Source: Oculina patagonica (taxonomy: Eukaryota). From it: a stretch of 64,000 nucleotides of DNA. The first letter of the stretch is position 1. Every line of letters starts with the position of its first letter. Of this stretch, positions 1-64,000 are shown piece by piece. The notes below the pieces were generated by a model, which saw nothing but the letters and a program-made list of their open reading frames with translations, was not told where the DNA came from and did no database searches. The stretch spans positions 7,688,001-7,752,000 of the forward strand of contig NC_135764.1 of assembly GCF_052425735.1 (NCBI RefSeq). Direction: 5' to 3'. The position numbers and the translations under genes were made by a program.

Positions 1-90
1 TTAACTCAGCCTGACACAGTCCCTGTAGTTTCACCGATTAAAGAAGATGAATACCCAATTCTGGTTTGTAGTTTAGCAAGTACAGAAACG

Positions 91-327
91 AGGCCCTGCC
101 AGGGTAAATTCTGACAAGCAACATGGCCCAAAAAGTAGCGACAGCACATAAAATAAAATTGCGACAAACGACAACCCTTTTGGAAAAACTTAAATTCCGA
201 CAAGGACAAGCAATTTTCCTTCAATTTTACTACCGACAGCGACGTGGAGTTTGATAAAACAGCGACACGGCGCATTGTTAAATTAAGACAAGCGACACGG
301 GGACCCCCCCCCCCCCTGGCAGGGCCT
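91..327. mobile_element. MITE with 8-bp TSD (hAT/P-like)
   Basis: TIR AGGCCCTGCCAGGG / CCCTGGCAGGGCCT; TSD CAGAAACG at 83-90 and 328-335. Partial inverted copy at ~26080-26247. Confidence 0.85.
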
Positions 328-498
328 CAGAAACGCCAAGCCTCACCCAGCGTGGCTGAATAGCGCTATCCAGTGGATAAATAGTAACGAAACTAACTGT
401 ACTATCCACTGGATGGCGATTTACTCGGTGGATAGCGCTATCTAACCTTTGAACAACCGGGGTCTAGACCTTTACTAATCTTCCCTCTTATTCTTCAG

Positions 499-2613
499 AG
501 CCTGTGTTCAGCGGTAGTTATGCAGATGCAGATTACCTGTGGAGTCCAGTCTTCCCGGCCAGTCTAAGCATGCCTTGCGCGCGTAACAGGCACTCGGTGT
601 GTGTTTGGGGTGGAGGTGTGTTCGTATATGGAGGCCGAGGGACCAGGGGAACACTCAAAGACTTCTGGAGATATGATATAGGTAAGTAAGACGCTTGTCT
701 GATGGTACTGGCGCTACAGACGAAATTCTGTTGCTATGGCGACGCTAAGCAGTCAACCGTAACGTACCATGATCATGACTTTTTTTTTTTTTAAATTTTT
801 TTTTTGCTGCTTCAAGAGACGTGCTGTCTGTTTTTTTGTTTGTTTGTTTGTTTTTTTTTTTTTTTTTGCAACTTTATAAGCGTCCGAAAAATAAAACTGT
901 CATTTCTTGAAGCGTTTTCTTGTCAAGAATATATAACAATATTTTGCTGTTTTTGGAAATAGAGTACGAGCCTAAAAAGAGGGGCGGGTTTGTGATTGCT
1001 CTAGTATTATAAATGAATCCCTGAAATAGCGATGGGACGAGATCTGTGATTTCTTTTGCCAAATAAGAGGTCAAATAAGGACATTTAATTAAGTGCTCAA
1101 TTCGTAAACGCTGTAGAGTGCAAGATGCCTCGGATTTACGTTTACAAACAGCCATATTCTGTTTATAAACATCGCTATACGCTTTTGTGGCGTAGAGCTA
1201 GCAACTTAACTGTTCTTTTCTGACAGCTTCCAACACGTGGAATAACGTGCCAGTTGAAGGTGACTTCAGACCACCGTCGCTGCAGGAACATACTGCATTG
1301 ACTTACAAGGTAAGACCTACATCTTAATATGCAATGCTAGAAGGGCCTGAAATGCAACTTGCAATCTTGCTCGTTAAGGTGATTCCTTAGTATTGCATTG
1401 CGCTTCCTTACTACGCATAGTTTAACGCGTAATTAGCGCGTGCACATAAAGAAAATTGCGGCTTTTTCTTTACTAAATCCATAAATCGTCATTTTCTCGT
1501 AAACGAGTATGGTGACCTATCATTGTTTTTTTCTTTTTGTGAGTCTAGCATTCACTTTTTCTACAAAATGAAGATTAACAAATTTCTTTTGCAGAAAAAT
1601 AAATAATCAACAGAAACGTGAATTTAGCTAGTACTCGTGAAACATAATTGTGGCCTCGAGATTGGTTAGGAACATGTTGAATCAGTGTCGATTAAAACTG
1701 CTTGCTTTTATCGCGCAACATAAATGTTGTTCCTTGGAGTCGATGCAGTACATCTATTGTTATATTTCACGTTTTGCTTTCTCTTTCTTCAAGAAATGTG
1801 ACCTGAACGTTTCAAATAAAAAACATTTCTGGAAGCTTTTATTAGTAAGGAATTATAGGGTGTATACAAGGTCCCCCTCCTCCATAACGACTGATATAAG
1901 GACTCCTCTTTTTTATTCCAAAACCAACAGACAAAGTTTGTGAGAACAGAAAATTAATTTTATTATACTTTGAAGAGTTGTTTTGAAACGAAGATCTATT
2001 GTCACATATAAGGCCTTACAAATAAAGCGTGTTTCTCACGACGTTGTAATAGTAACACTAAACCGATCGCTAAGCCCTTTGACCTGGGCTTTAAATAGTG
2101 TAATTTACACTACTTGTAGCCCAACTTTTATGGCACCGCGAAACTGTAATAAACCGTTAGGAAATAAATCAGAGTTTACTAAAACAATTCGATGTTATTT
2201 GCCCTCGATTTCTATGGGGTGATAGTTGATAAGGCCTTCGGTCTCATCAGTTATCACCTGATCATAATTTTATTGTTAAATGCAATCTGTGGCTAATTGT
2301 CGTTGTTTGTTTTTTATTCATTCTAGGGAAATATGTATGTCTTCGGAGGAGAATTCACTGCAACAAACGAGACGCCATTATGGACTTTCAATTTTCGTAA
2401 GTACCGCCATTATGCTTTTTTGCTTGAGATTTGTTTCCGTATTCTAACAAGTCCCCTCCACTCCCATAGGTGAGCGTGTGTGGAGAAAGCAAGCAGCAAA
2501 GTCATGGGTAAGCTTCTGTGAAGATAGAAGTCATTATCGTTTTATGTTCTCCGCTAACGTTTCAGTGCCAAGCTGGAAGAAACAATTCTTCTACTAATTC
2601 TCAAACGTTTATT

Positions 2614-2646
<33 letters not shown>

Positions 2647-5600
2647 GCGGATGGACAAAATTGAAGATTTAAACAAATTGAGATTTGAGTTTTTTAGAAA
2701 CTGTTAGTCAAAAGACTGAATACGTTTTCAAAGTTAACCCGTTTGCTTGTAACTTTGAATTATAAGTAACGCCCGAGGGCAACCAGCAACATATTGTTTG
2801 TAATTAAGCTATCGGGGATTTTTCATTTAGGTCCGTATTCTTCGCTAACATTAAGTTTAATAGCGAGTACTGGCAAATAGACTATAATTTAACAGTTGCT
2901 ATAAAGTTGTTTGTCTCTTTCTAGGGTCCAGGTACACGACGGTCACACACGGCCGTGATTCACGAGACTTCGATGTTCGTGTTCGGCGGATACATTGACA
3001 TGAGAGGTGCAAGCGACGAGCTTTGGCAGTATGAGTTTGGTGAGTGTAAGGACTCTATTGCACTGTAAATCATTCGTCTGTCAATACCACTAACGATGTT
3101 ACTATGATCAAATATGAAAAATATGAAAAGGACGGGGATTCTCGTCGGATAATTTGAATTAAACCCCTAAAGGATACCAATCTACGCGTGGTCAACTTTT
3201 TTTGACCCGTATAAGAGACCATTTTTCATTCTTGATAGGTCTAGTCCGCCAACATAGTATGGCTGCGTTTTTTTTTATTTGTTTACCTGCAATCCTAAAC
3301 GAGACCTTGACACCTAAAATACTGGCGTTCTTCCCTGAACACCCTAACTGAGACCATAGGCCATAATTTTCACCCCTAAGTGAGACGACTAGCATACCCG
3401 TCCCTTTCATGTGGGAATTTCCCCCATCCTGGCTTAGAGGTAACGTAGGAAGACTTGCCTCCGTCTTTTACATGTTGATGAGTTTTATGACGGATTTCCA
3501 CTGACGCGTAATTTTTTTACGTGCGTTTACGTGCGTGAAAAAAATTAGAGACAATGTATGAACGACTTGCGTAAAAGAGAAAGTCTCAGATTTCGTAGAT
3601 GGCCGATTCTTGAGAGCTCCTTACTATAAACTTGTCATGGGAAACATAATCGAGCACAGGAGATGCAGCTCTCTCCCTACAGGGCTGCAAATAACAGTCG
3701 GTCATTGGACATTGGCCGACCAAAATATGCTCATGTCCGACAAAATCCCAAGTGTGGTCGGACATGATGTTCGGAGAAAGAAGTTTTTGATCGTAAATCA
3801 TTTTACGGCAACGATGAATAAAATTCACCCTTTTGTTTTTGGTGATGTCCGACCACAATTTTGTTTTGGCCGACCAAGATGGTGTCTTAGTAGGACATAT
3901 GTCCTTTCAAGTGAAAACAAATTATTTGCAGCCCTGCTCTCAGGGCTCACTCGTGCTTATCTGGCGTTTCTCCGCAGTCCTTTAGAGAGAAAGTATGCAC
4001 TGTCTTGTATCGTCTTTCCACGAAACGCGGTCGACCATTTTGCAGTACGCGTCAATTTGAAAACTGCTATAAATTGAGCTTGAACGATGGCTGCGTGTTT
4101 TTGTTTTGTGCAGACACTTCTAAATGGATCAGGATCAAGTGGAAAGGAGATGGACCTAGCCCGCGTTACAGTCACTCAGCGGCCGTTGGAGCAGCTGGTA
4201 TGTGGGTGTATGGGGGCTTGGAAGGTCTACAGGCCAGGAACGATCTCTGGAGATGGAGCTTTGGTATGTAACGTCTGTCGCTCAGCAGTTTTCTCGCGTG
4301 TTTTCGTTTCTTGAAGAAAATAACAGTTCTATCGTACCTGCGTTCGCCCTATCACTGAATATGCCTGTCCAGTTTTTAATGAAAGTCTACTTGCGTATTT
4401 TAATAGCTCTCGTATAGTTTTTTAAATGTGTTACATTTTATCGTATAAGTTTTTATCGCTTTTATAAATTTGTAAATATAGCATAATTCATCCTTTGGGT
4501 TGCGAAGTTGTATTAATTAACTATCTATCTTATCTATCTATCTTAGGCTAATCCTGCAATTTTGTTTTGTACTTTAAGTGAGTCACTCGTGGTCGAAGAT
4601 AAAAAGTCGCGGTGGTCCCCCGGCCTTGTTTGGCCATTCTGCGATTAAGGTAACTATTTACTTGGAGCAGTTTTCCTGTTACTGATCAAGTAAATATGTT
4701 ACACAACGATGAGTATGAGTAGACTTAGTTGTAGTCTTTCTCTGAGTATTTTCTACTCTTAAACTTGATGCTAACGTCCTAACGTTGTCCTGATGGGCTT
4801 GTGCATCAAGTTTTCAATGAACGCAAATTGTACCGACCGAAAATACTATTTATTTATGACCAACCGTTTAAATCACCGGAAAAAACCCACCGGTCCTTCT
4901 TCATCTCCCTTCCCCATAACTCCCACCTCCCTCCTGCAGGCCACAAGGAAATGATCTCCAACAGATCGTTAAACTCTCTCAACTGGTACGATAAAAAAAG
5001 TCTGGAGATCTACTTAGGAGAATTTGTATATTGACCTCTTCCTCTCTGTTTCAGGTTGGAGATGGAATGTTAATATTTGGAGGTGAAACAACTGATGGTG
5101 CTCTACACAATACAATGTGGCGGTTTGATTTAGGTAAGCATTACAAGCATTGCAACACCAGTGTAACAGCTCTTGGCTTTTGTTCTACGGTTTATTGATT
5201 GTGTAATAAAAAGAAAAGAAATACTCGTAGTTGTAGAAATCGATCAATTTAGCAAATCAGTTGCAAGTCTATTGTCTTTTTGCGCCAGTAGGCGCATAAG
5301 GTTGCAGCCCCTTATGTCATGTGTGTTAAATTGGCTGTGTCCCGTTTTTTCGGTGGTTGATCTGTTATCAATCTGCTATGAACTTCAAACTTAAAATGGT
5401 ATTGACTTCTCGGCAACGTAAGTCACATAACCGACAAAGATGGTGCCTTAGCATTGTAACCACGTTTTATAAATTCACCACTTTGTTCTTTATTTTCGTT
5501 TGTGTTTCTCTGTGTTGAACTGTTGCTTGAATTCTTTTATTAATTTTGAGACCATTACTGTTACTCTTGTTGTATATTAATGCTCATTTTCTTCAACCAT

Positions 5601-7291
5601 TTTTCAGGGAATCGTACTTGGAGCACTGTTCGCCCGCGGGGCGGGATATCCCCGCCCATCCGTAGCTGTTTCTCTGAAGGAGTGGTTCCTTCATCAGCGT
5701 TTCTCTCAACCATTCGACCGTCTACGTCTCACTCTGCCCCGCCCTGCACCCCAATGCCTTCGGGTTTCCTGACAGACGACAGACTGGACAGCAGGCCGAA
5801 CCCCAGGGTAAAGTCCTGGTGCGAACCTGTTGCCCGGTGGGACATGTCTGCGGCATCACTGGGTTCCCTAGATTCAACGGCCCCGTTACCAAGCTCAAGG
5901 ATAAAGTTCACCGACGATAAACGCGGTGAAAATCACACGGAGTCCACTTTTAGCTATGAGAACTCAAAAGGAATGACTCTATCGGACGACTCGCTACACG
6001 GAAAGGAGAGTCATAATGCAACGCGTCACAAGGCACGTGATCAGGTGAAGCCCTGGACTGGTTCCCAGACTCTTCCCGCTCAAGGTCTTTCCCGGGACAA
6101 AAAAGGCCGAGTGCATAGCCAAGAACTGTTAAGTGTCAATTCGCCTGCTAGCGCGGATTTGAGTAAACATTTGACCCGTCCTATTGCCTGCTTGTTGGTT
6201 CTTGGTGGGAAGACGCGTACCCAGGCAGATATGGGAAAAAGCCTTGATATATGGCGGTGTGATATCGACCCAGGTATGTACATGCCGATAAATATCTATC
6301 AACTCTCTCTATAGAGTGTGTTCATGGCGGCCATGTTGGAGGAGTGAAATAATAAAAGATATTTGCATAAAAATATTTTTCCCCAGAGGAAAATAATTAT
6401 ATTGTTTCACTCCTCCAATATGGCCGCCATGAACACACTCTATAGTTCTGTGTTTCTTTTCTTGCCCAGACCGCCGCAATTTTTAGGAGGAGACGATCAT
6501 AACGAAAGCTGTCACGGCACCTTAAGCCTAGTTCACATGTACGACGCAAAAACAAGCGCAAATGTAAGCGACATTCACACGTAGAACGCAAACGCAAGGA
6601 ACGTAAGATACGCAGGCGCAGTTGAAGTCTTTTTCCAAGATGGCGGACAAGTCACGTTTCACTTGCTTACGTTTGCACTTGCGTTTTCGTTACCCCGGTT
6701 TACACGTGTGAAATGCAAACGCAAGCACAAGAAAATATATATATTTTTTTTCATTTCTTGCGTCGACGTTTGCGTTGGCGTTTAGCTAGTTCACAGATGT
6801 TTTTTCGTGGCATTGCGTTTGCGTCGCACATGTGAACCAGGCTTTACTGCTTTAATGACAGCAGCTGGGCCTGGCAGCTATTTAAAAAATCGCGGCACGC
6901 TCAGTCAGTTCTTTTAAACCGCATACGTACTCACTGCTTTACAGGCTTCTTGCTTGTATCGAAACTAATAGTCTGCTGTGAACTAATGACGATAAACTCT
7001 TTATTTCCAGTCAAGAAAAGCCAAACGGAGAAAGTGGAAAAAATAAACGTGACCACTTCTGCTACTGCGACAGGCAACCGGGTGACTGGTCTTTCCGTTC
7101 CCTACAGTCACTTGGGGCATGGTACTTCAGAGAGCACCGCTGACCCCGATGACGACATGGACACCGAATCAATAGGAAGTGACTTGGTCTTGGCAGACAT
7201 GTCTGATAGCGACACTCGCAGCGTGGATTTCTTATTGGACGACTATGGCTGCGTCAACACGTCACGTGGCTTTCCTAAAGTGTCGGTATGA
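499..7291 (+). CDS. Kelch-repeat (beta-propeller) protein, KLHDC/RABEPK/LZTR1-kelch-like; 5' coding exon(s) not resolved
   Basis: Exons with GT-AG boundaries and consistent phase: 499-681, 1227-1309, 2327-2396, 2470-2507, 2925-3039, 4114-4263, 4579-4649, 5055-5133, 5608-6273, 7011-7291(TGA). Repeated kelch signatures: PCARNRHS..VFVYGG..DFWRYD, PPSLQEHT..MYVFGG..LWTFN, PGTRRSHT..MFVFGG..ELWQYE, PSPRYSHS..MWVYGG..DLWRWS, PPALFGHS..MLIFGG..MWRFD, ..LLVLGG..DIWRCD. Confidence 0.85.
2614..2646. repeat. (CAT)n microsatellite
   Basis: Direct reading. Confidence 0.9.
3680..3936. mobile_element. MITE with CAGGG termini (hAT-like)
   Basis: TIR CAGGGCTGCAAATAA / TTATTTGCAGCCCTG; no clear TSD. Confidence 0.65.
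6309..6445. mobile_element. Short hairpin MITE
   Basis: ~40-bp near-perfect inverted termini CTATAGAGTGTGTTCATGGCGGCCAT..ATGGCCGCCATGAACACACTCTATAG. Confidence 0.75.
6525..6843. mobile_element. PIF/Harbinger-type MITE
   Basis: TIR AGCCT(A/G)GTTCACATGT(A/G)CGACGCAAA; TTA on both flanks. Confidence 0.75.
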
Positions 7292-7837
7292 ATTGTGACG
7301 TCATAGACGCCAACCAACATGCCAAGACTTATCTGTATGTTAAATGGTAGCTCCGCGTGACGTTGTTAGGTAGAAGATGTGTTATTTTTTTTCGACATGA
7401 AATATTTTTTTTAGCCATTTCAATTTTTATTTTTTATCCTCAAAAAACCGTAAAATTCTAATAACCCCAAAACCCCCCCCCCCCCCCCCCCAAATAAGTC
7501 CATGTGCCCACCAAAGCGGCTACTTGGACAAATAGAATCCTCTGGGCTTGTTACCTGAATTTTGCGGTTTCTTTCAGCAGAACAATTCTCAGAATATTTT
7601 TACAGGCATTTAGGAATTATTCGCTTTATTTTTCACAAACAGACCGAAAAAAGAAAATTTCAAATTATTCCCTTCAGTGGGCGTTCTGTTGCTGATTTCA
7701 AGACACTGTTGTTACATTTTTGTATCGTACTTGGTCGGCTGGTTTCCGCGTATCTTCGGCTGTGTCCGTAAATCTTCGGCTTGCAATCGCCTTACTTCTC
7801 TGAATTATAAAAAAAAAAAATGAAAAATATGTCCGAG

Positions 7838-8385
7838 TTGCAACACAGGCGGCCCAAGCTCTCGATGTGAAGAGTTGAAATAATACTCTTTGAAATACGG
7901 AAAGTGACTCTCGCCTGGTGGCATATGGAGGTGTTGTGTTACAACGATTCGCTTTTATAAAGGTTTGTATGGGAGAAAACGCTTTTAAATTTATAGCTTA
8001 ATCTAATGATAATTTGACAATAAAATCAACCTCCCTCGATATCTTGTTGTTATAGTTATTATATCTGTTGTTATCTCGGTTCTCAGGCCGATTGAGGCGT
8101 TTTAAGCGAGTTATGCCATTTCGGGTTTCCACGCTGAGAAAAAATAGCTCGCTTAAAACGCCTCGGATCGGCCTGCGAACCGAGATAACAGCAGAATAAC
8201 AAAAAGACATCGAGGGAGTTGATTTTTGTCAAAATATCATAGATTTAGCTATAAATTCAAAAGCGTTTTCTCCCATACAAACTTTATAAATGCGAATCGT
8301 TGTAACACAACACCTCCATATGCCACCGGCGAGAGTCACGTTTCTAACTCTTCACATCGTGAGCTTGGGCCGCCTGTGGTTGCAA
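7838..8385. mobile_element. Foldback (long inverted repeat) element
   Basis: Arms of ~250-270 bp (TTGCAAC..GGCGGCCCAAGCTC..TTAAGCGAG / CTCGCTTAA..GAGCTTGGGCCGCC..GTTGCAA) around a ~30-bp spacer. Confidence 0.8.
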
Positions 8386-10526
8386 GCGTATATATGTGCA
8401 GGATAAAGTATTTATTATAAAAGCTGTATGATAATAGCACATTGCACGAGTGCATTTGACTACAAATACCAGATTTTTCGCCTTTCCTTTGTTATTCAAA
8501 TTTGAATTCCCAGTGGGGTTTGAAAAACAATTGCCTAATTAGAATGACAAAAAGACAAAGCGGAGGATTCTGGTAGTTGTAGTCAAGTGACGCCATCATG
8601 AAAATCGCCTATTAATATTGGAAAATCGAGTTTCTAAAGATGATGAAAATGTTGTATAAATAATTTTGATATATTTAACAATTAATTTCGTATTTAACGG
8701 CGTTGGAAATTGTGTTTACATCAATGTTATTTTTTCAGTCAAACGTGTGTGAAACGTAACATTGTAAATCCTATAATAACCTTGTGTAACAGGTTGTAAA
8801 TCGTAAAAGAGTTTGTATATCAGGTTATAACAAGTATAATATTAAATCGTATAAGCATAAGCGTAAGCATTAAATCGTTAAAATAGGTCATCAGAAGGAA
8901 TGTATAACGTGCTTTCAAAGAGGAAACACTTGCGAACATATTTTGAAATGTTTCAAGACAGTCCATATGGCAGAAACAAATAAAAGAGAAATATATAGTT
9001 ATATTGCTCCCCTTTTTTTCTTGACACTTATTAACACTTTGCATCAATAACAATTGTGTTCCTTAAAGTACTAAAATTCGGCTTAGTAGCGTGGCTTTAA
9101 TTGAAAAGGACAATCCCTTCAAATTGTGCTTCTTTCCATTGAAATCCAATTTATGGAGCAAAAGCAATGTGAAACAAGCAAAGATTGACGATAAAGCAAT
9201 CTTGGGTACTTGTGCATAAGGAAACGAAAGAAACTGCACGAGCATGTTTCTTCATTTCTTTTTTCTCTAGACCTTGCTACAAAGTCTATAAAACTCAACA
9301 TCAAAGGTAGCCTGTTGGTCATGTTAGCACCAAGTCTACCGAAGAGTCCGTATGACAAAGTGATTTGTTAGACCCTTGTTACGATTGGCATTGTTCCGTG
9401 ATCAGCTGAGACCAAACTTCTCAATACTCGTCTCCAGTCTTCCCTCATTTGTTGGAACGTGGTGCACGTTTTGTTGAATTGTGGGCCGCTTACATTTGCA
9501 AAACTCCGCGTTTTACGCCTAACCATCATGCCCCGCGCTCCCTGTTTTCCGTCATTTACTGACAAAATGCAAAGTCGCCTGGGGACGAGGAAGTGTCAAC
9601 TGTGTCAAGGCGCCCCCCCCTCATCCCCGGGGCCATCCCATTGGCGGACCAGTAGGGGGGGGGGGGTGGGGGCTCCCACCTTAGTTTTAGTTCAAACTAA
9701 GCCCCGAAGAACGAGCCTCTCCCTTGTTCAAGGGTCTGAATGATCGAGCCCCCACTTACCTGAAGGTCTAGATGCGACACTGGTCTTATCCGCTTTTCTG
9801 ACAAGCCGCCATTTTGAAAAGCGGAGGAGACCCTGTGAACGAGATTAGTGTCTGAACCCGTCACTCCATTCTCGTCCCATAGCCCTTTCCCTTTTTTAGC
9901 CGGCGAACCTTTGGCACGAGAAACGAAGGGCTCGAGGACATGGGATTTTTGAATTAATTCGATTTTTTTAATTGGCTGTTTGTTGAGACAGAATTCTTGA
10001 ACGGAAATCAAAAACGCAGTACTCTCATACATTCTTTTGAAACTGCATACATGAAGACCAGAATTCCCAAAATCTAGGACTGGAAATCCTGTCTTCAGAG
10101 CCCTTCTTTTCTCGTGCCAAGGCCCCGCCTTTTACGAGAAACGAAAAGGGCTATGGGTACGAAAATGTGTGAACTCTGCCCGTATTTTCGTGACGTCACA
10201 GGAAATTTGTATTTTGCCCCACTCTCTCCGCATCCACGAAATAAAGAGGAGGTGGAACGGTCTGGGAACGCGGGGTTTTGTAAAAAATCAAGCACTTTTC
10301 AAGACGGTCCGTGCGAATAACGAGAGTCAAAGAAGCAGAACTAAACATTGTTTTATTAAGACGAGCGTATGAATATGTTACTTTCCCCATTTTCCCGCTC
10401 AGAGTATTTTGCCCACTCATTTATTTCCCAGCAGCGATATTGTATTATGCTAAAATTGTATGATTGGCTAAATACAATATTATGTATAAAAAGTGTTCTA
10501 GGTCTTCTTGTTTAAACACGTAGTAG

Positions 10527-10855
10527 AATGGAATTAGTTGTCAGTTTAAGTAATCCAATATAAACTAAACAAAGTAACTTGAAGTTACTTCGAAATATCA
10601 ACGTTTCTTTTGCTCAATCAACTTTGATTGAGTATACAAATAGAATTAGCTCTCAGTTTAAGTAATCCAATATAAACTAAACAAAGCAACTTGAAGTTAC
10701 TTCGAAATATCCAGTTTCTTTTTTCAATCATCTTTGGCAGAGAATAAACAAATGGAACTAGCTGTCAGTTTAAGTAATCCAATGTAAACTAATCACAGCA
10801 AGTTAAACTTCAAATGCAAGTTGCGTTGAAATATCCACTTTGTTTTCTTTTTCAA
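10527..10855. repeat. Tandem repeat, ~112-bp unit x3
   Basis: CAGTTTAAGTAATCCAAT recurs at 10542, 10654 and 10766. Confidence 0.85.
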
Positions 10856-10974
10856 TTAAAATCCTATCCCTTTTTGTTTGAGAGTAAAGCTGTCACTGAG
10901 CTATTTCTTTGCTGTAGCCATTTATAGTGAGCAGTTATTTGTTTCCCCACTGTACAGTTATCCGTTAAGCGAAC

Positions 10975-11223
10975 TCAGCGCGAGTTTCCATTTGTTTGTA
11001 AGCACTCCACACTCCAGGACCGAGGGGACAATTGATCCAGTAGGGAAGTCTGGGAAGAAAAAATAATACACTTGTCAAAATGGCTGATTCTCATTTGTAA
11101 GAACTGGCTGGCCAGACCGGTATACGTAAACACCCGCGTGTAAGAACTATATTTTTTTTTTGGAAATGTTTTTTTTGGGGTGTTTTGGTTGTTTTTTTTT
11201 TTGGGGTTTTTTTGGAAAAAAAA

Positions 11224-11254
<31 letters not shown>

Positions 11255-14200
11255 GTATTCGAGAACAGAATTCCGTTGTTAGTCAGATTTATCCTGTCAA
11301 ATCAGTCAATACATAAATATTATACATTTTTATAGTGGATTTGTGGGAAAATCTCGTGCAAAACGCCCATTCAAAACCACTGGACCAGCTGGCCAGTTCT
11401 GACAAGTTTTAAGCGCCCCAAGTCACTCATTGTCAGGTAATTCTGCGATAATGTTACTTCAAACTCCAAGATATGGGTTAAAACTGAAGTAATTCAAAAA
11501 GCCAACTAATAAGGAAAGAGGTACAAAACTGGATGAGAAAAACTTGAAGCTTGATTTCTGTTGTATTCTCTCCACTTGAACATTAATTGGGGAGCCGGGA
11601 GGGGTGGGGGGTTGGGGTCATAGTCCAGTCGGAAGGTTTCCCCATGTAATCCCAAGAAGAAGACAACGATATTTAAACGAACGAAAGCATTTTGATCGGG
11701 CGAGCGCCATTTTGGATTCGTACTCGAGAGAGGATGGGGGAGAGGAGAAAACGCGTCCCAGGAAGTAGGAGTGAGGCAGAATGTAGAGTGATGCCGTAAC
11801 CCTACAGAGATCCAAGTAGTGTATCTGATTGGTCGGGGTAATTTTATACTCGTACTATATGAACAGCGTAATTTACTTACGCTGTTGCTTGGACAGTTTT
11901 GTATAGCGAACCATTCCTGACTGTACAGACACATCAGGAGACCATTCCCGATGATTAGTGTGATCCACATAAACACATTCCACGCCTGCGACACATTCTC
12001 ATGTTTCTTTGGCTTCAGGAACACAAACGACACTGAAAAAGCAAGAGTTAAAACAGTCAAAAGGTAATGAGTAAATCACATAATTTGAGCATAGGGGAGA
12101 GTAATTTGACGTCTTCGGAATTCTTCGCATGATCTTCGGAAATTTTCCGACGTTTTCGGGTGATCTTCAGAAGGTTTCGAGTGAACTTCGGCAATCTTCG
12201 AAAAAATTGGATGACAATCGGCAGCCGTTAGCGGTCTACAAGTTCCTTCTTACTTATTACGGAAATTTTTGCACTAGTGTAACACTTTTTCTGCATTCAA
12301 GTTACATAAAAAGGCTGCACCCTTTATTACCCATTAGGATTCACTAATTTTACAAGTTAATTATCAAGACCAGTCCATAAAAATGCATATCGGACTACTT
12401 ACATCCAACGGCACCAAACATGACGAGGAGGATTGGGAAGAAAAAGCGAAATGCGAACATCAGCACGTATTCATGAACAATGGCGGACAAGATGAACACT
12501 GTCACAGTAGCCAATTGACGGTTCTTGATGAACTGAAGAAAAACAAAGAAAATAAGCCTTGTGATCGATCCTAGTTTATGCTGATCAACAGTTATTTTCA
12601 TCTCACAGTATTGATAGACAGTCAACTCTATCTTAACGGACACCTCCATATTAGACGGACACCTGGTGATGGTCCCTGTCGTTTTTCAGTCACTTAACTG
12701 TAACTGAACTCCCTGTAAGACGGACACCTCTCTAAGACGGACAACGGACACTTTGAAACCCTCAACGGGCACTTGAAAAGTGTATTTTTTTAGTGAATAT
12801 TACTTCAAACTTCGTATCGACATATAAAAGCAAATTAGTCTGCGCCTTACTTAGGTTTCGCTTTAGCAACCAACTTAAAACAGACTTTTACGTGATCCAC
12901 TGTGCAGACATCCAGCTTTATTATCTCAGAATTACTGGTGTCGTGTTACCTTGACTCTCTATAAAACAGACACCTCTCTAAGACGGACAGTTGAGGCCGG
13001 TCCCGAAGGTGTTTGTCTTAGAGAGAGTTGACTGTAAAGACAGTAATCAGAGATAAGGGTATTGCGTTCGACCCAAGACATTGATACTACAGGGAAAAAG
13101 AAAGCCAGGCAGTGGCGGCAGAATGCACCTTATATAGCCATCATTTAAAGTGCTACTATGATCAAATTTTTGATCTTCATATTTTTAATTGTCGTGAACA
13201 ATTAGACTTTCTTACTCACCTTGCCAAATTTCAATCCATTACGAACATCAGAAGTCGTTGTATTATGACATTTATTCCAGAGAATTTACGGCCGCCATTA
13301 ATCAACCTTGTTCCAAGGCTTGGTTGCGAATAGGGAGAAAATGACGTCAAAGGCTAAAATACCTCACGGGTTGAAATTAGAATAACAATCAGCATAGAAA
13401 ATTGCACGAAAAACAAGCCCAAAGTTTTTGTTGCTTTTCGCGTGATTTTCAATACATATTGTTATTATAATTTCAACCCGTGAGGTATTTGGAGCCTTTG
13501 ACGTCATTTTCTCCCTATTCGCAACCAAGCCTTGGAACAAGGTTGTTTAATGGCGGCCATAAAATATCGGAAATAAACGTTAAAACAAAACGACTTCTGA
13601 TGTTCGTAATGGATTGAAAATTTGCAAGGTGAGTAAGAACGTCTTATTGTACACGAAAATGTTAAAATATGGAAATCGAAAATTTGATCATAGTGACACT
13701 TTAATAACAATTTAAGGGGGCCACGTCACGGGGATTTCGCAGATTTTTGGTCTAAACTGTTCTGAAATCAGTGGTAGGAAACTTACGCTATGAAAATCAT
13801 TATCTTTGACCATAAAGGTAGATTTAACGTTAATTTGTGGATAGAAATCAAGGTACGTCTATAAATATCGATTTTTTTGAAGACGCATGGAAGCAACTTG
13901 AAAAGTTAAAGGGACTATGTCACGGCTAAGTTAATCTTATGTTTTTAAATTTTGCCAAATATTCGCTATGAAACTAAATGTTTGCAAAGAAATTAATTCT
14001 TTGATACTAAATAACAAAACCATAGCTTCATGGCAGCCAATTGTGTCTCCCGGGCGTCATAAATTAAAGTCACAAGCAGATAAGATTAACTTTGAAAACT
14101 GTTCCGCCGGACCATATTTCAAAAGCCCACATCGCAATCCGTTTCATTCTTCGACACTTTTGGCCATCCGTTCCTTCTTTTGCATTTCGTGTGTTATTTA

Positions 14201-17200
14201 AATATTGCCTTCACTGTGTTTAAGAGGTTATTTTATACATTTAAACAAATTTGATGGTCATTTCCTATGCTTAAGTTTGGCTAAAATCCGTGACACGGTC
14301 CGGCTGATTGCAATCCATTTCCATCCGAGCCATCCGCAGCCAAACACGCTTGTTTATAGTTTCAGTACTCTAATATAGCAATTATAAATAAAAATGGACT
14401 ATTATTTTTAGGTTTCCTACGTCACAAATATAAATTTTGGCTGTTCAAAAATCTGGTGAAATCTGTGACAAAGTCCCTTGACGAGATCCATACCTTGACC
14501 ATGTCCTTGTAGATGTAAGCATACAGCCAGTCATGCACCACAACGTTCCACGTGCGATAATAATCTGCATACGATGCAGAGTTCCACCAGTCCTGTTAAA
14601 CACAAACAAAAAACACGTTCATTTTTGGGCTAAGTGCCGTTTTCTGTTTATTTTCTTAAAATGCCTGGTGAGTTTCCGAGTCATGTTACCCAGTCAGAAA
14701 ATTATACGAACTCTAGCGCGCGTACCGATAGCTTCCAGCGTGTCGCGACAACCATACCTCACGTTGCTTAGCGACCCTCGTAGAAAATCGCGGGCTTAGT
14801 GAAGAGTAACAAAGTTATTACTTTTTACACAAACTGTTGTGCTGCGTTTATGACTTGACGGTCAAGTTAAACACTTAAATTATTATCAGCTGGAAGTTAA
14901 TAAGGGTAAACTGCAGCCGTAGCCATCATCATCATCATCATCATCATCATTATCATCATCATCATCATCATCATCATCATTAGCCAACAGGAAATTAACC
15001 TACAGAAACTAGCTCAGTTGATGATTCCAGATGTTGACAGGTCTTGGTATGGACGAAAACTTACAAACATCTTTTGTGCTACTGTATAATGAACCTGGAA
15101 TTTTAAAAGAATTAAGAAAAGCCTTTCCAAATCAATTTCTAGTTAATGATCCACTAAGTAAAGAATAGTAAATGTTTTAACAGACCTTGTAGAACATCCT
15201 GTCAGCAAATCTGGTCATTTCTGCAAAGGCGTTTAACCAGGAGTGAAGAATAGCAAAGAAACCAAGAACGAGGACCATTGTGGCAGGCAACATACAGCTG
15301 AACACTGAAAGGGTGAAATGCCTGACAGAACAAAAAAAGTCAACTAAACTGACTTCTTTTTTCGGGTACCAGTTTCAGAACACTCAAGTAAAATGTCTGG
15401 GGTTCGACGTAAAAATTTCTCACACTGATTGCATGACCTGCAGAGATCTGATTGGTTAATGGTTATTCTCATTTGACCAATCAGCATCATCTTTGTAAAC
15501 TAATGCATGTCATCTTCACCTTCCACAGACAGCTTACTGAGCAAACTTCTGCTCTCCTTTTTAACATTACTCAGTGTAAACAAAAATGTGGTTTTCTGTT
15601 TTATAATAACGTTTCCGAACTATCATCATCAAGTTTAAAGTTTACCCGAACATAATCCATTTTAGTCTTATCGAATTTTGCCCATCCATACCCCTTTATG
15701 GCCTTTCTTTGATTCTTTTGAGTTCTTTTACAGTTTTAAGCCGTTATTGTGATATTTCAAGAAACTATACAAATAATTAATGGTACAAACAATTTTCTGA
15801 CACAGTTTCCTCCAAGCTACAAACTTACTTGAAGCTCCAGTGTCCCTTTCCAATATTTCTAAACACAGGCACACAGAAGCGAGCGAATATATAGTAAGTG
15901 TAGAATATGCAGGACAGTGTTTGGAAGGCATTGGATACCACATAGTTCCATCTGATATGAGGAGTCCTGAAAAATCATTAACACGTCTACTGTGAACAAA
16001 TTGACTTTTACGTTATCATAGAGTGGAATCGAAAAATGAGGCAGAAAGTGCAGAGAAAATTATCACCCCAGTGAACACTTTTCAAATGTGCAAAAGGGTT
16101 TATATATGGGTATAAGGGGCAGAAGTAAAACTTCATTGTCTTGAGAGTTAGTTTTCTAAATTTCGTTTATAATAACAACAATATTTTGATATGACAGAGT
16201 GATTTTGGATTGGCTGTCATATAACTAAAACCAAAGTTATCACTCTGGCCAATCACAAAGGACATGGACAATCGTTCCAGTGAATCAATCAAAACTGGCA
16301 AGCACATGAAGCCTGCGTAAAGTGTGGGAAAACCTGCGAGCGATTTTGGTTTTTCTTCTTATTGGCTGAGAAAGTGGTGCAAGCATTTTTTTAAACCAAT
16401 CACTAATGATAGTAATCCAAAACCAAAACAAAAGCGAATCACTCCAGTGAGAATTACTACAGTAAATGACGTAGAAAGTCACCTACAACTTAAGACATTA
16501 GTCCTTGGGAAGGTTGCACATGATCGCTTTGATTTCCACAACTTTTAAATAAATCTGAACTATAGGTACGTACACAAGGTGTATGGGCCCCCCTCTCCCC
16601 CATATCAATGTTGAAGTATTACTGAACATTATGATAGACAATATGCTGTGATTGAAGTCTCTAGGTATACCCAGGGTCCGAAATTAAATTTTTTACATCG
16701 GCGCCACCTGGCGACCGGACCGAAAGTTTTAGTCGCCAGATGGCAACTTCTGGTCGCCAATGTTTTTCGATTGACTTTCCTTTTACACTTAAAAGACGAA
16801 ACATTGTTCTTCTTTCTATTTTTGGCCATTCATATGCTCAAAAACAGCTTACTCATACCACAAAACAACGATGACAATCACTCAAAGAAATGCTGTACCC
16901 GCCTATAAGTAGAGTCTTAAAAAGTCTTCTTTATCGAATGTTAACTCTCTAACATTTAAAGGAAAATACTTTACAGTCTTACCCAAACATTCCGCTCTTT
17001 AATAATATAAAAAACATCATTTCCACCAACTTTCTGACATATCATTCGACAGGTAGGTTTTTCATTCAACACAGTGACAACAAGACGTGTCGTTCGTGGA
17101 ACGTCGTAGCTTAGTAGCCTGGCATGTAATGATATCTAAATCTTCCACAAAGTTTTTTGCATCTGTAGCCTTACCAGTTTCAAGTAAATGACGGAATATT

Positions 17201-20200
17201 CAGCGTGTCCGCGGACATGACATTGCCAGAATGAATATTCATTGCATGGACCATTGCATGCGAAAGAAAGCACATGTCTGGGCGCGCCCGCAATAGTGTC
17301 ATGGGGAAAACCGCTGAGGAAAACAACATGGCGGCTTGCAATGTTCGAATCGTGTTGATCGCAGCTGTTGGCTGAGCTGTTGGGGAGTTTATACATTATG
17401 TAGCGAGAAATTTACTTCAGTGTTATCTCAAGGACATCACTAAGATAAAAAGTGAGTCAATAAATTGTTAAAAAACGGCTCCGAATTTTATTTTTAATCA
17501 ATTTCTCTGAATACTCTTACAAAGCAACTTAGTCGCCAGTGGGCGATCAGTTGTGAAATTCTGGTCGCCAGCTCTCAATATTTAGTCGCATTGGCGACCA
17601 GGAAGGCGCAATTTCGGACCCTGGGTATACCTCAACATTGAATGAGGGGGAGGGGGAGCGCAAACTTGGCGACCTTCCCAACAGTATTGTCTGGGGTTGT
17701 AGCTTGCCATGTGGCTGTACAGCTCAGGGGTTAGAAGAAGAAATATTGTTTATTAAAAACCTGTTACACTTTGCAGTCCTTAGACTGAATTACGTGTAAA
17801 TGTATAAAAACTATATATATTACAAGATTTAAAAAATATTAAAAGCTATTTACATTAAAATATATTATATATTAAAATATATTATATATATAAATATATT
17901 ATATATATAACAGGTCTGTTTCGTAGACCAACCAAGCGTTATCCACTCATCAGTTAAATTCCATATACACTGTCGCATCGCTAGGGTTTATATACATCAA
18001 TGGTGTGATCGTTACAAAATTCAAACTTAAAAAACAATAGTAATATACATTTGTAAGCTTATGATTGGTCCTTGAGGACGCTATGGAATTTAAGAAGAAA
18101 TTTTCGCTTGTGCCTGCAAGTTGATACAAGCTCATTACGTTTGTAAATTTCTTCTTAAATTCAATCGCGTCCTCAAGGACCAATCATAAGCTTACAAATG
18201 TATATTACTATTGTTTTTTAAGTTTGAATTTTGTAACGATCACACCATTGATGTATATAAACCCTAGCGATGCGACAGTGTATATGGAATTTAACTGATG
18301 AGTGGATCAACTCTTTGTTGGTCTACGAAACAGACCTGTATTAAAGCCCATATGAAACGATACTGAGTAGAAAATCACTGTTATTACCGCTCCTTCATTG
18401 TTGAGCACTATTCTGGATTTATCAGTGTGAAACCCACCTGAAGTCATATATTATATATATAAATATATATGTTGTGCGGAGGTCCCTATGTTCCCGACAA
18501 CTAAATTTACATCTCTCCCAATCTTTATGATGTTTGTTTACCTTTAAACTTCAATGTCTTTTTTTCAAAATTTGAGCTCACAAAAGGTGTGGCTTATCTT
18601 CAAGACAAGTGAAGCATACAAAACTGTGTTTTTAATACTTACATCGGGTACTGATCTCTGTAGATAAGAGTTGGACAAAACAGGAAATACAAGTATTGTC
18701 CAAACTCTGGCAATGGTTGATTCTCTTTCTCCAGTTTGTCGTCTCCGTTTGCGGCATCATCAACAACCTCATCGGGTTGATCTGTTTCTGCCTCTGCTGG
18801 TGGTTCTGTTTTGTCCTTTATCCCTAAGAGAAAAAGGATTTATATGGCAATCAGAAGGGGCAATTTTTATCTCAAGCTTGAGATTTACAAGAGTTGATAT
18901 ATGGAGCTTACCTTGTGTCTTTTTGTATGAAAGAACCTTGGGAGCATTTTCTCTTACAAATGCATGAACTTTCAGCATGAAGCGAATCTGTAATGAAAGG
19001 AAAGGAAACCATTAAAATGATGATTTGATGAGTCTTGATAAATTATAAAATAGTAAATGTAGTTTTTGTCAGCAATTTACAATTCTTAAGAAATGCTTAT
19101 TCACTGACTCTTTTTTCTTCACTAACATGTTTCAAATGTGTTGTTCCACAAAATATCCATACCCCTCAAGAGAAGGGTTTTTTGGTTCAAACACCCCCTC
19201 CTAACACCCCTCAAGAAAGAAATTCCAGTTTAGCTTCACCCTTTACATTAAAATTTTAGCCTTCAAGACCCCCCCCAAAGCATGCGCGCCTCGAAGGAGT
19301 AAGCAGCGTGGGCAAATCGTCCGCCAAGGCCGTCAAAATTTTTCAATATTTAATGGCCGAATCCCATGGAAACGTTGACAAAGAGAAAAAATAGGTCGTC
19401 TAACTCCTCTACCAACGAGTCGCCAGAACAAAAAAAACCTCGGAACACACAAAATAACACCGAGCAACTCCACGTGGACGACGAAGAGAAGCCGCCATTA
19501 ACGGGTCCGTGCATCATGAGTGAAGCTGATAAAATGCAGGAGACACTCCAACAAATTCTCGAAAAGCTTGGAAAACTAGATGCTATCGAGCAGTCTGTCA
19601 ACAATATTCAAGCTACCCTTCTAAAATTAGAAACGAGAACTGAAACTCTGGAAAGTTTTCAAGCCAACACCACCAAAGACATCAACGACTTGAAAGAAAG
19701 CTTGAACTTCGCTGAAGGGAAACACAGCTCTAAACTTGAAAGCATCAACAAGCACAATGAAAACATCAACCTGAAGCTTACTAACCTCGAAAAAGAAAAC
19801 CAGGCGCTTAATAAAAAAGTGGCCGACTTGGAAACAAAACGCCTTTATCTAGAAGCGTACTCGCGACGGGAGAACATAAAGTTTGAAAACATCCTCGAAT
19901 TTGAAGACGGCAGCGACAGGGAAGACACCGAGCAAGTCCTCCGTTCGTTCTTAGAAACTGAGCTGGGCTTTTTGAACGCAAGCATCGTAGAAATTCAGCG
20001 GGTGCATCGGTTAGGAAAAAGAAGGAGGGCGAGCCAAGACCTATTCTCGCCAGATTTCTAAGATACAAGGATTGCGAGCAGATCCTTTCCCTGGGAAGAC
20101 GTCTAAAAGACAGAAACTACAAGATGTATCAGGACCTGCCGTACGAAATCGTCCAGAGAAGGAAACGACAAATGCCGACACTGATGAAAGCGAAAAAAAA

Positions 20201-23200
20201 TAAGATTCCCGCAGCCTTCAGCAAGGCCCAGCCAGAAAAATTGTTCATAGAGGTAAGCTCTGGCCAGATGGAAAAACCTAGAAATCTTTAAATTTTTATC
20301 GACCCGAAATAGGAAACTATATTTAAGAATTATTTACTCTTTTTTTCCTCTAAGAATAAGCCCGAAAAACGGCTTATGCGGACGGTAGATCGCTTTGAGG
20401 TAGTAAACATCGACACAGCGCATCCTAACAGCTAAGTTTTATTAAGCTCTAGGTAATTACTCCCGAATTAACCTAATTTTGTTTTGAATCAAAATTCGAG
20501 GGCGATTGCAAGAGCCGCTTCGTTTTGTGTTTTATGTAAACTTTTGTTGTTCGTTTGATTTACTGGCCTATTGTGCAATATAATGACACTTATTTTTCAC
20601 AAGTCTCATGGCATACAAAAGTGTAAATAATTTAAATAGAGGTCTCATGAAGGGTCAAACATTCTAAACGGACTGCATATACCCCAGAAATTATTGAATG
20701 GGTGATTTAAAAATTAATTATTCTCTAAATAAGGGGCTCGAGAGGTTTCTAAACGGAAAGAAATTTTTACTGCTAAGGAAGAAAAATTTCCATAACACTG
20801 CAAGTCGCACAGAAAAAATATTATTTGTGGACCCGAATGGGGATCAAAGCCCTGTTTAGTTTTTCAGCAGGCAGCCGCACCTGTTTAATAACAATTCCAT
20901 CTGCAAATCACCAAAACACGCCAGATCCTAATGTCGTTTCATCACTGCGACATTTTACAAATGGTAAACATCACTTTTGCAATCTATATGCGCCAAATGA
21001 AGATAAACCTGATTTTTCAGAGATATAGCCATTTATTTACAAGATTCTCGACGAGATCAATAGGAGGAATTTTAATAGTAGGATGTTTCAAAAGATAAGA
21101 AAGGGGCGTGCCAGCACACATAAAAACTCACTTGAAGAGGTTAAAGGCATTTGCGAAACCTGGGATGTTGTAGATATTGGAGAGTACTAAATCCAGAGGA
21201 AGAAAGATAACTTGGCGACAGAAGAATTTACAAATTCAAGTAGGCTCGATTTCCTCTTGATCAGCCAAAGTCTAAAAACATGTCACACCGTGGACATTGT
21301 TCCTGGATACAAAACGGACCACTCAATGGTAACCATGGAAATTACAACAAACGCTAACCCCAGAGGGCCGGGTTTCTGGAAATTGAACACATCATTTCTA
21401 TCGGACATGATTACATCTCAAAAATAAAAGACCGATCCAACAAACAAAAAACGAATATTCAAATGATCCGTTTGTCTCTCCTGCTCTCCTTTGGGAAATG
21501 ATAAAACTTAAAGTGAGAGAATCATCGCTATATTATTCCAAAGAAAGAAAGAAAAAAAGCGCTCTTCAAGAAGACGAAATAGAAAGGACCATAGCCGCGA
21601 TTGAAATAAAATTAGAAGACAAAAACATTGAAGCGAAGCAGCGGGAAGAACTTTTAGGCGTGCTGAAAAGCAAAAAAGATCAACATGAAAAGATAATAGA
21701 ATACCGAACAAAAGGGGCTATTTTAAGATCGCAGTGTCGATGGCATAATGAAGGTGAGAAAAACACCAAATATTTTCTTAATCTGGAAAAAAGACATTAC
21801 AAACAAGGAACAATAAGCCAGCTAAAAACCGACAATGACATCGTCATCACGACAGACAAAGATATTTTAAAGGAATGTCTTTCCTTTTATAAAAATCTGT
21901 ACGAGACAAAGCTAACTTCTGAACAAGATCCATCTATCATGGAAAAATTTTTCCCGGCCGAAAATACAATACATCTTTCACAAGAAGAACAAAATTTGTG
22001 TGAAGGCCCACTCACGGAGAAAGAGTGTCTCACTTCCTTAAAGCAAATGGCCGACGGCAAAACCCCTGGAACTGACGGGTTACCAGCAGAGTTCTATAAA
22101 ATATTTTGGGATGATATTTCAGGCGCTCTTCTCGCTGCTCTTAACTTTGCATACGAGAATGGGCAACTCGCAATGACACAGAGACGGGGCATAATAAAAC
22201 TTATCCCTAAAAAAGAAGCAGACCTCAAAATATTAAAAAATTGGCGGCCTTTATCTCTGTTAAATTGTGACTATAAAATAGCAGCAAAGTCAATCGCAAA
22301 AGAATCATCTACTCTTCCAAAACTTATTAATAACGATCAGACAGGATTTATTAAAGGTAGATTTATCGGCGAAAACATACGACTGATCGACAGTATTATT
22401 AATTACACCAATGACCAAAGCATCCCAGGCTTGATTTTGCTCTAGATTTCGAAAAAGCCTTTGACACACTCGAATGGTCTTTCGTTGAAAAAACGTTGCA
22501 ACACTATGGCTTTGGCCCTTCCATTCAAAAATGGATACAAACTCTTTACTGTGATATCGAAAGTTGCGTAATGAACAACGGATGGATAAGCGAATGTTTT
22601 AAAATTGAGAGAGGGTGCGGCAAGGCTGCCCTCTTTCTCATTTTATTTGTCCTTTCCGTCGAAGTTTTAGCTAGCGCAATCCGAAGTGACCAACATATTA
22701 AAGGAATTCAGTCAACCAAAAAGAAATCAAATTAAGCCAATATGCTGACGACACGACATTAATCCTTGACGGCTCAAAAGACGCGTTTGAAACTTCGCTC
22801 GATGTTATCGGAAATTAGCAAGATTTCTGGCTCAGACTCAATAATAAAAAAACCGAAGCATTGTGGATAGGTTCAAAAGCAAGAAGCCAAGACATTATGT
22901 TTCCCGAGAAAGGTTTCAGATGGCAGCATTTAAAAATCAAAACATTAGGGTGTGGCTCTCAATAGAACCCGAATTAACGGTAAAGCTGAACTTTAACGAA
23001 AAAAAGAGAAAGTTCGAAATTTACTTAGAAACGGCAGTACCGAAGGCTAAGCTTACTTGGAAAAATCGCTATATTAAAGAGCCTAATTGCTTCACAGCTT
23101 GTTCATGTTCTTTCCCCTCTCCCAACAAACCACCAGGCTATCAAAGAACTGAAGGAGCTTTCTATCATTTCTCTGGGACGGGAAACCCGATAAAATTAAA

Positions 23201-26200
23201 AGAAACATTATGATTAACGATTACAGTAATGGTGGGCTTAAAATGATTGACCTTTTCTCATTTAATAAATTTTGAAAACTATTTGGATTAAAAAATATCT
23301 TGACAAAACAAACTTAGAAAAGGAAATTTTCTTTGAACGAGAACTTGGAAGATATGGCGGAGAAGCTGTTTTTCTTGGAAATTTAAACAAAACAGATATC
23401 AAGCATCACTTCTCATCTACAAATATCTTCATAATGAAATTTGATGATCTGGGCCGAGGTTAATTACACTGACAATATCTCCTCCTTACAACATTATCAA
23501 TCACAGCCTCTCTGGAATAATTCTCTTACCAGAATAGACAGCAAACCCATCTATTTTCGAGAAGCGCAAATGGAAAATCGACCATTAGGTCTCTCATGAA
23601 AGACGCAAACAAACCTCTCTCCTATGAAGAATTCAGAATAATACGGACTCGAAGCCTGCCCTTTAGCATTCGGGGGGATTATTGCCACGCTGAAGAACCT
23701 AAGAAAACGTTTCAAAGAAAACATAGATAGCCCCGAAAAAGATGAGATTGAACCATTCATTAAAATTTTCCTCAAGGTAAAAAAACCCAGCAACTTAACG
23801 TACAAAATTCATTGCAACTAAAAGCGAAGCACGGAAACTTCTCAGGCGAAAGGCACGAAGATTGCGACTTGGAAAAAGGTGAAATTGACTGGAAAAGAGC
23901 TTTTCAATCTACAAAGATTTGCACAAAAAGTACCAAACTAATAATATTCCAATTTAAATTTCTTCTCGACGTCTACCTACAAACTCCTTTTGTATAAAAT
24001 TAAATCAAAGACAGTGACCGCTGTTCCTTTTGCGAAAAGGAAACAGAAACTTTGCTCCACCTTTTTTGGCATTGCAACCAGACCACTCGTTTTTGGGAAA
24101 GCTTTTTTAAATGGCTTCAGACATCCCTATGTACGCAGAAATGGAATAAATTAGACATGACCATTGCTCTCGGCCTAAAGCCAGACACCTCAAATGCAAA
24201 GTTGCAAATTAATTTCTCTTGTCTGATGAGCAGATATTGTATCTGGGTCTGTAAATTAAAAAACGAAATCCCTAATCTTTCGCACTTCTTGCATCTCATG
24301 AACAAAAGCTATGAAATTGAAAAAAATGATCCTAATTCTTCATCAGAGAAATGGAAACCTCTCCTCGGCCACCTTTCAAATTAAAAATTTATATAAAAAA
24401 AACTGAATCAAATTTAACTTTTCAGTCCTGGTTTGACCCTGTTAGTAGTAATTTTTTTCTTCCGATCTCCTTAATTATACAATATTACTCTCCTAAAAAA
24501 TATTTGTTTAAATGCTACGTGGACTATTTTCTATAGGTATAAGATAGGCTAGTGTTTGTAAGTTCTTTTTTTCTTTTATTTCTAATAAGGTTAACTTACA
24601 TTGTATTGTACTGTAGTTCGTAATGTATTGTTAGTTTTTTTTTTTGTGCAAATAATATCTGTAAGTAGTGTAATAATAACGCTGTTAATGTAATGTTTGT
24701 AAATGTGTGAGCAATCAATAAAAAAAAAAAAAATTTAAAAAAAAAAAAAAAAAAAGACCCCACCCCCTCAGAAATCTCAATGACCTTTCATGGGGTGGAA
24801 CCACACAATGTCATGACTACAACACACTAGTCACTTTTAATGCAATTCCTAAACAATTCAAGAAAACAGTCAACCTGACAGCAATATAACCACCAGACTT
24901 ATTTGCGTTAGAGCCACACTCATTGAGGGGTTAACATTTGAGTGTCAAAATAAAATCACATTTGCTTTGGTTTTAAATTACCATGTTCAGCAATTGGTTT
25001 CAAAATCTTGCTCCACTTTCCCAACTAATCAAAAGAAACCAAAACCAATCGCAAATCCCTCCGTCACAAGTTTTCCCCCACTTTGTACTGGCCACATGTA
25101 TTTGCTTATCAAGTTTTGATTGATTCACTGGATTGCTCTTGTGACTGGACAGAGTGATAACTTTGCTTTGGTTTTAGAGCAGTTTTCACTTAAGTGTCGA
25201 AAGTAATTTGCGTTTGCATTGGTTTTGCATAAGTATGTTCAGTGATAGGTTAAATACATTTGCGCCACTTTCTCAGCCAATCAGAATCAATCGTGACTCG
25301 CTCGCGCACGATTCCGTGCTTCGTGCTGGCTCCATGTACTTGCTTCAAAATTTGATTGCTTTACTGGATTGTGTGCATCGTTTGTGATTGGCTTGAGTGA
25401 TTACTTAATTGTGATTTGTGATTACTCAATTGAAATCCGCTCTTATTTACTTCCATACCTGTTCTGCAAGTATGATGATGGAAGACGCGGGCGGCAAGTT
25501 GTGCTGGCACACCTCCTGGACTGGAAATATTGCGAAAATGACCATGTAGATTATGTACAAAAGTAGCCAGACTACATCTGGAAGGGGAAGCCAAGAATGT
25601 CTGTTTGTGTGCCAAGCGGTGAAAATTGGAAACGCGGACATAGCCATAGCCTTCATTACCAGCCATATGCTGACCACAGTGGAAGGTTTGCCAAATGCCC
25701 ATGTTAGAATTGATAAATCAAGCCAAAGCCTGTAAACGAAATAGAAGTTGATAATATTGATTTCACACTTTTGTAGTACCAACATGTTAGTACTGAGGAA
25801 ATACCGTCAACATTTCCTCTCTCACAACCATTTTTTCTAGACAAAAACCAACACTTCTAAATTCCAATTTGATTGGGAATCCAAGGGCCACAGGTTTGTC
25901 AGTTGAAAGACTGTTATGTGCAACCCTCGTAAAACAAAGAACTTTGGTTTATTGATTTTTATTTATTTAGACAATGTTTGAGATCTGTTTATCAACACTG
26001 ACCTCCATGGTATTGATGTGTCGCTTTACCAAGCTAGCTATAAGCCATCAGTATCATAGGGGTGGTAAGTTCAAATCCCTAAATTAAAAATGTCCCGTTT
26101 CGCTGTTTTATCAGACTTCCCGTCCCTGTTGGTAGTTGAATTAAAGGAAAATTGCTTGTCCTTGTCGGAATTTAGATTTTCAAAAATAGTTTTTTGTCGC

Positions 26201-29200
26201 TACTTTTTAGGTAGTGTCGCTTGTCAGAATTTACCCTAGCAGGGCCTCATTATAGCCTTAAGAGTCCTTTTCAGGAAAAAGAGCAGTGAGTGCTGAAATT
26301 ACCCACACACCATGTAGATAGTTTCATTGATCTCACATTTCAACTGCTGATCACACAGTTTTAAGTCTTTCAGTGGCTTACGTGTAAAAGTCATTAATCA
26401 TCTCCTTTATAAGTCTTATAAGTCAGATAGCAGAAGCAGAATCCACGATATTGGCCTACTCCCAGTATTAAGGCACTATAGCTCAGTTGGTAGAGTAAGG
26501 CAGCAATATCACAGAGGTCATGGGTTTGCCTCCTGTTGTCACTTTGAATTTTTTTCAAATCCAAGCTAGAAGTACATGTAACTGAATTCAGTTTCTTACA
26601 TTCTACATAATTCATTCCATCATGAATTCCAGCATTGCATTTATGTCAAAAATACCCACAAAAAGCCACTAGTCTTTACCCTAAAGGAAAACCTAATCCA
26701 CCACTATCCTATTATCCCCATTCTTTCAACATTATTTTTATCTCTTTGATTGAAACTAACACTGAGTTAAGATCGAAAAGCTTACCTTCCTGAATCAATG
26801 TAGTCATAGACTACAGTATTTATAATGAACACTATGAGTAGAGCTACAAAGATGTTGTAGATTGTTTTGATGTGGTTGACTTCAAGAAGTTCCCTAAAGG
26901 ACAGAAAATAAAACCTTGCTGCAGTGAATACTTCAACATACATGTACATGTACACCACAACTGCTCAGATTTGAACAAGTTATAGTTAAGTCATGTACTT
27001 ACGTCAGTACTGATTGTCGTGCAACAAACACTTTATTTCCATTCAGTTTGTCTCTGAAAAAATAATTAAGGGAGTATTACTAATACAGTCGAAGCTCTCG
27101 TAAGCGGACACCCCCGGGACGCAAAAAATTTGTCCCCACGGGGGCCCTAGAAGATTGGTTTTTTTTGGAAGTAAAAAGAGTTTAAAAAGGGGGGCCGAGT
27201 ATTTTGTGTCCTAAGAGGTTTACATCTTACTCTAGAGAAATAAAAACAATTTATAATCACAGGTCAGGACCTGACAAATATAGGGATGCAGAGCTGTGCT
27301 CTAGCAGAGCCCAGGTGCCACAGGCGACTTAATTTTGCCTTTGGGTGACTTGTATAACTTTACTATCATGAAAGCTATTAAGATCTGGGCACCCATGATT
27401 TCTTATAATTTTATTTTGAGGGCCTTCGGGCAACTTGCAATTATTCTTAGAGCCTGCAGCCTCACAAGACTGACCAGTTAGTAAAGATGAAGAGGTCTTT
27501 GAATTCCATCCTTTGTTTTTTGTCACACACTACATGCCTCATTTGATGCAGTTTTACCGTAATCTCCAAAATTATGGTCACCAAATCTTTTCGATTATTG
27601 CACAGGTCAGTAGATTATAAATTGCATCTTGTTTTGTTTGTGTTTAGTCCAAAATAACTTAATATATTTTTGGCATAAATTCCAACAAATTATTCATTCA
27701 CCACTTTCTACCACAATGTGAATGTTTACTATCTTTATGCAAATGCTTAGGATCAATGGAAAACATAAAAACATCTGTAGTTAATAATAAAGATTGTTAT
27801 TATTTGAGTCATTAGAGGTATTTCTATGCTTCACTAATCAGTAAGTGCTTTATTTATCATTGTCATACGACAAAACTTTATGGCATTTCAATTTAACAAC
27901 AGTGATGTCAGCAATAGGTATGTTTATCTGAGGCATGCGGAAATAACCAAAACTTGTTTATTACGTAAATAAATCAAACAAAAAATGCCTGATATTATAA
28001 ATTACATATACTATTTAAAAAGTCAACTATTACAGATTGAGTTATTTCACATCAGTTGTGATTTACAATGCTGTATCTTGCAACCTGCTTGTTCTTTTAT
28101 CATAAAGGATTAGAAAATGTATAATTGTAAAAATAATACAAATAACCACACCAGAAGGCCTAGGATATCAGAGATACTTTGATAAGTATTTAGCTTATTA
28201 ACATAATTGGTCATTGGCCAATCTATGTTTCTTTTGAGTTATTCTACAGTTTTAAGCCATTATTGTGATATTTTGAAGTTAATTCTATGACCAGTTGGTC
28301 AGTACCGAAATTGCGTAAAAATTGCCGGACAAAGCCCCTTTAAGTCAGGTAGATTTGAACAACACCACTGTACATACTGAAGTCAATCGACATAAAATTC
28401 ATGAATAAATATAAAACTTGAATGATCCTTTTTCACAAAACAAAACTTTATCTTTATCAAAATCATAATAAAACCTCTCATATTTAGCCACATTGGTGAA
28501 GAGGTACTGTTTTCAACCCACAAAACTCATTCTATTCATTTTACTAATGCTATTATTCATTATCTTTTTGGAAAGCACAATTAGTTATAACCGGTATTAT
28601 TAGAGCCATCAGAGGTATTCCCATGCTTGACTAAGCGGCAAGTGTTTTGTTGATCATATGTTTATCCATGGCATGCCGGCCGGCATGCTGTTCAAAATAA
28701 CCAAAACTTGTTTACTTGGTAATATGGAAATAAATCAAAGACAATCTAAAATATTGCCTGGTATTTTAAATAAATGACTGATACATTTCAAAAGTCAACT
28801 GTTACAAAAATTATATGACATCTGTTTCTGATTTACAAACACTGCATTTTATAACCTGCTTGTAATTTTATCAAAATGGATACGAAAATGTGTAATTTTA
28901 AAAATGATTCAAAAAGACACAATTGAAGGCCTAGGATATTAGAGATACTTAGATAAGTATTTAGCTTATTAACATAATTAGTCATTAATATTAAACAACA
29001 CTTTTCATGACATTTGCCATGAATCACAGCAAGAGGAAGATGTAGTTTGTCCTACTACAAATGAAACGACCAAACATTTTAATGACGAAATATCACAATT
29101 AAAAAAAAATCATATAATACAAATGAAATAGATTTAATAAGGGGTTCCAATTCATTAAGAGGTCAAAATTAAAGATATTTATCGCAATTATTAAATTCTT

Positions 29201-30368
29201 GACAGGTGGATCGAAATTCATGAGATCTAAAACAAATTGTCCTAAAAGGCTTAAACTTCTACCAGAAGCATAAAATAACATTAAAACTAAGAAATTAAAG
29301 ACGACGCTTCGCCAAAGGATTTGAAAAACAGGAATTGCGTGATCAAGGCCGATCAAATTACGTGAAACCAGCTGTGACGTAAAATATTCTTCCGTTTCGC
29401 GTATGAGTGGGTTCTGCTCTCTATTCAACACGATACCATCGAGCAAAATGATAGAAAACTTGACTACACTGTTTGATTGATAATTTGTAATTACATCACC
29501 CTAGGTGTCAAGTATTTAAAATAAACTTTTTATCGCTTCAGATCGATTTTCGTTTGTGTATTCTAACTCCCGCGAACATCACGTGCGAGCACAATTAGAG
29601 TGAAAATTACATTCGACCCCACTGTGTAGCGAACAAGGGTCGATTGCAGACTGCGAGAGGTTTCGCTTGAAGTAGTAATTTAGCCGTACAAGGCAAATTT
29701 AACATATTTCAAGAGCCGCTTTACAAGATGTAGTCGATTAATTAAGGATGACAGATTAGTAAGCTTACTTAGAACTTACTTAGAGTATGAGTGATCTGTT
29801 CTCGGTTCTATACTATCCACATCGTGTAAAACATCGTCAAGCAGTTCGTTCAGTTGACCGTCAATTTGTTCCACCAACTCTGTTCTCAGTTGCTGGACGA
29901 AAAGAAAAAATAAATGAATGAATAAAACATCAAAAAATAAATCTCTGACACGAGTTTTAATACTGTGATGACTGTGTGTAATGAACAAGGAAAATTAAAA
30001 ATGAATGAAGTTTGACGTTTTGCGAAGAGCCATAGTCTGGACAGCCAGCGTAGGATAAATAAAATAACCGCTTTTTTCAATTGCTGGTCGATACAATAGT
30101 TAACTTTTAAATTAAGCGTTTCAATTTGAAGTTTAGGTTCCGTGTACGGGTATATGTACCTCTGCCCTTTGGCGAACTTCTTGGGCGCGAGCTCGTCCCA
30201 TTTCGTGCTTCTTGTCGAAGAAATTGGCCCCTAAAAAGAGACAAAACTCTGTCAGCTCGGTCCAAATACTTCTTAACATCAATGCTGTTCTGTTTACAAA
30301 GACAAATCACCCCCATTTCTTTCGTGAGGTAGATTTCTCCTTCGTGCAGTCGTCGACGCTGCCATCAT
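10975..30368 (-). CDS. SOAT1: Sterol O-acyltransferase (acyl-CoA:cholesterol acyltransferase, MBOAT family), ~552 aa
   Basis: 14 minus-strand exons: 30368-30311, 30230-30160, 29892-29780, 27053-27003, 26893-26786, 25729-25459, 18987-18912, 18823-18643, 15966-15829, 15321-15186, 14592-14494, 12532-12403, 12032-11881, 11049-10975(TGA); 1659 nt, in frame. Motifs: [84 protein letters not shown] (catalytic His), WNVFMW, LYSQEW, PRSW. Confidence 0.95.
12619..13034. mobile_element. Tc1/mariner-pogo (Tigger-like) MITE
   Basis: TIR CAGTCAACTCT / AGAGTTGACTG followed by TA; internal repeats of CTCTAAGACGGACA. Confidence 0.7.
13149..13700. mobile_element. TTAA-flanked foldback element (Kolobok-like non-autonomous)
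   Basis: TTAA|AGTGCTACTATGATCAAATT..AATTTGATCATAGTGACACT|TTAA; nearly the whole element is an imperfect palindrome (~265-bp arms). Confidence 0.8.
13716..14478. mobile_element. Degenerate, probably nested TTAA/Kolobok-like elements
   Basis: Ends GGGGGCCACGTCACGG and AAGGGACTATGTCACGG versus CCGTGACACGGTCC and TGTGACAAAGTCCCTT. Confidence 0.45.
14924..14980. repeat. (CAT)n microsatellite
   Basis: Direct reading. Confidence 0.9.
16672..17623. mobile_element. hAT-like non-autonomous transposon, copy A (~950 bp), nested in an older TIR element (~16481-17703)
   Basis: TIR CAGGGTCCGAAATT / AATTTCGGACCCTG; 8-bp TSD GGTATACC; subterminal TGGCGAC/GTCGCCA repeats. Confidence 0.9.
17911..18338. mobile_element. 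Near-perfect palindromic (foldback) element
   Basis: CAGGTCTGTTTCGTAGACCAAC..GTTGGTCTACGAAACAGACCTG; ~190-bp arms with few mismatches and a ~40-bp loop; AT-rich flanks. Confidence 0.85.
19366..20290 (+). pseudogene. LINE ORF1 (L1-type RNA-binding protein), frameshifted
   Basis: ORF 19366-20061, continuing in another frame ([38 protein letters not shown]). Confidence 0.8.
20698..24384 (+). pseudogene. LINE ORF2 (endonuclease-reverse transcriptase), multiply frameshifted
   Basis: ORF fragments 20825, 21212, 21498-22445, 22496, 22863, 23272, 23812 and 24052-24384 are collinear pieces of an EN-RT-Zn finger polyprotein. Confidence 0.88.
26472..26560 (+). mobile_element. tRNA-derived SINE head (degenerate)
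   Basis: A-box TAGCTCAGTTGGTAGAG, degenerate B-box GGTTTGCCTCC, then GAATTTTTT; no acceptor stem. Confidence 0.55.
27810..28986. repeat. Degenerate ~400-bp direct duplication (27810-28215 / 28607-28986)
   Basis: Shared blocks such as AAATAACCAAAACTTGTTTA, AAAAGTCAACT and GAAGGCCTAGGATAT..GATAAGTATTTAGCTTATTAACATAATT. Confidence 0.75.
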
Positions 30369-31600
30369 GTAATCCCTTACTTAGACTGATTTTTTTCGCC
30401 TTGGTGACCACGCATAATAGCTGGCCGAGAAGGAAGAGAAACCAGTTTAGTTCCGTCATGCACTCAGTCACGCTGACACGGAAACCAAACGTCATGCTTT
30501 CGGGCATACGGTATGCGATTAGTTTAACGAAAAAAAAAATACGGGAAGATGCGAATGATAGAGTTTTAACACACGAAAATTTCCACATGATGAAAAACAT
30601 TAGCAACTACCTCATGCATCTTTTCCAAAAATTTGTCTGCGAACGCCAGGCCGATTTCAGCCGGAAATCCGTCTGGTTCAGCACCCCTGACCCCCATGAT
30701 CACCTCTCCTTACTGGGAGCAGGTGCTTGCGAGACCTAAAAATCTAAGCGTATATATGGTCGCGATCGGCGTTTAAGACTTCGATTTGACGGTAGTCTGG
30801 TTCAGCAATATAAAAACAATCAAAATAAATTAAATACTTCTTGAGTTGTAACTACAACAGCTCAGAGATAATAAATAGTCCATTAAAAGCCTGGTACAAT
30901 GTTTGTCACGATATATTAACATGCTTCAGCGTGAATTAGATAATATATTTTTTAGTTCGAAGTCTTGTAAAATCAAAAGTCTCGACTGTTAATTTTCTTT
31001 CAAAACTATACAGTATGTCGATGCAATTAGGAATGGCCTAATTGTTTTTTGTTGGTCGCACAATGAGAGAATTTGAATTCCTCAAATTACACTTGACCCA
31101 ACCGAGAAAAATCTACCATAAACAAAATTATCATCAAAGATACCCGAAGGTCGACCCTGGGGGATGGTCACCGCTGCTCTAGTGAAAAACAATGAAATTT
31201 TGACCGGGTAAGTGCGCAACTTAAAAAGTATAAAGTTACCTTTTTACAAGTTTCCTAGAAATGCCAGAAATGAGCTTTCCATGTTTTTGACTTCCGTCGC
31301 AGCCACGTTGAAGCAATTACTGTAATAACCTCTGCACTTTAGCTCGTGACTAACTCGTGTTACAATTGACTGTCACATGGCAGTGGATACATTAATCCAG
31401 ATTAAAATCCATGCATTCCATTGAATCATAGTTACAGCCTTGAGAGCGCGCGGTGTTGTGTTCATTTCACGCACTAATTGGTCCATGCACATAGCGTGAC
31501 CTCACTAATTGAATTGTCTCACGCAATTATAAACAACGGCGCATTCAAGTAGAATATAAACAGCGAAAACTTCCTCAATGAACTCGTGAAAGGAGAAGCG

Positions 31601-34600
31601 ATGGATGTCTTACCTAGCAGCCGTTTCCTCGGCCTCGTAGCGTTTGGCTGCGGGGCATATGTAGCGAGGGAATTGTGCGTAATGTATCTTGTGAAGCCGT
31701 GGAAAAGGGAAGAAAATGGTTATGAAAGACCGCCTCCTCGAGGAAACTTCCCCGACTTACGCCTGCATAACAACCTGATGGCGAATCATCTTACACCCGA
31801 TCTGTACGAATCGCTAAGGTAAAATTGCTGCATATAGAGAAGTAATAAGGAACTAGTTATTGCTAGTATGCGTTTCGAGCTGTTCAGTGTTTATTTGGAA
31901 TATTGTCAAAAAAGTTAACTTTGCCCTTTAATTTCTATTATTGGATGATATCAAATTCAAAGCATTGGCAGGCAGGCAGGCGAGAAAAAATAAGAAATAT
32001 GGCAAATGGAAGATATATTTTTGATGAAATTCTAAGAACTAAAATTGAAACAATTTTTACTGTTAAGTGTCGTTTTCTATGTGAAGCATCACGTCTCTAT
32101 GGCCTACTTAGTAAAGTAGTTTTAATTAATTGGTCGATATTGATATTGCATTATACATTTTACTTTTTATATTCGCTTCATGCCGTCTTGGTAACGTTAA
32201 AATATGGTTCTGCTCATGCAGTTCTGCACATCGATTTTGAATAAGTTAAAATTTCACTAAATTGATTAAAAAATGACAAAAAAGGCAAAATTAAAAGCGT
32301 GTTAGAACAGATCTTAAAAATTATCATATGGCACAAATACGTCTTCGTTTCCTTTGAAAACTGAAAGTTTCTAGTTTAATTTCGGTTTTGTGTTCGTTAG
32401 TATTCGCGTTATAAAAAAGAGCAAAGAAAAAAGCTTTAAATTATAATTGTTTTTCATTTTCTGGAAAACAACTGACAATTTTTTTTCGAAAGTTTCCTCC
32501 ATAAAAACGAAAGGTAGGTTGGCAACCGGAACAAAAATCCATCTGATATGACGCTTTCAGTTTAAGTGTTTTGGTATGAAGCGGAAAACATTTTCAATTC
32601 GTTGAGAAACAAAACTATCTGCTGTAAAGAATAATTAAGTCACAAGCACTTCAAAAATACGCGCAGGAAGTTAAAAAGGTCCGCTTGACAAATACTATTA
32701 ATACTTTTGGGGCTTCGTAACTATGTTTAAAAATCCACATTCTTTGTTTATTATAGATATTGTTCCTCGATATAAAACATTTTCTTTTTTAAATTTATCC
32801 TTTGTGACAAACAAAAGAAAAACCGAGTAGAAAATATTCAGAATAGCTTGGCCTACATAAAAACGTAGCAATCATAGCAATAAAACACTCGCGACTGAAA
32901 AAGTCACAAAATGAGTATTCTCAAATACTCTGTAATGACATTTTAAAGTAACACTAATGTTTGAATCTCTAATAAACCATTTCCAAGATTTTAAACATAA
33001 CTTTGTTTTTAACTCTTTAAAAAATACAACCGTGAGGAGTGAGCATTAAAATGTCGTTTTTCATCCATTTCTCTGATTTTAAAAATCTGAACATGAAGGC
33101 AACTGACCACTTCCAGCGGTTTCACTCTTGACCAAGCCATTCAAGTCGGCGTGGACAACCCGGGGGTGCCATGGCAACGCTCATCCGGGATCATAGCAGG
33201 AGACAGAGAGTCATACGAAGTGTTTGCGCCTTTGTTTGACGCAATTATTGAGGAATATCATGGACACAGGAAAAATGATTTTCACCCGAGAGACATGGAC
33301 AGTCGAAAAATTATCGATGGTAAACTGAAAAGCGAATACGTTTTGTCATGTCGGTTGCACACGCGACGCTCCATCCGGGGATATTGTTTGCCAGCAGCAT
33401 GCTCCCGGGGCGCTAGAAGGAACCTGGAGGGCCTCATTCGTATGGTGTTCATGCGACTGGGAGGTGAGTGGAGTCAAGGTGAGGGACATTAACAGGGTGT
33501 TTTTATGTAAGACTAAGAAAGGAGTACCTTGTAAAAGGAGCTTTGTGAATAATCGGCAAGAATTTATTACCTGAAACAACCCAATAAATATTACAAAATA
33601 TTGATAGTGTTACTCGATGAAATTAATGTTCTTGGTTATTTCCAGAAAATTATACAAAACTATTGCATTCCGATCAAGCTTGCGAATTGGTTAGAAACGC
33701 CAGGGTAGTCATTCCAAGATAGACGTATAATTTAGGATGGATCTTTAAATAAGTTAAACTTACTAAAGTCAAAATAGGTTTCCTGAAAACACTTTAGGTG
33801 TTTTACTATCTCTTTAATTTGCTACATGGGGCCCCGCTGTGATAATTCCATTTTCTTTTATCCAGTAGTCCATTCATATTTCTCTTTATTTTTTTATATG
33901 TCGGCTGTTTTATATGTCAGAAAGTATATGTCCAGCAAATGTAAATATGTTCGATTCTAAGACATAATATGACACCGTGAGTTTCCAAACTTGCCTTTGT
34001 TGTTGCATTTTCTTTTGTAGGTGAGTTTGAAGGTGAATACAAACCCATATCCGAGTTTACAGATAGAAGACTCAGTGTATTTAATGTTTCATCGCAACCC
34101 ACGTCACCACTGATCACGTGCTCAGGGCGTGCTCGTGACTGGCCAGAGTCACGTGGTATATTCCGCAATAAAGACAATACGTTCGTTGTGTTTGTCAATG
34201 AAGACGATCACGTGCAATTCAGGTGCTTTGACAAAGGAGGCAACTTGCAAGGTGTGTTTGATAAGTTGGTCAGGGGAATGGCCGCGTTTGAGCGAGAGCT
34301 GAAGAAGTCTGGGGAAGAGTTCATGTGGGACGATCACCTTGGTTACATAGTGTCGGATCCAATCTATCTCGGCACAGCGCTTGACGTCAGAGTGCGAGTT
34401 AAACTTCATCACCTTTCCACGGTAAGAAGTCGTGCTGTTCTACATGCAACGTCTGTTACAGTTTGATAGCAACATGTCTGGTGGGCCGCGTGTCTATAGT
34501 GCGCATTCATTGAAAGTATGACTAATTGTCCAGGTACAGGTCTCCCCTGGAGAATTAGTCATACTTTCAAAAATGGCATTCAATACAAAATAAACCAGGA

Positions 34601-47461: not shown

Positions 47462-47733
47462 CATCCTCGGAGACCCAGGAGCAGTTAGTCGGGGCGACGG
47501 GTAGATCATCGGGACGACGGGATTTTCGGGTGACAGTTTACAACATAGAGCGTAACAGCCCCTGGGCACTTTGTCTTACCGAACCAATTCCAGAAGCGTT
47601 TGAACTCTCCTCTGATTGGCCAGAAAAACAGTTTTTCTGGCCAATAGCGAGGATGACCAACACTACACGGTTGACGTCTTCTTACAGCCCCTGGGCACTT
47701 TGTCTTACCTTTGCCCCTGGGTCTCCGAGGATG
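47462..47733. mobile_element. MITE with 9-bp TSD (Mutator-like)
   Basis: TIR CATCCTCGGAGACCCAGG / CCTGGGTCTCCGAGGATG; TSD CGGCCTTCA. Partial copy at 52141. Confidence 0.85.
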
Positions 47734-48486
47734 CGGCCTTCACATTCACTCCTTCTTTTTGGTCACGTGACTAGATTGGACTGTTATTACTATTAGCTTA
47801 AATATAAATTTCAAAAAGATTGGAACGATTTGTGCAGTGGATCCTGGATATAACGAAGGGCCAAGGGACTGGCAAAAAGTGTTCATAAAATCAGATTGAT
47901 TGCAAGGCTGGTACAACGGCTGAGGAGGGCACGATTTATTGGCCAAGATTTAAACTAGCAGAGCTAGTCTTCTTAAGGGCCAGTATTATAATCACAATAA
48001 ATCTTGCCCTCCGGCCGCTGTACCAGCCTCGCAATTAATCTGGTTTTATTAGCACTTAGAGTGACGTCTGGTACGAGCATTTGTTGAACAAGAGATCCGG
48101 CAGCAGACAAGCCAAGCAGTTTCAGTTTTCTTCGTTGTGTGGTCCCCTGCATCCAGACTAGTTTTGTAAAAAATGTTCGCCATAACGAGTTTTCGTTAAA
48201 TCAGGGTTCTTTTCCATATATTTTACTATTTCTGGGGTGAAAAACATCGCTCGTCTTATAGATCGAGGTTCTTTATATTAGAGGACTTCGTTATATAGAG
48301 GTTCGTATAAATCGATGTCTTACTGAATAATGTACCGGGGAGCGAGGAAGCTTTGCCTTATGTTTTCCCTACGGCCTGATAAATTCTTGGAAAAAGAAAT
48401 TGGAGCCAGAAGACTACAGGAAAGGCCAACCTGAGGAAAAAATGTAATTTTTTCATGCAAATTCTTCTAAAGATTCATACAGAATG

Positions 48487-48646
48487 NNNNNNNNNNNNNN
48501 NNNNNNNNNNNNNNNNNNNNNNNNNNNNNNNNNNNNNNNNNNNNNNNNNNNNNNNNNNNNNNNNNNNNNNNNNNNNNNNNNNNNNNNNNNNNNNNNNNNN
48601 NNNNNNNNNNNNNNNNNNNNNNNNNNNNNNNNNNNNNNNNNNNNNN
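48487..48646. other. Assembly gap (160 N)
   Basis: Run of N. Confidence 1.
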
Positions 48647-48895
48647 TGCTAGTATTAACCATAGCCAGAATGACATCTCAGGAGTTAGGAGCCAAAGTTT
48701 TACCTATACCATACCCCTCGGGCTAGTTTTATTCAGCGAGCCCGCGCCCGCAGACCGGTGGCCGAGTGGGACTGGTTTGCACAACTTGTAAACTTCCAAA
48801 AATAACTTCCAGTTCTTCTCTCTCGAGGATCGTTTGGAAGGAAAAATCGAGCGGATATAGCTGCATGTTAAACAAAATTAACTGTTTTAGACAAT

Positions 48896-51800
48896 ATGGC
48901 AGGTTGGATAAATCTTCCATTGAAGCGGTCCGATGGTGTTGACTTTAAAAAGCCGCTGGAGAAGTTTATCAAGAACACATTTTCCCCTGAAGCCGTCACT
49001 GAGAATGAGGACGCCATTTCTGAATTGGCAAAGTTGAGAAATACTGCTGTTATGCAGACCTTAGACAAACACGAATCTGCTTTGGAGCCGATGTTAAGGT
49101 AACGATAATTTACGTATTTTATAGTGAGTTTCTGTCGTGCAATAAACCGCAAAATATCGAGCGATTTGAAGCTTGAAGTTTATTTGCTTGAGCTGACGGT
49201 AACAGGCTGTGAATGAAGTAAGCTCACATAAAAAATACAAATATTCTGTGGTTTAATATCTTGGATACGACCCAAATACAGGGCAATTTTGTCCGTGTAT
49301 TAATTATTTTTCACTTTTATTTTTAAAGTTTTAATTGACAATGTGAAAGGTACTCCTTGTACAATCGAAATCGCAATTTTAATTGTCGATTTTTTTAAAA
49401 AAATTCTCGCTAAGATGAAGTTAACTTTTATATAGATTCATTGATTCCTTAACCGTTTTGGCATTTTTTTGAAGAAAAAGGCATCGAAGGGTACAGTTTG
49501 TATGTAAGGTTATATAATTTTCTTCATGTCATGTACAAAGGCATGTACATATTTTCGTATTTGTACCAAAGTTGCACAGATTAAGTTGTGATGAGTTTCT
49601 TCACACGATTGTGTCACTAATCAACGTCATGCAAATGCTATGATGTCACGGCTGTTTATTACCCAATTAAGTAATGTTAGAAAAAATTGTGTCACAAGAA
49701 TAAAAGAGCATCATTGAGATGTTATGTTGATGCACCACAAAATTCTGTGAACTAATGTTAAAAGAAATGCAAAGCTAATCAGTGACGAAAATTTGTAATT
49801 TTAAATAATATATATCAAGCCAGGATCTTATTTAAAGGAGAAGTTCACTCCAGAATGGCCACTTATTTTCTTTACGCCAATAAAAAGTTTATACAAAGAT
49901 ATGTTATTCACCAAAATTTCAGCTTCCAACGTGCGCTATAACCCTACGAAATCTTTCTTTGAAGTAGCCCAAAACTTGACAACTGAACGCCGCCATTTTG
50001 GAGCCTGGTAATGTATGCGTGACGTCAAAGAGCTCAGCCTGAAGTTTGGCGGGAAAATTTTAATAGTCGAAACTCCTTGTTTCTTTGTAGTGGCGTTTGT
50101 TTGTCAAAATACAAATGAGATACAAAAATCTTTTCGCCGTCTTTCAATATCTAAAAGAAAAATTACTCAATAAGAATGGGTAGGGACGAAAAATTACTGC
50201 CAAAGCGAACACAAATATTTGTGTGTTCCGAAAGCTATACGGGAGACTGCTTTGAAGAAGATCACAGATACAGTCTCCTACGTGAAAACACCCACACACA
50301 AAAAAGAAAGAGCCAGACGCAATACCAACCAATGATGCGTTTATGTTATTTCACGTTTTAGTTGATTTCAGGGAGGACTTTTAATCAACCAGAGAAACTC
50401 TTCTTCATCAAATATAAGATCGCAACTCCCAAAGTGAACTTTATGTCATTTTTGTAGTTGACTGACTGAGCTAGAAATGTTTGAATTATTTCATTTTAGA
50501 TCAAGCAAAATTTTAACTCAACTTATTACTTGTTTGTATCTTTTTCTCTGTCTTTTTCTCCTTCTATATTTATTTACATGTACAACCCAGTCATTGCATC
50601 CAAAATTTTTAACAACTTAGCCCGTTTTGTTATTTCTATTCTGAGAAGTGTTGTTGCCAATTTAAGTCAATTTTTGTTCATGCTGTAATTATTTGCCGTC
50701 GTCGTATTTACTCGATTAAACGCGGGTCACCGATCAGGGTCCGAAATTGCGCCTTCCTGGTCGCCAATGCGACTAAATATTGAGAGCTGGCGACCAGAAT
50801 TTCACAACTGATCGCCCACTGGCGACTAAGTTGCTTTGTAAGAGTATTCAGAGAAATTGATTAAAAATAAAATTTGGAGCCGTTTTTTAACAATTTATTG
50901 ACTCACTTTTTATCTTAGTGATGTCCTTGAGATAACACTGAAGTAAATTTCTCGCTACATAATGTATAAACTCCCCAACAGCTCAGCCAACAGCTGCGAT
51001 CAACACGATTCGAACATTGCAAGCCGCCATGTTGTTTTCCTCAGCGGTTTTCCCCATGACACTATTGCGGGCGCGCCCAGACATGTGCTTTCTTTCGCAT
51101 GCAATGGTCCATGCAATGAATATTCATTCTGGCGATGTCATGTCCGCGGACACGCTGAAATATTTCCGTCATTTACTTGAAACTGGTAAGGCTACAGATG
51201 CAAAAAACTTTGTGGAAGATTTAGTTATTTCCAATTACATGCCAGGCTACTAAGCTACGACGTTCCACGAACGCAACACGTTCTTGTTGTCACTGTGTTG
51301 AATGAAAAACTACCTGTCGAAATATGTCAGAAAGTTGGTGGAAATGATGTTTTTTATATTATTAAAGAGCGGAATGTTTGGATAAGACTGTAAAGTATTT
51401 TCCGTTTAAATGTTAGAGAGTTAACATTCGATAAAGAAGACTTTTTAAGACTCTACTTATAGGCGGGTACAGCATTTCTTTGAGTGATTGTCATCGTTGT
51501 TTTGTGGTATAAGTAAGCTGTTTTTGAGCATATGAATGGCCAAAAATACACAAGAAGAACAAGTGTTTCGTCTTTTAAGTGTAAAAGGAAAGTCAATCGA
51601 AAAACATTGGCGACCAGAAGTTGCCATCTGGCGACTAAAACTTTCGGTCCGGTCGCCAGGTGGCGCCGATGTAAAAAATTTAATTTCGGACCCTGCCGAT
51701 TAAACTCCGGCTTCGTATTAATTAACGCCGGGTCAAAAATGCTAACTTTTAAATAAACACCGGGGACGTTTGATCGAGGTCCCGGCGTTTATTTGCGGTC

Positions 51801-54800
51801 GAGCAAACAAGTAAATATATTCTCTAAAATAGCACTGCTACGACAAACTGGTACGGTTTGCTTCTTTGGTAATTTTTTTATAATGTTCAAGGAAAGTCTG
51901 GCGTAAAATAACTAGGATGGATGCTGTAAACAAAATGAAACAGCAATGTTCGCGTTCGTGTTGTCATGACCTGCATGACGCACTGTTGTTTATAACAGTG
52001 AACGTTTATAACTGCGGAGGACGTTGGCGACATTGCTGTTTATGGACTCATTGGTTGTTTATGTTCTGCAGTTCGGTTTGTAACAAATGTTGATTGCAAC
52101 ATGCACGTGCCGTATGCAATACTGTTACTTTCGTAAAAATCATCCTCGGAGACCCAAGAGCAGTTTGTCGGCCGGGACGACGAGAAAAATCGTGGTTCTT
52201 GGGACTGAAAAAATTACGGAAAATTGCACTTAGTTAATAAACACCGGACCCCGCCAAGTTTGAAATAAACGCCGGAGGTGTTTGATTTGAGAAAACACGG
52301 TAAGCAAAATGACTAACCTCCATTCTTTCCTTATTCTTTTGCCACCTTTCACTTGCATGTCGTTTGAAGGAAGTTACAGAAGGAGATTTCTTAAAAATTG
52401 TTTATATTGCGTCTGGCTTTTTCTATCTTTTGTGGGTATTTCCACGCAGGAGACTGCATCTCTGATCTACTTTGAAGCAGCCTTCCACATAGTTTTCGGA
52501 ACACACAAATATTTGTGTCTGCTTTTGAGCAATTGTTCTTTTAAATATCGGAAGACGGTGAAAATAAACACCTCTTTTTGTATTTCTTGGAGCTCTGTGT
52601 GAGCAAAATGGTGCTGCACAAACAGGCATTTTGACAAACAAAAGCCACTACAAAGAAATAAGGAGTTTCGAGTATTTAAATTTCCCCGCCAAACTTCAGG
52701 CTGAGCTCTTTGACGTCACGCATACATTACCAGCTCCAAGATGGCGGCGTTCAGTTGTCAAGTTTTGGGCTACTTCCACTGGAGTGAACTTCTCCTTTAA
52801 TGTAATGTAATGTTTAATAAAACTTACTCTAGTTGAAGTTCTTTCATTTGGGACCTTCGAATTCAGATTGGAGTACAAGTACGACTCTTTAAACCTGGTG
52901 CTTATATTTTGATTACCGTCGCTTGCATCTAAGCTTGAAGTTTCAACATGTGCTGCCAAACATGATCTTATTGGATATTAAGTGTGGTATGATTGGTCAT
53001 CAAATGTTTGAAGTTTGGCAGACCATAATGGCAACTTTCCCGACGGAAGTTCAACACATTCCAGTTTTGGGGGGGGAACTCCCTATAATGGCCTATACGG
53101 GGACACTCTGCCTGAAAGGGGTACCTTTTTCAGACTTCAGGTATTATATATAAAAGGGTAGATTTTTTAGACACAACTTATAGCTGTATCGTCTTAATGT
53201 AGTAAGCGCTACATAAAACTGTCAAGAAACCGACCTGTTTGAAGTATATGTCGTGTCGTGTAGGTATATGAAACGGGTACGTTTTTTCTATAAAAGGTAT
53301 AATTACAAAAAAAGGGTGCTTTTTCTGTCAAAATGGTATGTAAAAGGGTGAGGGGTTGGACCTCGGGGTGGAGCCTCTCGGCATAAAACATTTTTGAGTG
53401 CCCCCCCCCCCCCTTCCGGGTACTCCTACTCGATCTCATACTGATCTGAAGGTCCATGTTGATTCACAAGGAAACAATGTTTAATGATTACAGGGTTATA
53501 GCATTTCACAGCTATGTATAGGTTAAAAAATCAGAATTCCACTGTATTTTGATTTATTTATGATTAAACAAATATTTAGCTTTGTTTGCTAATTTTGTGG
53601 CAGGTACTATGATCAGTTGGAGGCAATGGAGGGTAAACTACCAGTATCAGAATCACAGGTAAGGTTACTAACTCTCAAATTATGATTGGCTAAAAAGTAG
53701 ATCAAAGTTTAATTTTGTTTGGTCTTGAATTTGATAACTGCTGGCCAATAATTGATTGTTTAAAGATAAGGATATGATTTTCAATTGAGAAAAAAAATTC
53801 TGAGCATACATAAAATTTTGTGCATACTGCGTAGATTAGTTTTGTTGATAAATTGATTTTTTAGTTCAATATTCAGTGTACAAACTTAGTAGTCTTGTTT
53901 ATATTGACTACATGAAAGCATGAAGCACTTGATTGCAATTGTGTTTAAATTTGTTTCATAATACCATTCTGTGCATTCTGTTACAGATCAGAATCTCATT
54001 TACTTGGTACGATGCATTTGACAAAGGGTCCTTGTTTGGTTATCGGAAGAGCTGTAAGTGGCTTTTTGTCAAACTTTACCAAGAGTCTACAACTTCTTTA
54101 GTCAAACTTATCAATAGTCCAGCTTATAATCTGAGATATTTTTAAAAAAACTAGCCATGGTATATTGCAATTTCTGAGTTTTGATGGGTTAACAGGCCAT
54201 GGTATATGAGTTCATATACCATGGCCCACAAAAATATGGTAGGTGTTTGCATCAGCGAGAACAGCCGGTGACTCAAATTTTGCAATTCGTTGGGTGTTTG
54301 GGTGTTCTTCCACTTGCACTTTTTGGATATGAGATACATGTAGTAAAGATGGTAGATAGCCTTGTTGACTGTCTACCATCACATATCCAATGCACGCTCA
54401 TGGAATAATTGTTAAATGTTTATCTTACTAGAGGCTAGTAACATTATTATATTTGTTTGGACAATTCATAATTTGAAGTTAATAAGTCTCTTTTCTTTCC
54501 ATTTTCCTTAGCCATGTCAAGTCTCCAGTATGAGCGACTGTGTTTGTTGTTTAATATTGGAGTTTTACAAGGACAGATTGCTGCAACTCAGAATTTGCAG
54601 TCAGACGAGGGATTAAAAACTGCAGCAAAAATGTTTCAGGTAAACATTATTAAAGATTAGTTACCTTTATGCCAGGGCTTGAACCCAGACTGCTCAGTGC
54701 GGTATCCAGGACACCACACCTCCCATGCAAAGGAGAAGTTGGACATTTTTTTAGTACGCCCTCCCCCAGTTTTTTTGTGATGTCTACATTAGGAAAAGGC

Positions 54801-57800
54801 TGACATGGAGGATTTTACATTTGATGTATGTGATGCCTTTTTCAGTTTCTCAATCCTCAAGACTTGATTCTCAAAACTTGAAACTTGATCCTCGCATCTC
54901 AAAATTCGAGGCACTCGAACTTTGGGACGGGAGGATTGAGTTTCAGGGATCAAGTCGAGACTGTCATTTTACTTTTGAGGGGTACTGTATGTGAAGACAG
55001 GCTTATGATGCTTAATTCAGATTCTATTTCTCAACAGTCTGCTAGTGGTGCTTTCCAACAACTGAAGGATACAGTGTTTCCCCAGCTGCACCTGGTACCA
55101 ACACCTGACCTGTCTGTGGAGATGCTGACAGTGCTAGCAGCTATTATGTTAGCACAAGGACAAGAGAGCATCTGGACCAAAACAGAGCAAGGTACCGGGA
55201 AATTGAAAAATAGGGCTTGAGTAATGGGGCCTGTGGGGTGTACTCTGTATATTTTTGGGTGGGGGCGTACCACTGGGACTCTAAAACCCTTACCCTATAC
55301 TAGACCATGTTAAGCTGATTTTGCAACCCTATACTAGACTTGACACTGGAAGTCCCTACCCTACAGTATCCCAGACTTGCTTTTTTTTTTTTTAAAGAAA
55401 TTAATTACTTACTATTAGTGTTTTTAATAGAAAACCATCTGTCAACAACGTTGCCATGATGATTTTATTTACGTTTAGGAAAGCCTCTTTCTCTTCCAAG
55501 TTTCTATTCCTAGTTTAGACTTAATTCCTCATACTACTGATCAGTTTCCAGGCAAATGATACCCTGTACTAGACCAAAACTTGCTGATTTCTATACCCTA
55601 TCCCTATTTAAACTGCTTGAAAACCATACCGTTCACAGCGGCACATACTTACATAGCCCATATGTGGGAGTGCCCCCTTCCCCCCCCCTCCCTGGGAAAA
55701 AGGGTTCATAGGAATTTTGTGGGGTTCAAAGAGACTTTAGGAATACAGTTTGTTGTCAGTGAAATGTAAATTAATGGATTCTGAAACCAAGCTCACTTAA
55801 CTTGTCATGCACCCTGCGAGCAGAGCCCTTTCTTTTCCACTGATATACTTGAGAAGAAAGGGCTCTGCAAGAATCGTGTCACATCTTTGTTGAGCATGCG
55901 TGAGGTTTACGCGATGCTTGCGCGTTAAGCTTGTGTGGGCTTGCGCGAGGACGAATTAATCTTGGCATGCCCGCGCGGAATAGCGTGACGGATCGCACAC
56001 GACAGCGTGAACAAAGTGTTTGTTTTACAAGTTCTTTTCATCAAAGAGCGTCTGAATTCCTTCAGTAAAAACTCGTCAAGCACCGCTCGAGGTCGTATTA
56101 GTGACTTTATGGTAGAGATGTGCGATTTTAATCGTAAAATTTCTTCTCAGTTTGCGGAAAAAACGAGATCTTAAATGATCCACAAGCTGCACGCGCACAC
56201 AAACGGTAGGTGATGGCGAAAGCAATTGTCAGCTCTAGTGCTTTCCAGAGCGTACTGTGGGCTCCGTCTTGACCATCAGTTTTTCCAAAAAATTAATGCC
56301 CGCACAGCAAAAACCAGTTTAATCCGGGCTGACCAGCCCAAACTTTAGGGCTGTGGCGATTCAAAGAAATGACACGAATCATGCAGAGCCTCTTTCTACT
56401 TCCCAAATCTCAACCGCAGGGAAGTTAAAAGAGGCTCTGCACGCAGGGTGCTTGTCATGTTGTGTGGAATTAACAGTTAACATTCCCCCCCAAATATCTG
56501 TCTTTTTTTAGATAAAATGAAGGATGCAGTGATTGCAAAGGTTGCTGCCCAGGCAGCAGATTATTACAAAAGTGCATACAGTTCTGCACAAGTACAATCA
56601 TTAAAACAAGTATTGGAGAAGGTAACAATTGATACAAAACTGCTTGTATAGTGTAGCAATGTACTTTTTGCTGTCTGGTTACGTCAGTGTGTGGATGGTA
56701 GCGTGGGGAGTGGGTTGGGGTGGATGGGGTCAGTCAGACATTTTTGCATTCAAGTTGATCAACTTGCACTTTATGAACTTAAGTAGTTTGGCAGTCTTCA
56801 CTCTTGGTCATCTGTGGATAATTTTTTTTGGGAAATAATTCAAGGCGCTTGGGATGCAGCAGTGGAAACAATTTCTAATAAAAATGTGTTATCTACACTA
56901 ATTGTGTAGAGGTGTTAAGAAGTCTTTTTTACACACTTTTGTTGCCTTACCTACAGTTAGAAACACTCAAGAGGTTTTTTGATGTCTTGCTGCATATGGT
57001 GGAGAATGAGTAATTATTTAGAACTGCAACTGAATCTCTGCCAAAACGTTTGTTCCTTTTTATTTTGTTGTCAGGAGTGGATCACAATTCTGTTGGCCAA
57101 ATCAGATTTCTTCAAAGCAATAGCCGAATATCATCAGGCTCGTGTCGCCAAGGATAAAGGAGCTTATGGCGAGGGTGTGACGAGGTTTAAGGTGAGATTT
57201 CTAGGCTTGATAACACAGTGTTTAGACACTGAAATATAGCAATGCTCTCAAGGAAGTTACCACTGTCATTTACTTTTGGTTTTCACAAGAATTTGCTCAA
57301 CTGGCAATTTTGGAATATATTAAATGGCAATTCGCGAACGTGGGCATAAACTAACATTGTAATTGTATATTGCAAATTTTATAGTCTTTGATGCGTATCT
57401 TGTTTTGCTGTTCTGTTCTTTAAGATACATGTACTCACAGAGTCTCTCTGATGTATTTTCAGCAAGCAGAGCAGCTGATGGGCAATGCTGTAAAACAGAG
57501 CATGGGACTCATTGACTTCAAGGTAAAGCTGAATGCTTCCACATCTTTAACAACCTAAACAAAAGATGTGAGGTGGGATCTTTTGCTCCCCATTAATATT
57601 GTCGATTTTAATCTTAATGAGGTAATGTTGAAAAAAAGGCCTTCCCTTGGCGGCATTCAGTAGGTACCTTTCTAAACATATTGAATAAAATGGTAGTGCA
57701 ACCTCCGCAACTTAACCTTAGATTTGTAGTGCTTTTAGCGATGAAAGTGAAGCTGTCAAAAGGGGCAAATAAAGTTCCTTAATCACCGCGTTTTCACCAA

Positions 57801-60800
57801 CTATAGTTGACCTAAAAAATAAGGAAAATTGACAGTTATCGCCAACAACAACAACAGCAAATGATAAGTGGATTAGTCCCAAAATAGTGCTCTTCGTGTT
57901 TTTAAAGGTTCGGAACCTTTACGAGACTCCGGTAAATTAACTGTTATATATTCTTCTTACTTGTTCAGACGTGGCAGGGAAGGATCCAGCGAGAGGCAGC
58001 AGAGCTTAAAAAAGACAACGAATTTATTTATCATGACAGAATGCCAGATATAGATTCCCTGGCGCCTATAGGACGCGCGGCTCTTGCCAAGTCCTTACCG
58101 CTGTCCAAACCGGCCTCGTCCAATTTTGTAGACCTGTTTTCCAAGTTGGTGCCCATGGCGGTCCACAATGCTCTGCAAGCGTACGAATCCCGCAAAGGAG
58201 AAATAATCAATTTTGAAGTTGGCCGTCTTCGGGAAGGAACCCAGTTAATGAACAGGTTTGTTGGAAATTCACAAAATAGCGTAAAACATGCAGCGTTTAT
58301 TTCAATCATCACACACTTCGGTTTCATCAACAGACTTGATAGTTAAGCTCCTTGTACAAGGTAAACAGTGCCACGTGAAGCTACTGCTCCGAATAGCTTT
58401 CATTTGAATGGTTACACACAAGGGTTTTATCCACAGACTTTAAAGTCAGAAGCACCTTGCACAGCATAATAAACAGTACCACATAAATGTACTGTTCAGT
58501 AGCTTTCATTTCAGTGGTCACACACCCCGGGGGGGGGGGGGGGTCACACACTAGGGTTTCACAGTGTACAACGTCCATTTGAAACCCCACACACAAGGGT
58601 TGCATCCACAAACTGTAAAGCTAGAACTATCTTGAAGAGCAAAATGAACAGAGCCACATAAAAGGGCTGCTCAGTAGCTTTCATGTGAATGTTATTGTAA
58701 GACGTAACACACCTGAGTTTTATCAACTGATCAAGTTAACACTACAGTACACTACGAGGTTGGACTCTTGGATTGAAAAACAGACAAAAATGGAGACACT
58801 CGACAAATTCGCATTTAAATTTTACCGTTGTGGTACCAACTGCACCTTGTGAATCTGGTGCCTTATTACATGAAATTTTCGCGACACGTTAATTTCGCGA
58901 TTTTTAGGTGCGCATATTTCGCGACACTTAAATTTCGTGATTTTTCGAAAATTTTGTATTTTGAATCACTTTAATTTCGCGTTTTTGAGTAAGATACAAT
59001 TTACATTCCCTTGGCAATATTATTTAACATGCTTCTAATTAAATAAAACGACTTCATCAAAGAAACAATAATGTCGAAATTTACAAAAATGCAAGGGCCG
59101 GACTAAATCTCGGCAGTAGCAACAACAGAGCAGTTTAATTCTCACAATGTCTACAAGAAGGTTTATACTTGTACGTGTATGAGTTATCGTTCTAGAGTCA
59201 ATTGTGACGACAACATCATACGCATTGAAAATTCCTTCCTTCAGTGGTACTAAACTTGTTCTTCATTGACTGTTGACATAATGTGAGTCACTTAATTTTC
59301 GCGTCATGTTATGTTCGCGACACTTATTGTTCGCGTCATTTTAATTTCGCGATTTTTTTGGAATCGCGAAATTCGCGAAATTAACGTGTCGCGAAAATTT
59401 CATGTAATAAAATATTCTCATCTTGGCGCCTTTTGTCTTAAAACAGTGTTCTTGCGTCGCTGAACTTGCCAGCAGCCATTGAAGACTTGTCAGGACAGAC
59501 AATTCCTAAGTCCGTGTTGGACAAATCTGCGGCGGTGAACGAGAAAGGAGGTTTGAATGCCATCGATGTATTAATGCAGGACTTACCAGAACTTCTTCAG
59601 AGAAATAGAGAAATCCTGGACGAGGTAAGAAAGGCGAGCTCGAAAAATTACTGTAGCAAACTTTTTTCTTATTAAACAATAGTGTTTATGTCGAGGAACT
59701 ATCGGCTGATAATTGCCCCGCGGAAGGGGCATCTATCAGCCGATAGTTCTGAGACGAAAACACTCTACTGTATTTATTGTTCACTACTACTGAATTTTTT
59801 TTTTTTCGCGTGCCCATTTAGAAACGAGCATCTTGAATTATTTTTAACTTTTTAGAATAAAAGACCTTATTGAAAACCAAAATCACAAACGAATCAAAAC
59901 CAGACAAGAAACCCACTAAATGCAGTGAATTTAGTGGGGTTTATCTGTCTGTAGGCCCGCTTGTTTACAAAAAATGGTCACGAACGGGTTCTATTCATCT
60001 ATTCATCCAGGATGAGGGATGGTTTAGATTGCGAAAGATTCAGGCGGATTGTGAACGACGAACTAGAACACGCAAGATTCGCTCTCCGTGATGTGGCTCA
60101 AATAAATGGCTCCTGTCACGCATTTTTGCTAAAAACTGCTCGAAATGCAGGAAATTGAACTTTTCTTACCAAAATTTTCTCTCGTTTTTTTTTTAATTTG
60201 TCCATTTCGTAATCCATTTCCATCCTCGCAATCGTTAATTATCCTCACTTCCTAATGGGTTCCTGTCATTTGCAGAAAACTGTTCCACCATTATTGCTGT
60301 GCTTTCTCTTGTCTAATCGTGTTAAAAAAAGATAAAGAGACCCTTTTAATGAAGGAAATTTTGCTGTTCTCAGGCAACACGAATGATGGACGAGGAAGAG
60401 CGTCAAGACACACAGATGAGAGATCGCTTCCAAGCCAAATGGACACCAAAACCTTCAGCAGAGCTTACTGCTCAGCTCAGAGAAGAAGCTAACAAATATC
60501 GTGCCATTATGGAGAATGCCACGCGAGCTGATGCTGTTGTGCGAGAGAAATACAACAAACATCGACGCAACATGGATCTGTTAAGTAAAGGAGAGGTAAG
60601 GAAAATCGACCATGCCAGAAGCAGAAATAAGATTGTTCCGTCCGTTTAGTACCGCCGAGAAACCTTGCCTTTCTTGTGCGCTCAAATGTCCCTTGCTGAA
60701 AAAATGTCTCAATTTCGAGTTGAAAAATTATATTCTGATAGATGACAAAACGTAACAGTCAGAGAATCGTGTAGTGTCTCTAGAATGGTTTCTGCTGGTT

Positions 60801-61031
60801 AAAACTTTCTGAAGTTCTGAAGTGTCCGAATAACTGCGGCTCCACTATTACTTTTTTCCGGGAGTGTCTCTCTCCACCCAACGGTATCGAGTTTCCAAAT
60901 TGTAAAGAGCTATTGGGCATTTTTGAAAATGGGGCCCCAGAGATTAATTTTTTGTACTGGTATTTAACAAATGCGAACCAGGCAAAAATGATGTTATGGA
61001 GTAACTTGCGAAAGAGTAGCACCCCTTCCGT

Positions 61032-61068
<37 letters not shown>

Positions 61069-64000
61069 GGCAATGCTTCTATCTACTTCATTCTAAAGAA
61101 GGAAGAGGCAAACGCCGATTCTCAAAGCTGTGCTCTTAGAATAATTGCAGGGTGCCAGGAGCTCTATGTAAGAAATCTTGGGTGCCCAGCTCTTAAAAGA
61201 TTCTATGATAGCAAAGTTATACAAGTCGCCCAAAGACAAAAGTAGGTCGCCTGTGGCACCCGGGCTCTGCTAGAGCACAGCTTTGATTCTGATGACCTGT
61301 CAAGCTTTTCCAATTCATAGGACTGAAACATATTTATCCTACACTGTACCTTTTACAGGCGGAGTTGACGGCAGCCATTCCTAAAGTTGGAGCTGCTTCA
61401 TCGTCATCATCCTCCAGTCCCGCTGTTCAGGAACTGAGAAAACTGATGGAACAAGTTGACACCATCAAGGCTGAAAGAGACGCCATGGAACAGGACTTGA
61501 AAGTACAACAGGACGATATGGGTGAGTAGGGCAAGATACGGGGGTGATAATAGTTATCTACATGGATTGGAAAGATAAGGCTGAAGGGTTGAAAAATCAT
61601 CAAATAATGAAATGCCACTCTTTTGGATAATCACAGTTGACGGGGAAAAAGAAATATCCTTATGCAGTATATTGGTACGTACATCGAAAAAAAATTACAA
61701 TAAAATGGACAAAAACGAAGGACCGTGTACGTTTATCAGTAATTATAAAGAGAGGAAATTTTAAAAAAGGAAACAAACACAAGAAAAAACATTGCATCTG
61801 AAAATGATAAAACAATTGAGATTTGCGATCAAGATATTACAATAGGGGGTTAATTGGATACAAACTGGTAAGGAGTCCTCTGAGCTAAAATATATCAGGA
61901 TGTCCGCCTACCATACTATTCATGTACCTGTATGTTGTGAAATGAATAGTTTGAGAGCTAAAACCACCAAGAAGTTCTTCTATCACGTGCTAATTCAGAA
62001 TGTGTTCTGTCTTTTTGTAGCCGTAAAGTTTCTCAGCGCTCTTGCTGCCGATGGTACTATCCCGGATGTTGAGGGAATAATTAGTTCTAACCTGAGCGCA
62101 GGGTTTGACTCGCTGAAAGAAAGTGTTACTGAGAGCATTGCGAGGCAAGAGAAGATTCTCGCTGCAGTTCAGGTATGTAAAATTGCATCTTGTTGAGATA
62201 CAGTTGAAACCCGGTAACTCGAACCTTTAATAACTTGCTCCTCCTGCTAAGAAGAACCTGTTAGGCTAAAATTTGGAAATTAGACCCCATTTTTATAAGA
62301 ATCTATTATGCCTCAAATTTGGAAACAGGTTCTTAATGTCTAAAATTGCTTAAAAATGTTTACTTTTGGGAAATAGGTTTGGACAAAGTATTACTGTGCA
62401 TGTATATATACCAGTTATGCAACGCTTTCGAGTGGTATACTATGGAATATCCCAGGAGTCACTTGTATTTTCTCGGTATACACACGAGCCTTTAGACGAG
62501 TGTGTGTACGAAGAAAATACAAGTAACAAGTGGGATATTCCATAGTATACCACGAGAAAGTGTTGTGTAACTATTTTATACCATGCCATAGAAAATACGC
62601 TGACTAAATTTCATCGAAAATAAGATCGCAGCGCACGATGGAAAGGTTGGGTTGAATACCGTCGAATCTACAACGGCTTTCCTGTATTCTGATTGGCTGT
62701 ATTTTCTATGGCATGGTATAAATTGTCATATTCTAAATGATTAGTGCTTCATTTTTACATATGCACTTAAAATGGTTTGCAAATTTTATACAAGGAATAG
62801 GCCGAATACCACGAAAAGTATTATTGGCATTATTGGAAAATAAGAACCTATTAAGAATCTGAATAACCTAAATTTCTCATTACCATTTTTATAAGAACTA
62901 GGCTAACCTAAAAAAATAGCCTCTTACTCGAGGGTTTTTACTGTACAACTCAAAAGTTTCTCGCTTTTGTTTGTTTTTGTTGTAATGTTTTCCTCCGTTT
63001 TATAATTTCAGGCTGCAAATGATAAATTCGTCAAAGAAAAACAGTCCGGTCAGGCAGCAACTGAACGTGAAAGCATGCTGAAAGATCTGGCGACAGCTTA
63101 TGACATTTACATGGAGCTCATTGGTAATCTACAGGAAGGAACTAAGGTACGACGCGACTGAGACTGTGTCACGCTACTGAGTTCATGTTTTTTCACGCTC
63201 GGATGAAACAAGTTGCAAATAATGATCCCTTGTTTTTTTCTGTTTTAGTTCTACAATGATTTCACTCCGATCCTGATTCGCTACCAGCAAAAAGCCAGCG
63301 ATCTTATTTTCGCTCGCAAAACAGAGCGTGAGGAGCTGTCCAGGTAATGTTTTGGTCACTTGGTAATCTCAGGTTAAAATGTTCAGTTATACTCGTACTC
63401 ACAATAAGGAAACCGGAATTAAATGCTAGTGTTGATCAATCAGCCACTAGGTCTTGGTCTGTCGAAAAACAAACTATAATTTAACCGTCATTCTCATTGC
63501 AGAGATCTTCAGAAGACGATAGCCAACCAGCCGGCAGAACCAACTCCTCAAGCACCACCACATCATCAACCACCAGGTCAGTAAGCAGTACTCTACTCTA
63601 TAGGGGTTACAGGAAACAAGCGTAAGACGCAATGACCAAAACCCTTTTCAATGCAACCCCAATTTCTTGAACCCTAACATTCTCGAACCTTCCGATAACT
63701 CGAACCAAAAAGCTGTTTCCATTCGTTTTGCTTCACTCGGTCAAACACTGTATGTTAACCCCCCCCCCCCCCCCCCCCCCTTCGATTTCTCGTACTCCCA
63801 ATTTCTGGAACCAGTTTTGTTTTTTTTAGAGGCTCGAGAAATGGATTCTCCTGTAGATTTCATTTTAATAGTCACGCGCTAGAGTTTCAGCCACAAACTT
63901 AAAGTTAGAACCACTTTGTACTTCATGATTAAGAGTAGAACAATCGAATGACTTCATTTCTTGATTGCAATGTTTTTCTGTTTCATTTCAGGTGCGCGAG
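48896..64000 (+). CDS. PDCD6IP: Programmed cell death 6-interacting protein (ALIX; Bro1 + V domain + start of Pro-rich tail), 3'-truncated by the window
   Basis: Exons 48896-49098, 53604-53658, 53987-54053, 54512-54639, 55038-55191, 56512-56621, 57075-57191, 57463-57522, 57969-58255, 59447-59624, 60374-60595, 61359-61521, 62021-62172, 63012-63146, 63249-63343, 63503-63576, 63992-. Motifs: RYYDQL, FTWYDAFDKGSLFG, YERLCLLFNIG, MLAQGQE, KKDNEFIYH, LASLNLPAAIED, LPELLQRNREILDE, NLQEGTKFYND. Confidence 0.95.
50702..52300. mobile_element. Degenerate Tc1/mariner-like MITE nested in the Kolobok-like element
   Basis: Imperfect TIRs CGTATTTACTCGATTAAACGC / GTGTTTGATTTGAGAAAACACGG|TA; internal AATAAAC(A/G)CCGG repeats. 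Confidence 0.5.
50735..51695. mobile_element. hAT-like non-autonomous transposon, copy B (inverted relative to copy A)
   Basis: Same TIR CAGGGTCCGAAATT; near-identical reverse complement of 16672-17623; flanked by CCGAT on both sides. Confidence 0.9.
55810..56450. mobile_element. Mutator-like non-autonomous element
   Basis: TIR CACCCTGCG(A/T)GCAGAGCC; 9-bp TSD CTTGTCATG at 55801-55809 and 56451-56459. Confidence 0.85.
58360..58700. repeat. Degenerate minisatellite-like repeat (3 units)
   Basis: AACAG..CCAC..TGCTCAGTAGCTTTCATTT..GGTCACACAC..GGGTTT..ATCCACA recurs with substitutions. Confidence 0.55.
58861..59410. mobile_element. MITE with long TIR and TTTCGCGA subrepeats
   Basis: TTATTACATGAAATTTTCGCGACACGTTAATTTCGCGA / TCGCGAAATTAACGTGTCGCGAAAATTTCATGTAATAA. 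Confidence 0.8.

Follow-up and report, generated by a model that had tools for sequence, protein, structure and literature searches.

The window analyzed here, a stretch of 64,000 nucleotides from the stony coral Oculina patagonica, carries on its plus strand (positions 31601-36478) a six-exon gene with a 415-residue product, which we tentatively interpret as an expressed pseudoenzyme with the creatine kinase (CK) fold, whose cleft would have been rebuilt as a non-catalytic docking site and whose arginines displaced by two residues along their strands would represent a lineage-specific tuning of that site. That the gene codes for a pseudoenzyme is borne out by the co-occurrence of lost catalytic residues, purifying selection and spliced transcripts. 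In the following, residue numbers are those of CK unless marked as Oculina positions.

The product matches the NCBI model “creatine kinase M-type-like isoform X2” (P0273) at 100%. The reading frame is intact, the splice sites are all canonical, and every junction (Table 1) is matched by spliced contigs in which all five introns have been removed, as found in three runs and in contrast to one unspliced DNA run; expression is called here from these intron-free contigs, with no sequencing run on record as RNA. An alternative donor of exon 2 at 33478 (joint 33478/34021 in spliced contigs) adds five residues to the product. On first reading, an exon for CK residues 305-345 appeared to be missing, because no ORF of at least 35 amino acids is present in 34423-36340; this was ruled out by two small real exons (exons 4 and 5) revealed via an orthologue (P0005). 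A weak exon look-alike in intron 3 (34500-34585) proved to be a hairpin with 25-nt arms, which gives the same reading on both strands. The gene neighborhood, consisting of a reverse-transcriptase fragment and a FAM124-domain ORF, offered no functional lead.

Table 1. Coordinates of the exons and of the codons discussed in the text (positions within the window; residues in the third column are Oculina positions unless marked CK).
Feature	Position	Strand	Content	Evidence
Exon 1	31601..31818	+	start codon, hydrophobic N-terminal extension, beginning of N-terminal CK domain	3' GT donor; spliced contigs link 31818/33099
Exon 2	33099..33463	+	remainder of N-terminal domain and strand 154-163; R158 (CK R130, kept), H160 (CK R132 lost), R162 (CK G134→R), R163 (CK R135 kept)	PF02807, phmmer alignment, joint 33463/34021
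Codons H160-T161-R162, first pair of lost and +2 arginine	33358..33366	+	CK R132→H, G134→R	
Exon 3	34021..34421	+	catalytic-type domain core: NEDDH, Q260/R262, D307, D316/R318/R320/K322	PF00217, phmmer, spliced contigs
Codons Q260-F261-R262, second pair	34215..34223	+	CK R236→Q, I238→R	
Codon D307	34356..34358	+	CK reactive Cys283→Asp; invariant throughout the coral and anemone family	
Codons D316-V-R318-V-R320, third pair	34383..34397	+	CK R292→D, G294→R, H296→R	
Exon 4 (55 nt)	34733..34787	+	K343-R344-R345, i.e., CK K319 and R320 (both kept) and G321→R	orthologue P0005, AG/GT sites, joints 34421/34733 and 34787/35180
Exon 5 (71 nt)	35180..35250	+	remodelled flexible loop and strand 357-362; T365 at CK R341	AG/GT sites, spliced contigs
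Exon 6	36341..36478	+	C-terminal helix and stop codon	spliced contigs

The many catalytic residues lost from the protein, together with the exon that at first seemed missing, could be taken to indicate a decaying CK duplicate, i.e., a pseudogene. However, in addition to the intact frame, canonical splice sites and recovered small exons, the coding sequences of five corals yield dN/dS values of 0.07-0.13 in 10/10 pairs; the gene is thus under strong purifying selection. Further, orthologues are present in anemones as well as in both complex and robust corals, the clade spanning Scleractinia and Actiniaria. The dN/dS values and the spliced contigs refute the pseudogene reading, leaving it vanishingly improbable.

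Sequence profiles place the protein in the phosphagen kinase family: Pfam PF02807 matches exon 2 (64.5 bits) and PF00217 exon 3 (88 bits), and full-length orthologues have both. On the strength of its AF2 model (pLDDT 79.6), the protein keeps the two-domain CK fold, with Foldseek TM-scores of 0.86-0.90 (normalized to target length) to solved CKs and, relative to the CKs compared (cnidarian mitochondrial-type; PDB 1qk1, 4z9m, 1vrp), an identity of 43-45%; the best 49 Foldseek matches are all creatine, lombricine, glycocyamine or arginine kinases. Modelling also predicts a dimer interface of the CK type: the homodimer has an ipSAE of 0.56 versus 0.00 for the best control, a partner pLDDT of at least 86 and at least 57% of contacts common to the runs, a result which may reflect the model's memory of solved CK dimers. 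Of 30 proteins solved as homodimers, 21 attain the mark used to call a homodimer, as against 0 of 23 solved as single chains. CKs dimerize via their N-terminal segment and the regions of D54/R148 and W211; the interface predicted here comprises residues 48-52, 84-92, 175-180 and 227-237 and involves the equivalents of CK D53, R148 and W211. Like the CKs compared, the protein has an extended N-terminus that includes a hydrophobic segment; a helix at residues 10-30 of this extension is modelled with low confidence, and the extension has few basic residues.

In CK, the reactive C283 lies in a CPSNLGT motif and E232 in a NEEDH motif, and H191 is an adenine-binding residue. In the coral protein, the first of these motifs reads SDPIYLGT (C283→D, S285→I, N286→Y) and the second NEDDH (E232→D), while the segment corresponding to that around H191 is four residues shorter and modelled as disordered (AF2 pLDDT about 36), which argues against CK-like nucleotide binding. 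The phosphate-binding arginines of CK are R130, R132, R236, R292 and R320 (PMC12387690), and R96 and R341 are further arginines of the cleft (PMC12387690, PMC12467219). Only R130 and R320 remain of the former set in the Oculina protein, the latter position being occupied by K in some corals and by C, S or T in anemones, and five of eight cleft arginines are lost in all (R96, R132, R236, R292, R341), with a tyrosine (Oculina Y126) in place of R96 and a threonine in place of R341; D335 is also replaced. Features kept relative to CK include R135, E231, D233, H234 and the RDWP and LGT motifs. The loss of the five arginines along with C283 and E232 makes it very unlikely, as judged from sequence, that the protein acts as a phosphagen kinase.

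An earlier note on this DNA had claimed that three of the lost arginines each reappear two residues downstream on their β-strands. All three substitution pairs are present where it placed them, namely R132→H/G134→R, R236→Q/I238→R and R292→D/G294→R, the last joined by H296→R. The alignment register, which the note had named as a point on which its claim could fail, is identical in phmmer alignments against CKs in the PDB, in MAFFT alignments with orthologues and CKs and in an alignment to a CK-profile HMM; no gap lies closer than about 10 residues to any site, and the alignments to solved CKs are gap-free. The strand placement stands as well, with the three sites on continuous strands (Oculina 154-163, 259-266 and 315-322) in the AF2 model, at a 10-residue block pLDDT of 88-93. 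Strand periodicity in conjunction with the geometry of CK would put the shifted arginines on the same strand face as the lost ones.

At 19 cleft-face positions, picked from strand alternation and not from a measured structure, canonical CKs have seven arginines or lysines and one acidic residue, and the stony coral proteins nine and three, respectively, resulting in a net charge of +6 in both; the anemone proteins have 6-7 basic residues at these positions. In terms of arginines, the cleft face has 6-8 in stony corals versus five in CK. As both the basic count and the net charge are kept, the proposition that the basic cluster was relocated and not lost is supported in the sense of a redistribution of basic character. 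However, a concerted move of the cluster by two residues is not supported. The +2 rule is broken at R341→T, where there is no new arginine within four residues, and at R96→Y, where a new arginine is found only at +4. The preserved count and charge are consistent with the old active-site sheet face having been rebuilt instead of abandoned, through basic residues at new positions. The cleft would then most plausibly provide non-catalytic docking for an anionic ligand or an acidic partner, and the predicted dimer might function as a sensor or scaffold.

The same charges could be read differently, with the new arginines pairing with new acidic residues (Oculina D307, D316, D256/D257) so as to fill the empty active site and stabilize a ligand-free fold, the protein then being only a dimeric scaffold or a partner of active CK subunits. 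In keeping with such a self-plugged cleft, stony corals have gained two acids alongside two extra basic residues on this face with the net charge still at +6, D307 is invariant in the family, D316 and R318 occupy positions i and i+2 of one strand, the prediction retains a dimer interface of the CK type, and the adenine loop is shorter and lacks order in the model. However, anemone orthologues carry the acids without R134 and R238, and hence the acid-arginine pairs are not obligatory. Moreover, in every member +4 to +6 of net charge is left unneutralized, a better fit to an external anion, and we consider the plugging of the cleft by its own side chains to be somewhat unlikely.

Phylogenetic analysis recovers seven coral and three anemone sequences as monophyletic (100/100) on a long stem of 1.22 changes per site in the careful tree. 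In the quick tree, this hexacoral clade joins the mitochondrial CKs of cnidarians (98 SH-aLRT), and in the careful tree it is part of a polytomy; it is probably a hexacoral-specific CK paralogue derived from the mitochondrial-type CK lineage. Searches with the Nematostella protein as query returned only true CKs below itself, and the coral orthologues were recovered only via a region-restricted or full-length query. The coral and anemone family is set apart from CKs by its arginine content (7.7-9.9% versus 5.3-6.7%) and by family-invariant changes at CK-invariant sites, which comprise C283D, T282S, F68W and P144A along with the new family-wide arginines T108R, M207R, H296R and G321R.

Conservation of the arginines at 134, 238, 294 and 296 across orthologues, to which the earlier note had tied its claim, is seen in stony corals, in which Oculina R162 is found in 6/6 sequences, R262 in 22/22, R318 in 22/24 (the other two having K) and R320, the counterpart of CK position 296, in 23/24. 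These new arginines persist across the deepest stony-coral split, and R162, R262 and R320 are retained despite synonymous codon changes. In the three sea-anemone orthologues, conservation fails except at 296, which is always R, while 134 is W/L/H, 238 is I/V/V and 294 is R/K/Q. Thus, the +2 arginines are real and fixed in stony corals (as R/K at 294), and since two of the three are lacking from anemones they are a later add-on and not part of the family core. Under the favored interpretation of a docking site, this could reflect two layers of change. In the first, the ancestor shared by anemones and stony corals would have lost the canonical arginines and gained D283, R296, R321 and R207; in the second, R134 and R238 would have arisen, and R294 become fixed, on the stony-coral stem, a single step (i+2) further on three strands, as lineage-specific tuning of the docking site instead of its founding feature.

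It might also be asked if the +2 arginines arose by coincidence on a surface under relaxed constraint, i.e., if solvent-facing strand positions became free after catalysis was lost, with the offset merely echoing β-strand periodicity and the arginines arising by a family-wide Lys→Arg shift and single-nucleotide paths from Gly, Ile and His. The lack of R134 and R238 in anemones would fit this, as would the observation that the four arginines are conserved in stony corals at no more than the background level, 60% of all columns being invariant there. Judging from the codons, each of the four gains needs a single nucleotide change from a common codon for the CK residue, and some of them may be compositional because the family as a whole is Arg-enriched. 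Further, other degenerate domains rarely show two of the pairs, with R at 238 in 1/136 phosphagen-kinase-like domains without R236 and R at 294 in 7/147 without R292. However, a permutation placing the 25 gained arginines randomly over 361 core positions, which already includes the Arg enrichment, gives p=0.0013 for at least three of four lost catalytic arginines having a new arginine at +2, and p=0.0087 when any single offset from -4 to +4 is allowed; the true p is somewhat larger, as the permutation was devised after the fact and takes no account of polar and apolar residues alternating along a strand. Coincidence is also at odds with the retention of these arginines across the deepest coral split in the face of synonymous codon turnover and a dN/dS of about 0.1. 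Additionally, in the other degenerate domains R132 loss is accompanied by R at 134 in 32/129 cases, as against 3/305 in domains keeping R132; among the degenerate domains the +2 rule holds for 132/134, does not hold for 236/238 and holds weakly for 292/294 and 292/296. Taken together, a chance origin appears unlikely. An association between Asp283 and Arg134 across these other degenerate domains vanished upon restriction to domains without Cys283 (p=0.37).

A precedent for displaced residues is provided by the “pseudo” kinases WNK1 and POMK, in which a canonical charged residue is gone from its usual place and a residue of the same type is found at a neighboring position of the sheet (PMC10211241). 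By analogy, the coral arginines could rebuild the phosphate site in a shifted register and support nucleotide binding or phosphotransfer, perhaps with a new substrate, an idea in line with the retention of R130, R135, R320, E231, D233 and H234 and with the more numerous face arginines of stony corals. However, WNK1 and POMK have the protein kinase fold and their migrated residue was proven catalytic by structure and mutation (PMC10211241), as opposed to the coral case, which is known from sequence and a model; the coral protein has lost or remodelled several other catalytic elements (C283, E232, R341, R96, D335 and the segment around H191), and only one order has two of its three shifts. Further, anemone members are conserved although they lack the migrated residues, and the geometry inferred for an antiparallel sheet has the 134 shift running opposite to those at 238 and 294. 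Catalytic migration of this kind is hence very improbable. A related formulation, in which the displaced arginines of stony corals and the retained R130, R135 and R320 would make up a functional phosphate site displaced by one step on the sheet, in an atypical binder of nucleotides or phospho-metabolites or a new-substrate phosphotransferase, with the anemone orthologues as a truly dead intermediate, strikes us as very improbable too.

Degeneration of the phosphagen kinase fold is also seen in domains of long multi-domain protist-type proteins (for example P0030, P0081, P0140) and at other CK-like loci of the Oculina genome (L012, L015/L016), in which catalytic residues are likewise widely lost. 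The loss of R132 with Arg134 in these takes the form of an “x-R-R-N” motif, and C283→D is found in 21 domains; however, they lie on separate, very long branches outside the hexacoral clade. Medusozoan “Clade 1” phosphagen-kinase-related sequences (PMC13679545) resemble the coral protein by description in being cnidarian and CK-like, without CK substrate-binding motifs and with no function reported, but they belong to another subphylum and the absence of the motifs may reflect incomplete assemblies (PMC13679545). A literature search turned up no published pseudoenzyme with the phosphagen-kinase fold, and the coral gene would thus bring a further enzyme family into the catalogue of pseudoenzymes.

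Public annotation names the gene creatine kinase in at least five hexacoral genomes; given residues incompatible with CK activity, inferences on energy metabolism that count it as a CK would be wrong. In evolutionary terms, the clade represents a dated two-step natural experiment, in which anemones lost catalytic arginines and gained a few new basic residues, and stony corals added three more, one strand-step off the lost ones. It could thereby allow one to test whether an electropositive cleft persists for ligand binding after catalysis dies.

The arginine sites fall within a multi-exon plus-strand gene of the window (on contig 7 of the 529 Mb Oculina patagonica genome), whose six-exon model encodes a 415-aa product with 100% identity to the NCBI protein "creatine kinase M-type-like isoform X2 [Oculina patagonica]" (P0273). 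A four-exon model, built from stop-to-stop frames and splice-site reading, was superseded when the partial Acropora orthologue P0005 showed two further small exons, which are AG/GT-bordered in the window. In phmmer alignments, the translations of exons 2 and 3 match solved creatine kinases (CKs) without gaps around any of the arginine sites, and the register is unchanged in MAFFT and CK-profile HMM alignments. The observation of the earlier note, that three lost active-site arginines each reappear two residues downstream on their strands, is thus confirmed: R132 is replaced by H with G134 becoming R, R236 by Q with I238 becoming R, and R292 by D with both G294 and H296 becoming R (CK numbering counts the initiator Met, as verified on the 381-aa CKB). 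More broadly, the Oculina protein lacks five (R96, R132, R236, R292, R341) of the eight cleft arginines of CK, i.e., R96, R130, R132, R135, R236, R292 and R320 (PMC12387690), together with R341 (PMC12467219).

Coordinates of the gene, its neighbors in the window and degenerate CK-like exons elsewhere in the genome
Feature	Position	Strand	Remarks
Reverse-transcriptase fragment	21498-22445		RVT_1, slightly under Pfam cut-off
Exon 1	31601-31818	+	reading frames and splice sites
Exon 2	33099-33463	+	reading frames and splice sites
Alternative exon 2 extension	33464-33478		5' splice donor 15 nt past exon end
Exon 3	34021-34421	+	reading frames and splice sites
Inverted repeat	34510-34570		intron 3; 25-nt arms, 96% complementary, 11-nt loop
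Exon 4 (small)	34733-34787	+	partial Acropora orthologue; AG/GT borders
Deep-coverage stretch	34920-35260		intron 4
Exon 5 (small)	35180-35250	+	partial Acropora orthologue; AG/GT borders
Deep-coverage stretch	35775-36290		intron 5
Exon 6	36341-36478	+	reading frames and splice sites
355-aa ORF	45426-46493		full FAM124 domain, 177 bits
Run of N	48487-48646		160 bases
L012	G000:C4:21284654-21285064		R236 to K, C283 to R
L015	G000:C4:24301881-24302204		E231/E232 to F/L, R236 to K, C283 to S, R292 to E
L016	G000:C4:24283505-24283810		E231/E232 to F/L, R236 to Q, C283 to S, R292 to E

Residues of the Oculina protein at CK positions, with the state of the new arginines in orthologues
CK	Oculina	Status	Stony corals	Nematostella/Actinostola/Actinia
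R96	Y126	lost
R130	R158	kept
R132	H160	lost
G134	R162	Arg gained	R 6/6	W/L/H
R135	R163	kept
E232	D256	replaced
R236	Q260	lost
I238	R262	Arg gained	R 22/22	I/V/V
C283	D307	replaced
S285	I	replaced
N286	Y	replaced
R292	D316	lost
G294	R318	Arg gained	R 22/24, K 2	R/K/Q
H296	R320	Arg gained	R 23/24	R/R/R
R320	R344	kept
G321	R345	Arg gained
D335	Y	replaced
R341	T365	lost

Several lines of evidence indicate that the gene is alive. Three public runs yield intron-free contigs joining the exons precisely at the modelled junctions, one of which is 1608 nt long and shows 0-1 mismatches in each exon piece; unspliced DNA of the gene is present in a fourth run. Pairwise dN/dS between the Oculina coding sequence and four orthologous intron-free contigs of other corals is 0.07-0.13, and the AF2 model (pLDDT 79.6) matches solved CKs with TM 0.86-0.90. 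Further, a homodimer is predicted with an ipSAE of 0.56 versus 0.00 for the best control, a partner pLDDT of at least 86 and at least 57% of contacts shared between runs, although this may reflect the model's memory of solved CK dimers; among proteins of solved structure, 21 of 30 homodimers and none of 23 single chains reached the corresponding mark. The predicted contacts involve the known CK interface regions. The Oculina protein is an expressed pseudoenzyme with a CK fold, conserved in hexacorals, of which a literature search found no description.

Scored against the consensus of 29 CK sequences, the core of the protein has gained 25 arginines and lost six conserved ones; of the four catalytic arginines among the losses, three have a gained arginine at exactly +2. 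When the 25 gains are placed at random, this pattern arises with p=0.0013, or p=0.0087 if any one offset between -4 and +4 counts, in a permutation test that is post hoc and in which the recurrence of a strand's solvent face every two residues leaves fewer candidate positions. Moreover, reasoning from codons, all four new arginines (134, 238, 294 and 296) could arise by a single nucleotide change in codons common for the corresponding CK residue. We regard the +2 pattern as real, but only moderately improbable.

Comparison with 514 phosphagen-kinase-like domains from outside the hexacoral family shows that the three pairs behave differently. Of 129 domains without R132, 32 have an arginine at 134, versus 3 of 305 retaining R132; these 32 domains, themselves degenerate, are distributed over 23 mostly unnamed, long multi-domain proteins and may not be mutually independent. 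The 292/294 link is weak (7/147 domains without R292 versus 2/315 with it), and that between 236 and 238 is absent in this set, with Arg238 in just 1 of 136 domains lacking R236. Among the proteins P0006-P0140 are many unnamed ones of 600-2600 aa with two to four phosphagen-kinase-like domains and substituted catalytic residues, in which C283 replaced by D and an x-R-R-N motif (R at 134 in the absence of R132) recur; the few named members come from protists, e.g., Mallomonas.

Full-length orthologues were recovered from Stylophora, Desmophyllum and coral transcript contigs (one of them similar to the partial model from Acropora digitifera, another to Stylophora), along with three from the sea anemones Nematostella, Actinostola and Actinia, while the octocoral and hydrozoan matches are canonical CKs. 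The ten family sequences are monophyletic (support 100/100), and their stem measures 1.22 changes per site; a quick tree groups the family with cnidarian mitochondrial CKs (98 SH-aLRT), whereas a careful tree places it in a polytomy. The public models of Desmophyllum (P0278) and Nematostella (P0049) seem incomplete, the former being without 16 residues around the R130-R135 strand and the latter without 19 matching exon 5, a segment present in the other two anemone models.

R132, R236 and R292 are absent in all ten members and, by parsimony, their losses are therefore old; by the same reasoning, R134 and R238 would be gains that came later, on the stem of the stony corals. The earlier note named lack of conservation in orthologues as refuting its proposal; the new arginines are conserved in stony corals, but two of the four (134 and 238) are not in anemones. 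Coral R162, R262 and R320 are maintained despite synonymous codon changes; yet the stony-coral sequences agree in 60% of all columns, and the conservation of these arginines is thus not special. At the sequence level, the family is instead defined by F68W, T108R, P144A, M207R, T282S, C283D, H296R and G321R, which are invariant in 10/10 members at positions where CKs have a different invariant residue, and not by the +2 set.

Over a cleft face of 19 positions of our choosing (alternating residues of three strands, 283 and 319-322), canonical CKs carry seven R+K and one acid (net +6), the anemone proteins six to seven and one to two (+4 to +6), and the stony-coral proteins nine and three (+6). 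An electropositive face thus appears to be upheld by different residues in different lineages, which supports the view that the basic character of the old active site was redistributed rather than lost. The proposed relocation of the cluster stands to this extent, with three new arginines in stony corals each placed a single strand-step away from a lost one, but as a second, lineage-specific layer, since R134 and R238 are absent in anemones. Going by the ligand contacts in transition-state complexes of CK and arginine kinase, strand 130-135 would be antiparallel to strands 232-240 and 290-298; the 134 shift would then go to the guanidino-substrate side and those of 238, 294 and 296 to the ribose/adenine side, where R262 and R318 could line up with the retained R158 in a single row spanning the sheet. 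The segment of the adenine-binding H191 of CK is four residues shorter in the Oculina protein and residues 210-234 are modelled as disordered (pLDDT ~36), which argues against CK-like nucleotide binding. Migrated residues have a precedent in the protein kinases WNK1 and POMK (PMC10211241); retained catalysis nevertheless appears unlikely here, given how many further catalytic residues have been lost.

The same genome contains three more degenerate CK-like exons (L012, L015, L016) on separate, very long branches outside the hexacoral clade; L015 and L016 lie ~18 kb apart with 92% identity. Canonical phosphagen kinases are abundant (loci L001-L011, on contigs C7, C10, C11, C12 and C14): C10 carries contiguous multi-domain CK ORFs and C14 a head-to-head pair of mitochondrial-type CK genes, while a CK of cytoplasmic type lies on C11 and arginine kinase domains like those of Anthopleura on C12. 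Within the gene, an apparent missing exon in intron 3 proved to be an inverted repeat translating alike on both strands. The deep-coverage stretches, where contig depth ranges from the hundreds into the tens of thousands in each of the four runs and odd joints are many, are probably high-copy interspersed repeats. The alternative donor of exon 2, used in one run (joint 33478/34021), inserts five residues, E-W-S-Q-G; the models from Desmophyllum and Acropora and one further coral contig carry the same insertion, and this alternative splice thus appears conserved.
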